The notes: generated by a model not told the origin, from the sequence alone. Shown: positions 1-64,000, numbered from the stretch's first letter. The stretch is DNA of 64,000 nucleotides from Sphingomonadales bacterium UBA2683 (GCA_002354635.1 DELZ01000005.1:40626-104625); one strand, 5' to 3'. Made by a program: numbers and translations.

Positions 1-2
1 AA

Positions 3-1520
3 ATAACCGGGCGGAGTGGGAAAGAAGTTTCGCCTTTCACGCGTAAACCGCTGAATATTGAATATCCCGTAAGCGATCCCGCCGCTCTGATCAGCGCGGC
101 GCAAGAAGCGATGGAAGACTGGCGCAAGCTGGCATATGAAACGCGCGTTGCGCTCTGCCTGGAAATAGCACAGCGGCTTTATGCTCGCAATTTCGAGATG
201 GCGCACAGCGTCATGCATGTTGCGGGGCAGAGCTACACGCAAGCCTTCAGCGGCAGCGGTCCCAATGCACTGGATCGGGGTATCGAGGCGCTGGCCTATG
301 CGGCCAAGGCGATGCGCGATGTGCTGCCGGCGGTAAGATGGGACCGGACTTTTGGCAAAGAAGATGTGTCGCTCGATAAGCGATACACGATCGTCCCGCG
401 TGGAATCGGTCTTGTCATCTGCTGCGCCTCCTTCCCGACATGGAATGCCTATCCGGCGATGTTCGCGAGTCTGGCTACCGGCAATCCGGTGATCGTGAAA
501 CCACACCCGATTGCGATATTGCCCATGGCGATTGTGGTGCAGGAATGCCGTAAAACATTATCCGAATATGGCTGTGATCCTAATCTTGTTACCATTGCAA
601 TTGATACTCTTGATGCCCCTGTTGCCCAACGATTCATCGATGACCCAGCCGTTCAAATTATCGACTTCACCGGCAGTTCGCGTTATGGTGGCCATCTGGA
701 GCGCACCGTCACTGGCAAGCTGCTCTTCACCGAAACCGCGGGGATCAATTCGGTGGTGCTTGAAAGCTGCGTCGATCTCGACGCAACTGCGTTGGCCATT
801 GCCCGTGCGACCTGCCTCTTCTCGGCGCAAATGTGCACTAGCCCGCAAAATGTCTACGTCCCTGCTGGTGGCATTGACACCGCCGATGGCCACAAATCCT
901 TCGAAGAAGTCGCGTCCGCCCTTGTCGCTGCAATCGACAATATTGCTGACAACCCGTCAGTTGCCGCCGGTATTATGGGCGCTGTACAGGCCGGCCCCAG
1001 TTGTGACTTGGTCCGCCGGATCGAGGAACGCGCTGCGCAAAATCCCGGTGCAAAAATCCTCAGGCGGCCAGCCCCCTATCCGCATCCTGACTATCCCGAC
1101 GCACGGACAATGACTCCGCTGGTTGTCGCGCTCACCGCTGGAAACGCCGCGTTGTATGCAGAAGAACATTTCGGCCCAGTGATGTTCGTGATCGCAGCGC
1201 CAGATGGCGATGCGGCGGTAGCCGAGGCAACCGCGCTTGCACGACAGCATGGAGCGATTTCATCATACCTCTATTCGACAGACGAAGCCTTTATAGACCG
1301 TTCACTCGATGCCTATGAAACAAGCGGGATGAACCTCTCCATCAATCTCCACGGCGCAATGTGGGCTAACTTCGCGGCGGCCTATAGCGACTATCATGTG
1401 ACTGGCCTCAACCCAGCGGGTAATGCCTGTCTTGCTGATCTCGCCTTTGTCGCGGGCCGGTTCCGCATCGTCCAGCACCGTCGTCCCGCTGTAAAAGAGG
1501 ACGAGTCCCATGCCCCATGA
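3..1520 (+). CDS. Aldehyde dehydrogenase family protein, PaaN-like (5' end lies outside the window)
   Basis: Frame is open from position 3 (ITGRSGKEVSPF...EYP). ALDH motifs IIDFTGS, FTETAGINSV, catalytic Cys in FSAQMCTSPQN, EEHFGP; GIGLVICCASFPTWNAYP is typical of PaaN. Confidence 0.85.
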   Translation: MTGRSGKEVSPFTRKPLNIEYPVSDPAALISAAQEAMEDWRKLAYETRVALCLEIAQRLYARNFEMAHSVMHVAGQSYTQAFSGSGPNALDRGIEALAYAAKAMRDVLPAVRWDRTFGKEDVSLDKRYTIVPRGIGLVICCASFPTWNAYPAMFASLATGNPVIVKPHPIAILPMAIVVQECRKTLSEYGCDPNLVTIAIDTLDAPVAQRFIDDPAVQIIDFTGSSRYGGHLERTVTGKLLFTETAGINSVVLESCVDLDATALAIARATCLFSAQMCTSPQNVYVPAGGIDTADGHKSFEEVASALVAAIDNIADNPSVAAGIMGAVQAGPSCDLVRRIEERAAQNPGAKILRRPAPYPHPDYPDARTMTPLVVALTAGNAALYAEEHFGPVMFVIAAPDGDAAVAEATALARQHGAISSYLYSTDEAFIDRSLDAYETSGMNLSINLHGAMWANFAAAYSDYHVTGLNPAGNACLADLAFVAGRFRIVQHRRPAVKEDESHAP

Positions 1521-1941
1521 TCCAGCGGATTTCGTCGGCGCGTGGAGCTTAGTCGACTGGCGGATCGAATATGCTGATGGCAATGAAACCAGACCGTTCG
1601 GCTATGGTGCGCGGGGATACATCATCTATTCCGCCGACGGCACGATGACTGCATGTATCGCAAAGGTTCGTCGCGACAGTTTCGGTATCGCTAATGCCCG
1701 TAACGCCAGCGCAGATCAAAAGGCGGAAGCCTTTGACAGCTACTTCCATTACGCCGGCCCTTGGCGGATTGAGAATGAGGAAGTGGTGCACGCGGTCACC
1801 ATGTCGCTCAATCCCGACATGGCTGGCACCGAGCAACGCCGGCTCGCCGAGTTCGATGGCGAAGGCGACCTGACGCTTTCTGCCAGGGAGGCCTTAAACA
1901 ACGGCGGCATCCGCCATCACGTCCTGCAATGGACACGATAG
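1510..1941 (+). CDS. Lipocalin-like domain protein
   Basis: N-terminal FVGAWSLVDW, GYIIYSADGTM, YFHYAGPW, VVHAVTMSLNP; overlaps the ALDH stop. Confidence 0.75.
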   Translation: MPHDPADFVGAWSLVDWRIEYADGNETRPFGYGARGYIIYSADGTMTACIAKVRRDSFGIANARNASADQKAEAFDSYFHYAGPWRIENEEVVHAVTMSLNPDMAGTEQRRLAEFDGEGDLTLSAREALNNGGIRHHVLQWTR

Positions 1942-2154
1942 TGGTAATTCGGTTGGTTTGCCTATCGCTGGCCGACCGTTGGTGATCTATCGGACGGCAT
2001 GATACGCGTTTGTAACTGGAGCGCCGAAACGATATAGGTTGAGCAGCCTAGTTTCAAGGTATGGGCCACACAAATGATGTTTTTCTGGCGATGCGGTCTG
2101 TTTACCGCATTTTTGACTTGGGGCGCGTTGCTGCTGAAATACCCAACTGTATTG

Positions 2155-2220
2155 AACGTCCGGTTTTAGATTCGGGTAAATCGTTAGCGGACGACCGAAA
2201 TTAGGGCGGAAGCGGCCATT
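2155..2220. repeat. Degenerate palindromic element (GTCCG...CGGAC type) at the edge of the ALDH segment
   Basis: cgtccggt...agcggacg imperfect inverted repeat, followed by gaccgaaattagggcggaagcggcc. Confidence 0.35.
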
Positions 2221-2243
2221 CCGGGCAAGTCGGCAACCCTTCC

Positions 2244-3662
2244 CTATGTCCCGAACCGCCCCTGCAAGTATCGCCAGCTCGCCCTCAGCCCCAGCGCTTC
2301 GCCGCCCTGCGGCCGTCCGGGCTTGGCCGCCGGTCGCCAGGCAAAGGTATCAAAATGCGCCCAGGGCACGGATTCCGGGGTAAATTTCTTCAAAAACAGC
2401 GCCGCCGTGATGCAGCCGGCAAAGCTGCCGGAAGCGCTATTCACGCAGTCGGCGATCGGGCTGCTCAGCATCGCATCATAGCCGGACCACAAGGGCATCT
2501 GCCACAGCGGATCGCTTTCCGCCTCGCCGGCCTGCAGCAGGCCGTCGGCCATCTCCCGGTCGTCGCAGAACATCGCCGGCAGATCCGGACCCAGAGCCAC
2601 CCGGGCCGCGCCGGTCAGCGTCGCGAAATCGATAATCAGCTCCGGCTCGTCCTCGCCGGCCAGAGTCAGCGCGTCACCCAGCACCAGCCGGCCTTCGGCA
2701 TCGGTATTGGTCACTTCCACGGTCAGTCCCTTGCGGCTGTTCAATATGTCGCCGGGGCGCAAAGCGTTACCATCAACGGAATTCTCTACCGCCGGCACCA
2801 GCAGGTGCAGCCTGACCGGCAGATTTGCCTCCATCACCAGCCGGGCCAGCGCGATGGCGTGGGCGGCCCCGCCCATATCCTTCTTCATCAGCAGCATGCC
2901 GGCGGCCGATTTCATCGACAGCCCGCCGCTGTCGAAGCAGACGCCCTTGCCGACGATGGCGATCTTCGGATCGTCCGCCTTGCCCCATTTCAGCTCGATC
3001 AGCCGCGGCGCATGGGCGCGCATCGCCGCCTTGCCGACGCCGTGGATCATTGGAAAATGCTCTTCCAGCGTGTCGCCGCGAGTCACTTTCAGTTCGCCGC
3101 CATGTTTCTCGGCCAGCTTGTCGACGATCTCTTCCAGCCGGTCCGGCCCCATGTCGGCGGCCGGCGTATTGACCATGTCCCGGACCATCGCGGTCGCTTC
3201 GGCTTGCCGTACCGCCTCGTCCTTCTGCGCGATGGCGTCCTTGACCAGCAGTACGCTCGGCCCCTGCCGGTCGGGCAGGGCCTTGTAGCGATCAAACTCA
3301 TGCTGCGAAATCAGCCAGCCGAATAACGCGCCCTTGGCGCTTGTTTCGTGCAATCGATAATGTCCTTCGGGGAGACCGCCACCCAGTCTGGCCAGCGACC
3401 ACGCATCAAGCCTGTCCTGATCCGCCACCCCGGCGACCACCGAATAATCGGTAGCGATCGTCTTGTCGTCGCCCTTGCCGCCAGCCGCAGGCAGCAGGAC
3501 ATGGGAATCGGCCTTGCCGGTAAACTGGGCGGCCGTGATCATGGCCCGGACCGAATCCGGTTGCCCCTTCAGCCAGTCTTCAAAATGCGCTGAATCCACG
3601 ATCTGGATAGTGCGCGCGGTCTGGCCGCTGTCAGCCTCGATCAATGCCTTAAAATCAGTCAT
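2244..3662 (-). CDS. M17 leucyl aminopeptidase family protein
   Basis: VGKGVCFDSGGLSMK, KKDMGGAA, NTDAEGRL, DFATLTGA signatures. Confidence 0.95.
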   Translation of the reverse strand: MTDFKALIEADSGQTARTIQIVDSAHFEDWLKGQPDSVRAMITAAQFTGKADSHVLLPAAGGKGDDKTIATDYSVVAGVADQDRLDAWSLARLGGGLPEGHYRLHETSAKGALFGWLISQHEFDRYKALPDRQGPSVLLVKDAIAQKDEAVRQAEATAMVRDMVNTPAADMGPDRLEEIVDKLAEKHGGELKVTRGDTLEEHFPMIHGVGKAAMRAHAPRLIELKWGKADDPKIAIVGKGVCFDSGGLSMKSAAGMLLMKKDMGGAAHAIALARLVMEANLPVRLHLLVPAVENSVDGNALRPGDILNSRKGLTVEVTNTDAEGRLVLGDALTLAGEDEPELIIDFATLTGAARVALGPDLPAMFCDDREMADGLLQAGEAESDPLWQMPLWSGYDAMLSSPIADCVNSASGSFAGCITAALFLKKFTPESVPWAHFDTFAWRPAAKPGRPQGGEALGLRASWRYLQGRFGT

Positions 3663-3701
3663 TTGATCGCTATAGCTACAGATGATGCCCAGCGCGAGAG
3701 T

Positions 3702-5216
3702 CTATTCCGCAGCGATCGCCTCGACCTCGTCCCGCTCCGCCGGCCGGCTGCTTGTGACCGGCCCGGGCTTGGAGAAGACAATCACGCCGTCATCGACCGC
3801 CTTGTGCCGCAGATTGATGATATCCTTGGGAAAATTCTGGTTCAGACGCCATGGTTTGCGATCGCCCTGTTTCGGCAGATGCGCGATTGCCCGCTGCACA
3901 TAGCCGGAACTGAAGTCGAGCATCGGCTCGGTCCCCATTTCCTCGCCGGCCGGCAGCGTCGGGGTCGCGATCGGCGTGCCCTTGCGGTCCATGGTGTTGA
4001 TCAGCCGGCAGACATATTCGCTGGTCAGATCGGCCTTCAGCGTCCAGCTGGCATTGGTATAACCCATGGTCATCCCGAAATTGGGAATGCCGGAGAACAT
4101 CACGCCTTTGTAGTTGATCGTCTCGCCAAAATTGACCGGCTTGCCATCGACCGAAATGACCGCATTGCCGCCGGTCAGCATTTTCAGTCCGGTGGCAGTA
4201 ACGATGATATCCGCCTCCAGCACCTTGCCGGATTTCAGCTTGATCCCGTCTTTGCTAAATCTCTCGACATGATCGGTGACGATTCCCGCCTTGCCCGCCT
4301 TGATCGAATCAAACAGATCGCTGTCGGGCACCAGACATAGCCGCTGGTCCCACGGATTGTAGCTCGGCGTATAATCGGCCATGTTGACGTCCGGACCCAT
4401 TTCCTCGCGCACCATTTCCAGCAGCCGGCCCTTGAACGCCGCCGGCTTCTTGCGGGCGAGGTTGAACATGAACAGGCCCATCAAGACGTTTTTCCAGCGG
4501 GTCAGCAGATAGGCCAGCTTCGCCGGCAGGAATTTGCGCAGCCGCAGCGCCCATTTGTCCTCGCCCGGCCGCGACACGATATAGGTCGGGGACCGTTGCA
4601 ACATCGTCACATGTGCCGCCGTTTGTGCCATCGACGGAACCAGCGTCACCGCCGTCGCGCCGCTGCCGATCACCACCACTTTCTTGCCCGCATAGTCAAG
4701 CTCATCGGGCCAGAATTGCGGGTGGACTATCGGCCCGGCGAAATCCGCCTTGCCGGGAAAATCCGGATCATGACCCTCGTCATAGCTGTAATAGCCGGAA
4801 CACATGTGGAGGAAATTGCATCGCACCGTGCTGAGCGAGCCGTCACCCTGCTGCAGGCTCACCGTCCACAGCGCCTCTTCGCTCGACCAGTTGGCATCGA
4901 CCACCTTGTGGTTGAACCGGATCTTGTCCTCCAGGCCATATTCGTCGACCGTTTCGTGGAGATAGGTCAGGATCGACGGCGCATCGGCAATCGCCCGGCG
5001 CGCGGTCCAGGGTTTGAAATTATAGCCGAGCGTATACATGTCGCTGTCGGAGCGGATACCGGGATATTTGAACAGGTCCCAGGTGCCGCCAAGCCGCTCG
5101 CGCGCCTCGACGATGGCGAAGCTTTTGCCCGGGCATCGCTTGGTCAGGTGAACCGCTGCGCCAATACCGGACAGGCCGGCACCGACGATCAATATGTCGA
5201 GAATTTCATTTTCCAT
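3702..5216 (-). CDS. Flavin-containing (Baeyer-Villiger, EthA-like) monooxygenase
   Basis: GAGLSG FAD motif, GGTWDLFKYPGIRSDSD, BVMO fingerprint FAGPIVHPQFWP, GSGATA NADPH motif. Confidence 0.93.
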   Translation of the reverse strand: MENEILDILIVGAGLSGIGAAVHLTKRCPGKSFAIVEARERLGGTWDLFKYPGIRSDSDMYTLGYNFKPWTARRAIADAPSILTYLHETVDEYGLEDKIRFNHKVVDANWSSEEALWTVSLQQGDGSLSTVRCNFLHMCSGYYSYDEGHDPDFPGKADFAGPIVHPQFWPDELDYAGKKVVVIGSGATAVTLVPSMAQTAAHVTMLQRSPTYIVSRPGEDKWALRLRKFLPAKLAYLLTRWKNVLMGLFMFNLARKKPAAFKGRLLEMVREEMGPDVNMADYTPSYNPWDQRLCLVPDSDLFDSIKAGKAGIVTDHVERFSKDGIKLKSGKVLEADIIVTATGLKMLTGGNAVISVDGKPVNFGETINYKGVMFSGIPNFGMTMGYTNASWTLKADLTSEYVCRLINTMDRKGTPIATPTLPAGEEMGTEPMLDFSSGYVQRAIAHLPKQGDRKPWRLNQNFPKDIINLRHKAVDDGVIVFSKPGPVTSSRPAERDEVEAIAAE

Positions 5217-5228
5217 GCCGCCCTATTA

Positions 5229-5244
5229 CTGACATTGATGTCAG
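5229..5244. promoter_or_regulatory. Perfect 7-bp inverted repeat CTGACAT-TG-ATGTCAG, candidate repressor operator
   Basis: Sits 13 bp upstream of the monooxygenase ATG at 5216. Confidence 0.4.
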
Positions 5245-5268
5245 CTGGCAAGGCAGGTTTCGCATCGA

Positions 5269-5601
5269 CTATTCGCTGATCAGCGTCAGGCCCCGGAACA
5301 GTACCTGGTCCAGCCTTTCGTCAAAGCGGCAGCCGACATGGCCATCGCGGCACCACATCGCGGTGGCGGCGATCGGGTGACTGCCTTCGAACCGCAACCA
5401 GAGGCGGCTGCCCTCGGCGAACCGGCTGTTGATCGAAATCCGGCAACCGTAGATGGAAACATCGATCAGCTGTCCCGTCTTGGCCGCTTTGCCATGCTGC
5501 CTGACCGTGGCCGGCTGAATCTCGACGGGATGACGATAGACCTTTCGCTGTTCGATCAGCGCCGGTTTTACCGCCCGGTATCGCGAATTCATATATCCCA
5601 T
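5269..5601 (-). CDS. Single-domain PilZ protein
   Basis: RKVYR (RxxxR) and DVSIYG (DxSxxG) c-di-GMP motifs; GCRF near the C-terminus. Confidence 0.85.
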   Translation of the reverse strand: MGYMNSRYRAVKPALIEQRKVYRHPVEIQPATVRQHGKAAKTGQLIDVSIYGCRISINSRFAEGSRLWLRFEGSHPIAATAMWCRDGHVGCRFDERLDQVLFRGLTLISE

Positions 5602-5640
5602 AGCTAGCCCCTCGCTGGACGGGGGTTTAGCGAATTCTGC

Positions 5641-5655
5641 TCAACAAATCGTTAA
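5641..5655 (-). promoter_or_regulatory. Near-consensus CtrA box (TTAA-N7-TTGA)
   Basis: Minus strand reads TTAA-CGATTTG-TTGA, 40 bp upstream of the PilZ gene; one mismatch to TTAA-N7-TTAA. Confidence 0.35.
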
Positions 5656-5690
5656 GCAAGGGATTGCAGGAAAAGCTGGCCGGAAAGCTA

Positions 5691-7220
5691 CTATTCTGCC
5701 GCTTCGAGCGCCGGCTCGCTGTCGCCCGTAGCCCGATTCGAATTGGGACCGTAAAACCGGATCACACCGTCGTCGACCGGCTCGTTGAGCAGGACATTCT
5801 TGTCGAACAAATAATCCTGGTTGAGCTTCCACGGCATCGCCGTGCTGTTACGCGGCAATTCGCTGATCGAGCGCTGGATATAGCCGGAGGAAAAATCGAA
5901 CAGCTCTTCCTGCTCGAGCTCCTTGTCCAGTACCGGATTGGCGATCCGGGTCGAGGTCGCGTCCATATGATTGATCACCCGACAGGCAAATTCCGACACG
6001 ATATCCGCCTTCAGCGTCCACGACGCATTGAGATAGCCGAACACGATCGCCAGATTGGGAATGTCGGAGAACATGCAGCCCTTGTAGTAATAATGGTCCG
6101 GCCAGTGCACCGGCTTGCCGTCAACCGAGAAGGCGACCTTGCCGGCCACAGCCAGCTTCAGCCCCGTCGCGGTGACGATCACGTCGGCATCGATCACCTC
6201 GCCCGATTTCAGGGTGATGCCGTTCTCGGTCACCGTTTCGATATGGCCGGTTTTCAGATCGGCCCGGCCGGCGGCAATCGCCTTGAACATGTCGCCATCC
6301 GGCACCAGGCACAGCCGCTGCTCCCAAGGACCGTAGGGCGGTGTGTAATCTTCCTTCACATATTTGTCGCCGAGCTCTTTCTTCATCGGCTTTTCGAGCT
6401 TCTGGATCACCTTCTCCGGATTGTCCCGCGCGGTGCGGAAGGTGAGATCCTGCATCTTCACATTCTTCCAGCGGGTGATCTTGTACGCCCATTTTTCCGG
6501 TAATATCTTGCGCAGGATATTGGCGATCCGGTCTTTCGAAGGGGCCGAGGCATACCAGGTCGGCGTGCGCTGCAGCATCGTCACATGGCTGGCCTTTTCC
6601 GCCAGCACCGGCACGATCGTCACGGCGGTCGCGCCGCTGCCGATGATCACGATCTTCTTGTCCGCATAGTCGAAATCCTTGGGCCAGAATTGCGGGTGTA
6701 CCACCTCGCCCTTGAAATTGCCGAGCCCCTCGATCTGCGCGTCATAGGGATTGTCATAATCATAATAGCCGGCGCCCATATAGACGAAATTGGCGTGCAG
6801 CGTGGCGTGGCTGCCGTCGGATTTCTCCGCCGTCACCGTCCAGCGGGCGTCCTCGCTCGACCAGCTCGCCGACAGCACCTTGTGGCCGAAACGGATATGC
6901 TTTTCCAGATCATGCTTGGCCTTGATCCGGTGGAGATAGTTCATGATCGAGGGGCCGTCGGCAATCGCCTTCTGCTCGGTCCACGGCTCGAACTTGAAAC
7001 CCAATGTGTGCATGTCGCTGTCGCTGCGGATGCCGGGATATTGGAACAGGTTCCAGGTGCCGCCGATCTCGTCGCGTCGCTCGACGATCGCGAAGCTCTT
7101 GCCCGGACATTTGTCGCGCAGATGCACCGCCATGCCGATGCCCGAAATCCCGGCCCCCACGATCAGCACGTCGACCGATTCGGTTGCCGTTTCCTGCTTG
7201 CTTGCGATTTGCGTAGCCAT
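5691..7220 (-). CDS. Flavin-containing (Baeyer-Villiger, EthA-like) monooxygenase, paralog
   Basis: GAGISG, GGTWNLFQYPGIRSDSD, FKGEVVHPQFWP, GSGATA. Confidence 0.93.
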   Translation of the reverse strand: MATQIASKQETATESVDVLIVGAGISGIGMAVHLRDKCPGKSFAIVERRDEIGGTWNLFQYPGIRSDSDMHTLGFKFEPWTEQKAIADGPSIMNYLHRIKAKHDLEKHIRFGHKVLSASWSSEDARWTVTAEKSDGSHATLHANFVYMGAGYYDYDNPYDAQIEGLGNFKGEVVHPQFWPKDFDYADKKIVIIGSGATAVTIVPVLAEKASHVTMLQRTPTWYASAPSKDRIANILRKILPEKWAYKITRWKNVKMQDLTFRTARDNPEKVIQKLEKPMKKELGDKYVKEDYTPPYGPWEQRLCLVPDGDMFKAIAAGRADLKTGHIETVTENGITLKSGEVIDADVIVTATGLKLAVAGKVAFSVDGKPVHWPDHYYYKGCMFSDIPNLAIVFGYLNASWTLKADIVSEFACRVINHMDATSTRIANPVLDKELEQEELFDFSSGYIQRSISELPRNSTAMPWKLNQDYLFDKNVLLNEPVDDGVIRFYGPNSNRATGDSEPALEAAE

Positions 7221-7283
7221 ATGCCGTCTCTCCCAGCTTTTGCGGTCTTATGCCATCGCCGGCGATCAGTTGCAATCAGGGAT

Positions 7284-7299
7284 TTAACCGGGCGGTTAA
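7284..7299. promoter_or_regulatory. Palindrome TTAACCG-GG-CGGTTAA, candidate operator
   Basis: Perfect 7-bp arms, 64 bp upstream of the monooxygenase start at 7220. Confidence 0.35.
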
Positions 7300-7382
7300 G
7301 GGAGCCTTCCCCCTCCCGCAATAGGGTACTTAACAGCCCCGGCAAAGCGTGATAGCGCCGCCCCATCGAAACGCTGCTCCTC

Positions 7383-7751
7383 TTGACCGGCCTCGCCCTG
7401 GCGGGCGCGGGCCTCGCGCACCTGCTGCGCAGCGACCTGCCGTTCATCCGCGGCGAGACCCGCCGCGTGCCCGCCCAGATCATCCGCCACCAGATCACCC
7501 GCCGCGGCGGCGCCACCCTGTACAGCGCGGTCCTGCTGGTCCCGGACGAGCGCGGCGGCTTTATCGAGGTCCGCGACCCGCTGACCACGCCCTTCCCGAC
7601 CCCGGTGATCGGCGAGCGGCTGACCATCGTCCACCCCGCGGGCTTCCCGCGGCTGGCCCGCATCCCCTATCCCTGGTTCCGCGGCGGCGTCTATGCGCTG
7701 CTCGGCTATGTGCTGGTGGTGTGCGTGCTCGAGCTGACCGGCCTCGGCTGA
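7383..7751 (+). CDS. Small membrane protein (TM - beta-rich core - TM, DUF3592-like topology); start uncertain
   Basis: Hydrophobic N- and C-termini, high GC3. In-frame stops at 7350/7353 leave only a TTG/CTG start. Confidence 0.6.
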   Translation: MTGLALAGAGLAHLLRSDLPFIRGETRRVPAQIIRHQITRRGGATLYSAVLLVPDERGGFIEVRDPLTTPFPTPVIGERLTIVHPAGFPRLARIPYPWFRGGVYALLGYVLVVCVLELTGLG

Positions 7752-7791
7752 AGCCTTGGCTTGCACCCCGAAAAGCGGCTAGGGTGACCCG

Positions 7792-8418
7792 ATGACGGAA
7801 AAGCACGGCATCCCGATCACCCGCCAGGCGGCAACGGCAGAAAAAGCCGCAGAAATCCGCGCCGCGGTCGCCCGCACCACCACGCTCGGCTCCGGCGGCG
7901 ACTCGTCGCGCCTCGCCACCCCGGAGGATGCCGCGCGGTTCCACGCATTTCTCGAGGACCCGCGGATCCATGCCCCGATCTACACCCTGCCCCGCCCGCT
8001 GACCGTGGAGTCGGTGCGCGCCTTCATCGCCGGCCACCAGCGCGAGCGCGAACTGGGCACCGGCCTGCTGTTCCTCTCTTTCGACGAAGCCGGCCGGATC
8101 AGCGGCTACAGCGACCTGTGCCTCTGGCCCGAATGGGCGGCCGGCGAGCTCGGCGGCGCGATCCACCCCGACCGCCAGGGCCAGCGCCAGGGCAGCACCG
8201 GCGCCCGGCAGAGCTTCGCCTGGATGTTCACCCATCTCGGCCTCGACCTGATCTGCGAAACCGCCGCCCCCGACAATATCCGCACCGCCCAGCTGCTCGA
8301 CCATCTCGGCTTCCGCCGGATGGGCGAGATAGTGAGCCAGCGCCCGGACGGCACGACCAGGCCGTCGCTGGTCTGGGAGATCACCCGGGCGGAATGGGAG
8401 GAGCAGCACGGCGCATAA
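7792..8418 (+). CDS. GNAT N-acetyltransferase, RimJ/RimL type
   Basis: GELGGAIHPDRQGQRQG (acetyl-CoA loop), DNIRTAQLLDHLGF. Confidence 0.8.
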   Translation: MTEKHGIPITRQAATAEKAAEIRAAVARTTTLGSGGDSSRLATPEDAARFHAFLEDPRIHAPIYTLPRPLTVESVRAFIAGHQRERELGTGLLFLSFDEAGRISGYSDLCLWPEWAAGELGGAIHPDRQGQRQGSTGARQSFAWMFTHLGLDLICETAAPDNIRTAQLLDHLGFRRMGEIVSQRPDGTTRPSLVWEITRAEWEEQHGA

Positions 8419-8419
8419 A

Positions 8420-8643
8420 CCTTCTCCCGCGAGGGAGAAGGATACGAAGCCTTGTCGCCGAAGCGTCAGCGCAGGCGGCTAGGCGCAGTTGGATGAGGGT
8501 GTTCCGATGGTTGGTTGTTGCGGCGTGCTCGCGCAGTACACAGCCCTTCTCCCGTGAGGGAGAAGGATACGCAATCTTGTCGCCGGAGCGTCAGCGCAGG
8601 CGGCTAGATGGAGTTGGATGAGGGCGCTCTGATGGTTGGTTGC
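8420..8643. repeat. Two tandem ~100-bp REP-like units (period 125 bp), each starting with the hairpin CCTTCTCCC-N4-GGGAGAAGG
   Basis: Copies at 8420 and 8545 align along their length (gatacg..cttgtcgccg.agcgtcagcgcaggcggctag..gttggatgaggg..gatggttggtt). Confidence 0.9.
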
Positions 8644-8676
8644 CGTGCCGCCTCTCACAGAGCAATTCCGCCACTA

Positions 8677-8886
8677 CCCGACGAGCGCGGCGGCTTTATC
8701 GAGGTCGGCGATCCGCTGACCACGCCCGTCCGGGCCCCGGTGATCGGCGAGCGCCTGACCATCGTCCACCCCGCCGGCTACCCGGGCCTCGCGCGGATTC
8801 CCTATCCGTGGTTCCGCGGCGGGGTTTATGCCGGGCTGGGCTATTTGCTGGTGGTTTGCGTGCTGGGGGTCACGGGGCTGGGGTGA
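8677..8886 (+). pseudogene. 5'-truncated duplicate of the 3' 210 bp of the 7383-7751 gene
   Basis: 59/69 residues identical to 7542-7751 (PDERGGFIEV...TGLG*); upstream sequence is REP repeat. Confidence 0.85.
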
Positions 8887-8931
8887 GGCTTTTCACTTTA
8901 AAAAACGATACGAAGCATTGCGGCGTGTCGT

Positions 8932-9795
8932 CTAGCTATAATTCTCTATTATCTGTGCGGCCGCTCGATCAATCTCCGGAAACAACGTACCGGAATCGAT
9001 TCCGATGACACGCAATTCCTTCTTGATGCTCTTTTTGGAATTTCTCGGTATTCTGAGCGAAAAAGAAGCGATTTCTTTGGAAAATGCTGATTGATCTTCC
9101 CATTTCAGACCAAAAGCTAAGAACGCACCACTTTGGGCAATAATACGCGCATTATTCTGCTTTGCGACTACATAATAAGGTCTCGAAAGATCATCTTTTT
9201 TTATTCTTGGCTGAAAATGAGGCTTTTCCTCACGAATAAACTGGAGCAAACGATCCGTTGGCTGTAATTTATGAAAATCGGAAATATTTGTTGCAGATGT
9301 ATTCTGCAATATCTCTTTCTCTGAATTTTTCAGGTTTGCAAGGTTACACACGCAGCTAATCGAATCACTGTCGTAGTATTTTTTCCTATCTGAACTTATC
9401 CGATAAATTATTAAACTTCCATCTTCTTCTTCACACTCTGTAACCGCAAAATATAGCGCAACCAATGGATTGCTAGTGACATCCATTAGTCGAGTGGGTA
9501 GTCCGAAGTGCTGCATACGCACTAGCCGGTCAAACATCGTACGGTCATGCAAAAAATGATCAGGATATCTCGAAACAAGATCACGCACTATTATATATTC
9601 CGAGCTTAAAATCCGTTTAGACTGTCTAAATATACTTGGTTTTGCTCCCCATGATATTGAACCATGGCCTCGATAACTGCTAAATGTATCAGATTCATCG
9701 GAGAGTTTCTGTACTGCCTGTAACGTGTCCGAAACGCTTTCAACCAAGCCTATCTCTCGTGGCCTACTCTGGACAGTATTGGTCTTCGTGATCAT
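8932..9795 (-). CDS. FRG domain-containing protein
   Basis: YRGH..SWGAKPSIFR, MQHFGLPTRLMDVTSNPLVALYFA, NARIIAQSGAF, GIDSGTLFPEID; AT-rich. Confidence 0.9.
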   Translation of the reverse strand: MITKTNTVQSRPREIGLVESVSDTLQAVQKLSDESDTFSSYRGHGSISWGAKPSIFRQSKRILSSEYIIVRDLVSRYPDHFLHDRTMFDRLVRMQHFGLPTRLMDVTSNPLVALYFAVTECEEEDGSLIIYRISSDRKKYYDSDSISCVCNLANLKNSEKEILQNTSATNISDFHKLQPTDRLLQFIREEKPHFQPRIKKDDLSRPYYVVAKQNNARIIAQSGAFLAFGLKWEDQSAFSKEIASFSLRIPRNSKKSIKKELRVIGIDSGTLFPEIDRAAAQIIENYS

Positions 9796-9800
9796 AAAAA

Positions 9801-10787
9801 TTATAGCAAATCATCAAGTTCATCTATTGGATTTACGTCAACTAATATAAGTCGCAACGGTTCATCAGATCTACTCCTCACAATGTAAGCATCGACACTG
9901 ACCTTGTCTTCCTGCATCGCAGAGAGAAGATTAAATTTTAAGTCATCCTTTCGATCCGCGGGAATTGAGAATGAAGGAATGCCTTCCCAGTTAACGTTCC
10001 GAAATTTGCCCCATCCGTTTTCTTTATTGTATTGCACAATATTTACATCAATCGACGAAACTTCTTTGTCTATTTTAATAGATTCCAAGGCGCTCGCCGT
10101 TTCTTGATTAGCGGTGAGAATTTGTCGGGTGCCCAAGCTATCCATCGTAGAAATCGTGACAAGCTTTGCGCTGCGCCTTAAAGGAACGGCCAGTTCGCTT
10201 AGAAGCGGGGTGGCCATTGTGACCAGCGCTGCGTCTTGCTCTGGCGTAATTTGTGCCAAAAGGTCACTATGGCTGATGAGATAAGCTCGCCTCTCAACTT
10301 CGGATATCAATCTAGCCAACAATTCGCTTTCACTGGGAGCTAACCCACGATCTGTTTCCAAACGGGAACGAAGAACTTCGATCGCAGCACTTGAATCAAA
10401 AATGTTATTTTCAACCAGTTCAAAAAATTCGGAACGAAGAGCATTGTCATCAATCAGATCAAGTGCCGCACTCGTCTCAATCGGCTGAAAAACACGTTCA
10501 ATAATATATGTCCAAAGCGCCGTAAGAGGAACATCAATTTTGGGCTTTTCATCCACCTCTTCTGAGGCGGCAATTTTCAAATTAAAGCTTCCACGTTCGA
10601 ACGGAAATAGGTCAATATTTGTGCGGGAGGTTGTAGTAACTCTCTTAGAAAAACGGCCAGTTTTTCTGAATTGATCTAGCTTTACTGAAAGGCGAGCGGC
10701 AGCGTATTGAAAACGAGCAGCCTCATAAAAATCCATGCGGTTAAGATCAGACAAACCACCCTGAAAACTAAAATTCAATTCGTCCAT
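9801..10787 (-). CDS. Hypothetical protein upstream of and coupled to the FRG gene (from memory resembles DUF7946/DUF7947-type proteins; unverified)
   Basis: Long AT-rich ORF (track extends it to 10838; ATG at 10787 preferred). N-term FSFQGGLSDLNRMDFY...GSF, C-term IVQYNKENGWGKF beta-rich region; 5 bp from the FRG ATG. Confidence 0.7.
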   Translation of the reverse strand: MDELNFSFQGGLSDLNRMDFYEAARFQYAAARLSVKLDQFRKTGRFSKRVTTTSRTNIDLFPFERGSFNLKIAASEEVDEKPKIDVPLTALWTYIIERVFQPIETSAALDLIDDNALRSEFFELVENNIFDSSAAIEVLRSRLETDRGLAPSESELLARLISEVERRAYLISHSDLLAQITPEQDAALVTMATPLLSELAVPLRRSAKLVTISTMDSLGTRQILTANQETASALESIKIDKEVSSIDVNIVQYNKENGWGKFRNVNWEGIPSFSIPADRKDDLKFNLLSAMQEDKVSVDAYIVRSRSDEPLRLILVDVNPIDELDDLL

Positions 10788-10960
10788 TGGGTACCATCCT
10801 GTTATTTTGGATACTATTGAGTTTTCCCGGATACACAAGGCAAAACGCCTCTTTCCTACACCAAGCCAAATAGGTTAACATTTCTCCCCTCAACAAACCA
10901 AAACCCGTAGCCGCACCCCTGTGCCGCGCTCGGGATGGTTGCCGGAAAGGAGTATGATCG

Positions 10961-12061
10961 ATGACCTATCAGGATGAATTTGCGCGGCGGCTGGGCCAGC
11001 GGGCGGGGGACGGCAAGGCCGCTGGCGGTCCTTCGACAGGCTCGGAACGAACGGACGAGGGGGAGAGACGTCATCCTGAACCTGTTTCAGGACCCCGGGC
11101 GGCCAGGCCGGAAGATCGGGGAAAGACGGACGGGGTCCTGAGACGAGCTCAGGATGACGATGAGGGGCGAGTTCAGGATAACGGTGATTATAATTCCGTT
11201 AGTGGTGAGCCTGTCGAACCACGCTTCTCGGACGAGAAGCGCCTTTCGGAGTCGCAGACGGCGCGCAGCGCCACCGGCTCAGGGCTAACGGACCAAGACG
11301 ACACCACCCCAACCCGCACCCCCCGCCACGACGGCTGGCTCCCCGAAACCCGCGTCAAGTTCCTCGAAGCGCTCGCCCGCACCGGCAATGTCCAGGCGTC
11401 GGCTTATTATGTCCAGCTCAGCCGCCAGTCGGCCTATGACCTGCGCCGCCGCGACCCGGATTTTGCCCGGGCGTGGCGGGCGGCGCTGGTGCTGGCGCGC
11501 GATGTCGCCGAGGATGCGCTGCAGGAGCGGGCGATCGAGGGCATCGAGGAGCCGGTCTATTATCATGGCGAGGTCGTGGGCATGCGCCGCCGCTACGACA
11601 GCCGCCTGCTGCTGGCGCATCTGGCGCGGCTGGACAAGATCGCCGAGGAGATTCCGGCGCAGCGCGGCGCCGCCCGCTTCGAGGAGATGCTGGAGGCGAT
11701 CCGCACCGGCGCGGACACCGCGCCGCTGATCGCCACCCCGACCGACGAGGAACTGGCCACCGCCGCTGCGCGCGCCGAGGCGCCGCCGCCGGCGGAGGAA
11801 GAGGGCGACGAATTTTACGCGGTCCACTGGCCGGCGGAGGAGGACCGGCCGGTCGACTATTACCGGATGACCCCGGAGGAAGCCGCCGCAATGGCACGCG
11901 AGGTCCCCGGCCTTGTCGCCATCCCCACAGGCACCCGCAACGGCGCCCTCGCCACCGCCATGCACATCGAGGAACTGGCCCGCGCGGAAGCGGCGGAGAA
12001 GGCCGCCGGGGACGACCCCTGGCCGGAGGAAGGCGACGGCGCGGGGGGGTTAAGAATATGA
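10961..12061 (+). CDS. Small-terminase-like HTH protein of the sphingomonad RHDGW type, with a repeat-derived N-terminus
   Basis: Core RHDGWLPETRVKFLEALARTGNVQASAYYVQLSRQSAYDLRRRDPDFARAWRAAL...ERAIEG...RRRYDSRLL; GGAG RBS-like sequence upstream. Confidence 0.6.
   Translation: MTYQDEFARRLGQRAGDGKAAGGPSTGSERTDEGERRHPEPVSGPRAARPEDRGKTDGVLRRAQDDDEGRVQDNGDYNSVSGEPVEPRFSDEKRLSESQTARSATGSGLTDQDDTTPTRTPRHDGWLPETRVKFLEALARTGNVQASAYYVQLSRQSAYDLRRRDPDFARAWRAALVLARDVAEDALQERAIEGIEEPVYYHGEVVGMRRRYDSRLLLAHLARLDKIAEEIPAQRGAARFEEMLEAIRTGADTAPLIATPTDEELATAAARAEAPPPAEEEGDEFYAVHWPAEEDRPVDYYRMTPEEAAAMAREVPGLVAIPTGTRNGALATAMHIEELARAEAAEKAAGDDPWPEEGDGAGGLRI
11030..11291. repeat. REP-like palindromic units inside the 10961 ORF
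   Basis: CCTTCGACAGGCTC unit 11030-11054; CGTC-tagged inverted pair 11069-11096 / 11132-11159 (24/28 match); CCGTTAG..GAGCCTGTCGAA 11196-11220 with partner GGCTCAGGGCTAACGG ending 11291. Confidence 0.85.
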
Positions 12062-12120
12062 CCCTGTAAAGTTTGTCAAGAATGGGCCGGGGGACGGAAG
12101 CGAAAAACAGAAACCACCCC

Positions 12121-12425
12121 GCGCTCCGCGCCCGACGCGGAGCCCTGCGCCCAAGGCACCATGGTGGAAGGCCGCGCAGGGCTCCGGATCAGGTCCGGAG
12201 CACAGGGGGTGATGGGCTATGAATCGCCATGAAGAAACCGTTCGCCCTGAGCCTGTCGAAGGGCCCCTCGCGACCGAAAACCGTCCTTCGACAGGCTCGG
12301 GACGAACGGGTGAAACAAGAAATCGTCATCCATTCTGTCATCCCCGCGCAGGCAGGGATCCAGATAGAGCTGACTATGCCAACGGAAGTGCCGGCAAACG
12401 GGATTCCCGCCTGCACGGGAATGAC
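12121..12425. repeat. Three consecutive REP doublets of different families
   Basis: Inverted pairs 12121-12150 / 12174-12203; 12238-12262 / 12285-12309 (23/25); 12337-12361 / 12401-12425 (21/25, contains ATTCCC-N8-GGGAAT). Confidence 0.9.
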
Positions 12426-12432
12426 AAAAGGC

Positions 12433-13794
12433 CTACCCGGCCACCCCGAACAGATCATGCTCATCCGCATCCTCGATCACCGCATCGACAATATCGCCCA
12501 CGGCCAGATCCGCCCCGACATTGCGCAAAAACACATTGCCATCAATCTCCGGCGCATCGGCCTCGGACCGCGCCGTCGCCCCGATATCGCCATCCTCGTC
12601 CGGCTCGCCGATCTCGTCGATGATCACCGGCAGCGTGCGGCCGATCTTGGCCTGCAGCTTGGCGGCGCTGATCCGGGCGGTCACGGCCATGATCCGCTGG
12701 TAGCGCTCTTCCTTGACCTCTTCCGGCACCGGACCGTCGAGCAGATTGGCGGCAGCCCCCTCGACGGGCTCAAAGCGGAACGCCCCGACCCGGTCGAGCT
12801 GCGCGTCCTCCAGCCAGTCGAGCAGATACTGGAAATCTGCCTCGGTCTCGCCGGGAAAGCCGACGACAAAGGTCGAGCGGATGGTGAGATCAGGGCAGAT
12901 CTCGCGCCAGCTCTTGACCCGCTGCAGCACCTTGGCCTCGTTGGCCGGGCGCTTCATGCGCTTCAGCACATTGGGCGCGGCATGCTGGAACGGGATGTCG
13001 AGATAGGGGGTGATCTTGCCCTCGGCCATCAAGGGAATCACCTTGTCGACATGCGGATAGGGATAGACATAGTGGAGCCGGGTCCACACGCCGAGCTCGC
13101 CGAGCGCCACAGCCAGATCGGTCATATGCGCGCGCACCTCGCGGCCCTGCCCGATCGGGCCATTCCACACCCGCGGCTCATGCCGGATATCGACGCCATA
13201 GGCCGACGTATCCTGGCTGATCACCAGCAATTCCTTGGTGCCCGCCGCGACCAGCTTCTCCGCTTCGCGCAGGATCGCATCGGGGCGGCGGCTGACCAGA
13301 TCGCCGCGCAGGCTCGGAATGATGCAGAAGGAACAGCGGTGGTTGCAGCCTTCGCTGATCTTGAGATAGCTGTAGTGGCGCGGGGTCAGCTTCAGACCCG
13401 CTTCCGGCACCAGATCGACAAACGCACCGCGCGCCGCCGGCGCCGCCGCATGGACCGCGGTGACGACATCCTCATATTGATGCGCGCCGGTAACGGCCAG
13501 CACATCGGGGAAGCGCTTCATGATCAGGTCGGCTTCATTGCCCATGCAGCCGGTGACAATCACCCGGCCATTCTCGGCCATCGCCTCGCCAATCGCCTCG
13601 AGGCTCTCCTCCTTGGCGCTGTCGAGAAAGCCGCAGGTGTTGACCAGCACGACATCGGCGCCGGCATAGTCCGCCGACAGGTCATAGCCGTCCGAACGCA
13701 ATTGCGTCAGAATCCGTTCGCTGTCGACCAGCGCCTTGGGACAGCCGAGCGAAACCATGCCGACTTTGGGCGGAGAGGGAATTTGGGTAGCCAT
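12433..13794 (-). CDS. rimO: Ribosomal protein S12 methylthiotransferase RimO
   Basis: [17 protein letters not shown], radical SAM motif [14 protein letters not shown]-terminal TRAM with EADAPEIDG. Confidence 0.97.
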
Positions 13795-14035
13795 AGGGCG
13801 GGCGCTTTAGGCCTGTTTGGCCGGCGAGTCACGATCAATGTTGTGGCAGCATCCAGCTCCCGCCCCGAGCTCCGGCACCGGCCGGAGCCGATCTCGTGCC
13901 GCCGCCGCGCTGCGCGCCGGCAGGCGATATCCTGCCCGCAATGCCAGGCTGTTCGATTCATTGCCGAAAGCCTCCGATTCCGCTATACAAATCACCCCGG
14001 CAACGACCGGGAAACAATCTTTGAGGGAGGATGCA

Positions 14036-14449
14036 ATGAACATATTTGACGTTAACTGGATCGCGGTCGTGCTGGCCGCGCTCGCCGGCTTTCTCGTCGG
14101 CGGCATCTGGTACGGGCCGATCATGGGCAAGAAATGGATGGGCGCGGTCGGGTTGACCGAGGACCAGATCAAGCAGGGCAATATGGGGATGATCTACGGC
14201 GGCGCCTTTGCCTTCAGCCTGGTCGCCTCGTGGACGCTGGCGCACACGTTCGCGACCTATGCGGTGGACCTGTCCTTTGGCGTGAAGATTCTGACCGCCT
14301 TTGGCGTCGCGCTCGGCTTCATCGTCCCGGCCATCGGCACAAACTATCTGTTCTCGCAGAAAAAGCCGGCGCTGTTCTTCATCGACGCCACCTACTGGCT
14401 GCTGTTCTACATCGCCATGGGCGCGGTACACGCATGGTTTGGCCAATAA
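14036..14449 (+). CDS. DUF1761 family membrane protein
   Basis: INWIAVV-type start (VNWIAVVLAA), GGIWYGP.MGKKW, LFFIDATYWL; GGAGG RBS before ATG 14036. Confidence 0.8.
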   Translation: MNIFDVNWIAVVLAALAGFLVGGIWYGPIMGKKWMGAVGLTEDQIKQGNMGMIYGGAFAFSLVASWTLAHTFATYAVDLSFGVKILTAFGVALGFIVPAIGTNYLFSQKKPALFFIDATYWLLFYIAMGAVHAWFGQ

Positions 14450-14669
14450 TATCAGTACGTTACTGACGCTGACCGCAGGGTCATAGTGGGCGGGAAGACG
14501 CCGGGGTTGCCAAAATCGGGAGGGAAAGACAACGCCCGGCTTGTCTTGTCAATGCACGGCTGGCCAAAGGGTTCCGGCGGCGGGCAAAAAAGTGACGCGG
14601 ATTGAACCGATCCGGGCCCCGGTGCGTAGGCTTTGCATCGAGACAGAAAACAGCAACGGGAGCTTTGCG

Positions 14670-14930
14670 ATGGAACTGGTCGAAACCTTGCGATGGACTG
14701 CCAGCATCAGCGGCATGATCGCTGCCCTGATGGTCGCGCTCAACGCCGGCGCCAGGATCACCGGATGGGGCTTTGTCCTGTTCTGCGGATCGTCGATCGT
14801 CTGGGTGGCCGCGTCGCTGCTAGACGGCAACAGTCCGCTGGCGATCCAGAATGTCGTGCTGCTCGGAATCAACCTGCTGGGCGTCTACCGCTATCTGTGG
14901 CGCAAGCCCGAAGAGCAGGCCGCGGGCTGA
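14670..14930 (+). CDS. Small membrane protein
   Basis: Three hydrophobic segments (AALMVALNAGARITGWGFVLF, QNVVLLGINLLGVYRY); GGAG RBS. Confidence 0.7.
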   Translation: MELVETLRWTASISGMIAALMVALNAGARITGWGFVLFCGSSIVWVAASLLDGNSPLAIQNVVLLGINLLGVYRYLWRKPEEQAAG

Positions 14931-14943
14931 CCGGCGCGGCGGC

Positions 14944-15663
14944 TCAGGTGCGGCCGGCGAGCGTATCGGCAATGATCCGCCAGACCTTGGGGTTGAAACC
15001 GAGGCCGAAATGCCCGCCGTCGACACGGATATTGCGGGCCTGCGGATTGTAGATGTCCCTGGCGATATCGGGTCCGACGATGCCGTCGCGGTTGGAATAG
15101 ATGACGGTCAGTGGCTGGTCGAAACCGATGCTGTTGCGTTCGTGGACCTCGCGCTCGAACTGGTCGAGCCGGATATTGGCGGACCGGGCGTAACGCTGGC
15201 CCGGCGTGGTATATTTGGGGCCACCGATAATCGGCGTGCCCATGGTGATCACCTCGCGCACCAGATGCGGCGACAGCCGCGCGACCTCGCGGGCAATGAT
15301 CCCGCCGAGCGACCAGCCGATGAGGGTGAATGGCCGTTCGCCTTGGGCGGCAAAGCGGGTTTCGGCCAGCTTGGTGAAGCGCGCGACATCGCGATCGACC
15401 GAGCCCTTGTTGCGGCCCAGCGACCAGTCCGCGACATCATAGTTGATCCGCCCCAGAAAGGCCTCGAGCGGACGCAAAGACAGCTCGCTGCCCCCATAGC
15501 CCGGGATCAGGTAGACCGGCCTGCCGTCTCCGCGCGGCGCCGTCACCAGCCGCGGCCATTGCAGGCCAAAGCGAACGAGATCGAGCGGCAGCGATATCTC
15601 TCCCAGCTGCGCCAGCCGGTGCGGCGGACGCAGTCCGGTCGGCATGTCTAGGGGTTTGGCCAT
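14944..15663 (-). CDS. Alpha/beta hydrolase (esterase/lipase)
   Basis: IPGYGG oxyanion region, IGWSLGG nucleophile elbow, DGIV, GGHFGLG. Confidence 0.88.
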   Translation of the reverse strand: MAKPLDMPTGLRPPHRLAQLGEISLPLDLVRFGLQWPRLVTAPRGDGRPVYLIPGYGGSELSLRPLEAFLGRINYDVADWSLGRNKGSVDRDVARFTKLAETRFAAQGERPFTLIGWSLGGIIAREVARLSPHLVREVITMGTPIIGGPKYTTPGQRYARSANIRLDQFEREVHERNSIGFDQPLTVIYSNRDGIVGPDIARDIYNPQARNIRVDGGHFGLGFNPKVWRIIADTLAGRT

Positions 15664-15748
15664 CTGGAAACTCCGCGGTTGAATGTCCAGAATAGCGGCT
15701 TATCTCGCAGGTGCAACATGAACCATCGAACAGGCCGGTGCAAAGGGA

Positions 15749-16807
15749 TCAGGCCTTTTCCCGGGCCCGGTTCTCGGATCCGTTGCCGGGCATGATCTCG
15801 ACGATGATATCGCCCGCCTCGAGCATGGTCGCTTCCTGTTCCCAGAAACCGAAGACCTCATCGCCCCGGTAAATCCGGACGCCCAGTCCCGAGCCGACCA
15901 CTTCGTTCATCGCCATGCCGACTTCATCTTCGGTCACGGACCGCTGGACCAGCTTCACGCGGCCTGTAGCCGACGCCAGATCACTGAGATAGTCGGAAAT
16001 CTTGGCCCCTTCACAGCTGCCGGCGAGCAGCAGGCCGGCGAAGCTGACCGGATTGATGACGGTCGTCGCCCCGGCCTGTCGCGCGAGCAGCTCATTGTCG
16101 GCCGCCTTGATCGATACGCTGATCGGCAAGTGATAGGCCAAATGGCGGGCGGTCAGCACAATCAGGATACTGGTATCGTCCCGGCCCGCTGAAACGATCA
16201 GCGAGCGGGCCCGCGATATCTTGACGTTCATCAGCGCATTGTCACGGGTGGCATCGCCATTGATCACGGCGCAGCCGAGCTTCTCGGCCTGGGACAGGGC
16301 ATCGTCGGACGAATCGATCACGACAATTTCTTCCGGGTTGGTGCCGCGAGCGAGCAGTTCCTGCACCGCTTCGCTGCCGCTCGTGCCAAAGCCGGCGATC
16401 ACGATATGATCGTGCAAGTTGCTTTGAATCAGTTTCATGCGCCAATTGTCCCAGGTTCGTTTGAAAACAAAATTATAGGCCGTGCCGACAAAGATTAGCA
16501 CGACGAAGATGCGAATAGGAGTCACAACCAGCGCATCGAACATCCGCGCCCGTTCGGTAACCGGAGCGATGTCGCCATAACCGGTTGTGGTGATCGAAAT
16601 CATCGTGAAATAGACGACGTCCAGAAAGCTGACATCGCCGTCATAGCTATCCTGCAGGCCATTGCGGTCAAAATAATGCACCGAAACAGCCATCCCGATA
16701 AGCGCGAGGACGAAGGTGACCCGCCAGGCAATATCCGCCCATATCGGCAGACTGGAACGTCGCCGAAGTGTGAAATAGTCGGAAATCTTGCGGTTTTTGC
16801 CTGCCAT
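15749..16807 (-). CDS. Potassium channel family protein with TrkA-N/RCK domain
   Basis: Selectivity filter TTTGYGD, IAGFGTSG Rossmann motif, GDAT; ATG 16807 preferred over the track start. Confidence 0.92.
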   Translation of the reverse strand: MAGKNRKISDYFTLRRRSSLPIWADIAWRVTFVLALIGMAVSVHYFDRNGLQDSYDGDVSFLDVVYFTMISITTTGYGDIAPVTERARMFDALVVTPIRIFVVLIFVGTAYNFVFKRTWDNWRMKLIQSNLHDHIVIAGFGTSGSEAVQELLARGTNPEEIVVIDSSDDALSQAEKLGCAVINGDATRDNALMNVKISRARSLIVSAGRDDTSILIVLTARHLAYHLPISVSIKAADNELLARQAGATTVINPVSFAGLLLAGSCEGAKISDYLSDLASATGRVKLVQRSVTEDEVGMAMNEVVGSGLGVRIYRGDEVFGFWEQEATMLEAGDIIVEIMPGNGSENRAREKA

Positions 16808-16814
16808 GCCCGGG

Positions 16815-17864
16815 TCAGCCGCGCTTCGGCAGATGGATGTTCGGGTCGACCGGCTTGCGATCCTTGCGGATTTCGAAGTGCAGTTGCGGTTCCTGCACAT
16901 AGCCGCTTTCGCCAGCGAGACCGATAATGTCGCCAGCTTTCACTTTCTGGCCGCGCGTCACGCTAAGCTTGTCGGCATGGCCATAAGCGGTCACCCAGCC
17001 GGAGCCGTGGTTGATCAGGATCAACCCGCCGAACACGCCGATTTCGTCACCGCTATAAGCGACCACACCGTCAGCCGAAGCGCGGATCGGCGTTCCTGTC
17101 GGGACACCGATGTTGAGACCATCATTGACCTTGCCGCCACCTTTGCTGCCAAAACTGGAGAGAACCGTGCCATCCACCGGCCACTGGAATCGCCCCGAGA
17201 AATTGGCAGGCGAAGCGATTGTGGCATTGGGGGTGATGGCTTTTCGCCAATCGGATGGTTCCTTGACAGCGACGCCGTCGGCCAGCGCGGGTTGGCTTCC
17301 GGTGACAATATCGTCAATATCGAGATTGAAGGCGGCCGCGCGTTGCTCGATCGTCAGACTGGCCGGATCGCTTGGAGCACTCGCAGGCAGCAGCAGCTTT
17401 TGACCAACCCGCAGAATATAGGGCTCATCCAGCGCATTGAGCGCCACAACCTCACCCCATGACGCACCATAGGCACGGGCGATTGCGATCCCGGTCTCGC
17501 CTGACGCGACGCTATGATAGCGCCCGCCAATGATTTTGAGGCGTTGGCCCGGTTGGATCACATATGGGTCGACCAGTCCGTTGGCCGACGCGATGATCTG
17601 TGATCCCGCACCGGTCTTGTTGGCAATTCCGCGCAATGTGTCCCCCGGTTGCACAATATACGTCCCGGATTCCACAAATCGGGAACGTGGCGTAACGGGA
17701 GCTGCTTGCCATGTTGAAACTGGCGCCTGTTCCGGCACAGAACCCAAAACGGCGGGATCCGTGCGCAATTGCGGCAGGACCGGCGGCGGAGCATAGTCAT
17801 TATGGCCCGGCGGGATGCAGGCAGTCGCTCCCAGGACCGATATCAGGATCGCAATATGACGCAT
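16815..17864 (-). CDS. LysM/M23 peptidase lipoprotein (NlpD-like)
   Basis: Lipobox LGATAC, two LysM repeats (YIVQPGDTL, HSVASGETG), M23 region with NDGLNI, YGH, PQLHFEIR. Confidence 0.9.
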   Translation of the reverse strand: MRHIAILISVLGATACIPPGHNDYAPPPVLPQLRTDPAVLGSVPEQAPVSTWQAAPVTPRSRFVESGTYIVQPGDTLRGIANKTGAGSQIIASANGLVDPYVIQPGQRLKIIGGRYHSVASGETGIAIARAYGASWGEVVALNALDEPYILRVGQKLLLPASAPSDPASLTIEQRAAAFNLDIDDIVTGSQPALADGVAVKEPSDWRKAITPNATIASPANFSGRFQWPVDGTVLSSFGSKGGGKVNDGLNIGVPTGTPIRASADGVVAYSGDEIGVFGGLILINHGSGWVTAYGHADKLSVTRGQKVKAGDIIGLAGESGYVQEPQLHFEIRKDRKPVDPNIHLPKRG

Positions 17865-17977
17865 ATATGACCCCATTAACCAACTCTTCCCCTCAGGAGA
17901 ACGCTATTAGCAGCAAAACCGGAGCTTGCCAGCCCCGCCGCCCAAAACATAGCAAATTCGCGGCCAATAGAACGCAA

Positions 17978-18742
17978 TCAGGGATAGAGCTTCTTCAAGC
18001 TATCCATCGAATCGTAATGGGTGAGATCCAGATGGAGCGGTGTAATCGAGACAAAGCCGTCAGCGATCGCTTCCAGGTCGGTGCTGTGCGCCGGCGTTTC
18101 CACCATCGGTCCGAGACCGAACCAGTGATATTCAAAACCGCGCGGGTCGCGGTTGCTGATGATCTGCAGGCGGCCATAATCCCGGATACCCTGGGACACG
18201 ACCTGCACACCCTTCACGTCACTCGCCGGCAGCGCCGGAAAATTGATGTTCACCAGCGTCCGATGATCCATGCGCTGCTTGATCAGCGGGCGCAGCACAC
18301 GTTCACCCCATTGCAGCGCAGCATCAAACGGGACATTGGCGCCGATATCCTCTCGGGTGTAAGCTTGGCTCAGAGCGATCGACGGGATGCCCGCCAGGGC
18401 ACCTTCCATCGCGGCCGATACCGTGCCAGAATAGGTGACATCCTCGCCGAGATTTGCGCCGCGATTGACTCCGGACAGAATAAGGTCCGGCGGTCCGTCC
18501 TTCATGATCTTGGCCACGGCCATCATCACGCTGTCCGTCGGCGTGCCATCGACCGAATATTGCTGGTCGCCGCGTTTGCGGATACGCAGTGGCCGGGTAA
18601 GGGTCAGCGAATGGCCCGCTCCCGAATTCTCGTCGGACGGAGCGACAATCCAGATATCGTTGGAAAAATGCGACGCAATATCGAGCAGGATTTTCATTCC
18701 CGGTGCGTCGAATCCATCGTCGTTGGTCAGCAAAATGCGCAT
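17978..18742 (-). CDS. surE: 5'/3'-nucleotidase SurE
   Basis: ILLTNDDG, SGVNRGANLG, YSGTVSAAMEG. Confidence 0.97.
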   Translation of the reverse strand: MRILLTNDDGFDAPGMKILLDIASHFSNDIWIVAPSDENSGAGHSLTLTRPLRIRKRGDQQYSVDGTPTDSVMMAVAKIMKDGPPDLILSGVNRGANLGEDVTYSGTVSAAMEGALAGIPSIALSQAYTREDIGANVPFDAALQWGERVLRPLIKQRMDHRTLVNINFPALPASDVKGVQVVSQGIRDYGRLQIISNRDPRGFEYHWFGLGPMVETPAHSTDLEAIADGFVSITPLHLDLTHYDSMDSLKKLYP

Positions 18743-20022
18743 CAGGCGGGCTCCAGTGTTTCTATGCCGCCCATATAGGGAAGCAATACCGACGGAATGA
18801 TAACCGAACCATCGGCCTGCTGATAGTTCTCGAGCACTGCGACCAAGGTCCGGCCCACCGCAAGTCCCGAACCGTTGAGCGTGTGCACAAACCTGGTTCC
18901 CTTTTCCTCGCCTTCAGGGCGGAACCGCGCGTTCATACGCCGTGCCTGAAAGTCGCCGCAATTGGAAATGCTGGAGATCTCGCGATAGGTATTCTGACCC
19001 GGCAGCCACACTTCCAGATCGAAAGTCTTGCGGGCAGCGGCGCCCATGTCGCCCGCACAAAGCAGCATTTTCCGATAGGGCAGCTCCAGCGCTCGCAGGA
19101 TCGATTCCGCCGCCTTGGTCATCCGCTCATGTTCTTGTGCACTGTGATCGGGGTGGGCAATGGTCACGAGCTCAACCTTCTCAAACTGGTGCTGACGGAT
19201 CAGGCCCTTGGTGTCCTTGCCCGCCGATCCCGCTTCGCTACGAAAACAGGGGGTCAGGGCCGTCAGCCGGATCGGCAGCTTCGTTTCATCCAGTATCTGC
19301 TCACGGACGCTGTTGGTCAGGCTGACTTCTGCGGTCGGGATCAGCCAGCGGCCATCCGTGGTCTGGAACATGTCTTCCGCAAATTTCGGCAATTGGCCAA
19401 CGCCGAACACGGCATCATCGCGCACCAGCAACGGGGGCGCACATTCCTGATAACCGTTTTCGATGGTCTGCTGGTCCAGCATATATTGCCCGATCGCCCG
19501 CTGCAGTTTTGCCATTTGCCCCCGCAGGAAAGCAAAGCGTGCACCCGACATTTCGGCAGCCGTTTCAAAATCAAGACCCAGTGCCGGCCCGATATCGCTA
19601 TGCTCGCGAGCGGTGAAATCAAACACACGTGGTTCGCCCCAGCTGTCGATCTCGACATTGTCATCTTCATTCTCGCCGGGTGGAACGTCATCGGCAGGCA
19701 GATTTGGCAAGGCTGCCAGAATATCCTGCAAACGCCCCGAAACTTCGCGTTCTTTCTCCTCCACCTCGGGCATCTTGCTTTTCAATTCTGCGACTTCGGC
19801 CATCAAGGCCTTTGCCGCTTCCTCGTCACCCTGAGCCTTGGCCTTGCCGATTGCCTTGGACGCCTCATTGCGGCGTGCCTGCCCGTTCTGCAACTCGGTT
19901 TTCAGCGCGCGAATCTGCTCGTCCAGCGCCAGCAAATTCTGCGCAGTCGACTCGCCCCCTCGCTTCGCCAGCGCGGCATCAAAAACTTCCGGGTTTTCGC
20001 GAATATATTTTATATCATGCAT
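18742..20022 (-). CDS. serS: Serine--tRNA ligase
   Basis: [48 protein letters not shown]. Confidence 0.98.
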
Positions 20023-20069
20023 GGCAATCGCCTATGCCGAGCGACTGTTTCACTTGCAAGACCGCAAAG

Positions 20070-20098
20070 AAAAAAGCGGCCAGATTGCTCCGGCCGCC
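20070..20098 (-). terminator. Rho-independent terminator after the PEP-CTERM-like gene
   Basis: Minus strand GCGGCCGGA-GCAA-TCTGGCCGC followed by a T run. Confidence 0.7.
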
Positions 20099-20125
20099 CT
20101 TTCGATTTTTCCTGATGCGAATTGC

Positions 20126-21157
20126 TTAAGCGGAAGCCGCCGTCTTCGCCTTGCGTCGGCGGGCAAACAGGGCCGCTGCCGCCGCACCAAAGAGCAATAC
20201 AACTGGCGGAGCGGGAACGTCGGTGCCGCCTGTCGACCCGCCAGTGCTGCCACCCGAAGACGAGCTGGAGCTGCTGCTCGAAGAACTGGAGCTGGACGAG
20301 CTGCCCGAGGAACCTGACGATGTGCTGTTACCGCCAAAGCTCGACGATCCGCCGGTAGCTCCCGACGAGGTACTGGTGGAGCTGCCGCCCGAACTCGAAG
20401 AGGAGGAACTGGAGCTGCTGCTCGACGAACTGCTGGACGACCCCGAGCTGCCCGAAGAACCCGAACTGCCGGATGATCCTGAACCGCCGGACGAACCAGA
20501 AGAACCCGAAGAACCATATCCGCCGGAAGATCCGTGCCCACCTGACGATCCGCCAGGCTTGCCACCGGACGAGCCATGGCCACCGCTCGATCCGGAAGAA
20601 CTGGAAGAGCTGCTCGACGAACTGCTGGATGAACTGGACGAAGAAGAACTACTTCCTCCCGTAGAGGTGCTCGTGGAGCCACCGCTGGTGGAACTTCCGC
20701 CCGACGAGGTGCTGGTCGATCCACCGCTGCTCGTCGATGATATTACGACGCTACCGCCGCCAGAGCTACCGCCGCCGAAAAAGCCGCCGAAAAAGCCGCC
20801 ACCGCCGCCATATCCGCCACTGCCGCCAATCACGACCGGAATGGAACCGCCTCCGCCGTCAATGGGTGGAGCAGGCGGAATATACGGAGGCAATGGAACA
20901 GGCGCAGGAGTCTGGGCAATCGTTACGACAGCCGGCTGACAGGCGGTGACCGTTTTGGTCACGGTCCGCCGCGTACGCTTGATCTTGCGCGCCGGCTCGC
21001 CACGCTTGACGACACGGGACCGCAACGGCTGCTTTTTGGACATTTTCTTCACATAAGGAGCGGCTGGTGCCTCAGACACATGTACTGCGCCACCGCCAAT
21101 CAGAGCCCCGCCACATGTGCAGGCACATAATTTTGCCAAAGCCATCCGTACCGACAT
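20126..21157 (-). CDS. Ser/Gly-rich surface protein with PEP-CTERM-like sorting tail
   Basis: C-terminal TDVPAPPVVLLFGAAAAALFARRRKAK (motif + TM + basic cluster); long poly-Ser/Gly tract; hydrophobic N-terminus. Confidence 0.8.
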   Translation of the reverse strand: MSVRMALAKLCACTCGGALIGGGAVHVSEAPAAPYVKKMSKKQPLRSRVVKRGEPARKIKRTRRTVTKTVTACQPAVVTIAQTPAPVPLPPYIPPAPPIDGGGGSIPVVIGGSGGYGGGGGFFGGFFGGGSSGGGSVVISSTSSGGSTSTSSGGSSTSGGSTSTSTGGSSSSSSSSSSSSSSSSSSSSGSSGGHGSSGGKPGGSSGGHGSSGGYGSSGSSGSSGGSGSSGSSGSSGSSGSSSSSSSSSSSSSSSSSGGSSTSTSSGATGGSSSFGGNSTSSGSSGSSSSSSSSSSSSSSSSGGSTGGSTGGTDVPAPPVVLLFGAAAAALFARRRKAKTAASA

Positions 21158-21598
21158 AATATCATCTCTCTTCCGCTGTAGACCCGATCAGAATATCGGC
21201 TTTACGTTGCCGACAGTCCTGTCTGCGGTCTCGACATGCATCAGAAAGACAGAAGAAATAGTAAATCACAATTACATTAACCCTATTTTCCCGCGCAAAA
21301 TTGAGAAACATGTTAACGGCTCGTATCCATCCACGGTTAATGTCCCGAATTGGAACCCTTTGAGTTGGATTCCTTGAAAAATCCCGAAAATGCCGATTGA
21401 GTAAGGGGCCCTCGAGGCGCTAATTCCCTATCAATCCTGCAACAAATTGCATCGCATTCGCTGATTCCTGTCCGAAATATTGCGATTTCCGGATTATTGA
21501 ATGAACAACCATTTTGCTTCTTGTTTCCGATGAGTCCGCTGGGTATAGGCCCGCCGTATATGTGGTCCAGCCCTCCGGATTCGGGTAGGGCATGATGT

Positions 21599-22075
21599 TT
21601 GGAGAGTATGTTGGCATCCTCGGTAAAAAAAGCATCCGCAAAGAATAGCTCGAACGGCTCAGACCAGGTTCTTTCAGACGACTATGAACCCGGCGAAGAC
21701 GAAGAGTTCATGAACGAGCATCAGCTCGCCTATTTCAAGCGCGCCCTGAAAAAATGGAAGCAGGAAATCATCGACGAATCCAAGGAAACTCTAGCACATT
21801 TGCAGGATGGACCGATACAGGAAGCCGATCTCAATGACCGGGCGTCGAGCGAAACGGACTGGGGCCTGGAACTTCGAACCCGTGATCGTCAACGCAAGCT
21901 GACATCCAAAATCGATTCGGCGCTGCGACGGATCGAAGATGGCGAATATGGCTATTGCCAGGTTACCGGCGAACCGATTTCACTCGACCGGCTGAAAGCC
22001 AGACCCATTGCAACGATGACCGTAGAAGCGCAGGAAGCGCATGAACGGAACGAGAAAATCTCCCGCGATCAGTGA
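21599..22075 (+). CDS. dksA: RNA polymerase-binding protein DksA
   Basis: FMNEHQLAYF, DLNDRASSE, RDRQRKL, ALRRIEDGEYGYC...RLKARP. Confidence 0.95.
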   Translation: MESMLASSVKKASAKNSSNGSDQVLSDDYEPGEDEEFMNEHQLAYFKRALKKWKQEIIDESKETLAHLQDGPIQEADLNDRASSETDWGLELRTRDRQRKLTSKIDSALRRIEDGEYGYCQVTGEPISLDRLKARPIATMTVEAQEAHERNEKISRDQ

Positions 22076-22265
22076 TATAATCGACTGCTGCAACGATAAA
22101 GTTAGAATTTGGCCCTGGCGATCGTCGACAACAGTCAGCGAAGTCGAAAAGATGCGCCATATTTCAGCGAGAAAAATTGTCTGATATTAACCAAATTTGC
22201 ACCTATTTGGCTTTAGTATTTTCCTTGTGACCGATGCCTTCACAATTATCGACTACGGGAAGCCC

Positions 22266-22676
22266 ATGAAAGAAACATTTGACGATAATCTGAAAATGAA
22301 CAGCCAGGCGGTTGGACACCCGAAACGGGAGCTCGACCGCGATAGCCTGTTTCTGAAAGCAGAACTACACATCGTGGGCGGTGATGACTGTGGTGAAGTG
22401 CGTGTCCGCAACCTGTCGGCTGGCGGCCTTATGGCCGAAGCACCGGTGCTGACCAAGCGGGGCGACAAGGTCGAACTGGAATTGCGCAATATCGGCCGCA
22501 TCACCGGTCATGTTGCCTGGGTCGCGAAAGGCAGATTTGGTGTCGCTTTTGATCATCCGATTGATCCGAAACTGGCGAGAAAGCCAGTCGGACAAAACAA
22601 ATCCGAACTGCCCCGCTATCTACGTCAACCGTCGCAGAAGCCCCTTGCTTTGCGCCGCGGTCCGCCGACGCGCTGA
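22266..22676 (+). CDS. Single-domain PilZ protein
   Basis: RELDR (RxxxR), RNLSAGG (NxSxxG), GRFGVAF. Confidence 0.85.
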   Translation: MKETFDDNLKMNSQAVGHPKRELDRDSLFLKAELHIVGGDDCGEVRVRNLSAGGLMAEAPVLTKRGDKVELELRNIGRITGHVAWVAKGRFGVAFDHPIDPKLARKPVGQNKSELPRYLRQPSQKPLALRRGPPTR

Positions 22677-22735
22677 TCATCCGGTCAAACTGAAACAATA
22701 AGCTTGATCCGAATAACTTCCCTGCATAGGACGTA

Positions 22736-22751
22736 TTAATCAGTCGATTAA
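22736..22751. promoter_or_regulatory. Palindrome TTAATC-N4-GATTAA, candidate operator
   Basis: Ends 14 bp upstream of the CaiB/BaiF ATG. Confidence 0.35.
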
Positions 22752-22764
22752 ACGGGAGCAGGAC

Positions 22765-23805
22765 ATGGCAGGACCATTAGCCGGGATCAATATCATCGAG
22801 TTTGCCGGGATTGGTCCCGGGCCCTTTTGCGGCATGATGCTCGCGGATCAGGGTGCCACCGTAACCGTTCTGCACCGACCTGGCAAAGCGCCGGATCCCC
22901 GGCTCTCCCTATCCCGCTCCCGCAAACTGGTCGCGATCGATCTGAAATCGGACGAGGGGGTCGAAACCGCTCGCAATCTGGTAAAAAATGCCGACGGTCT
23001 TATCGAAGGCTTTCGTCCCGGCGTTATGGAGCGTCTCGGACTTGGGCCCGATATATTGCTCTCGGACAATCCTAAATTGGTCTACGGTCGAATGACGGGT
23101 TGGGGTCAATATGGCCCGCTCGCCGCTGCCGCGGGACATGATATCAACTATATTTCCATTTCCGGAGCCTTGCACACATTCGGGCGAGCGGGCGAAAAGC
23201 CGACTCCGCCGATCAATATGGTGGGCGATTTCGGTGGCGGTGGCATGATGCTCGCACTCGGCATGGTTTCCGCGCTCCTCCATGCCAAGACCGGTGGCAC
23301 CGGTCAGGTGGTCGACTGTGCGATGACCGATGGCTCTGCCGCATTGATGGCGATGATTTACGATTTTCACAATATTGGCCAATGGCGCGATGAACGGGGT
23401 GTCAATTTGCTCGATACCGGCGCGCATTTCTATGACACTTACGAAACCGCCGATGGCAAGTATATCTCGATCGGATCGATTGAGCCGCAATTTTATGCCG
23501 AGTTGCGGCAAGTGGCCGGTCTTGCGGAGGACTCAGATTTCGACGCGCAAATGGACCCCAGGCAATGGCCCGTGCTGAAAGAAAAACTGACCGCCCTGTT
23601 CAAGACCAAGACCCGCAACCAATGGTGCGAGCTGATGGAAGGCACGGACATTTGTTTCGCTCCCGTGCTGTCGCTGGCCGAAGCCAAGGAACATCCGCAT
23701 AATGTGGAGAGGAAAACCTTTGTGGATGTCGGCGGTTTGGCACAACCGGCGCCGGCACCGCGCTATTCGGTTACCGTTTCGGATCCTCCGAAGCGTCCTG
23801 CCTGA
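22765..23805 (+). CDS. CaiB/BaiF CoA-transferase family (alpha-methylacyl-CoA racemase-like)
   Basis: AGIGPGPFCGMMLADQGA, EGFRPGVMERLGLG, AGHDINY, GDFGGGG. Confidence 0.93.
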   Translation: MAGPLAGINIIEFAGIGPGPFCGMMLADQGATVTVLHRPGKAPDPRLSLSRSRKLVAIDLKSDEGVETARNLVKNADGLIEGFRPGVMERLGLGPDILLSDNPKLVYGRMTGWGQYGPLAAAAGHDINYISISGALHTFGRAGEKPTPPINMVGDFGGGGMMLALGMVSALLHAKTGGTGQVVDCAMTDGSAALMAMIYDFHNIGQWRDERGVNLLDTGAHFYDTYETADGKYISIGSIEPQFYAELRQVAGLAEDSDFDAQMDPRQWPVLKEKLTALFKTKTRNQWCELMEGTDICFAPVLSLAEAKEHPHNVERKTFVDVGGLAQPAPAPRYSVTVSDPPKRPA

Positions 23806-24524
23806 ACACCGGCTGCAATCCGGTCCGCATAGCGGGGACCGACTGGCAGTTGATGGCCGTTCGGCAATGTCACAAACCGTTTGCGTCCTTCGCGGCGAAC
23901 TTCCGCGATACAGTCGCGCCGGATGATGATAGATCGGTGAACGCGAACAAACAGGCTGGCCGGCAACTGACTTTCCAGGTCCCTCATAGACTGGTGCACG
24001 AGATAGCTGCGGCCGTGCAAATATAGCCGCATATAGTCACGCTCGGCTTCCACCCATTCTATATCCGAAACGATCAGTTGCAGGACCCCTTTGCCATCCT
24101 GCACCCACATTCGCTGCGCAACATCCAACTCCCGGTCGGCCTCATTGCGGGCCTGATTTGCAAGAGCACGCTCGACAGCCTCGCGCAGCAGGGATTCCTT
24201 CACCGGCTTCAGAAGATAGTCGGTAGCCTCCAGTCGAAACGCCTGCACCGCATATGTGCTGTGTGCTGTTGTAAAGATGATTGCCGGCATCCGCGGCTGA
24301 CGTTGGCAAAATTCCGCAACTTTCAGTCCCGACAAATCGGGCATATCGACATCGAGCAGCAGAATGTCGGGTTGCCCCTGCCGGATTATCTCCAAAGCCT
24401 GGCGTCCGCCATTGGCCAGTTCGGTCTCACCAAAGAGGCCGGTCCGTTCGCACAGCGCTCGGAGCCGAGAGCGGGCAAGCGGCTCATCATCGACGATCAG
24501 TACCGAAGGCAGCTTTCTGGCCAT
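23763..24524 (-). CDS. LytTR family response regulator
   Basis: VDDEPLAR, LLDVDMP, DYLLKP, EAERDY, FVRVHRS. Confidence 0.93.
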   Translation of the reverse strand: MARKLPSVLIVDDEPLARSRLRALCERTGLFGETELANGGRQALEIIRQGQPDILLLDVDMPDLSGLKVAEFCQRQPRMPAIIFTTAHSTYAVQAFRLEATDYLLKPVKESLLREAVERALANQARNEADRELDVAQRMWVQDGKGVLQLIVSDIEWVEAERDYMRLYLHGRSYLVHQSMRDLESQLPASLFVRVHRSIIIRRDCIAEVRREGRKRFVTLPNGHQLPVGPRYADRIAAGVQAGRFGGSETVTE

Positions 24525-24527
24525 CCT

Positions 24528-25703
24528 CTAAATATCTTCAAATATCAGGGACGGGTCGGGCAGGACAATGGTGGCAATCGCCATTCCATCCTTGCTGTTC
24601 GCCAGAATCAGCGAAGCATTTTGCCCATATAATGCTCTGAGCCGATTCTGGATATTGGACAGGCCGGTGCCGGTGCCGATGGTCCGGTCGTGGGTTTGCC
24701 CTTCAGGTATTTTAACCCGGCCATCGTTGGCGACGCTGATCCGCAGACGGTCGGCCTCGATTTGTGCGGTGATATTGATATTGATCGGCTGATCGGCTGC
24801 AGAGACGCCAAATTTTATCGCATTTTCGATCAGCGGCTGGATGATCAATGCGGGTATGCTCCAGTCATTTGCGGCCGGATCAATTTCGACAAAATAATGC
24901 AGTCTCTCCGGGAAACGCATGCGTTCAATCTCGAGATATCGAACCTGCTGGTCAATTTCCTGTTCCAAGGTAATCATATCGTCGGCACCACCCGTCAACA
25001 CTGCCCGCATATAATCCGCCAGGTCATCAACAAGCTTTTCGGCCTGGCCGTTTTGCCGGTCAATAATCAGACTGCTGACCGAATTGAGCGCGTTAAAAAC
25101 GAAATGGGGGTTCAGCTGGTAACGCAGCGCCCGCAATTCGCTCTCCCGGTTCACTCGCTCCAGCTGACGACTGTGCACCATCATGCGCTGCACATCCTGA
25201 CTGTGTGACAGGGCGAGATACAGGGCTCCCCAGCTCACCAGAATGAAATAGCGGGTAAACGCCTCATCCAGAATATAGGCCCAGTCGAACGCCGCAAAAT
25301 CGACTGGCTCGACCAAATAGGAAAAGTCGAACAGGCCTGCGTCATGGTTAAATACAATCTGGTCCATAATCGCGATATAATTGGCCAGGATTATGGTCGG
25401 CAAACCAAGCATGAATATGGCAGCGCCCATACCGCTGCCGCGCACCGCAACCAGCAAGCGATAGAGCATCCAGGTGATTGTAATGCAGATGCTGGTCATC
25501 AGTATCCGCTGGAAAAACAATGCTTCCACATGAGGCTGTGCGACATATAAGAAACGACTGGTTACAAACAGAAAATAGGCACCCCAAACGCCAAATATCG
25601 ATTTGATCGCAAGATCCCGATTGACCGGGAACAACCGGTCAAACAGGGAGGCTTTCGGGGCTTCGGTCTCTTGCACCGGTCGAATGACGGTCTTCCGTTT
25701 CAC
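24528..25703 (-). CDS. LytS/YehU-type membrane sensor histidine kinase
   Basis: TM segments, LRYQLNPHFVFNALN, QPLIENAIKFG, GTGLSNI. Confidence 0.93.
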   Translation of the reverse strand: MKRKTVIRPVQETEAPKASLFDRLFPVNRDLAIKSIFGVWGAYFLFVTSRFLYVAQPHVEALFFQRILMTSICITITWMLYRLLVAVRGSGMGAAIFMLGLPTIILANYIAIMDQIVFNHDAGLFDFSYLVEPVDFAAFDWAYILDEAFTRYFILVSWGALYLALSHSQDVQRMMVHSRQLERVNRESELRALRYQLNPHFVFNALNSVSSLIIDRQNGQAEKLVDDLADYMRAVLTGGADDMITLEQEIDQQVRYLEIERMRFPERLHYFVEIDPAANDWSIPALIIQPLIENAIKFGVSAADQPININITAQIEADRLRISVANDGRVKIPEGQTHDRTIGTGTGLSNIQNRLRALYGQNASLILANSKDGMAIATIVLPDPSLIFEDI

Positions 25704-26905
25704 GAATCCGGACTGCTGCTATCGCTATCAATCCCCCTCTGGGTGCGCCAATAGGTAGCGAAGCTGGCCAGCCAGTGGCTACCGGAATAGTGCGGTGTGC
25801 GAACCGCCTTCTCTCCAGAATCCCCATGCAGGGTTGCAGAGGCTAGCAGTGATGCGCGGCGGGAATCATCGGAAGGCAAACCGGACGCCATGCCCTCCAG
25901 CGCCCATGCACGCGAAAGATTCAGACCGTCAAGATGCACCAGCTTGCCGTCTGTGGGGTCATTGACAATCCCGACTGCCAGCCAGTCATTGCTGCCATCG
26001 GTCGGAATTGCGGGCAAAAAGCCAGACAGCCAGCTGGCATATTCGCTTTCGTCCTGCACCCGCCGCATCAGGTCGGCCACCATCAGGCAGGAGGAGAGAA
26101 AATCTTCTCCCGACGGCTCATAGGCCATCGGGCAGTTGCGATCCTTGCCATGAAAAGCCAGCGTCTTGTTGCGCACCAGACTAGCCATCTCATTGTCTCC
26201 GCTGCGTGCAGCCCAATCGAGAAACAGTCCAAAGGCAAAGGCGGACTGGTTATGGGTCCCCAGCCGGATCGGATAGGCCAGCTTCGGCAGCCAGTCCTTG
26301 ATATTGGCCACAATCGCCGCCTCCAGCGGCTCCAACGCAGCCAGCCATGGCTTCGCCTGCTCCGCCTTGCCACCGTCGCCATTCGCGATCTCGCGCAATT
26401 CAGTAGTCAGTTGCAGGAACCAGGCGATACCGTAGGGCCGCTCGAACGCCGCCCGGCCGTCTCCCCGAAAATAGGCCAGCTCTCCGGCAATTTTTTCCTC
26501 GGCAAAATTCGCTGCCAGCGCGGCGGCAATTTCTTCGTCCATCTCGGGAACCAGATCTTGCCCCCACAGACGGGTCAGCAGCCAATGACCGTGAACGGCA
26601 CTGTGCCAGTCAAAACAGCCATAGAATGCCGGTGTCAGCTTCGCCGGTTCCGCAACATCGGCGGCGCTGTTCAGCACATGGCTGATCTTGTTGGGATATT
26701 GTTTGTTGATACAGTTGAGCGCAATCCGTGCATAAGCCTGTTCCGCGCTCCGGGGGGCGAGACTCTGGTCTGCGGGATCGGGCGCGACATTTCTGCGCTC
26801 GAATACACCCTGTTCGGGCGACGAGGGTGCTTCCTCCTCTTCCGCGACCGAACAACCCGCCAATAGCGCGATCATCACCGCGATCAGTCCTTTTTGATAG
26901 ATCAT
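25700..26905 (-). CDS. DUF2891 family lipoprotein
   Basis: Lipobox LLAGC; PAFYGCFDWHSAVHGHW, FERPYG.AW, GTHNQSAF, HLDGLNLSRAW, HWLASFA. Confidence 0.85.
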   Translation of the reverse strand: MIYQKGLIAVMIALLAGCSVAEEEEAPSSPEQGVFERRNVAPDPADQSLAPRSAEQAYARIALNCINKQYPNKISHVLNSAADVAEPAKLTPAFYGCFDWHSAVHGHWLLTRLWGQDLVPEMDEEIAAALAANFAEEKIAGELAYFRGDGRAAFERPYGIAWFLQLTTELREIANGDGGKAEQAKPWLAALEPLEAAIVANIKDWLPKLAYPIRLGTHNQSAFAFGLFLDWAARSGDNEMASLVRNKTLAFHGKDRNCPMAYEPSGEDFLSSCLMVADLMRRVQDESEYASWLSGFLPAIPTDGSNDWLAVGIVNDPTDGKLVHLDGLNLSRAWALEGMASGLPSDDSRRASLLASATLHGDSGEKAVRTPHYSGSHWLASFATYWRTQRGIDSDSSSPDS

Positions 26906-26989
26906 CCCGTGCTCCCCAAAGATCGTTTTCTACTAGAGATGAATTGACCCCATGGCAAAAGCCTATAAGGCAAAAAACCTCTTTCGCCA

Positions 26990-28378
26990 TTGCCAGTTCC
27001 GGCCAGGGCGATTTTCAGTGGAACAGATAATATCGCGACGCAACCCGCCATATTCCTGACCGGTAGCCCCCTTCGGCATATCACGACAATGTCTTTGACC
27101 GCCAGCATCGGTCTGCTGACGATGTTCATCGTCGACTTCGCGGACCTGTTTTATATTGCTCAGCTGGGCGACAGCTCGCTGACTGCCGCCATGGGCTTTG
27201 CCGCAACCATCCTGTTTTTCGCGACCGCATTCCATATTGGCCTCATGATTGCCACCAGTGCGCTTGCGTCCCGGCAAATCGGACAGGGCAATCCGGATCA
27301 GGCACGACGCTATCTGACCAATCTTCTGATGTTGAGCGCGATGCTCATTGTACCACTGGCGGCCCTGTTTTTCATTTTTGCACCCGACATTCTCGATCTG
27401 GCCGGGGCTGACGGACCCGCCAATCAGGCGGCCACCGGCTATATCCGGATTTTTGCGCCGTTCATGCCGTTCAGCGTCGCAGCGATGGTCTGTTCCGGTT
27501 TCCTGCGCGCCCATGGCGCAGCCCGGCGGGCAATGAACGTGACCCTCAGCATGGGCATTACCAATGCGATTCTCGATCCGATCTTCATCTTCGGCTTCGG
27601 CTGGGGAATCAACGGGGCTGCGGTCGCCAGTGCCTGCGCCGCTGTCGTATCGGCGATATTCGCGATCGCGCCGATTGTTAAAATCTACGGCGGATTTGAC
27701 CGCTTCTCCCTGTCCGGTTTTCGTCAGGATTTTTCAGCGATAATGGCGATCCTGATCCCGGCTATCCTGACCAATGTTGCAACGCCGGTGGGCGGTTTCA
27801 TTTCCTACCGTTTCGTCGCCGACTATTCCGACAATGTTATAGCCGGATTCGCGGTCGTCGGCCGGGTTGTACCCGTCGCCTTCTGTCTGATGTTCTCGCT
27901 TTCCGGCGCGATCGGACCGATCATCGGCCAGAATTTCGGGGCGCTCCAGTTTGACCGGGTCCGCACGACGATCAAGCAGGCAACCTTGTTCGCTCTCGCC
28001 TATACGCTGATTGTCTGGCCAATCCTCTATCTGCTGAGCGGACCAATCAGCGACGCCTTCCATCTCGTCGGCGAAGGGCGGCATGTATTCTGGCTGTTTG
28101 CCCTGCTGTTAACCCCGCTTTTCTTTTTCAATGGTATGCTGTTCATTGGCAATGCCGCCTGCAACAATCTGGGTCACCCAACTTGGTCAACCGCGATGAA
28201 CTGGCTACGCAACACGCTTGGCCTCCTCCCCTTTCTCTGGCTCGGCCGCGAACTTTACGGTCTGGACGGCATAATACTCGCACCAGCTGTCGGCGGGATA
28301 ATATTCGGTCTGGCAGGCTATGTGGTGGCCCAGTATCTGGTGAACCTGCGGGAACGGCAGGCCGCATTAACCGTTTAA
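26990..28378 (+). CDS. MATE family efflux transporter
   Basis: About 12 hydrophobic segments; NAILDPIFIFGFGWGINGAA. Confidence 0.92.
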   Translation: MPVPARAIFSGTDNIATQPAIFLTGSPLRHITTMSLTASIGLLTMFIVDFADLFYIAQLGDSSLTAAMGFAATILFFATAFHIGLMIATSALASRQIGQGNPDQARRYLTNLLMLSAMLIVPLAALFFIFAPDILDLAGADGPANQAATGYIRIFAPFMPFSVAAMVCSGFLRAHGAARRAMNVTLSMGITNAILDPIFIFGFGWGINGAAVASACAAVVSAIFAIAPIVKIYGGFDRFSLSGFRQDFSAIMAILIPAILTNVATPVGGFISYRFVADYSDNVIAGFAVVGRVVPVAFCLMFSLSGAIGPIIGQNFGALQFDRVRTTIKQATLFALAYTLIVWPILYLLSGPISDAFHLVGEGRHVFWLFALLLTPLFFFNGMLFIGNAACNNLGHPTWSTAMNWLRNTLGLLPFLWLGRELYGLDGIILAPAVGGIIFGLAGYVVAQYLVNLRERQAALTV

Positions 28379-28500
28379 CTTGTCAGCAACCCGCGTCCCA
28401 TCATGGAACAGCGCTGTTTTGCTGCGCGCAGGGACTGGATAATCCGGCTATATCCCGCCTGTTTCGCCCGCTTGGGCCCAATCAGGTGTTTTGAAATCGC

Positions 28501-29829
28501 ATGCGCGTACCGCCACCCTATGTCCCTCCTCTGAGCAATCATCTGCCCGACTACGGTCGGGGCAGCAGGATATCGGAACCTGTGATGGCAGCGGAACCGG
28601 CGGCTAATGGCGCGCCAAATGACCGGAAAATTGCGGTTGCCGAACCCTCTCCCATACCGCAACACCGTCTGTCATTCGCGAAACTGACGCTCCGGGAAAA
28701 GATTCTAACGGCGGTTTTTCTGATCAGCCTGATCATGATACCGACCACTATGCCGCAATCGAGCGTCGATGCGCAGCAGATCAATCCGAGCGATCCGCGA
28801 TTGCAATCAGTGGAGCGTGCCGAGGAGAATTTTGCCGGTTCGGCCTTTTATTTCATCGACCCCGAATATGCCGTGCCGCAAAATTACAGTGGCCTGGGCA
28901 TCGACCCTCTTGCTGCCCCCGGCACGGGACCGGGCGGTGCCCTGTCGGAGATGTCAGACGGCGGCAATGATCCGGCGTCCCCGGCGCACCACATCCGGCC
29001 AACCGCCTTTCGCGGTTCGACAACGGACAATAGCCGGGCACTGCATTGCCTGGCCCAGGCGATCTACTATGAAGCCGGGCTGGAACCCGATGCCGGCCAG
29101 CGCGCTGTCGCGCAGGTCATTCTGAACCGGGTTCGCCATCCGAGCTATCCGGGCACGGTGTGCGGAGTAATCTACCAGGGCAGTGAACGCACCACAGGCT
29201 GCCAGTTCACTTACACGTGCGATGGTTCGCTCCGCCGCAAGCCTGCGAAATTTTTCTGGGACCGCGCGCGCAAGGTGGCTGCGCAAGCGCTCACCGGAAA
29301 AAGCTATACTACGGTTGGCACCGCAACCCATTATCACGCCAGCTATGTCTATCCCTACTGGGCACCCAGCCTTCGGTTTCTAGGGACGGTCGGTGCGCAT
29401 CGCTTTTACAGCTGGAAAGGCAATGCCGGCAAGGCGAGTGCTTTCAGCCACAGATATGTCGGCGGCGAACCGCTGCCGGTGCCGAAGCCACGCCGCATCG
29501 ATGTCGCCGGCAGCGCTCCGTCGACCACATCGCTCGACCCGATCGCACTGGAAAAAGCCTATGAGGCGGGCCGCCGCAAGGCCGAAGCCGAAGCAGCTCA
29601 ATCCGAGCGAACGGCAGCCTTGGCAGCGGACAATGCCCGCAGGCATGATCAGCCCGCTCCGGGACCAAATGTAAATGCTCCGCGTTTCTTCCAGGCCCCC
29701 AATTACAGCAGCGAAGCAAGAGCCAAAGGCGGTGATCAGGCGTTTGCCGGACAAAACCTTCCAGACGTCGGTCGGATCAAACCCGAATTCCGCGACAGTG
29801 GTACCTGGAAGAAAAAACCGGGCGGCTAG
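28501..29829 (+). CDS. Cell wall hydrolase (SleB/Hydrolase_2 family)
   Basis: CLAQAIYYEA, VAQVILNRV, CGVIYQG, CQFTYTCDG, ATHYHA, GAHRFY. Confidence 0.9.
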   Translation: MRVPPPYVPPLSNHLPDYGRGSRISEPVMAAEPAANGAPNDRKIAVAEPSPIPQHRLSFAKLTLREKILTAVFLISLIMIPTTMPQSSVDAQQINPSDPRLQSVERAEENFAGSAFYFIDPEYAVPQNYSGLGIDPLAAPGTGPGGALSEMSDGGNDPASPAHHIRPTAFRGSTTDNSRALHCLAQAIYYEAGLEPDAGQRAVAQVILNRVRHPSYPGTVCGVIYQGSERTTGCQFTYTCDGSLRRKPAKFFWDRARKVAAQALTGKSYTTVGTATHYHASYVYPYWAPSLRFLGTVGAHRFYSWKGNAGKASAFSHRYVGGEPLPVPKPRRIDVAGSAPSTTSLDPIALEKAYEAGRRKAEAEAAQSERTAALAADNARRHDQPAPGPNVNAPRFFQAPNYSSEARAKGGDQAFAGQNLPDVGRIKPEFRDSGTWKKKPGG

Positions 29830-29948
29830 AGCGCACCGCCAGTTTCCCGATAGTTTCGCTGGCAACCAACAATCGGTTTCCCTTGCCTTCGCCCTTGACT
29901 CCCGCCTAAAGGCTCTCGATTTTATTGGAAATGAAGCGGAGCGCTCTG

Positions 29949-31322
29949 ATGGCGACAAATTGGACGGCAAATAGCTGGCGGGATTTTGAAGGGCTGCACA
30001 TGCCACAATATCCTGACACAGCCAGACTTGCGGAAACAGAGGAACTGCTTGGCAGCTACCCGCCGCTGGTCTTTGCCGGTGAAGCACGCAGCCTGAAACA
30101 GGATCTGGCAGAGGTGTCGGAAGGCAAGGCATTCCTGCTGCAGGGCGGTGATTGTGCCGAGAGCTTTGCGGAATTTCATCCCAACAATATCCGCGACACG
30201 TTTCGCGTCATCCTGCAGATGGCGGTGGTGCTGACCTATGCATCGAAACTGCCGGTTGTGAAGCTCGGACGCATGGCCGGCCAGTTTGCCAAACCGCGGT
30301 CGTCCGATATCGAAGTACAGGATGGAGTCGAGCTGCCCAGCTATCGCGGCGATATCATCAACGGCATCGAATTTGACCGCGGCCGCCGCGACCCGGATCC
30401 GGAGCGGATGATCCGCGCCTACAACCAGTCCGCGGCGACGCTCAACCTGCTTCGCGCCTTCTCGACCGGTGGCTATGCCAACCTCAAGCAGGTGCATGGC
30501 TGGACCCACGATTTCATGGCGCGTAGCCCGTGGGCCAAGAAATTCGAGGAAATGGCCGACCGGATCGGGGAGGCGCTGGCCTTCATGGAAGCATGCGGGA
30601 TCAATCCCGATACCGTGCCGCAGTTGAAAGCGACGTCTTTCTACACCAGCCACGAAGCCCTGCTTCTGCCCTATGAGCAATGCCTGACCCGGCAGGACAG
30701 CCTGACCGGAGACTGGTATGACACCAGCGCCCATTTCCTCTGGATCGGCGACCGGACCCGCTTCGACGGGTCAGCCCATGTCGAGTTTCTGCGCGGCATC
30801 GGTAACCCGATCGGCATGAAATGCGGGCCTTCGCTGACACCCGACGCGCTTCTGAAGATGCTTGATACGCTTAATCCGGGGCGCGAACCCGGTCGCATGA
30901 CGCTGATTTCACGATTCGGGCACGACAAGGTAGAAAGCGGCCTCGCCCCGCTCGTACGTGCGGTCAAGAGGGAAGGCCATCCGGTGATCTGGTCCTGTGA
31001 TCCGATGCACGGCAATGTGATCAAGGCGGACAGCGGCTACAAGACCCGACCGTTTGATCGTATCCTGGCCGAAGTGCGCGGCTTTTTCGCCGTGCATCGT
31101 GCGGAAGGCACATTTGCCGGCGGCATCCATTGCGAAATGACGGGACAGAATGTGACCGAATGCACTGGCGGCGGTGTCGCGATCACCGATGCGTCGCTCG
31201 GCGATCGCTATCACACCCATTGCGACCCGCGGCTTAACGCCGCGCAATCGCTGGAGCTCGCTTTCCTGCTGGCCGAGATGCTCAATCAGGAATTGTCCGA
31301 GCGCACGCGGGAAGCAGCCTGA
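29949..31322 (+). CDS. Class II DAHP synthase
   Basis: [40 protein letters not shown]. Confidence 0.96.
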
Positions 31323-31324
31323 TC

Positions 31325-31558
31325 ATGGCGGAAAAGATAAAGCCGGAACGGATGCGTCCGGAAGATTATGCACCGGGAGAATCGCCGATGAGGAGAGGAG
31401 CCACCTATGTCCGCAGGGAGATCGTCAGCAAAGGCGTCGGTTTTGGCAGCGCCTTGGCCATTGCTATCAGCTTCACCACCCACAAGTCGATTTTATGGGC
31501 GATCATCCACGGATTTTTCTCCTGGTTCTATGTCATCTATTATGCGCTGACGCGCTAG
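31325..31558 (+). CDS. Small membrane protein of unknown function
   Basis: GVGFGSALAIAISF...SILWAIIHGFFSWFYVIYY; 2 bp after the DAHP synthase stop. Confidence 0.7.
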   Translation: MAEKIKPERMRPEDYAPGESPMRRGATYVRREIVSKGVGFGSALAIAISFTTHKSILWAIIHGFFSWFYVIYYALTR

Positions 31559-31583
31559 GTGTCCGGCCGGTCCGTCCGGCCAG

Positions 31584-32279
31584 CTACCGACCCTCGTTCA
31601 GCGTCTCCAGTCTGTAGCCATAGCCGAAAACCGTAAAGATCCGGAAACCGTTTTCCGGCTTCAGCGCCAGCTTGGATCGAATCCGGGACACATGCATATC
31701 AAGCGTCCGGGTCGCGAGATGTGCATTGGTGCGCCAGACGGTTTCCATGATATAGCGCCGCGACAGGGTGCGGTCGCGATTGCGGAACATCAGATCGGTC
31801 AGCTCGAATTCTTTTGCCGTCAGGGCAATCTCCTTTTCGCCATGCCTGACCGTCTGTCCGATCCGGTCGAGCAAATAGTCACCATATTCGGCGATTGTCT
31901 CCATCGCCGATGCACCGCTACTCTGACGCAGCAAGGCGTTGATCCGGGCAGCGATGACGGCCTTGTCCTCGGGCTTGGTGATATAGTCATCAGCACCGGC
32001 ATTAAGGGCATCGCTGATCTCCTGCTTTGCCGTGCGATTTGTCATCATGATCACCGGTGGGCGATCATCAATCGCGCTTTCCATCCATTGCAATATCTCC
32101 ATGCCGCTTTGTCCGGGCAGGTTCCACTCAAGGATTACCATGTCAAACCCGTTGCCCAGCAACGCATTCGAAAGGCTCTTTCCATCCGCATAACCGTCAT
32201 AGGTATAGCCCTGTTCTGTGACGATCTTTCCCAAAAATTCGATAATATCCGGATCGTCATCCGCTATCGCTACCCGCAT
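31584..32279 (-). CDS. OmpR/PhoB family response regulator, orphan, with Glu at the phospho-acceptor position
   Basis: IADDD, VILEWNLPG, GADDYITKP, LTAKEFEL, RTLDMHVSRIRSKL, TVFGYGYRL. Confidence 0.92.
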   Translation of the reverse strand: MRVAIADDDPDIIEFLGKIVTEQGYTYDGYADGKSLSNALLGNGFDMVILEWNLPGQSGMEILQWMESAIDDRPPVIMMTNRTAKQEISDALNAGADDYITKPEDKAVIAARINALLRQSSGASAMETIAEYGDYLLDRIGQTVRHGEKEIALTAKEFELTDLMFRNRDRTLSRRYIMETVWRTNAHLATRTLDMHVSRIRSKLALKPENGFRIFTVFGYGYRLETLNEGR

Positions 32280-32585
32280 TTCAACTCTCCTAGCAGCGTT
32301 TCAGCATTGATCAGATGAACGCTGCTTTCCCAGGTGATTTCATGATTTGCGTTTTATTCCCATTTGTCGAGGGTTGACCAGATTTGCAGGCGTGTATTTA
32401 CAAGCTTTTACATGTGCGTCGGCTCGGACAGAGTAGAGGCGGGACCGGTTGGGGCCTCGATTGCGAGCTTCCGGCAGATGCCGAACGACCGGGTTGAACC
32501 GGCAAAACGACTGATAATGCAACGCCGCAGCCGGCATGTGAAATGGGCCGGACAAGTCCAGCTGCGATTTCCGTGCAACGAAATT

Positions 32586-32660
32586 TGGTTGGGGTGGCAG
32601 GATTCGAACCTGCGCATGGCGGCATCAAAAGCCGCTGCCTTACCACTTGGCGACACCCCA
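32586..32660 (-). tRNA. tRNA-Gln (TTG)
   Basis: TGGGGTG/CACCCCA acceptor stem, GCGGC-TTTTGAT-GCCGC anticodon arm, GGTTCGAATCC, encoded CCA. Confidence 0.97.
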
Positions 32661-32746
32661 ATAATCGCGAGCCTGATTCTACCGGGCTGCGCTGGTGAAG
32701 GGGCCTATTATCCAGTTTGCCTGCACGGGGCAAGAGGCAGTTGCAG

Positions 32747-33850
32747 CTAGGCCTCGAACAGCCTCTTGACCCAGCCATGATCGTCCGGGGCGATCCCGCG
32801 CTGGATATCGACAAGTCGCCGCCGCAATTTTTCAGTCAGCTGACCAGGACCGCCACCGCCAACAGAGAATTCCCCGTCGCTGGAACGGACGGTGCCCACC
32901 GCGGTCACCACCGCGGCTGTCCCGCAGGCAAAGGTCTCGACCAGCTTGCCGCTGGCCGCATCTGCTTCCCATTGGTCGATGCTATAGGGTTCTTCGATCA
33001 CCGACAGCCCTTCTTCCCGGGCCAGGGTCATGATTGAATCGCGGGTGATGCCCGGCAGGATGGTTCCGCCAAGCGGTGGTGTGATCAGCCTGCCGTCGTC
33101 CATCACAAAAAACAGATTCATGCCGCCGAGTTCTTCCACCCATTTGTGCTCGGCAGCATCGAGAAATACGACCTGATCACAATTTTTCTCGATGGCTTCG
33201 GCCTGTGCAATGAGGCTGGCCGCATAATTGCCACCGCATTTGGCGGCACCGGTCCCGCCTGGCGCTGCGCGACTATAATCTTCGGATACCCAGATGCTGA
33301 TCGCCGTGGCGCCGCTCTTGAAATAGCCGCCGGCCGGGGAAGCGATCACCAGATAAAGATATTCCTTCGCTGGACGAACGCCGAGAAACACCTCGCTAGC
33401 GAACATGAACGGGCGCAGATAGAGCGATCCACCCTCGACCGAGGGGAACCATTCGCGGTCGATATCGACCAGCGCCTCGACCGAATCGAGAAACGCCTGT
33501 TGCGGGAGTTCCGGCATCGCCATCCGCCGAGCCGAAGCCTGAAACCGTTTGGCATTTTCTTCGGGGCGGAAGAGAGCCGTCGCGCCATCCGCCAGCCGAT
33601 AGGCCTTCATGCCCTCGAATATTTCCTGGGCATAATGCAATACCGAGGAAGCGGGATCCATCATTATGGGTTCCCGCTTGGTGATTCTGGCATCGTGCCA
33701 GCCCTGCGCTTCGCTATAACGGATCATGGCCATATGGTCTGTAAACAGCGTGCCGAAACCCGGGTTCTCCAACAGGCGGGTTCGCTCGCTTGCGAGAACG
33801 GGCGTAGCGCTTTGTTCCAGCTTGAATTCCAGGTTGTTATTTTCTGCCAT
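32747..33850 (-). CDS. ilvE: Branched-chain amino acid aminotransferase
   Basis: LHYAQEIFEGMKAY, AKCGGNY (PLP Lys), EELGGMN, LPGITR, GTAA. Confidence 0.95.
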   Translation of the reverse strand: MAENNNLEFKLEQSATPVLASERTRLLENPGFGTLFTDHMAMIRYSEAQGWHDARITKREPIMMDPASSVLHYAQEIFEGMKAYRLADGATALFRPEENAKRFQASARRMAMPELPQQAFLDSVEALVDIDREWFPSVEGGSLYLRPFMFASEVFLGVRPAKEYLYLVIASPAGGYFKSGATAISIWVSEDYSRAAPGGTGAAKCGGNYAASLIAQAEAIEKNCDQVVFLDAAEHKWVEELGGMNLFFVMDDGRLITPPLGGTILPGITRDSIMTLAREEGLSVIEEPYSIDQWEADAASGKLVETFACGTAAVVTAVGTVRSSDGEFSVGGGGPGQLTEKLRRRLVDIQRGIAPDDHGWVKRLFEA

Positions 33851-33952
33851 ATACTGCCGCCTTCGCTATGTTTCATGCCGACCAATGGAAGAATTGGAAG
33901 CATAATCCAATTGTCTTGCAATCCCCTAATCAGCCTGTCAAGATACGTCAAC

Positions 33953-34465
33953 ATGACTGACGTATCTCGCCCTGCCGCATCCCCCGGTGCCTCTCCGCTT
34001 TTCCTGCGCGAAGATGAAGTCCGCCGCGGAATAGAGTTGCTCTATTTCGGCTATACAAGATTGACCAACGCAATTGATCAGGAACTGGCGAAACAGGGCC
34101 TGGGCCGGGCCCATCATCGGGCGTTATATTTTATTGCCCGCCAGCCGGATCTGACCGTCGGCGAGTTGCTGAAATTGTTGGCGATCACCAAACAATCGCT
34201 CGGCCGGGTACTGAAGGAATTGCAGGATCGGCAATTCATTCTGACTTCGCCCGGAATGGTCGACCGGCGTCAGAAATTGCTGCGTCTGACGGAAAAGGGA
34301 GCCCTGCTGGAAGCTGAACTGTTCCGGCATCTGCGGGAAAAGCTGTCATCCGCTTATGTTTCGGCCGGACAGGAATCGGTGACCGGTTTCTGGCATGTTC
34401 TGGAAGGCCTGATCCCCGAAAGCGATCGCAAGATGGTGTTTGACCTGCGCGGCGACAAAGCCTGA
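33953..34465 (+). CDS. MarR family transcriptional regulator (PetP-like), divergent from ilvE
   Basis: GLGRAHHRALYFI, ITKQSLGRVL, DRRQKLLRLT. Confidence 0.9.
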   Translation: MTDVSRPAASPGASPLFLREDEVRRGIELLYFGYTRLTNAIDQELAKQGLGRAHHRALYFIARQPDLTVGELLKLLAITKQSLGRVLKELQDRQFILTSPGMVDRRQKLLRLTEKGALLEAELFRHLREKLSSAYVSAGQESVTGFWHVLEGLIPESDRKMVFDLRGDKA

Positions 34466-34694
34466 ATCTCAGCTATTCCTTGTATATTCCCGATATGCTT
34501 CCCTGAATTGGCTATCCTTCTGTCTCCATTGCAAAAAGGACTCGGCGAACAGTCTGTGTAAAATAGCGCGGATTCGGCTCACTTACTGTCATTAATCGCG
34601 CAGAAACAACGGGTAGCCGTGCAATCTGGTGAAAATCTATTCGCAAACATGCTAAAATTCTAACCGAACAGGGACCCAATCAGAGAGAAAGCCA

Positions 34695-35564
34695 GTGTCG
34701 GACAATGTAGCCTTTGAAGAAATTAATGAAGCCAAATCCAATCTGGATTATATCTATGATGAACCTGATCCAAGAAATTATTTCCGCGAACTGGGGAAGC
34801 TTGACTATGCAATCCCTGATCTCGCCAAACCCATCTTTCAAAAACTGATTTCTCACCTTCGAATTCGGAAGAAGGACACAATCCACGTTCTGGATCTGGG
34901 TTGTTCGTACGGAATCAATGCTGCTTTGCTAAAATATGATCTATCGATGCCGGAACTGTATCGACATTGGGGAAACAGGGGTCTTCTGTCAGCCACAGCG
35001 GAAGAAGTTGCCGCGCGGGATCGGGCCTTCCTGAGTAATCTCGACGAACCGGCCAATATCGAGATGGTCGGACTGGATCTGGCGCCATCTGCCACCGCAT
35101 TCGCCAGAAAGGCAGGTCTTCTTGATGAAGATATCGTCATCAATCTCGAGACGGACCCCTTGCCCGAGGCCGCGAGAGAGATATTGGAGCCGATCGATCT
35201 GGTAACTTCAACAGGGTGTATCGGTTATGTGACCGAGAAGAGCTTTGATCGGCTGTTACCAGCGATCAGCCAAGGACAGGCACCATGGATAGGCAATTTC
35301 GTGCTGCGATTGTTTCCGTTCGACCCGATCGAAAAATTGCTGAACGAATGGGGTTATGTAACCGAAAAACTGGAAGGCCAAACATTTCCCCAGCGCCAAT
35401 TCTCCTCTGCCGAAGAGCGGGAACAAGTGCTGGAGCAGCTATGCGAGCGCGGAATCGACCCTGCGGGAAAGGAGAGCGAGGGACATCTGCTGGCCGAGTT
35501 TTATCTCTCGCGCCCGGCGAACGACGTTGCCAAATATCCGATTGAGCAACTCCTGTCAGCCTGA
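34695..35564 (+). CDS. Class I SAM-dependent methyltransferase-like protein
   Basis: VLDLGCSYG motif I, MVGLDLA motif II, DLVTSTGCIGY. Confidence 0.75.
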   Translation: MSDNVAFEEINEAKSNLDYIYDEPDPRNYFRELGKLDYAIPDLAKPIFQKLISHLRIRKKDTIHVLDLGCSYGINAALLKYDLSMPELYRHWGNRGLLSATAEEVAARDRAFLSNLDEPANIEMVGLDLAPSATAFARKAGLLDEDIVINLETDPLPEAAREILEPIDLVTSTGCIGYVTEKSFDRLLPAISQGQAPWIGNFVLRLFPFDPIEKLLNEWGYVTEKLEGQTFPQRQFSSAEEREQVLEQLCERGIDPAGKESEGHLLAEFYLSRPANDVAKYPIEQLLSA

Positions 35565-35644
35565 CTGCCGCCTGTGCATTGTCCAGAAAATATCGCTGCC
35601 GCAATCAGCGGGTCCGATCAGGGAGATACTGTTCAATCAGCGCA

Positions 35645-36151
35645 TCAGGCCTCCCCGGCCGTATCCACCATCGCATGCTCGATCGCATCCTGCGGACTCT
35701 TGTCGCTCCACAGGACGAACTGGAACACCGGATAAAATCTTTCCCATTCCTCGATCGCCAGATCGACAATCGTCTGGGCCTGATCCAGACCCAGCATCCC
35801 GCTGCCGCCAAGCAGGGTGGCATGCCGGAACAGCAGCACGTTGTTGTTAGACCAGAGATCAAAATGGCCCAGCCAGAGCTGCTCGTTGATCAGCCCCAAT
35901 GTTTCGTAAATGACGGTTTTCTTTTCATCCGGAACCCGGATCTCCGGCAACAGCAGGATTTGTAGAACATGGTCTTCATCCCGCCAGATCGCCCGCATCT
36001 GGTAGCTCGTCCAGTTGCCCTTGATCTCGACCGACAACTCGTCGTCGCCGACGTGGTTGACTGACCAGCCGCGCGCCTCGAAAAAGGCTGCCAGCATATC
36101 CACGGGGGGTGCTTCGTCCTGATCGAGCTCTTCCCATTGGTCGTCAAGCAT
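35645..36151 (-). CDS. YbjN domain protein
   Basis: INEQLWLGHFDLW, ERFYPVFQFVLW; ATG 36151 preferred. Confidence 0.85.
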   Translation of the reverse strand: MLDDQWEELDQDEAPPVDMLAAFFEARGWSVNHVGDDELSVEIKGNWTSYQMRAIWRDEDHVLQILLLPEIRVPDEKKTVIYETLGLINEQLWLGHFDLWSNNNVLLFRHATLLGGSGMLGLDQAQTIVDLAIEEWERFYPVFQFVLWSDKSPQDAIEHAMVDTAGEA

Positions 36152-36296
36152 TGCGGTTTCCAGATCTTTTGTAACTAAAAGCTTAGTGGCCCAAGCGCCG
36201 GAGCAGGGCAAGGCAACGCGCTGCCTGCCCTCACATTGATTGTGGGAACGCTGTGGATAATGAACGCCGACCTATCCCGGGGTCTCGGGGTGGAGT

Positions 36297-36656
36297 TCAG
36301 CCCTCTTTTTTGGGAGGCGAGGCCTTGCGCGCGGCCGGTTTCGCGGCTGCGGCTTTTTGTCCCGCCGGTTTGCGCGCTGCGGCGCGTTTTACCGCGGGTT
36401 TCCTGGCCGGCGCGGTTGCGCCCTTCTCCAGGGCATCGACCCGTTTCTTCAACGCATCGGCTTCGGCCCGGGCCTTGGCGGCCATTTCCTTCACCGCGTC
36501 AAATTCGTCGCGCGAAACGAAATCCATGCCGCCGAACCATTCCTTGGCTCGTTCGCGGGCACCGGCTTCAGCCTCGCGACCGACGCCGGCCACGGTCCCG
36601 GCGAGGCCGTTAAGCACTTTGGAAAGATCATCAAAAAAACGGTTCTGGCTCTGCAT
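36297..36656 (-). CDS. Accessory factor UbiK (BMFP) family protein
   Basis: MQSQNRFFDDLSK, DFVSRDEFDAVKEMA, coiled coil, basic tail. Confidence 0.85.
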   Translation of the reverse strand: MQSQNRFFDDLSKVLNGLAGTVAGVGREAEAGARERAKEWFGGMDFVSRDEFDAVKEMAAKARAEADALKKRVDALEKGATAPARKPAVKRAAARKPAGQKAAAAKPAARKASPPKKEG

Positions 36657-36702
36657 GTCTTTAAACTCCGTCACTGGTCCCTCGGACCTGGAAAAATATA
36701 AT

Positions 36703-37251
36703 CTATATCTGGGTTCTCGCCGCCGGAACCACAAGGGTTTCCGCATCCGGATTCAACCAGTCGGTCTGTTTGTTGAGCACCGCTGCAAAGCACAGCCACG
36801 CCAGATAGGGTACCATCAGCCAGGCAGCAGCCTTGCGGACGCGACCGAAGACCAGCGTCGTCGCCAGCGCCAAAAGCAATATGATGACCAGAAACCAGAA
36901 GGCGGCCGTGACCTGGTGCATACCGAAAAACAGGATCGGCCAGAACAGGTTCAGCGCATATTGGACGAGATATGCACTGATCGCCGGACCGCGCAGCGGC
37001 GCGCCGCGAGCGTGGAGCACCATGGCGAAGGCCGTACCCATCATCGTATAAAGCAGAGCCCAGGCCGCGCCGAATGCCCATCCCGGCGGCTGCGCGGCGG
37101 GCTTGACCAGCGCCTGGAACCAGCGATTTTCCTCGCCACTGTTGGCAAACTGGCTGAAGGTGAATCCGAGCAATACGGTGATCGGGACGATGAACAATAT
37201 CCAGCGCAGCAGAGACATGCGCAGCTGACCTTTTGAAGCAATCTGATTCAC
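36703..37251 (-). CDS. tspO: TspO/MBR family membrane protein
   Basis: WFQALVKP..QPPGWAFG.AW..LY, NLFWP.LFFG, PYLAWL.FA..LN. Confidence 0.92.
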   Translation of the reverse strand: MNQIASKGQLRMSLLRWILFIVPITVLLGFTFSQFANSGEENRWFQALVKPAAQPPGWAFGAAWALLYTMMGTAFAMVLHARGAPLRGPAISAYLVQYALNLFWPILFFGMHQVTAAFWFLVIILLLALATTLVFGRVRKAAAWLMVPYLAWLCFAAVLNKQTDWLNPDAETLVVPAARTQI

Positions 37252-37508
37252 AGGGCAGCATCCTTGATCGAGAAATTACACGAATCGTCCAGGGCAGCTT
37301 TTGCCCCAAACCCGTGTACTTTTAACAATTTCTGGTCGTTTGGCCAGCGTTATGCCGCCGAATTCATGTCTTCTCCGACCAGAATATCATTATCCGGCAC
37401 CTTGGTATTTTCGGCTTCGTCGCCATCTTGGGGAAGACGGGAAATTCCCGATGGTATCGGCACAAACCATTGATTGTGACAAAGGGGGCTGGCTGCTAGG
37501 CGCTTTTT

Positions 37509-39323
37509 ATGAACGACAAAACAATTTCTCCCGAACAAGACGCTCCGCCCGCCCCGCTCAAGAAGATCGGCAATCTGCGGATGGTGTTCGAACGCGCGGT
37601 CAAATATCCCAGACAGATCGCCTTCGCCCTGCTTGCCCTGTTCGTCTCGGCGATGGCGACGCTGGCGATCCCGGCCGGCTTCAAAACCATCATCGACAAG
37701 GGCTTCATGGCGGGGAACGGCGATGTTGCGCCCTATTTCCAGGGACTTCTCGGGATTGTCGCGGTTCTGGCTGTCGCCACCGCCTTCCGCTTCTATTTTG
37801 TCAGCTGGCTGGGAGAGCGCGTGGTTGCGGACATCCGGCTGGCCGTGCAGGATAACCTGCTGCGCCTTGCTCCGGGTTTTTTCGAAGAGAACCGGCCTTC
37901 CGAAATCGCGTCGCGGATGACCTCTGATACCGCCGTGATCGAACAGGTCGTGGGAACAACCGTATCGGTGGCACTCCGCAATATCGTTATCGGGCTGGGC
38001 GGGATCATCTACCTGTTCACCCTTGCTCCGGCTCTGACCGCCGGCCTGTTGCTGGCGATCCCGATCATCGTGTTGCCGATCGTCTTTATCGGCCGCAAAC
38101 TGACCAATGTCTCCCGTTCGAGTCAGGACCGCGTAGCCGATGTCGGCGCGATGATCGCGGAGACTCTTGGTGCCATGAAAATTGTCCAGGCCTTCGGCCA
38201 GCAGGCCCGCGAGCATGAACGGTTCCGCGGTGCGGTGGAAAACACATTTGACACCGCAAAAAGGCGGATCCGGTTGCGCGCGGCGATGACCGCCATCGTC
38301 ATCGGCCTGATCTTCACCGGCATCACCATGCTGATGTGGCGTGGCGCGATCGGCGTCGCCGACGGGTCGATCTCCGGCGGGACGATTGCCGCCTTTGTGC
38401 TAACCGGCGGTCTTGTAGCGGGTGCCTTTGGCGCCCTGACCGAGGTCTATGGCGACCTGCTGCGCGGTGCCGGCGCTGCCGGCCGGCTGGCGGAATTGCT
38501 GTCCGAGAAGCCGGGTATTGCCGCACCGGACAATCCGATTGCGCTACCCGAGCCGTCACGCGGCAAGATCGCGTTCGACAATGTTACTTTTTGCTATCCG
38601 ACCCGCCCGGATACTGAGGCTCTGTCCAGTTTCTCGCTAACCGTTTCGCCGGGCGAGACGGTGGCGGTTGTCGGGCCGTCCGGGGCTGGCAAGTCGACAC
38701 TGTTCCAGCTGGCCCAGCGCTTCTATGATCCGCAAAGTGGCTCGGTTCGCATAGACGGCGTCGCCCTGCCCTCGGCCGATCCGGCAGAGATTCGGCAGCG
38801 TATGGCGCTGGTGCCGCAGGAAACCGTATTGTTTGCCGCATCCGCCCGGGACAATCTGCGCTACGGCAAATGGGAAGCAACCGACGCGGAAATCTGGGAG
38901 GCCGCGCGCGTCGCCAATGCCGAGAAATTCCTCCGGGCCCTGCCCGAAGGACTGGACAGTTTCATGGGCGAAGCGGGAACACGCCTGTCCGGTGGCCAGC
39001 GCCAGCGAATCTCGATCGCGCGCGCCCTGCTCCGCAACACGCCGATCCTGCTGCTCGACGAAGCGACGTCAGCGCTGGATGCCGAGAGCGAAAAGCTGGT
39101 TCAGGATGCGCTCGACCATCTGATGCAGGACCGCACCACCATCGTCATCGCCCATCGTCTGGCAACGGTCCGATCGGCGGACCGGATCATTGTAATGGAT
39201 GAGGGCAGGATCGTCGAACAGGGTGATCACGACAGCCTGATTGTCAAGAACGGACTATACGCCCGGCTGGCGGAACTGCAGTTCAGCAACGTCGAGACTA
39301 GCCGGCCCAAGATACAGGCCTAG
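37509..39323 (+). CDS. ABC exporter, fused permease/ATPase
   Basis: Six TMs, Walker A GPSGAGKST, LSGGQRQR, LLLDEATSALD, IAHRL. Confidence 0.95.
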   Translation: MNDKTISPEQDAPPAPLKKIGNLRMVFERAVKYPRQIAFALLALFVSAMATLAIPAGFKTIIDKGFMAGNGDVAPYFQGLLGIVAVLAVATAFRFYFVSWLGERVVADIRLAVQDNLLRLAPGFFEENRPSEIASRMTSDTAVIEQVVGTTVSVALRNIVIGLGGIIYLFTLAPALTAGLLLAIPIIVLPIVFIGRKLTNVSRSSQDRVADVGAMIAETLGAMKIVQAFGQQAREHERFRGAVENTFDTAKRRIRLRAAMTAIVIGLIFTGITMLMWRGAIGVADGSISGGTIAAFVLTGGLVAGAFGALTEVYGDLLRGAGAAGRLAELLSEKPGIAAPDNPIALPEPSRGKIAFDNVTFCYPTRPDTEALSSFSLTVSPGETVAVVGPSGAGKSTLFQLAQRFYDPQSGSVRIDGVALPSADPAEIRQRMALVPQETVLFAASARDNLRYGKWEATDAEIWEAARVANAEKFLRALPEGLDSFMGEAGTRLSGGQRQRISIARALLRNTPILLLDEATSALDAESEKLVQDALDHLMQDRTTIVIAHRLATVRSADRIIVMDEGRIVEQGDHDSLIVKNGLYARLAELQFSNVETSRPKIQA

Positions 39324-39580
39324 AACCGGAAACCACTCTCCGGACGGACAAAACTCCAAAGCAGTCCGTCAATCAGCTAGAGTTCCTGCACGCTATGCAT
39401 AGATTCTTACTTGCCGCAGGTTGCCGTGCGCAGAAGCCGAACGAAGGGTGCCGCACGCGACCCATGCCTGTTATCGCGATCTCTACCGGATCGGTTCTTG
39501 GCTGACTTGCCCGGCGCAGAGGCCCCGCGATATCCCGACCATCCGGCGAGACCCGGTCTGGCCGGGATTAACGGGATGCA

Positions 39581-39617
39581 AAAAAAAGGGCCGCGATATC
39601 GTATCGCGGCCCTTTTT
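39581..39617. terminator. Bidirectional rho-independent terminator
   Basis: A-run + GGGCCGCGATA-TCG-TATCGCGGCCC + T-run between convergent genes. Confidence 0.85.
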
Positions 39618-39637
39618 GCTGTTACAAAGCGAACAAC

Positions 39638-40090
39638 CTAGTTCGGAAGTCGTTTGGCTTTGTTGAAGCTGCCATATTGCTCGTTACCGACGAACCCGAA
39701 TTTGGTCACGCCGCTGTCCTTGATCACCGCCAGTGTCCGGTCGGTGGTCAGATAGGCGCTCAGCGGATCAGGCTGGAACTGGAGTTCCGGCTCGGGAACC
39801 ATCGATTTCGTCTGGGCCAGATATTGTTTGACCTGGTTCAGCGTTACCGGCGTGTCGTTCCAGACAATCTGGTTGGTTGCCGTGATGCCGAGACGGTTTT
39901 TGACCGGATCCAGCATATCTTCCGGCGGCGGACTGTCATCCGCGACCGGCAGGTCGATTTTAACCGCGTGCGTTTGCACAGGGATTGTGATGATGAACAT
40001 GATGAGAAGAACCAACAAGACGTCGATGAGCGGCGTCGTGTTCATCTCCATCATTGGCTCGCCATCATCGCTTCCGCCACTCATTGCCAT
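39638..40090 (-). CDS. exbD: ExbD/TolR family protein
   Basis: EMNTTPLIDVLLVLLIMF. Confidence 0.92.
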   Translation of the reverse strand: MAMSGGSDDGEPMMEMNTTPLIDVLLVLLIMFIITIPVQTHAVKIDLPVADDSPPPEDMLDPVKNRLGITATNQIVWNDTPVTLNQVKQYLAQTKSMVPEPELQFQPDPLSAYLTTDRTLAVIKDSGVTKFGFVGNEQYGSFNKAKRLPN

Positions 40091-40132
40091 TCGTGCGTCT
40101 CCTTAACTTTACTAACTCGCTGCCGTTCGAAG

Positions 40133-40654
40133 CTATTCGACGACAATCGGCGTGGACAGAAAGCCCACTTTCGCAAAACCGGCGCGCTGCATCGTATAGA
40201 TCGCGCCGCCAATGCATTTATAGGGTGTGTTAATATCACCGCGGATGTGCACTTCCGGCATATCTTCCGGTGTCATATTTTCGACTCCGCCAAATGCGTC
40301 GATCTGGTCTTCGAGCGCTTTGACAGCCCTGGTCACCAGTTCGTTGGAATCAACCGGCGTGGTGTTCCAGTAAACACGGCAATTTCCACCAGGAGTGGCG
40401 CCTGAATATTCGGGATCACCCGGGTCACGTCCGGCCGCATCTGTCGTCGTTATGGCCAACAGCACGTTCTCGCGCTTGGTCGTGGTCACTTCAAAGGGAA
40501 GCACCGGCAGTTCGAGCTTCACGGTCTGGATAACCACCGGGACCGCGATCAAGAAAATGATCAGCAGGACCAGCATAACGTCCACGAGTGGGGTAGTATT
40601 AATGTCGGATAGAGGAGTTTCCTCTCCGCCACCGCCCCCAACATTCATCGCCAT
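40133..40654 (-). CDS. exbD: ExbD/TolR family protein
   Basis: DINTTPLVDVMLVLLIIF, IRGD...Y, AGFAKVGF. Confidence 0.92.
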   Translation of the reverse strand: MAMNVGGGGGEETPLSDINTTPLVDVMLVLLIIFLIAVPVVIQTVKLELPVLPFEVTTTKRENVLLAITTTDAAGRDPGDPEYSGATPGGNCRVYWNTTPVDSNELVTRAVKALEDQIDAFGGVENMTPEDMPEVHIRGDINTPYKCIGGAIYTMQRAGFAKVGFLSTPIVVE

Positions 40655-40763
40655 AGGATTTTATCCTCTCAAAACTAAATCATCTGAAGGGAACGAAAGC
40701 TCCCTCGTAGTGCGTTGGCCGGGTTGCCAGCCGCCCAAGCGGCTGGCAACCCCGGCCCGCGGC

Positions 40764-41534
40764 TTATTTCTTTGCGGCAGGTGCAGCAGGCTTCGCAGCA
40801 GCTGGAGCAGTCTTCACGCCACCAGCGGTTGTTGCGATCGGCTTAACACCGCCATCCGAAGCCATGTAGCCCAGAACGTCGTTGGAGAAGGCAGCAAGCT
40901 GTTCGGCAATACGCTTGTTGCGGCCCTGCAGCCAGTTGTAAGCCAAAACGGCTGGAACAGCCACGCCAAGACCGAGTGCGGTCATGATCAGTGCTTCACC
41001 AACCGGACCGGCAACGGCGTCAATCGATGCCTGACCCGCAATACCGATTTTGATCAGCGCGCGGTAAATACCGATAACTGTACCGAACAGACCGATAAAC
41101 GGCGATGTCGCACCAACAGTTGCCAACCATGGCAGACCGGTTGCCAGTTTGGATTTGATCAGATCCTGAGACCGTTCGATCGAACCGTGCAGCCAGTCAT
41201 GAGCTTCAACCGGATCGGTCAGCTTGGCGTGATCAGCATCGGCCTTGATCGCATCATCAACGATCTGACGGTAAGCCGAATTCTTGTCCAGTTTCGCAGC
41301 GCCTTCCTTGAGGCTGCCAGCGCGCCAGAACGTGGAGCGCATGGCCTGGCCCTGCTTCATGATCTTGTTCTGTTCGAACAGTTTGGAAAACAGGATGTAG
41401 AAAGACGAAACAGACATGATCGTCAGAATTGCCAGAACAGACCAAGCGATAACACCGCCCTGTTCCATTGCTTCGACAAAACCGAATGCGTTTTGTGGTG
41501 GAGTGGCACCAGCGGCCAAAATTTCAATCAACAT
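40764..41534 (-). CDS. exbB: ExbB (MotA/TolQ/ExbB family)
   Basis: LATVGATSPFIGLFGTVIGI, GPVGEALIMTALGLGVAVPAV. Confidence 0.93.
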   Translation of the reverse strand: MLIEILAAGATPPQNAFGFVEAMEQGGVIAWSVLAILTIMSVSSFYILFSKLFEQNKIMKQGQAMRSTFWRAGSLKEGAAKLDKNSAYRQIVDDAIKADADHAKLTDPVEAHDWLHGSIERSQDLIKSKLATGLPWLATVGATSPFIGLFGTVIGIYRALIKIGIAGQASIDAVAGPVGEALIMTALGLGVAVPAVLAYNWLQGRNKRIAEQLAAFSNDVLGYMASDGGVKPIATTAGGVKTAPAAAKPAAPAAKK

Positions 41535-41615
41535 TTTAACATTCCCCTCAGGATAAACTAATTGCAAAAAAACTGTTGCGGGAAGGGCATCTCGCAATGC
41601 CCCTCCCAATTCATA

Positions 41616-42269
41616 TTAATCGGGTATCTGCCAACGAACGGCGTTGGAATAATAGCCGGTTGTTGGTTCGCCTCTCGAGTCCAGCGAAGGTCTGAACCGC
41701 GCACGTCGCGTCAGGTTTTTGCAGGCAGCTTCATCCAGATCACTATGGCCGCTAGAACCTGTGATCTGACAATCGGATACCCGGCCATCGGCGTTTACGG
41801 TCAACCGGAAACGCGTCGTGCCTTCCCGTTCTTCACGCAGAGCCCGCGATGGATAGTCGTTCGCATTGGCCCAGCTTCCGGGATTACCACGCGGCTCAGG
41901 ATTCGCCCTTTGCGGCGGTGGAGGTGGCGGTGGCGCCGGTGGCGCCGCTATCGGTGCGGGCGGAGGCGGCGCGGTCGGAACCGTCCGGATCACCGGCCGT
42001 GGCGCAGCCACGGGTGCAACAATAGGCGGAGGCGAAACCACGGGTGGTGGCTCGATCGGCTTGTCTGGTGGAGGTGGCGGTGGCTCTTCCGGCTCTTCCG
42101 GCGGCTCCTCCTCGTCAATGTCGATCATATCCAGTTGCGAGGCAACCTTCTTGACGGCAGTATAGGCTAGGCCGGTGACCAGCGCATAGCCAAGTAACAG
42201 GTGGATGATCACGACAAGAACGATCGAAATCATCTTGCTCGAACTCATCTCTTGGTCAGCATAAGCCAT
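41616..42269 (-). CDS. tonB: Energy transducer TonB
   Basis: N-terminal TM with His (IIHLLL), Pro-rich linker, YPSRALREEREG...SSGHSDLD C-terminal domain. Confidence 0.92.
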   Translation of the reverse strand: MAYADQEMSSSKMISIVLVVIIHLLLGYALVTGLAYTAVKKVASQLDMIDIDEEEPPEEPEEPPPPPPDKPIEPPPVVSPPPIVAPVAAPRPVIRTVPTAPPPPAPIAAPPAPPPPPPPQRANPEPRGNPGSWANANDYPSRALREEREGTTRFRLTVNADGRVSDCQITGSSGHSDLDEAACKNLTRRARFRPSLDSRGEPTTGYYSNAVRWQIPD

Positions 42270-42405
42270 TCAGAAATGTAACTCCTTTTTCCCCATCACA
42301 AGGCAGTATACTCCATTGCTGAAGTTCCAAACAAAGAGCGAGAGGTTTGGAAACCTTTGCGACCCTTTATCCCCATGACCACTTTTCGTTCGCTTGAAAG
42401 CTGTC

Positions 42406-42421
42406 TTAAATTCGTTTTAAC
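42406..42421 (+). promoter_or_regulatory. Perfect CtrA-type box TTAA-N7-TTAAC
   Basis: TTAA-ATTCGTT-TTAAC in the divergent tonB / 42534 intergenic region. Confidence 0.55.
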
Positions 42422-42533
42422 GTGCTAGTTCCAAGCAGGCAATCGCTTTGTTGGTTCAGTATCGATTAAGCTGTTAAAGACCCACAATAGGGGCTAAAAC
42501 CCGCCATCCCCAATTGCTGTTTCAGAGAAAATA

Positions 42534-43373
42534 ATGCGCATATTCTTGATGTTCACCCTTAGCCTGTTTTCCACTCAGATAGCTGTAATTCCAGCTTTCT
42601 CGCAGATCATGGAGACGGGTGATCCTCTACAATATGCCGACATCGCGGACCTCGGCACGGATGCGCCTATCATTATTCATATAACGGTCAAAGAGGCCAT
42701 AAAAGTCGACGCGGAACGCGCTCCCAATGCGCCTGCGGGAACCCAGCGCTTTTATATTGTGGCCTCTACCAATGCTCTGATTCGTGGTCAGGGAGGGGTC
42801 GGTGAAACGATTCGCTATGTCGTCGATCTGCCACTGGATGAGCGTGGACGGGCGCCCAAAATCAAGAAGAAGCCGTTCATTATTTTCGCTCGTCGTCCGT
42901 CTGGCGGCGGCAGTGACAATGTCCAGCTGGTCGCGCGGGATGCACAGATCGCGTGGACGCCGGAACGCGAACAGCGCGTCAGGGCGCTGGTCCGCGAACT
43001 GGTCGATCGCAATGCGCCGCCCCCAATTCGGCGCATCGCCAGCGCCTTTCATGTTCCGGGAACCGTCATCGGCGAAGGTGAAACGCAGATATTCATGGAA
43101 ACCGAAAGCGGATCGCCGATTTCGATCACGGTGCTGAAACGGGATGGCCAGCGAAAATTCTGGGCCGTATCGCTCGGTGAGATTGTCGACGAGGCCGCCC
43201 GGGCACCGGTCAGAAACAGCCTGCTGTGGTACCGGCTGGCCTGCTTTCTGCCCCGCCAGTTGCCGGCCAGTGCGCTGGCCAGCGATTCAATGGCGAACGC
43301 ACAGCAGGCGCGGAGCGACTATCAGATGGTGTTGAACGATCTCGGCTCATGCCCAAGATCACGTCAGCCCTGA
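42534..43373 (+). CDS. Secreted hypothetical protein
   Basis: Signal-peptide-like N-terminus, host-like codon usage; no recognised motif. Confidence 0.7.
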   Translation: MRIFLMFTLSLFSTQIAVIPAFSQIMETGDPLQYADIADLGTDAPIIIHITVKEAIKVDAERAPNAPAGTQRFYIVASTNALIRGQGGVGETIRYVVDLPLDERGRAPKIKKKPFIIFARRPSGGGSDNVQLVARDAQIAWTPEREQRVRALVRELVDRNAPPPIRRIASAFHVPGTVIGEGETQIFMETESGSPISITVLKRDGQRKFWAVSLGEIVDEAARAPVRNSLLWYRLACFLPRQLPASALASDSMANAQQARSDYQMVLNDLGSCPRSRQP

Positions 43374-43452
43374 CGGAGCAGAACTAGTACTGGCTTTCGT
43401 CTAACGCGTCGCTAATAAGGCGCCTGCAATTCACCCAAACGCAAAGAGGCTA

Positions 43453-44757
43453 ATGACCATGACCGCTCCGCTTCGCATCGCGCTCGCTGGACTGGGCACC
43501 GTCGGGACCGGAGTGATCCGGCTTATCGAAGAAAATGGTGCCATGATCGAACAACGGGCCGGCCGGCCCATTATCGTATCCGCGGTTTCCGCCCGCGACA
43601 GCACCCGCGACCGCGGCATTGATCTTTCCGCCTATCCGTGGTTCGACCAGCCCGTGGCGCTGGCCGATCAGGATGATGTCGATTGCGTTGTGGAAATGAT
43701 CGGCGGCTCCGACGGCACGGCGCTGGACCTGGCGCGCAAGAGTCTGGCATCGGGCAAGTCATTCGTTACCGCCAACAAGGCGATGATCGCCCATCACGGC
43801 ATGGAGCTGGCCAAGGCCGCCGAGACGGGCAATCTGTCGCTCAGATATGAAGCCGCCGTGGCCGGCGGTATCCCGGTCATCAAGGGGCTACGCGACGGCG
43901 CATCGGCCAACCGGATCGAGCGGGTTTACGGAATTCTCAACGGCACCTGCAACTATATCCTCACCGAAATGGAAAAACACGGCCATGCCTTTGCCGACGT
44001 TCTGAAAGAGGCGCAGGACATCGGCTATGCCGAAGCCGACCCGGGTTTTGACATTGATGGCGTCGACGCCGCCCACAAACTTGCCATTCTGGCGGCCCTG
44101 TCCTTTGGCAAGGCGCTCGATTTCGACGGCGTCGAAATCGATGGTATTCGCAACATCATGGCGGCAGATATCGGCCAGGCCAAGGCTCTGGGATATCGCA
44201 TCCGGCTGCTCGGCATGGCGCGGATTGACGACGGAAAACTGTTCCAGCGGGTCAATCCCTATCTGGTGCCGGAAAGCCATCCGCTGGCGCATATTGATGG
44301 CGCCACCAATGCGGTGGTTGCCGAAGGCAATTTTTCCGGACGCCTGATGTTCCAGGGTGCCGGTGCCGGGGAAGGGCCAACGGCCTCGGCGGTCGTCGCC
44401 GATCTGATCGACATTGCCAGAGGCGATGCGGGAACCGTGTTCGCAGCTCCGGCCAGCCAGATGGAAAGCTGTGAGCGGGCCGAGAGCGGCAACCGCGTCG
44501 GCAAAAGCTATGTGCGCTTCATTGTCGCAGACAAGCCTGGCGTGTTGGCCGAAATTACCGCGGCGATGCGCGATGCCGATGTCTCGATCGAGAGTCTCAT
44601 CCAGACCGAAAAGACCGACGAAGGATCGGTTCTGCTGTCGATGGTCACCCATAACAGCCGCGAATGCAATGTCTCGAAAAGCCTTGCTGCACTAGCCAGT
44701 TCGACCAGTCTGCAGGCCGCGCCCGTGGTCATGCACCTGCTCAGCGATCAGGACTGA
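43453..44757 (+). CDS. hom: Homoserine dehydrogenase
   Basis: AGLGTVG, VTANKA, YEAAVAGGIP, GILNGTCNYIL, DAAHKL, C-terminal ACT domain. Confidence 0.96.
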   Translation: MTMTAPLRIALAGLGTVGTGVIRLIEENGAMIEQRAGRPIIVSAVSARDSTRDRGIDLSAYPWFDQPVALADQDDVDCVVEMIGGSDGTALDLARKSLASGKSFVTANKAMIAHHGMELAKAAETGNLSLRYEAAVAGGIPVIKGLRDGASANRIERVYGILNGTCNYILTEMEKHGHAFADVLKEAQDIGYAEADPGFDIDGVDAAHKLAILAALSFGKALDFDGVEIDGIRNIMAADIGQAKALGYRIRLLGMARIDDGKLFQRVNPYLVPESHPLAHIDGATNAVVAEGNFSGRLMFQGAGAGEGPTASAVVADLIDIARGDAGTVFAAPASQMESCERAESGNRVGKSYVRFIVADKPGVLAEITAAMRDADVSIESLIQTEKTDEGSVLLSMVTHNSRECNVSKSLAALASSTSLQAAPVVMHLLSDQD

Positions 44758-45240
44758 TCATTCGCCGGATGCGGGGGCCAGCGGCCTGATCATCGCCTGT
44801 TTGACATAGTCCCGGTCGGGCACATCCGGCGCGACGGCCTGCCAGACACGGCCGGCAGCGCCACCGACGCCACCACCGGTTCCCCCAATACCGACACTCA
44901 CTATCGACAGGCCCTTGAAACAGTTGCGTTCGTTCATGGTCACATAACATCGGCCTTGCTGGACAATTTCCGGATTAGCCCGGGGCAGCGGTTCCCGGAT
45001 TCTTTTACCGGTTTCCGCAGCCAGTTCGGGAAAGGGCAGTCTTTGTTGGCGGTCGATTTCCGGGATGCCGCACACGACGATCTCTTCGGTCGGCCGATAG
45101 AGAAGGCAGCCATCGGCATCCACAGCGGCCAGTTGCCTGGCATTTTCAACAAGTGCGCTGGTCCGGTCACCTGGCTGCAGGGGCTGCGCCTGCGCGACGG
45201 ACGGTATCAGAAAAAGGATAAGGAAAACCTGTCTCGACAT
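44758..45240 (-). CDS. Secreted hypothetical protein
   Basis: Signal peptide (AQA), C...EEIVVC and CY...NCF cysteine pairs. Confidence 0.6.
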   Translation of the reverse strand: MSRQVFLILFLIPSVAQAQPLQPGDRTSALVENARQLAAVDADGCLLYRPTEEIVVCGIPEIDRQQRLPFPELAAETGKRIREPLPRANPEIVQQGRCYVTMNERNCFKGLSIVSVGIGGTGGGVGGAAGRVWQAVAPDVPDRDYVKQAMIRPLAPASGE

Positions 45241-45303
45241 TGCAATATTGCTCCCCTATCGAGAATTCAAAATCAGCCTGTTACAGAAGGAATAATCGAT
45301 AAT

Positions 45304-46278
45304 ATGCCCAAAGCAAGCGACATATTGGACCGCGTACTCGTCATGGAAATGGTACGCGTCACCGAAGCGGCGGCGATATCGGCAGCCAATCTGATCGGCC
45401 GCGGTGATGAAAAGGCAGCGGACGCCGCTGCGGTAGAAGCGATGCGCGCGGCGCTGAACGAACTCGACATTTGCGGCACCGTGGTGATCGGCGAAGGCGA
45501 ACGCGACGAGGCACCGATGCTGTTTATCGGCGAGAAAGTCGGATGCGGATGCGAAGGTGAAGCCCCGGCAATCGATATCGCGCTGGACCCTCTGGAAGGC
45601 ACGACGATCACCGCCAAGGCCGGCGCCAATGCACTGGCCGTTCTCGCGATCGCGGAAAAGGGCAACCTGCTGAACGCGCCCGACGTCTATATGGACAAGC
45701 TGGCCGTCGGTCCGGGCTATTCGCCGGGCATCATCGATCTCGACAAGTCGGTCACCGAGAATGTTGCGGCCGTTGCCAAGGAAAAGGGCGTCGAGCCGTC
45801 GGAAATCATCGTCTGCGTTCTGGACCGGCCGCGGCATGACAAGATTATCGCCGAATTGCGCGGTATCGGCTGCGGCATCATGCTGATTCCCGATGGCGAT
45901 GTGGCCGGCGTGATCGCCACGTCAGACGAAGACACCACGGTCGACATGTATATGGGCAGCGGCGGCGCACCGGAAGGCGTGCTGGCGGCAGCCGCGCTGC
46001 GCTGCGTCGGCGGCCAGTTCAAGGGCCGTCTGCTGTTCCGCAATGATGATGAACGCCAGCGCGCCTATAAATGGGGCATCGAGGACCTCGACAAGATTTA
46101 TGACCTGAAGGAACTGGCCAAGGGCGATGTAATCTTTGCCGCGACCGGCGTCACCCATGGCTCGCTGCTCGAAGGCGTCAAGAAGCTGCGCGGCGGCAAG
46201 ATGACGACGGAAAGCGTAGTCATGCGCGCGTCGTCGGGCACGGTCCGCTGGGTGAAGAGCGAACATCGCAAGAACTGA
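45304..46278 (+). CDS. glpX: Class II fructose-1,6-bisphosphatase
   Basis: VVIGEGERDEAPML, DPLEGT, DGDV, GGAPEGV, FAATGVT. Confidence 0.96.
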   Translation: MPKASDILDRVLVMEMVRVTEAAAISAANLIGRGDEKAADAAAVEAMRAALNELDICGTVVIGEGERDEAPMLFIGEKVGCGCEGEAPAIDIALDPLEGTTITAKAGANALAVLAIAEKGNLLNAPDVYMDKLAVGPGYSPGIIDLDKSVTENVAAVAKEKGVEPSEIIVCVLDRPRHDKIIAELRGIGCGIMLIPDGDVAGVIATSDEDTTVDMYMGSGGAPEGVLAAAALRCVGGQFKGRLLFRNDDERQRAYKWGIEDLDKIYDLKELAKGDVIFAATGVTHGSLLEGVKKLRGGKMTTESVVMRASSGTVRWVKSEHRKN

Positions 46279-47534
46279 TGGAAAAGACCCTGCCCGGATG
46301 GCTTCTGGCCCGGGCCAGAAAATTGCGCTTCGGCCTGTGCCTCTTACCCTTGCTGGTATCGGCCTGTATTTCTCCGGTAGCTTATGGTCCCATACCCCAT
46401 GGCGACTATGTCGCAAACGACCGCTGTCGGCCGGAGGTCCAGCCGGCGGACCGGTTCGTGGACAAGCCCTATTTTGCCGTGACCAGCCGTCTGCCCGATT
46501 GTCGGACGGAAATGGTGGAGCTGCTCAGCCAGCGGAGCGACACCGTCCGCTACGCCCGTTTCGGTGACCCCACCGAGATGGAAATCACCGACGCCAAGGG
46601 CAAGGTTAAGACGCAGAATCGTATTCCGCTTGCCCTGAACAATGACCAGCAATGGTGGGAGGATCTGGCGGCGGAAATGCAAAAGCGCGATGGCCGTGTC
46701 CTGCTCTATGTGCACGGATTTCGGGAGACTTTCTTTACCAGTGCCCGCGACAGCGCGCAGATTGCCCGGCTTTCGGGGCTGGATATACCGATGGTGCATT
46801 ACAGCTGGCCCTCGCAGGGCGAGTTTCTGAAATATGCCGCCGACGAAACCAACATGTATTACAACGAACGCCAGTTTCGCAGCTTTTTGACCAAGCTGGC
46901 GCAACAGCCATGGACAAAGGAAATCATTCTGGTCGCCCATTCTCTGGGCGTACGCCTGGTGATTCCCGCGATCGAATTTGTCGATCGCAACAGCAGCAAT
47001 GCCGATTCGAGCAATATTTCCAATATCATCCTCGCGTCACCGGATATCGACCGCCAGGATTTCGAGCGCGACATTGCGGAAACCGTGCTCACCATGCGCC
47101 GGGTCAACAATGACCGCCGGATCACGGTCTATGTATCGGCAAAAGACCGTGCGCTGGGCCTGTCCTACAATTTCCATGGCTATCCCAGACTGGGCCGCCC
47201 GGACTGCTTCAATCCCTTCGAGGCAGCCGCGTTGCGGCAGGCGGGCCATCCCGAGCGATGCTATGCCGCCAAGACCGAATATGACACGCAGCCGGACAAG
47301 AGCGGACTGACCATTGTCGACACCACCGCGATCAGCCGCGGCCAGACCGGGCACAGCGACTATCTGCGCAGCGCACTGGCCTGTTCCGATTTCGCTGCAG
47401 TCATCAATGGTACAACGAACAAGGCAAGCACGCGCAAACCTACTCGACTGCTGCATGTTTTCGCACTGGAAGCCGATCCCGACGATCCAGAGCCTGATCA
47501 TGTCTCGGTCTGTCGCCGTCAGCCGAAACCGTGA
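46278..47534 (+). CDS. DUF900-type alpha/beta hydrolase, probable lipoprotein
   Basis: Lipobox LVSAC, YVHGF, YSWPSQG, VAHSLG, ASPDID, GHSDY. Confidence 0.8.
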   Translation: MEKTLPGWLLARARKLRFGLCLLPLLVSACISPVAYGPIPHGDYVANDRCRPEVQPADRFVDKPYFAVTSRLPDCRTEMVELLSQRSDTVRYARFGDPTEMEITDAKGKVKTQNRIPLALNNDQQWWEDLAAEMQKRDGRVLLYVHGFRETFFTSARDSAQIARLSGLDIPMVHYSWPSQGEFLKYAADETNMYYNERQFRSFLTKLAQQPWTKEIILVAHSLGVRLVIPAIEFVDRNSSNADSSNISNIILASPDIDRQDFERDIAETVLTMRRVNNDRRITVYVSAKDRALGLSYNFHGYPRLGRPDCFNPFEAAALRQAGHPERCYAAKTEYDTQPDKSGLTIVDTTAISRGQTGHSDYLRSALACSDFAAVINGTTNKASTRKPTRLLHVFALEADPDDPEPDHVSVCRRQPKP

Positions 47535-47555
47535 TTCCCAGAATGTCCAGAATCC

Positions 47556-48143
47556 ATGCAAAGCACTTCCCGCAATCTGGATGAGCTACTGGCGGACGTG
47601 CGGGCCTGCACCATCTGCAACGGCCTGCCGCTTGGCCCCCGGCCCCTGCTGCAAGCCTCTGCCGACGCGCGGATTCTGATTGTCGGCCAGGCACCGGGCA
47701 GCAAGACCCATATAAAGGGCCGACCGTTCGACGATGCCAGCGGCATGCGGCTGCGCGAATGGCTGGGCGCGACCGAGGCGCAATTTTACGATCCGCACCT
47801 GTTTGCGATCCTGCCGATGGGCTTCTGCTATCCCGGCACCGGCACCGGCGGCGATCTGCCACCCCGGGCAGAATGCGCCCCCGCGTGGCGCAAGCCTCTG
47901 CTGGAAGCGATGCCGGCGATCGGTCTGACTCTGGTCCTCGGCCAATATGCGCTCGACTGGCATGTCGGGGACGCCCGCTCGAAGACGCTGACCGCAACCG
48001 TGCAGCGCTGGCGGGAGTTCTGGCCGGAGCTGCTGCCCCTGCCCCACCCCAGCCCGCGCAATATCCGATGGTTTCGAGCCAATCCCTGGTTCGAGGCCGA
48101 GGTTATTCCGGTCCTCCGCGACCGCGTGCAGGCGCTGATCTAG
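47556..48143 (+). CDS. Uracil-DNA glycosylase family protein
   Basis: VGQAPG, PFDDASG, PMGFCYPG, LPHPSPRN. Confidence 0.9.
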   Translation: MQSTSRNLDELLADVRACTICNGLPLGPRPLLQASADARILIVGQAPGSKTHIKGRPFDDASGMRLREWLGATEAQFYDPHLFAILPMGFCYPGTGTGGDLPPRAECAPAWRKPLLEAMPAIGLTLVLGQYALDWHVGDARSKTLTATVQRWREFWPELLPLPHPSPRNIRWFRANPWFEAEVIPVLRDRVQALI

Positions 48144-48631
48144 AACACGCCCATCGCCAGCCCGGCGGACAGTGTCGCTCCGATTTCCCGGCAGGATTCA
48201 AGGTCCTCTTCACCGATCATCTTCGGTGCGAGAATTGCCGCTTCGGTTTGCGCATGGGTGCAGACAATCAGCGAATCGGTCACTTTCTTCAGCCGCCAGC
48301 CGGTGGCGATCCGTTCCAGCTGCCGCTGTGCATTCTCGCCATCCGAACCTGCGCAGATCATCGCGGCATAAGGCCGCCCTTCGATCCTGCCCAGCACCGG
48401 ATAGTAGCAGCGGTCAAGAAAGGCTTTCATCACACCGGCAATGGCCGCCAGATTTTCCGGTGTCGCGAAAATATAGCCGTCGGCAGCCAGCATGTCATCC
48501 GGCTGGCAATCCTCTGCCCGCATCAGACGTACATCCGTGCCTTCCTCATCCCGCGCGGCCGCAGCCGCTGCCTCGGCCATCTGTTCGGTGCCGCCGGTAT
48601 AGCTGTAGTAGACGATCAGAAGCGTTTTCAT
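48140..48631 (-). CDS. Flavodoxin/WrbA-like protein
   Basis: IVYYSYTGGTEQMA, FATPENLA, AGSDG. Confidence 0.85.
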   Translation of the reverse strand: MKTLLIVYYSYTGGTEQMAEAAAAAARDEEGTDVRLMRAEDCQPDDMLAADGYIFATPENLAAIAGVMKAFLDRCYYPVLGRIEGRPYAAMICAGSDGENAQRQLERIATGWRLKKVTDSLIVCTHAQTEAAILAPKMIGEEDLESCREIGATLSAGLAMGVF

Positions 48632-48696
48632 CGCTGCCCTCCTAGCAGCGAACTGACCGATTGTCAGCGCCGCCGGATTCCCGCATAGCGCGGACC

Positions 48697-50463
48697 ATGA
48701 ATGCAGTATTGAATGTCGAAAATTCCCTGTCCGGCCAGAGCTGGCGCTGGCGCAGTACCAGCGCCGATGCACGCGATCCGGGGTTCCAGCCCGATGACCT
48801 GGTCACCCAGCTGCTGCTCGCCCGCGGTGCCAGTCGCGAGACACTGGCGGTTAACCGCGACCCGACGATTCGGGGTTTCATGCCCGATCCGTCCGTCTTC
48901 CGCGACATGGAAACGGCAGCGGAACGCCTGAGCCAGGCGATCCGCAACCAGGAAAAGGTTACGATATTCGGCGACTATGATGTCGACGGCGCAACCAGTG
49001 CCGCCTTGCTGATCCGCTTGCTCCGCGATCTCGGACTGGAGGCTGGCTATTATATTCCGGACCGGCTGATGGAGGGCTATGGCCCCTCGGGAGAGGCGCT
49101 GGTCAGGCTCGGCGAGCAAGGCAGCAATCTGGTGGTTACCGTCGATTGCGGCGCGATGGCCTTTGAAGCGCTCGACATGGCGCATCGCGCCGGGGTCGAG
49201 GTGATCGTGGTCGACCATCATAAATGTGCCGCCGAGCTCCCGAAGGCGGTCGCTCTGGTCAACCCCAATCGGCTCGACGAGAGCGAAGCCGGCGCCGAAC
49301 ATGGCCATCTCGCTGCCGTCGGCATGGCCTTTCTGCTCGGCGCGGCGCTGGTCCGGACGCTGCGCAACCAGGGATATTTCCAGAATCGCCCAGAGCCCAA
49401 GCTGCTCGAGCTACTCGATATCGTCGCGCTCGGCACGGTCGCCGATGTCGCCCAGCTGCGCGGCCTCAACCGGGCCTTTGTCGCACAGGGGCTCAAGGTG
49501 CTTGCCGGTCGCCAGAATATAGGCCTGGCGGCGCTGATCGATGCCAGCCGGCTGAAACGGGCGCCGATCTGTTCCGATCTCGGCTTTGCCCTTGGCCCGC
49601 GAATCAATGCCGGTGGCCGGGTCGGGAAGTCCGATCTCGGTGTGCGCCTGCTGATCTCGCAGAACCCCGAAAAGGCAGCCGCTATTGCCGCCGAGCTCGA
49701 CCATCTCAACCAGGAACGCCGCGCGATCGAGGCGCATGTGCTGGAGGAAGCCGACGCGATGTGCTCGTCGCAGCAGAACCAGGCCGTGGCAGTGCTGTCC
49801 GCAAAGGGCTGGCATCCCGGCGTCATCGGCATTGTCGCGGGCAGGATCAAGGAGAAGCTGAACCGCCCGGCGATCATCATCGCGCTGGATGAAGAGGGCA
49901 TCGGCAAGGGCTCGGGCCGCTCGATTTCCGGTATCGATCTCGGCGCTGCGATCATCGCCGCCAAGGACAGCGGCCTGCTGATCGCCGGCGGCGGCCATGC
50001 GATGGCCGCGGGCATCACCATCGCGGCGGGCAAGGTCGACGCCTTTTCCGAATTTCTCAACGACCGGCTCGCCGACAGCGTCGGCAAGGCGCAGGATGGC
50101 AAGGCGTTGCTGCTCGATGCGGTGCTGTCGCCGAAGGGCGTCAATCCGCTGATGGTCGAGGCGATGGATGGCGCCGGTCCCTATGGCATGGGCTGGCCGG
50201 CGCCGCGCATCGCCACGGGACCGGTGCGAATCATCAAATGCGATATTGTCGGCACCGATCATGTCCGGATGATCGTTGGCGGCGACGATGGAGCCTCGAT
50301 CAAGACCATCGCTTTCCGCGCCGCCGAAAGCGACCTCGGCCAGGCGCTGCTGAGCGCGCCGCGCGGGCGCAAATTGTGGATCGCCGGCCGTGCCAAGATC
50401 GACGATTGGGGCAGTCGCCCGGCCGCCGAAATTCATCTCGAGGATGCCGCCTGGGCCGATTGA
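48697..50463 (+). CDS. recJ: Single-stranded-DNA exonuclease RecJ
   Basis: GDYDVDGATS, VDCG, VDHH, GPRINAGGR, HPGVIG, GGGH. Confidence 0.97.
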   Translation: MNAVLNVENSLSGQSWRWRSTSADARDPGFQPDDLVTQLLLARGASRETLAVNRDPTIRGFMPDPSVFRDMETAAERLSQAIRNQEKVTIFGDYDVDGATSAALLIRLLRDLGLEAGYYIPDRLMEGYGPSGEALVRLGEQGSNLVVTVDCGAMAFEALDMAHRAGVEVIVVDHHKCAAELPKAVALVNPNRLDESEAGAEHGHLAAVGMAFLLGAALVRTLRNQGYFQNRPEPKLLELLDIVALGTVADVAQLRGLNRAFVAQGLKVLAGRQNIGLAALIDASRLKRAPICSDLGFALGPRINAGGRVGKSDLGVRLLISQNPEKAAAIAAELDHLNQERRAIEAHVLEEADAMCSSQQNQAVAVLSAKGWHPGVIGIVAGRIKEKLNRPAIIIALDEEGIGKGSGRSISGIDLGAAIIAAKDSGLLIAGGGHAMAAGITIAAGKVDAFSEFLNDRLADSVGKAQDGKALLLDAVLSPKGVNPLMVEAMDGAGPYGMGWPAPRIATGPVRIIKCDIVGTDHVRMIVGGDDGASIKTIAFRAAESDLGQALLSAPRGRKLWIAGRAKIDDWGSRPAAEIHLEDAAWAD

Positions 50464-50665
50464 GCAGCACCAAGACCGTGTGCCCAACCGCGTTGTCATC
50501 GTGGTCGCACCGGTTCGATCAGCCGCCGCCATGATCCGGAATACAGCTGGCCGACAGCAGTCTCGCTCGGCGCCGGTAATCAACCCCTAAATTCCGGCGA
50601 AAAGAGGGTTGACCAAAGCCAGCCACCCCCCTAATGGCCGTGGCTCGCTGACCGGCAATCGGTAT

Positions 50666-50740
50666 GGCCCCTTCGTCTAAGGGTTAGGACGCGGCCCTTT
50701 CACGGCTGAAATACGGGTTCGAATCCCGTAGGGGTCACCA
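50666..50740 (+). tRNA. tRNA-Glu (TTC)
   Basis: GGCCCCT/AGGGGTC acceptor stem, CGGCC-CTTTCAC-GGCTG anticodon arm, GGTTCGAATCC, encoded CCA. Confidence 0.97.
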
Positions 50741-51060
50741 TTCACATGCCGAACAATATCCACAAAATTCCACAGTTCCCCGCTTTCTGCGGACTTCTGC
50801 GCCCGGCCCGTCTTTGGTCAAGGATCGCCGGTAAACTTGCGCATCAGCAAAAGGTGCGTGCAACCAATCTCTCCCGTATCTTTCGGTTCGGTCAGGACAT
50901 TTGCTGCCTTGAATCGATCGAAGACCTCTCTGTCGAGCGGTTCATCACGTCGATGATTTTTCCGGTGTCTGAACAGAAGCATTTCCTTCCCGATAGTTTC
51001 GGATACAATCCGGTAATCCGTCGCCAACTGCCGCACGGCAAATAAGGGAAGTTTCAGAAT

Positions 51061-52212
51061 ATGGACAAAGACAGTTTCGAAATCCTGATAGATACGGTCC
51101 AGCGCTTTGTACGCGAACGTCTGGTACCGTCCGAGCAGCAAGTGGCAGAGGAGAATAGGATCCCCGACGGACTGGCCAACGAAATTCGGGAACTTGGCCT
51201 CTTTGGTCTGGCCATTGCCGAAGAATATGGTGGCCTCGGGCTCAGTATGGAGGAGGAAGTCCGTGTCGCACTCGAACTGGGACAGACTTCCCCTGCCTTC
51301 CGTTCATTGGTCGGAACCAATATCGGCATCGGATCCCAATCCATCATTATGGCCGGGACAGCAGAGCAAAAGCGCAAATATCTGCCTCGACTGGCATCCG
51401 GTGAAACGATCGGATCCTTTGCATTGACCGAACCGGACGCGGGATCCGATGCCTTGTCCATCAGCACGACGGCCATGCGCGATGGCGACGACTATATTAT
51501 CAACGGCACCAAACGCTACATCACCAACGCCCCCGTAGCCGGATTATTTACCGTTATGGCCCGCACCGGCGAAGGTCGGCGCGCCGATGCCATTTCCTGT
51601 TTCTTGGTCGACAGGGAGCAGGCCGGACTGAGCCTCGGCAAGCCCGACAAGAAAATGGGACAGTCGGGCGCTTTGACCTGCGACGTCATTCTGGACGATT
51701 GCCGGGTACCGGCTTCCGCTCTGCTTGGTGGCGAGGAAGGCAATGGATTCCGTACGGCGATGAAAGTGCTCGACAAAGGCAGGCTGCATATCGCCGCCAT
51801 TTGTGTGGGTATGGCAGAACGCCTTATCCGGGAGTCCGTCAATTTTGCTGTAAACCGGGAACAATTTGGCCAGAAAATCTCCGAATTTCAGCTCGTCCAG
51901 GCCATGATCGCCGACAGCAAGGCCGATACTCTGGCGGCAAAGGCCCTGGTAATGGAAACCGCACGCCTGCGTGATGCCGGGAAACGGATCACATTGGAGG
52001 CGGCGTCAGCCAAGATGTTTGCATCCGAAATGCTGGGACGTGTCGCGGACCGCGCCGTGCAAATTCACGGCGGCGCGGGATATATGTGCGAATATCCTGT
52101 CGAACGCTTTTACCGCGATGCGCGCCTGTTCCGGATCTATGAAGGGACGACTCAGATTCAGCAATTAATCATTGCTCGCGAAACCATCGCCGAATTCGTC
52201 GCTCAATCCTGA
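51061..52212 (+). CDS. Acyl-CoA dehydrogenase
   Basis: FALTEPDAGSD, NGTKRYITN, QIHGGAGY, RIYEGTTQIQ. Confidence 0.95.
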   Translation: MDKDSFEILIDTVQRFVRERLVPSEQQVAEENRIPDGLANEIRELGLFGLAIAEEYGGLGLSMEEEVRVALELGQTSPAFRSLVGTNIGIGSQSIIMAGTAEQKRKYLPRLASGETIGSFALTEPDAGSDALSISTTAMRDGDDYIINGTKRYITNAPVAGLFTVMARTGEGRRADAISCFLVDREQAGLSLGKPDKKMGQSGALTCDVILDDCRVPASALLGGEEGNGFRTAMKVLDKGRLHIAAICVGMAERLIRESVNFAVNREQFGQKISEFQLVQAMIADSKADTLAAKALVMETARLRDAGKRITLEAASAKMFASEMLGRVADRAVQIHGGAGYMCEYPVERFYRDARLFRIYEGTTQIQQLIIARETIAEFVAQS

Positions 52213-52625
52213 GCAGGGATATCCTGTGCAGGAGGCTTTCCAGACCGGACAGATGGAAGTCCCGGACGGGATAACCGGCCACATCGAGAATTATCCGGCC
52301 ATTGTCGGCGGCCGCAATCGGCAGGTCAGCACCAAACCGCGCTGTCCGGCCAGCCTTGGTGTGCGCGACCGACAAAGCCGGCCGCCATGACATGGACCAC
52401 AATCGGGCCGGGAGCGGACAGTCGGCATTGCGAGCGCGACCTGTGTTTCGGCCTGATAGCGCACGCCGGCCTCGCTGAATCAATCGATCGCCATCGGATA
52501 TTGGCGAATGGGGTTAAACAATGCTGGCAATGGCGATGTTGGAACACCGGCCCCGGTATCGTCTGCAATTGACAGGACACATCTCATCTGTTCTGCATCT
52601 GGAAAGAATTCTGCAGGAGAGAAAT

Positions 52626-54662
52626 ATGTCCGTCGTTACCACTGAAAAGCAACAAAATGTCCTGACCATCATCTCGAACAATCCGCCGGTGAATGCGCTT
52701 GGTGCCGCCGTTCGCCAAGGACTGGTCGACGGGATCGAGCAGGCCCTATCGGATGACGAAGTCGAAGCGGTGGTCATCCGGTGCGATGGGCGGACATTTT
52801 TCGCCGGGGCGGATATCACCGAATTCGGCAAGCCGATGAAGGGACCCAATCTTGGGGAGGCCCTTGACCGGCTAGAGGCGAGCAGCAAACCGGTAGTCGC
52901 GGCAATCCACGGAACGGCTCTGGGCGGCGGTTGCGAGGTGGCGCTGGCCTGTCATTACAGGGTTGCCGTGCCATCCGCCAAAATGGGCTTGCCCGAAGTC
53001 AAGCTGGGCCTGATCCCGGGTGCCGCCGGAACCCAGCGCCTGCCGCGCGTGGTCGGCGCGGAAGCCGCGCTGCCGATGGTGGTGATCGGCAACCCGATTT
53101 CTGCTGCCAAAGCGAATGCCATCGGTCTGGTTGACAAGATCGTCGGCGAGGACAGCCTCGCCGAGGATGCCATTGCCTTTGCACGCGAGCAGATCGGCAA
53201 GGCAGTGCCGCGCTCGTCCGAGGGCACGGCCAATGAAGACGGCATCAAGAACCCGGCGATATTTGATGAATTCCGGCAGAAAAATGGTCGCAAGCTTCGC
53301 GGGTTCGATGCGCCGGAAGCCGGCATCCAGGCGGTAAAGGCAGCGGGCGAACTCGCTTATGCCGAGGGCGTCAAAAAAGAACGCGAACTGTTCATGAAGC
53401 TGATGACCGGAACGCAATCGGCGGCCATGCGCCACTATTTCTTTGCCGAGCGGGCTGCCAACAAGATTGACGGCATTGATCCCAAAATTGATCTGATTCC
53501 CATCCGGAAGGTCGGCATCCTAGGAGCCGGAACGATGGGCGGCGGCATCGGCATGAATTTCCTGTCGGCCGGCATCCCCGTGACGATTGTCGAGCTGAAG
53601 AAGGAAGCGCTGGACCGGGGCGTCGGCGTGATCCGCAAAAATTACGAGAATACAGCCAAGCGCGGCCGGATGACCGAGCAGCAGGTCGAGGATGCAATGG
53701 GCATTTTGACTCCCTCGCTCTCCTATGACGATCTCGCCGATTGCGATCTGGTGATCGAGGCGGTGTTCGAGAATATGGATGTCAAAAAGGAAGTCTTCAC
53801 CAAGCTGGATTCGATTGTCAAACAGGGCGCGATCCTTGCCAGCAATACCAGTTACCTCAATATCGACGAGGTCGCGGCGGTGACGAAGCGGCCCGAATAT
53901 GTCCTCGGCCTGCACTTTTTCTCTCCGGCAAATGTGATGAAATTGCTGGAAATCGTGCGCGGGGAGAAGACCGCCGACGACGTGCTGATGACGGCGATGA
54001 AGCTGTCCAAGAAAATCGGCAAGGTCGCGGCGGTTTCGGGTGTCTGTCCCGGCTTTATCGGCAACCGGATGCTCAGCCCGCGCCAGCAACAGGCCAACCA
54101 GATGATCATGGAGGGTGCCAATTATTGGGAAGTGGATGATGTCCTGGTCGATTTCGGCTTCCCGATGGGGCCGTTCCAGATGTCCGATCTCGCCGGTGTC
54201 GATATCGGCTGGCATCGCGATCCGGAGCGGATCGAAACGCTGCGCGATGCCCTGTGCGCCGTCGGGCGCTGGGGCCAGAAGGTCGGCAAAGGATTTTACG
54301 ATTACGACGAGGCGCGCAACCGCACGCCGTCCGACGAGGTCAAGCAGATCATCGCCGAGTTTGCCGCCAGGGAAGGCAAGGAACAGCGCGCAATCTCGAA
54401 GGATGAAATCCGCGAGCGGCTGCTCTATCCGATGGTCAACGAAGGCGCGAAAATCCTGGATGAAGGTATGGCCCAGCGGGCGAGCGACATCGATGTTGTC
54501 TGGATCAACGGCTACGGCTGGCCCCTATACACAGGCGGGCCGATGTTCTGGGCCGATACGGTCGGACTGGACAAAGTCGTTGCCGGACTGGAGAAGCACA
54601 ACCTCCCGGTAGCAGCGATGCTGCGGGACAAGGCAAGCAAGGGCGAACGATTCAACGGATAG
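52626..54662 (+). CDS. Bifunctional enoyl-CoA hydratase / 3-hydroxyacyl-CoA dehydrogenase
   Basis: [52 protein letters not shown]. Confidence 0.95.
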
Positions 54663-54692
54663 CCCGGCTTCGATACACTAGGAGAGAATCAT

Positions 54693-56435
54693 TTGTCAGT
54701 TGATATTGCAGATATGCTGGAAAAATGGGTGCCGACCGATGGATGGCCCCTGCGATCGCGCGATGAGGTCAAAGCATTGCTATGCGCGCCGGGACAGCCG
54801 TTCGAAATGGAGACAGTCGATATCGACGGCGTTCCGACCCGCGTCTGGAAAAATGCCCATCCCAGTCTCGCCGCCATGGCAGAACATGCGCGCGGCCACG
54901 GTGACAGCGAGTTTCTGATATTTGAAGACGAACGCGTCACCTATGCCAACTGGTATCGCGCGGTCGCCGCCCTTGCCGTGGAACTGCAGAGAATCGGCGT
55001 ATCCAAGGGGGACCGGGTTGCGCTGGCGATGCGCAATCTGCCGGAATGGCCGGTGATTTTCTTTGCCGCGACGTCGATCGGGGCGATCGCCGTGCCGCTC
55101 AACGCATGGTGGACCGACCAGGAACTGGTTTTCGGACTGGAGAATTCCGAGTCCAGCGTGCTGCTCTGCGATGCCGAAAGATGGGACCGGGTTTCTCCGC
55201 ATCTTGCCGATTTGACAGATTTGGAACATGTCATCGTGGCACGCAGCCAGAGCAAGTTGGCAGCGCCGGCCCGTCCCCTTGAAGATATTATTGGCGGTCC
55301 CAACGATTATGCCAATCTGCCGGACCAGGATCTCCCGGCCACAGATATTGCGCCGGATGATCCATCGACCATTTTCTATACCAGCGGCACGACCGGGCAA
55401 CCCAAGGGTGCGCTCGGTACGCATCGCAATTTGACAACCAATGCAGTTACAGTCGGCTATTCCGCAGCCGCTCAGGCAATGCGGCGGGGGGACACTCTTC
55501 CCGAACCGACGATCCGGGTCGGGTTGACGGTCGTGCCAATGTTCCACTGCACAGCCTGTTCCGCGACCATGATGCCGACCGTCCACGCGGGCCACAAGAT
55601 GATCTTCCTGCACAAATGGGACACGGTCCGGGCGATGGAAATTATCGAACGGGAGAAGGTCAATGCGACCGGCGGCGTGCCGTTTATCGCGTGGCAGCTG
55701 ATCGAACATCCGGACCGCGAGAAATATGACCTGAGCTCTCTCGATGCGATCAGCTATGGCGGCGCGCCCTCGGCGCCGGAACTGGCGCGCAAGATTTACG
55801 AAGTCTTCGGCGCCCTGCCCGGCAACGGCTGGGGCATGACCGAAACCATGGCAACAGTTACCTCGCACAGCGCCGAGGATTATCTCAACCGCCCGACCAG
55901 TTGCGGTCCGCCCGTGGCAGCTGCTGACCTCAAGGTCATGAACGCGGATGGAAGCCGGGAAATGCCGGTTGGCGAAGTCGGAGAGCTCTGGGCGCGGGGC
56001 CCGATGGTGGTAAAAGGCTATTGGAAACGGCCGGAGGCGACCGCCGAAACCTTCGTCGACGGCTGGGTCCGTACCGGCGATCTGGCGCGACTGGACGAGG
56101 AAGGATTCTGTTTTATTGTCGACCGGGCAAAGGACATGATCATCCGCGGCGGCGAGAATATCTACTCGTCAGAGGTCGAGAATGTCCTCTACGATCATCC
56201 GGCGGTGATGGATGCGGCCCTGGTCGGGATCGATCACAAGACACTGGGCGAGGAACCGGCAGCCATCGTGCAACTGGCGCCAGGACAATCTGCCACCGAG
56301 GCGGAATTGCAGCAGTGGGTGCGCGAACGGCTGGCGAATTTCAAGGTGCCGGTGAAAGTCCTGTTCAGCAGCGACAGCCTGCCCCGCAACGCCAACGGCA
56401 AGATATTGAAGAAGGATCTGAAGGTACTGTTCTAG
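54693..56435 (+). CDS. Class I adenylate-forming enzyme (acyl-CoA ligase)
   Basis: FYTSGTTGQPKG, GWGMTET, RTGDL, RGGENI, NANGKILK. Confidence 0.93.
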   Translation: MSVDIADMLEKWVPTDGWPLRSRDEVKALLCAPGQPFEMETVDIDGVPTRVWKNAHPSLAAMAEHARGHGDSEFLIFEDERVTYANWYRAVAALAVELQRIGVSKGDRVALAMRNLPEWPVIFFAATSIGAIAVPLNAWWTDQELVFGLENSESSVLLCDAERWDRVSPHLADLTDLEHVIVARSQSKLAAPARPLEDIIGGPNDYANLPDQDLPATDIAPDDPSTIFYTSGTTGQPKGALGTHRNLTTNAVTVGYSAAAQAMRRGDTLPEPTIRVGLTVVPMFHCTACSATMMPTVHAGHKMIFLHKWDTVRAMEIIEREKVNATGGVPFIAWQLIEHPDREKYDLSSLDAISYGGAPSAPELARKIYEVFGALPGNGWGMTETMATVTSHSAEDYLNRPTSCGPPVAAADLKVMNADGSREMPVGEVGELWARGPMVVKGYWKRPEATAETFVDGWVRTGDLARLDEEGFCFIVDRAKDMIIRGGENIYSSEVENVLYDHPAVMDAALVGIDHKTLGEEPAAIVQLAPGQSATEAELQQWVRERLANFKVPVKVLFSSDSLPRNANGKILKKDLKVLF

Positions 56436-56438
56436 GGC

Positions 56439-57368
56439 TCAGCCGTCGGTCGGGATCAGGCGCATCATGCCTTCCTGTACCGCCGACGCGACCAGAACGC
56501 CGTCCTGCGTGTAGAGCGAGCCACGATTAAGGCCGCGCGCATGGCCGGTCCAGTCGCTGTCCATGACATAGCAGATCCATTGATCGGCCCGGAAATCGTC
56601 GTGGAACCACATCGCGTGGTCGAGGCTGGTCGAGAACAGTCCCGGCGTGGTCCAGTGCAATCCGTGCGGGATCATCGACGTCGACAGCAGTCCCATGTCC
56701 GAGGCGAAGGCCAGGATTGCGCGGTGGATCAGCGGATCATCCGGCAGCGGCGCCACCGTCCGGAACCACTGATATTGACGCGCGGTCCTGCTTTTGCCCT
56801 CGGGGCGAAAACTGCGGACATCAAAGGGACGCGGCATGCTCATTCGTTCTATCAGTTCGTCCGGGACCAGCGGGTTGCGGGCAATCTGCTCCATCGCGCC
56901 CATACATTGCTCGGGCGGCAGCACATCCGGCATCGCTATCTGATGGGAGAGACCTTCGGCAGGCTTCTGAAAGGAGGCGGTCAGGTTGAAGATGACCTTG
57001 TCATCCTGCCGCACCACCACCCTGCGATTGGAGATGCTGCGTCCGTCAAAGTCGCGATGCACCCGGAAGTGCAGCGGCTTTGTTTCATCCCCGGCGCGCA
57101 GGAAATAGGAATGCAGCGAATGGATCTTCTTTTCGTCATCGACCGTGCGGTCGGCGGCGACAATCGCCTGGGCGATCACCTGCCCGCCGAATATGCGCTC
57201 GCGCGCGGTCGTCTCGAGCGCGGGAAATGTGAATGCGTCCGCGGCATCGGCCGTGAGATCGAGGGTGCGGAGCAGGCCTCCGATCAGCTTCTCCACCGGC
57301 ACGGAGGTGCGATGGGCCAGCGCCTCCGACAGCCGGCGGGCGACCTGTTCTTCCGTTAGTCTGTCCAA
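56439..57368 (-). CDS. tesB: Acyl-CoA thioesterase II
   Basis: IFGGQVIAQA, HSLHSYFLR, DFDGRSIS.RRV, SLDHAMWFH, QEG; TTG start at 57368 preferred because the track start overlaps the thiolase. Confidence 0.9.
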   Translation of the reverse strand: MDRLTEEQVARRLSEALAHRTSVPVEKLIGGLLRTLDLTADAADAFTFPALETTARERIFGGQVIAQAIVAADRTVDDEKKIHSLHSYFLRAGDETKPLHFRVHRDFDGRSISNRRVVVRQDDKVIFNLTASFQKPAEGLSHQIAMPDVLPPEQCMGAMEQIARNPLVPDELIERMSMPRPFDVRSFRPEGKSRTARQYQWFRTVAPLPDDPLIHRAILAFASDMGLLSTSMIPHGLHWTTPGLFSTSLDHAMWFHDDFRADQWICYVMDSDWTGHARGLNRGSLYTQDGVLVASAVQEGMMRLIPTDG

Positions 57369-57414
57369 GATTTTCGATTCCTTGATGGGGGGCCGGATGG
57401 CGATTGTGATGCGT

Positions 57415-58587
57415 TCAGGAATAGATCTCGAACAGTCCGGCACCGCCCTGCCCGCCGCCGATGCACATGGTGACCACACCCCATTTGGCACCGCGCCGGC
57501 GGCCTTCCTGCAGCAGATGCCCTGCGCAGCGCGCACCGGTCATGCCGAACGGATGGCCAATGGCAATCGAGCCGCCGTTGACATTATATTTTGCCGGATC
57601 GATGCCGAGCCGGTCGCGGCTGTAGAGACACTGGCTCGCGAACGCCTCGTTGAGCTCCCAGATGTCGATGTCGTCCACGGTCAGGCCCTGCCGTTCGAGC
57701 AGCTTGGGCACGGCAAAGACCGGGCCGATGCCCATTTCATCCGGCTCGCATCCGGCAACCGCCCAGGATACGAAACGGCCGAGCGGTTCCAGTCCGCGGC
57801 GTTCCGCTTCCTTCGCTTCCATCAGCAATACGGCCGCAGCCCCGTCCGACAATTGGCTGGCATTGCCGGCGGTGATATATTTGCCTTCGCCCATTACCGG
57901 CTTCAAACTGGCAAGGCCCTCCAGGGTCGTGCCGGGCCGATTGCACTCGTCTCGGTCGACAGTGTAATCGACGATGCTCTCTTCCTTGGTTTCCTTGTCG
58001 ACGACCTTCATCCGGGTCTGCATCGGGACGATTTCATCGGCAAACAGCCCGGCTTCCTGGGCAGCAGCCATCCGCTGCTGCGACTGCAGGGCATATTCGT
58101 CCTGATATTCGCGGCTGATATTGTAGCGCTCGGCGACAATGTCGGCAGTGTCGATCATCGGCATGAAGATCGCCGGCGCAATCTTGAGGATTTCCTCGTC
58201 GATCGACCCTTCCGGCGCCCGGGGGCCCTGCATCGAGATGCTTTCCACGCCGCCCGCAACAACGCAATCGGCGCCATCGCCGCGAATATGGTTGGCCGCC
58301 ATGGCAATGGCCTGCATGCCGGAGGAGCAGAAACGGTTGATCGTCGCGCCGGCCGTCGTCTTGGGAAGACCGGCCAGAAGCGCAGCATTGCGGCCGATAT
58401 TGGGTGCCGCGTGCGCGACATTGCCCATCAGGCTGTCATCGACAAAGCCGCCTTCCACGCCCGCCTTGGCCACGGCATGCTTGATGGCATGCGCCGCCAT
58501 GGTCATCGGCGGGGTGATATTGAAGCCGCCGCGACCCGCCTTGGCAAGTCCGGTACGGGCATAAGATACGATGACAGCTTCACGCAT
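57415..58587 (-). CDS. Acetyl-CoA C-acyltransferase (thiolase)
   Basis: NRFCSSG, NASQLSDGAA, ELNEAFA, GHPFGMTG, TMCIGGG. Confidence 0.95.
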   Translation of the reverse strand: MREAVIVSYARTGLAKAGRGGFNITPPMTMAAHAIKHAVAKAGVEGGFVDDSLMGNVAHAAPNIGRNAALLAGLPKTTAGATINRFCSSGMQAIAMAANHIRGDGADCVVAGGVESISMQGPRAPEGSIDEEILKIAPAIFMPMIDTADIVAERYNISREYQDEYALQSQQRMAAAQEAGLFADEIVPMQTRMKVVDKETKEESIVDYTVDRDECNRPGTTLEGLASLKPVMGEGKYITAGNASQLSDGAAAVLLMEAKEAERRGLEPLGRFVSWAVAGCEPDEMGIGPVFAVPKLLERQGLTVDDIDIWELNEAFASQCLYSRDRLGIDPAKYNVNGGSIAIGHPFGMTGARCAGHLLQEGRRRGAKWGVVTMCIGGGQGGAGLFEIYS

Positions 58588-58760
58588 GCTGAATTCTCCT
58601 CTTGGGTTATACGAAACCGCTTTTGTTGAATGTAGTAGGCTATTTGGATGCAGAGTTATAAGAGGCCGGATCAAAATGTCCACTTCTCCAGTCGCCGCTT
58701 TCCCAAACTGGCCCGGACAATATATTCGCAAAGCGGACGGCTTTTGCTATGGCCTGCCCG

Positions 58761-59522
58761 ATGTGCATCATTTCGCTTGCATGGCAGGCCCATCCCCACT
58801 GGCTATTGGTCGCGATCGGCAACCGGGACGAAATGCACGCCCGTCCGGCAGAGCCACTGGAGCGCTGGACGGACTATCCGAATCTGCTGGCGGGGCGGGA
58901 TATCAGCGCTGGCGGGACCTGGCTGGGACTGTCCGAGCAGGGCCGCTTTGCCGCGGTGACCAATCTTGCCGGCTATGGACCGCCAGACAGCAGCCGCGCG
59001 TCACGGGGCGACCTGCTCAAGGATTTCCTGGCGGGCGAGGGCCGCTATGCCGATATCCAGGCGCTGGCCTTCCCGGACTTCAACCCGTTTAACCTGGTCA
59101 CCATCGCAAATGGTAAAGCGCAGATACATTGCAATCGTCCGGAACCGGCCAGTCGACCGCTCGGGCCGGGTATTCACGGACTGACCAACGGGCCGCTCGA
59201 CCGGCCCTGGCCGAAAGCGGCACATCTTGATGCAGCGCTGGATGACTGGTTGCAGAGCGGATCCGAGGACAGTGGTCCGTTGCTGGATGCATTGGCCAGC
59301 CGGAAGACCTATCCGCGGGCGGCAGCCGCCGCACCCGGACCGCCGACACCGCTGGAGCCGGCCAGTTCCGGAATCTTCATCGAAAATCCGGTCTACGGCA
59401 CCCGCTGCAGCACGATCGTGACGATTGACCGGGCGGGGAACGGTTCGATTCTGGAACGCCGCTATGATGCGGCATCCGCCGTAACCGGGGAAGCACGTCT
59501 GTCCTTTCGCTGGCCGGGCTAG
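58761..59522 (+). CDS. NRDE/TANGO2 family protein
   Basis: MC start, NRDE, GGTWLG, VTN, SRG.L, FNLV, YGTRCST. Confidence 0.93.
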   Translation: MCIISLAWQAHPHWLLVAIGNRDEMHARPAEPLERWTDYPNLLAGRDISAGGTWLGLSEQGRFAAVTNLAGYGPPDSSRASRGDLLKDFLAGEGRYADIQALAFPDFNPFNLVTIANGKAQIHCNRPEPASRPLGPGIHGLTNGPLDRPWPKAAHLDAALDDWLQSGSEDSGPLLDALASRKTYPRAAAAAPGPPTPLEPASSGIFIENPVYGTRCSTIVTIDRAGNGSILERRYDAASAVTGEARLSFRWPG

Positions 59523-59737
59523 ATGATTCCGGCGACCGGCATAGAGAATCCGTGCGCACCGCTTTGCGGTTTTTCCGCTATGCCGGCCTTATGGCGCCAT
59601 TTCCGTTGAACAATAGCCCGACCAACTTCCAGCGGCTGACCCGCGACAGCACCCGCAACTATCTGTCCTTTTGCGTCGGTCTGGCGTTCCGGGCAAGCGG
59701 GCTGGCTGACAGAAGCGAAGCAAGCCGTCCGCCAGGG

Positions 59738-60037
59738 CGATGCAATGTCGACAGCGAGGATCAGGCGGTTCTGCGTAGCCAGACAGTCTGGCTGATCGCC
59801 AACCTTGGCGTTCGGATCCGCGTTGAAGGCCATTGCGACGAGCGCGGCGCGCGCGAATATAATCTGGCTCTCGGTGAACGCCGGGCAAATGCGGCGAAAA
59901 ACTATCTTTCGACCCTGGGCGTGTCCCTGTCGAGAATTACGGTGGTCAGCTATGGCAAGGAACGTCCGGATGCGCTGGGTGCGGACGAAACGGCATGGGC
60001 GCTCAACCGGCGCGCGGTCACCGTAACAGTGCGCTAA
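59738..60037 (+). pseudogene. pal: N-terminally truncated Pal (OmpA_C) copy
   Basis: VEGHCDERG.REYNLALGERRA, SYGKERP, NRRAV; no lipoprotein signal and no tol genes nearby. Confidence 0.7.
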
Positions 60038-60594
60038 ATCACCGCCGCGCGCCGGCCATAGCGATCGCCGGCAATCACGTCCTGCAACAGCTCCGGTTCG
60101 ATGTCTCGTTGTTGACCCGATGTATGCAGGACGCACACATCTCCCGTGGTTTCGGCAACCACGGCCAGAATTTGCGAAAACTGGAAGACATTGGCCTCGC
60201 GCAATTTGCCCCAGAGGTCACTCTCGGTCATTTTCGCTTTTTTCAGTTGGTCATGCTGGACTTCGCTGCCAATCATGATCAGCCGCGGTTTGTTGTCCGC
60301 CAATGTCTGCAGACCGGGAAACCGGCTGCGCAAGACCGCCATACCGATCTGCAGCCCGAACAGACAGACGAGCGCGGCGACACCACTGGCGAGCGGCGGA
60401 TCCTTGCTCGTGATCACCGAAGCCAGCACCGAACCGATCGCGACGGTGACGGCAAAGTCGAAGCCGCTCATCTTAGAAAAGCTGCGAACACCCGCCAGCC
60501 GGGTGAGCAGGATTACCGTGACATACATGACCGATGCCGACAGTGCGATCAACGCGACCTCGGACCAGCCCGAACCTATCCAGTCACTCAACAT
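60034..60594 (-). CDS. DUF421/YetF family membrane protein
   Basis: GVRSFSKMSGFDFAVTVAIGS, LREAN, AETTGDV.VL. Confidence 0.88.
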   Translation of the reverse strand: MLSDWIGSGWSEVALIALSASVMYVTVILLTRLAGVRSFSKMSGFDFAVTVAIGSVLASVITSKDPPLASGVAALVCLFGLQIGMAVLRSRFPGLQTLADNKPRLIMIGSEVQHDQLKKAKMTESDLWGKLREANVFQFSQILAVVAETTGDVCVLHTSGQQRDIEPELLQDVIAGDRYGRRAAVI

Positions 60595-60623
60595 CAGTCA
60601 GGTTCCGTATATCGCGCAACAGT

Positions 60624-61091
60624 TCAGGCAACTTCCTGTTTCTCCACCGGTTTGCGCTTGTCAAAAATCCTGGACAATTCTTCCGCCCGCTCTTCGCTCA
60701 ACCCTTTCCTGGCGGCGGCGAATATCTCGTTCTCTTCCTCGTCCATATGATGCTCAAGTCGCTCTCTGAGGGTCTTGAACCGCGTGAGCCAGCCGGTGCT
60801 GCTGAACTCCATATCGACCAGTTCCTCGAAATAGTCTTCTGCTTCCTTGTGCTCGGCCACCGAGTGACGGCCCTTGTCCTGCAGATCTGGCCGGGACAGC
60901 ATTTCGGCATAGAGCGACTGCTCCTCTGCATTGGCATGGGCAGACACATCAATACGAAGCTGTTCGAATAACTCGCGCCGCTCCTTGGTGTCGCCGCTCG
61001 TATCGCCGACCTTTTCCAGCATTTCGCGGTGCCGGTCGTGATCCTGTTTCAGGCGGGAAAAAATATCGGTCATAGTATCTCCATCAATCAT
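60624..61091 (-). CDS. Hemerythrin/HHE cation-binding domain protein
   Basis: LKQDHD, HANAEEQSLY, EH, HHMDEEENEIF. Confidence 0.88.
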   Translation of the reverse strand: MIDGDTMTDIFSRLKQDHDRHREMLEKVGDTSGDTKERRELFEQLRIDVSAHANAEEQSLYAEMLSRPDLQDKGRHSVAEHKEAEDYFEELVDMEFSSTGWLTRFKTLRERLEHHMDEEENEIFAAARKGLSEERAEELSRIFDKRKPVEKQEVA

Positions 61092-61470
61092 ATTCTCCCC
61101 TTCACGACGCACCAGCCGGCCAATAGTTGCATTGCCAGATCCCGCGGTCGCGCTTTGTGGGGAGCTGTTCCGGTCGCGAAGGCGTGCTCGTACCCGTTAT
61201 CCCATGTCAAAAACCACAGTGCCTTGGGGTTCCGGCAGGAAGTGAAAATATTTCGTATTCGCCGCAACCAATTTTGCTGCCGACGGTTATCAAGATTGAA
61301 TGGATGTCGACCCGCGACCCGGTGTTGCCTTCATTCCTCAAAGACCGGCTGGAAAATTGGCCCTATCGTATACCCCCGTTTACCAAGGGGTCGATTTTCC
61401 AGCTACTTTTCACCCATCCGACAATTTACCGCCGTTTCGCATCCCGCCGCCGTCCAGGCCTGGCCCGGAC

Positions 61471-61504
61471 AAAAAAATGGCCAGGACATAATGCCTGGCC
61501 ATTT
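61471..61504 (-). terminator. Rho-independent terminator after the small lipoprotein gene
   Basis: Minus strand AAATGGCCAGG-N8-CCTGGCCATTT followed by further Ts. Confidence 0.8.
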
Positions 61505-61523
61505 CTGTCTAAGAGACGGAAAA

Positions 61524-61751
61524 TTACTTTTCCGAAGGCATCGTGACGTCAACGTCAGGAACATCCACGGTCACTTCTTCCGAACCGACTTCGACATCAG
61601 CCGTTTCCACGTCGATTTCAGGCAATTCGCCAGCATCGCCGGAAACGTCAACATCTACGGAAGGCATTTCGCCTTCCTCTTTAACATTGGCTTCGCAGCC
61701 GGCAAGCGCCAGGCCGGCAGTCAATACTGCTGCAATCGCTACTTTATTCAT
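61524..61751 (-). CDS. Small acidic lipoprotein
   Basis: Lipobox LALAGC, Val/Asp/Glu alternating repeats, GGAG RBS. Confidence 0.85.
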   Translation of the reverse strand: MNKVAIAAVLTAGLALAGCEANVKEEGEMPSVDVDVSGDAGELPEIDVETADVEVGSEEVTVDVPDVDVTMPSEK

Positions 61752-61782
61752 TGTGAACTCCCTTCATTGGTTCGTTATATGC

Positions 61783-61807
61783 AACGCCGACTTCTGGATA
61801 GAGTTCC
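61783..61807 (-). promoter_or_regulatory. EcfG/sigma-T (general stress response) promoter
   Basis: Minus strand GGAAC-TCTATCCAGAAGTCGG(16)-CGTT, exact consensus, 32 bp upstream of the ATG. Confidence 0.8.
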
Positions 61808-61821
61808 CCACCATCGCAAAT

Positions 61822-62559
61822 TTATTTGCGGCCCAGTCGCATACGGAATGCATCGAGGTGAAAATAGCTGGAATCAAATTGACTGATTTCCGCCAGGCGG
61901 GCCTGATCCCTGAACAGAATCCATCCGTTATTCCGCTCGAGCAAGCCATCCCGCTCGAGTTGGCGCAACACCCGGTTGGTATGGATTGGGGTCAGGCCGA
62001 GCGCGTCGGCAATAACCGTTTGCGTCAGCGGCACGCGAAAGCCGTCGCCATTGCCGGCACCGGTGATCAGCACGCGTCGATAGAGTTCGAGCAAGAAATG
62101 GCCAATTCTTTCCCGGGCGGTCTGCTTGCCGTTGCGCACGATCTGTTCACGCAGGAAAGCCTCTTCCTGAACCTGCATCCACCAGAAAGCGAGAGTCAAC
62201 TTCCCTGATTCGGTCAGCAGGCGGCGAAATTCGGCAGGCCGGACTGACAGGCAGGACAAGCTGGTGACGGATTTCACCGAATGATCCGCTTCGGCCGCCA
62301 CCAACACCTGAAGATCGAACATGTCTCCGGGCAGGAGCACGTTCAAAACCTGACGCCGGCCATCTTCCAGCATCTTGTAACGGATCGCCCAGCCTTCCTT
62401 GACAATGAGCACGCTATCCAGTTCCTGACCGGCATCGACGATTTCGGTATTTTTCTCGTAATGCTGTTCCCGTCCGTCGATCTGCATGATGACCTGCCGG
62501 TCGATATCATCAAGATCGGCATAAAAGGATATCCGCCGCAGCAATGCCTTTCGTGCCAC
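61822..62559 (-). CDS. Crp/Fnr family transcriptional regulator
   Basis: cNMP-binding region (EGWAIRYKMLEDGRRQVL..LLPGD), ARERIGHFL, HTH LTQTVIADALGLTPIHTNRVLRQL. Confidence 0.92.
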   Translation of the reverse strand: MARKALLRRISFYADLDDIDRQVIMQIDGREQHYEKNTEIVDAGQELDSVLIVKEGWAIRYKMLEDGRRQVLNVLLPGDMFDLQVLVAAEADHSVKSVTSLSCLSVRPAEFRRLLTESGKLTLAFWWMQVQEEAFLREQIVRNGKQTARERIGHFLLELYRRVLITGAGNGDGFRVPLTQTVIADALGLTPIHTNRVLRQLERDGLLERNNGWILFRDQARLAEISQFDSSYFHLDAFRMRLGRK

Positions 62560-63998
62560 TAGCCGTTCCCCTGTCCATCAGGAGCCGGAAATGTAATCTT
62601 GCATTTGAGGCCATCCACCGCCCAATCCCTTTCAATTGTCCCGCGCAAGTTGCGGGTGATGCTGTGATCGATGAGCGAAGACCCAAACCCGGCAGCAGAT
62701 GGAGTGGACTGCGCCTGGCTCCCTCCGCTTTCCGTCCAGCTCAATTCTACCATATCCGGCCCGTCTTTTTCGGCACGGATCTTCCAGTTGATGCTGACCA
62801 GCCCGGTGCCTGCGGTCAGTGCACCATATTTCGCCGCATTGGTGGCCAGTTCGTTGAGCACGAGCGATATCGAGACCATCGCATTTTCCGCCAGAATGAT
62901 ATCAGGCCCGGACCATTGGACTCCGGGATAGGTCCTGCACAGATCCTCCACAAGCGCGGCAAAGGAACCGGTAACAAAATTGGTGTCGAGCAGGATTTGC
63001 TGGGCCCGATTGAGCGCGCTCAAACGGTGGTGTATTCTCTCGATATAGTCATCGATCGAGGTGGCCGAGCCCTTGGTCAGCGTCATAATCGATTGCAGCG
63101 TCGCGAAAAGATTGCGCAGGCGATGATGGAGTTCGCGGGTGTGCAGCTTGAGCCGTTCCTGCTGGTCCACACTATGGGTTATGTCCTTGTTGATGCCAGT
63201 CAGCGTCGGCCGGCCATTTGACTCGAGATAGTCGCCATATCCCTCCAGCCACCGGGTTTCCCCCGATGGCAAAACAATCCGGAAGCGAGCCTCAAATTTT
63301 TCCAGTTCATCCACTGCCGCGCTCATCGCCAGCCTCACGGTATCTCTGTCTTCGGGATGGACGCGGTCCAGAGCGCTATCTACTTCGGAAACCGCTTCGC
63401 CCGCATCTTTTCCCCATATTTTCATGTAGGCACCACCCCATTCGATCATCCCCGATTCCAGATCGATCCGAAAGCTGGCAATGTCGCTGAGGGCGAGGGT
63501 AAGATCGAGATTTGAGCGAGCGATTGCGGTATTTTTCTGCGCCTGCTCGCGCAACCCGATCTCGCGGCTCAGCTCCATTTCACTCATCACGATTTCCGCC
63601 AGGCTCTTGAGCTTGTTCAACTGGTTCGCGGTTATCCGGAATCGCGGGACCGTGTCCGCGATCCACAGCCCTCCCAGCAGCTTGCCATTCGGTGCGATCA
63701 ACGGCGCACCTGCATAAAACCGGACAAAAGGTTCCCCGCTGACCAAGGGATTGTTGGCGAACCGCGGATCGAGCGAGGCATCCTCGACCACCAACGGTTC
63801 TCCGCTTTCAATCATCCGGGTGCAGATCGAAACATTCCGTCCAAGTTGGGATTCTGCAAACCCGACCGCAGATTTGAACCACTCCGTGTCCGCATCGACG
63901 AGCGAGATGGCGGCCAGCGGCGCAGAGAAAATATCGGCCACCAGCCGGGTTATTCGATGGAAGGCATTTTCCGGCGCATTATCCAGCATCTTGTAGCT
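62559..63998 (-). CDS. GAF-PAS HWE-family histidine kinase (5' end lies outside the window)
   Basis: GAF (RFYAGAPL), PAS (VHPEDR), ELHHRLRN, NELATNAAKYGAL, WTESGG; frame stays open to the window edge. Confidence 0.92.
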   Translation of the reverse strand, partial: SYKMLDNAPENAFHRITRLVADIFSAPLAAISLVDADTEWFKSAVGFAESQLGRNVSICTRMIESGEPLVVEDASLDPRFANNPLVSGEPFVRFYAGAPLIAPNGKLLGGLWIADTVPRFRITANQLNKLKSLAEIVMSEMELSREIGLREQAQKNTAIARSNLDLTLALSDIASFRIDLESGMIEWGGAYMKIWGKDAGEAVSEVDSALDRVHPEDRDTVRLAMSAAVDELEKFEARFRIVLPSGETRWLEGYGDYLESNGRPTLTGINKDITHSVDQQERLKLHTRELHHRLRNLFATLQSIMTLTKGSATSIDDYIERIHHRLSALNRAQQILLDTNFVTGSFAALVEDLCRTYPGVQWSGPDIILAENAMVSISLVLNELATNAAKYGALTAGTGLVSINWKIRAEKDGPDMVELSWTESGGSQAQSTPSAAGFGSSLIDHSITRNLRGTIERDWAVDGLKCKITFPAPDGQGNG

Positions 63999-64000
63999 GT

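Follow-up and report, generated by a model that had tools for sequence, protein, structure and literature searches.

Introduction

Proteins with an FRG domain are widespread in bacteria and prophages, and are predicted to act as NAD-using immune effectors. Frg has been placed in the ADP-ribosyltransferase (ART) superfamily and is there predicted to act as an antiviral effector, possibly an NADase (PMC9503650, PMC12522546), and the PADLOC database lists a family of FRG proteins under the identifier PDC-S15; no experimental report on either FRG or PDC-S15 was found in the literature searched. Other ART-fold proteins are known as the products of toxin-antitoxin (TA) pairs, among them MbcA-MbcT, Xre-RES, ParS-ParT and NatR-NatT, in which a cognate gene precedes the gene for the ART-fold protein. 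For the Pfam families DUF7946 and DUF7947, which also enter into this work, the literature searched yielded no paper.

In this work we analyze a two-gene locus located in a stretch of 64,000 nucleotides from Sphingomonadales bacterium UBA2683 (GCA_002354635.1 DELZ01000005.1:40626-104625), which we refer to as the window and whose first letter is position 1 in all coordinates given here. In this locus an FRG-domain gene follows a larger gene, hereafter the partner, with relatives in DUF7946 and DUF7947. The FRG protein resembles other members of PDC-S15 in being foreign, patchily distributed and common in prophages, but PADLOC defines PDC-S15 as a single gene and gives it candidate status only, whereas here the FRG gene is probably coupled to an upstream DUF7946/DUF7947 gene for which there is no PADLOC model. 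With the Frg clade of the ART superfamily (Aravind group) the locus protein has the FRG motif and domain in common, and the structures nearest to its model are ART-fold toxins and NADases, but at Z scores of 5.1 or less. The placement of a cognate gene upstream of the gene for an ART-fold protein recalls MbcA-MbcT, Xre-RES, ParS-ParT and NatR-NatT; FRG, however, usually occurs without a partner, and the partner is unrelated to the antitoxins of those pairs. It is also four to five times larger than antitoxins of the MbcA, Xre, ParS or NatR type. Both Pfam families, DUF7946 and DUF7947, are found in the partner's homologues, with the locus's own protein falling below the Pfam cut-off.

A preliminary description of the locus had presented it as a candidate undescribed system. 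This stands for the pairing and for the partner, and does not stand for FRG alone, which was already known as the PADLOC candidate PDC-S15; what is new here is the pairing itself, the model-based assignment of an OB fold to the partner, and the three genomic contexts in which the partner is found.

Locus anatomy and insertion site

The locus and its immediate surroundings comprise the following features:

8932-9795, minus strand: FRG-domain gene, 287 aa, ATG start, intact ORF
9801-10787, minus strand: partner gene, assigned by sequence to the DUF7946/DUF7947 family, 328 aa, ATG start
9801-10838, minus strand: longest ORF of the partner, opening at TTG 10838, intact
9796-9800, minus strand: intergenic spacer of 5 bp, from the partner stop to the FRG start codon
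10797-10800, minus strand: putative AGGA ribosome-binding site, 9 nt upstream of the partner ATG
8887-10847, no strand: low-GC islet of ~1.95 kb, holding exactly the two genes and nothing else
8608-8886, plus strand: flanking ORF, from the ORF listing
10961-12061, plus strand: flanking ORF, from the ORF listing

The arrangement initially reported is confirmed in each of its elements. Two intact, co-oriented ORFs (8932-9795 and 9801-10838, both on the minus strand) are separated by a gap of 5 bp and lie antisense to the ORFs on either side of them (8608-8886 and 10961-12061, on the plus strand), and GC content is low in an otherwise GC-rich genome, with values of 38-47% across 8900-10800 versus 57-73% on both sides. 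Neither this anatomy nor this composition is attributable to chance. The start shared with the homologues of the partner is the ATG at 10787, residue 18 in the translation of the TTG-started ORF, and an AGGA lies 9 nt upstream of it, so this ATG is the most likely start of the partner. Inspection of the spacer (9796-9800) revealed no obvious Shine-Dalgarno sequence ahead of FRG, and FRG and its partner are, judging from the sequence, likely to be translationally coupled.

Promoter and terminator scans of the locus returned scores not above shuffled expectation, the sequence preceding the partner shows no conservation across the seven paired loci described below, and Rfam and tRNA scans detected no RNA gene at the islet. 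An exact 151-nt contig within the partner gene (10084-10234) occurs in one seawater metatranscriptome, and two runs that are, according to their labels, probably RNA of the organism contain no match to the locus; both observations are uninformative on expression either way.

The host genome (3.32 Mb) contains one copy of FRG. We searched 18 congeneric genomes for the islet and found DNA matching 8932-10838 in none of them, though the flanks match at 73-90%. In the six congeners that were examined at the insertion site, similarity ends at ~8886-8892 and restarts at 10845-10851, in keeping with the sharp boundaries that the preliminary description had noted. The equivalent site of these six genomes is occupied by different low-GC cargo of 0.9-7.3 kb, consisting of a 354-aa unknown and a RelA_SpoT protein weakly resembling PADLOC PDC-S33 in G015, a DUF4747 protein and two unknowns in G003, MntP and one unknown in G011, and further unknowns in the remaining examined congeners. 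The islet is horizontally acquired and lies in a variable chromosomal hotspot. As a possible relative of the partner we considered the 354-aa gene upstream of RelA_SpoT in G015, and discarded it for lack of similarity (BLASTP E 0.16).

There is no integrase or tRNA close to the islet, and the operon has no mobility gene of its own. The site is bordered by REP-like repeats and by a 251-nt duplicate of the 3′ end of one gene. Wider neighbours are housekeeping genes (flavin monooxygenases, a GNAT acetyltransferase, an M17 peptidase, SerRS and a K+ channel), and the expected association with a defence island is not seen within the window.

The FRG protein

The motifs from which the second protein had been recognized are indeed present. 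The Pfam FRG model (PF08867) matches residues 41-125 with 67.4 bits (cut-off 25; E 2e-18), the YRG motif corresponds to Y41-R42-G43, and both R42 and G43, as well as Q95 and H96 of the QH motif, are invariant in an alignment of 24 sequences. The protein also matches 14 PADLOC PDC-S15 models, of which PDLC04936 is the best (E 5e-104, profile positions 21-296 of 300). Since this match is near full length, the protein is one that has already been catalogued as a single-gene "phage defence candidate". The suggestion in the preliminary description that FRG is related to ADP-ribosyltransferases and linked to defence is supported by this match and by the published placement of Frg (PMC9503650, PMC12522546).

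An AF2 model of the FRG protein (pLDDT 86.6) has no strong neighbour in the PDB. In Foldseek the NAD+ phosphorylase toxin MbcT comes out best, with a weak E of 0.1, and the top 20 matches in VIA are mostly ART-fold toxins, again with weak scores (Z of 5.1 or less); the ART-type structural matches include TreX, DT, ExoA, ParT, pertussis S1, MbcT and RES. As modelled, the fold is consistent with an ADP-ribosyltransferase-like one. The invariant R42 maps to strand 37-44 of the model, the invariant D105 and a T/S at 107-108 to the next core strand, and the invariant Q221 to a position just before strand 223-227, and from the alignment and the model no invariant Glu could be placed as a catalytic residue. 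A profile search of PDB sequences returned no solved structure for FRG or for the partner family, and neither protein has a match in NCBIfam.

FRG is rare in the class to which the host belongs, with occurrences in 7 of 401 genomes. Homologues are present on 74 IMG/VR contigs, often directly behind a prophage integrase. The phage family phrog_4962 has ~165 additional N-terminal residues before the part that aligns to the FRG protein, and the split into an FRG gene and a partner gene parallels the organization of these longer phage proteins.

The partner protein

Homologues of the partner (n=120) come almost exclusively from Alphaproteobacteria, and many of them carry PF25678 or PF25679. Among the aligned members, 12 of 20 match DUF7946 and 7 of 20 match DUF7947, which bears out the resemblance to these families proposed beforehand. 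The locus's own protein scores 13.5 bits against DUF7947, below the cut-off of 27, and has no DUF7946 match, and it matches a "DUF7946 domain-containing protein" at E 3e-49. By sequence similarity, the partner belongs to the DUF7946/DUF7947 family. An exhaustive profile search recovered only 267 clusters at 50% identity, in which full-length members span ~290-380 aa and many of the remainder are fragments; none of the 267 is long enough to accommodate an extra fused domain. PADLOC contains no model for the partner or for any of its clades.

The AF2 model of the partner (pLDDT 85, pTM 0.85) shows an N-terminal alpha/beta and helical part followed by a C-terminal OB fold at ~238-329. All of the top 50 VIA matches fall on the C-terminal domain, and those that can be identified are OB folds with Z scores of 6.6-8.6, including SilF, Teb1, SSB, PriB, RPA and toxin B subunits. 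The C-terminal domain thus models as an OB fold, a fold assignment only that implies no ligand, and the OB-like region initially suggested for this part of the protein is thereby corroborated. Within the OB domain lies a family-invariant loop, Q-Y-N-K-E-x-G-W-G-K / K-x-x-G-W-G-K. Foldseek searches against the PDB produced weak OB matches only, and those against AFDB clusters, the ESM Atlas and BFVD produced only uncharacterised DUF7946/47 or DUF6575 proteins, among which an Atlas match reaches a TM of 0.91 to a DUF7947-only cluster. For the N-terminal 235 residues, the same four collections contained no match of known function.

We also predicted the structure of a complex between the partner and FRG. 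The median ipSAE was 0.32, a weak value, versus 0.00 for the best control. Of 80 solved complexes, 58 attain that mark, as do 2 of 110 mismatches, and at 0.60 or less a score misleads more often than not unless the pairing is likely beforehand. Runs 2 and 3 of the prediction agree with each other (78% of contacts) and run 1 disagrees. The prediction is weak, and no binding between FRG and its partner is concluded from it.

Co-occurrence of the two genes

A search with the partner profile identified 40 genomic loci, and further loci were checked directly. FRG is found directly downstream of the partner only in the three closest of these 40 loci, and the pair was verified at seven loci (the window locus, L001, L002, L003, L071, L231 and L232), where the spacing between the two genes ranges from a 4-bp overlap to +5 bp. 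This close spacing is kept down to ~55% identity across all seven checked loci. A further 19 contigs, paired up between the match lists of the partner and of FRG by their identical lengths and probably the same in both, would hold additional pairs. Identity drops in step for the two proteins (87/86, 81/74, 77/72, 73/66, 63/58 and 57/54% for partner/FRG). Relative to the closest relative, Ka amounts to 0.09 and 0.11 for the two genes, at saturated synonymous sites from which no Ka/Ks ratio can be obtained, and these values indicate that both genes are under purifying selection. Because the pair resides at unrelated sites across genomes, it moves as one unit. In L231, FRG is truncated and the partner is intact.

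The preliminary description had anticipated that homologues of the two genes would co-occur. This holds for one clade, that of the seven verified pairs, and fails for most of both families: the partner is absent from 153 of 154 other FRG loci (35-48% identity), the exception being L071 (75%), and FRG is absent from 43 of the 50 partner genes in the tree presented below. FRG and its partner are therefore a co-inherited operon in one clade only.

A slot adjacent to uvrA in sphingomonads illustrates the range of arrangements, containing the pair in L003, the partner alone in L067 and L068, and FRG alone in L063. The varied contents of this slot show that the two genes can work, or at least persist, separately. 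FRG genes without a partner are found next to uvrA in the company of TA genes (L063), immediately behind nrdB and overlapping it by 4 bp (L064/L065 and L066), downstream of nrdB fragments (L072 and L074) and, in other cases, after prophage integrases. Where the partner is solo, it makes up a low-GC islet of one gene, at 38-50% GC against a genomic background of 55-75%, and several of these islets adjoin uvrA and TA genes. The TA modules located beside solo copies of either gene are DUF433-PIN_10, BrnA and PaaA2.

Across FRG loci lacking the partner, no other co-oriented upstream gene recurs. Some ORFs upstream of FRG were considered and rejected: those of 373-378 aa in L158 and L169 are not relatives of the partner (hhalign probability below 1%), and those of 341-385 aa are phage integrases.

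Phylogeny of the partner family

In a tree of 50 partner proteins, the partners paired with FRG form one clade, with a support of 99/100, that is sister to solo sphingomonad copies, and this single, well-supported clade points to a single origin of the pairing. A second clade, with 26 members, is characterized by a divergently transcribed gene of ~200 aa, which is present in 25 of the 26; the lone exception is interrupted by a contig end. The protein encoded by this gene has one N-terminal and one C-terminal hydrophobic helix (2-TM), and no match to it was found in Pfam or PADLOC. The weak coiled-coil matches to ZorA that PADLOC gives for L025 amount to noise.

The remaining genes in the tree are solo. 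One copy, in Agrobacterium vitis, precedes a gene with a weak Abi_alpha match, next to a prophage. Viral contigs carry six partner homologues, of which three are accompanied by the 2-TM gene. On the tree, the contexts of the partner form coherent groups, in which it has FRG downstream, has the divergent 2-TM gene, or stands alone.

Discussion

We interpret the locus as an operon with a role in conflict or defence, with FRG as effector and the partner as the regulator or sensor that governs it, a reading to which we assign a probability of about one half. In the mechanism that we envisage, FRG would do its damage as effector by using up NAD+ or by passing on ADP-ribose, the OB domain of the partner would most plausibly bind nucleic acid or another infection cue through its invariant loop, and the partner would hold or trigger the FRG enzyme, in an anti-phage or some other conflict role. 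The arrangement of the two genes, their foreign origin and hotspot location, the family assignments, the modelled OB fold, the co-inheritance of the pair in one clade and the purifying selection on both genes are established; an enzyme activity for FRG, a ligand for the partner, a physical coupling of the two proteins and a defence phenotype for the pair are what the interpretation predicts. In its favour are also the literature on Frg and the PDC-S15 match, the ART toxins among the structural matches of FRG, the FRG homologues on viral contigs, the single origin and parallel divergence of the pair, the alternative second genes of the partner and the other cargo at the hotspot, with the complex prediction adding little. 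Against it weigh the solitary occurrence of most copies of either gene, the mixed contents of the uvrA slot, the truncated FRG of L231, the housekeeping neighbours in the window, the low scores of the ART-like structural matches and the disagreement of run 1 in the complex prediction.

The same observations can be read in other ways. The two genes might be independent accessory genes, possibly each of them defensive, which became neighbours once in a hotspot and are linked by closeness with no functional coupling between them. Such independence would agree with a pairing that arose once, with the presence of each gene by itself, in a low-GC islet of its own, in sister lineages and in the uvrA slot, with the listing of FRG as a single-gene candidate in PADLOC, and with the decay of FRG in L231, where the partner stays intact. 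It sits less well with a spacing of -4 to +5 bp and an FRG gene lacking its own ribosome-binding site, maintained in 7 of 7 loci to ~55% identity, or with two proteins whose divergence runs in parallel and a pair that relocates between unrelated sites as one unit; the complex prediction, too, is weak yet above controls. On this balance we regard independence as rather unlikely. If the genes are coupled, they could in principle form a classical type II toxin-antitoxin module, in which FRG, as an NADase or ART of constitutive toxicity, would be neutralised by the antitoxin encoded upstream. The MbcAT, Xre-RES and ParST modules have a similar gene order and tight coupling and their toxins are represented in the structural matches, TA modules adjoin solo copies of both genes, and a complex, if weak, is predicted. 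A constitutive toxin would not tolerate solitude, however, and in 153 of 154 loci an FRG protein of like length and the same subfamily stands alone, while the partner is large (328 aa), mostly alone and devoid of a recognisable antitoxin DNA-binding domain. The antitoxin role that had been contemplated for the partner is consequently not supported, given that FRG usually occurs alone, and we consider the toxin-antitoxin reading improbable.

The repeated placement of these genes near nrdB and uvrA raises a further alternative, in which they would serve outside of conflict as accessories to nucleotide metabolism, NAD metabolism or DNA repair. FRG lies right after nrdB in L064/L065 and L066 and behind nrdB fragments in L072 and L074, partner and FRG genes adjoin uvrA in several sphingomonads, and an OB fold could serve DNA transactions. 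A role of this kind would not be expected to show the patchy, foreign distribution observed, with FRG in 7 of 401 genomes of the class and in 0 of 18 congeners, nor the low GC content, the carriage by prophages and the different insertion site in each genome; moreover, the uvrA slot looks like a hotspot and not like an operon, because TA genes gather there too. We therefore give this alternative little credence.

The two genes are otherwise separable, and their coupling came about in, and is limited to, one narrow lineage. The contexts of the partner invite a broader and more tentative proposal, possible in our view but doubtful, in which the OB-fold partner would be the constant, cue-sensing core of unrecognised conflict systems of Alphaproteobacteria and their phages, and different branches of its family would have recruited different killing modules. 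The killing module would be the NAD-targeting FRG enzyme in the locus described here, whereas the largest clade would use the divergent 2-TM protein and Agrobacterium possibly a protein like Abi_alpha.

For the FRG family, the compact natural split into an enzyme gene and a putative regulator gene offers a simple handle on FRG toxicity, on its switching and on its use of NAD+. For the partner, the combination of a small, foreign family with a single architecture, an OB fold as modelled and three phylogenetically coherent contexts is the pattern that would be expected of an effector-swapping sensor, and the partner family, together with its alternative second genes, is the most promising new lead to emerge from this locus.

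Repeats and cargo at the insertion slot

The low-GC islet carrying the FRG gene and its partner is bordered on both sides by repeated sequence. On its left, a 251-nt direct repeat, 80% identical between copies and representing the 3′-terminal segment of a 148-aa ORF, encloses two REP-like units; the second copy lies in an ORF (8608-8886) that lacks the 5′ half and adjoins the islet directly. The right flank carries a palindromic REP-like element with core CCTGTCGAAGG, some copies of which fall within the 5′ end of the ORF at 10961-12061, and further copies of which occur elsewhere in the source genome and in congeners.

Repeats bordering the islet (window coordinates)
7507-7757 and 8642-8892: direct repeat, 251 nt
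8420-8517 and 8545-8642: REP-like units, 98 nt each
11017-11054, 11196-11248 and 12238-12309: palindromic REP-like element

The slot itself (8887-10847) is occupied by other low-GC cargo at the same chromosomal position in six congeneric genomes, in none of which does the cargo include an integrase. The cargo of one genome (G015) comprises a 354-aa unknown protein tightly paired with a 208-aa RelA_SpoT protein of weak likeness to PADLOC PDC-S33, and that of another (G003) includes a DUF4747 protein. The GNAT gene and the 148-aa ORF from which the repeat derives stand in reverse order in congeners relative to the window.

Cargo at the islet slot in congeneric genomes (locus coordinates)
L050 1706-3526
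L051 1383-2296
L052 924-2710
L053 189-2943
L054 915-8208
L055 1456-3055

Genomic neighbourhoods of FRG and partner homologues

FRG genes approximately 48% identical to that of the window lie immediately 3′ of nrdB (ribonucleotide reductase small subunit) and overlap it by 4 bp; this arrangement occurs in two or more distinct genomes, and nrdB fragments precede FRG on a further two metagenome contigs (L072, L074). Of 80 metagenome FRG loci, with FRG proteins 41-45% identical to that of the window, 48 have a conserved small convergent gene of about 68 aa some 100 bp past FRG. Its product may resemble DUF2188; tRNA and Rfam RNA assignments for this feature were ruled out.

In one clade of the partner tree, 25 of 26 members have a conserved divergent gene 50-135 bp from the partner. 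It encodes a protein of ~200-290 aa with a single hydrophobic helix at either end and a helical central part containing an EFRQxWID motif, for which Pfam and PADLOC returned no match.

Examples of associated genes (locus coordinates)
L064 2930-4849: nrdB-FRG
L065 2-1864: nrdB-FRG
L066 2940-4876: nrdB-FRG
L098 4509-4901(-): small convergent gene
L104 3011-3355(-): small convergent gene
L116 4512-4886(-): small convergent gene
L016 7261-7860(-): two-helix protein gene
L024 7169-7858(-): two-helix protein gene
L013 7085-7888(-): two-helix protein gene

In Agrobacterium vitis (L234 7001-8812), the gene 133 bp downstream of a partner homologue encodes 229 aa and matches Abi_alpha weakly; the two sit at the edge of a prophage, recognisable by its tail tape-measure and terminase genes. 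At one paired locus (L231 5978-6892), 0.6 kb from an IS1595 transposase, the partner is intact and FRG is annotated as a 234-aa gene with a 59-aa ORF after it, so that it is probably disrupted.

A slot adjoining uvrA in sphingomonads (L003, L063, L067, L068) contains, depending on the locus, both genes, the partner without FRG or FRG without the partner, and is also found with toxin-antitoxin genes (DUF433-PIN_10, BrnA or PaaA2); it looks like a small hotspot for accessory genes.
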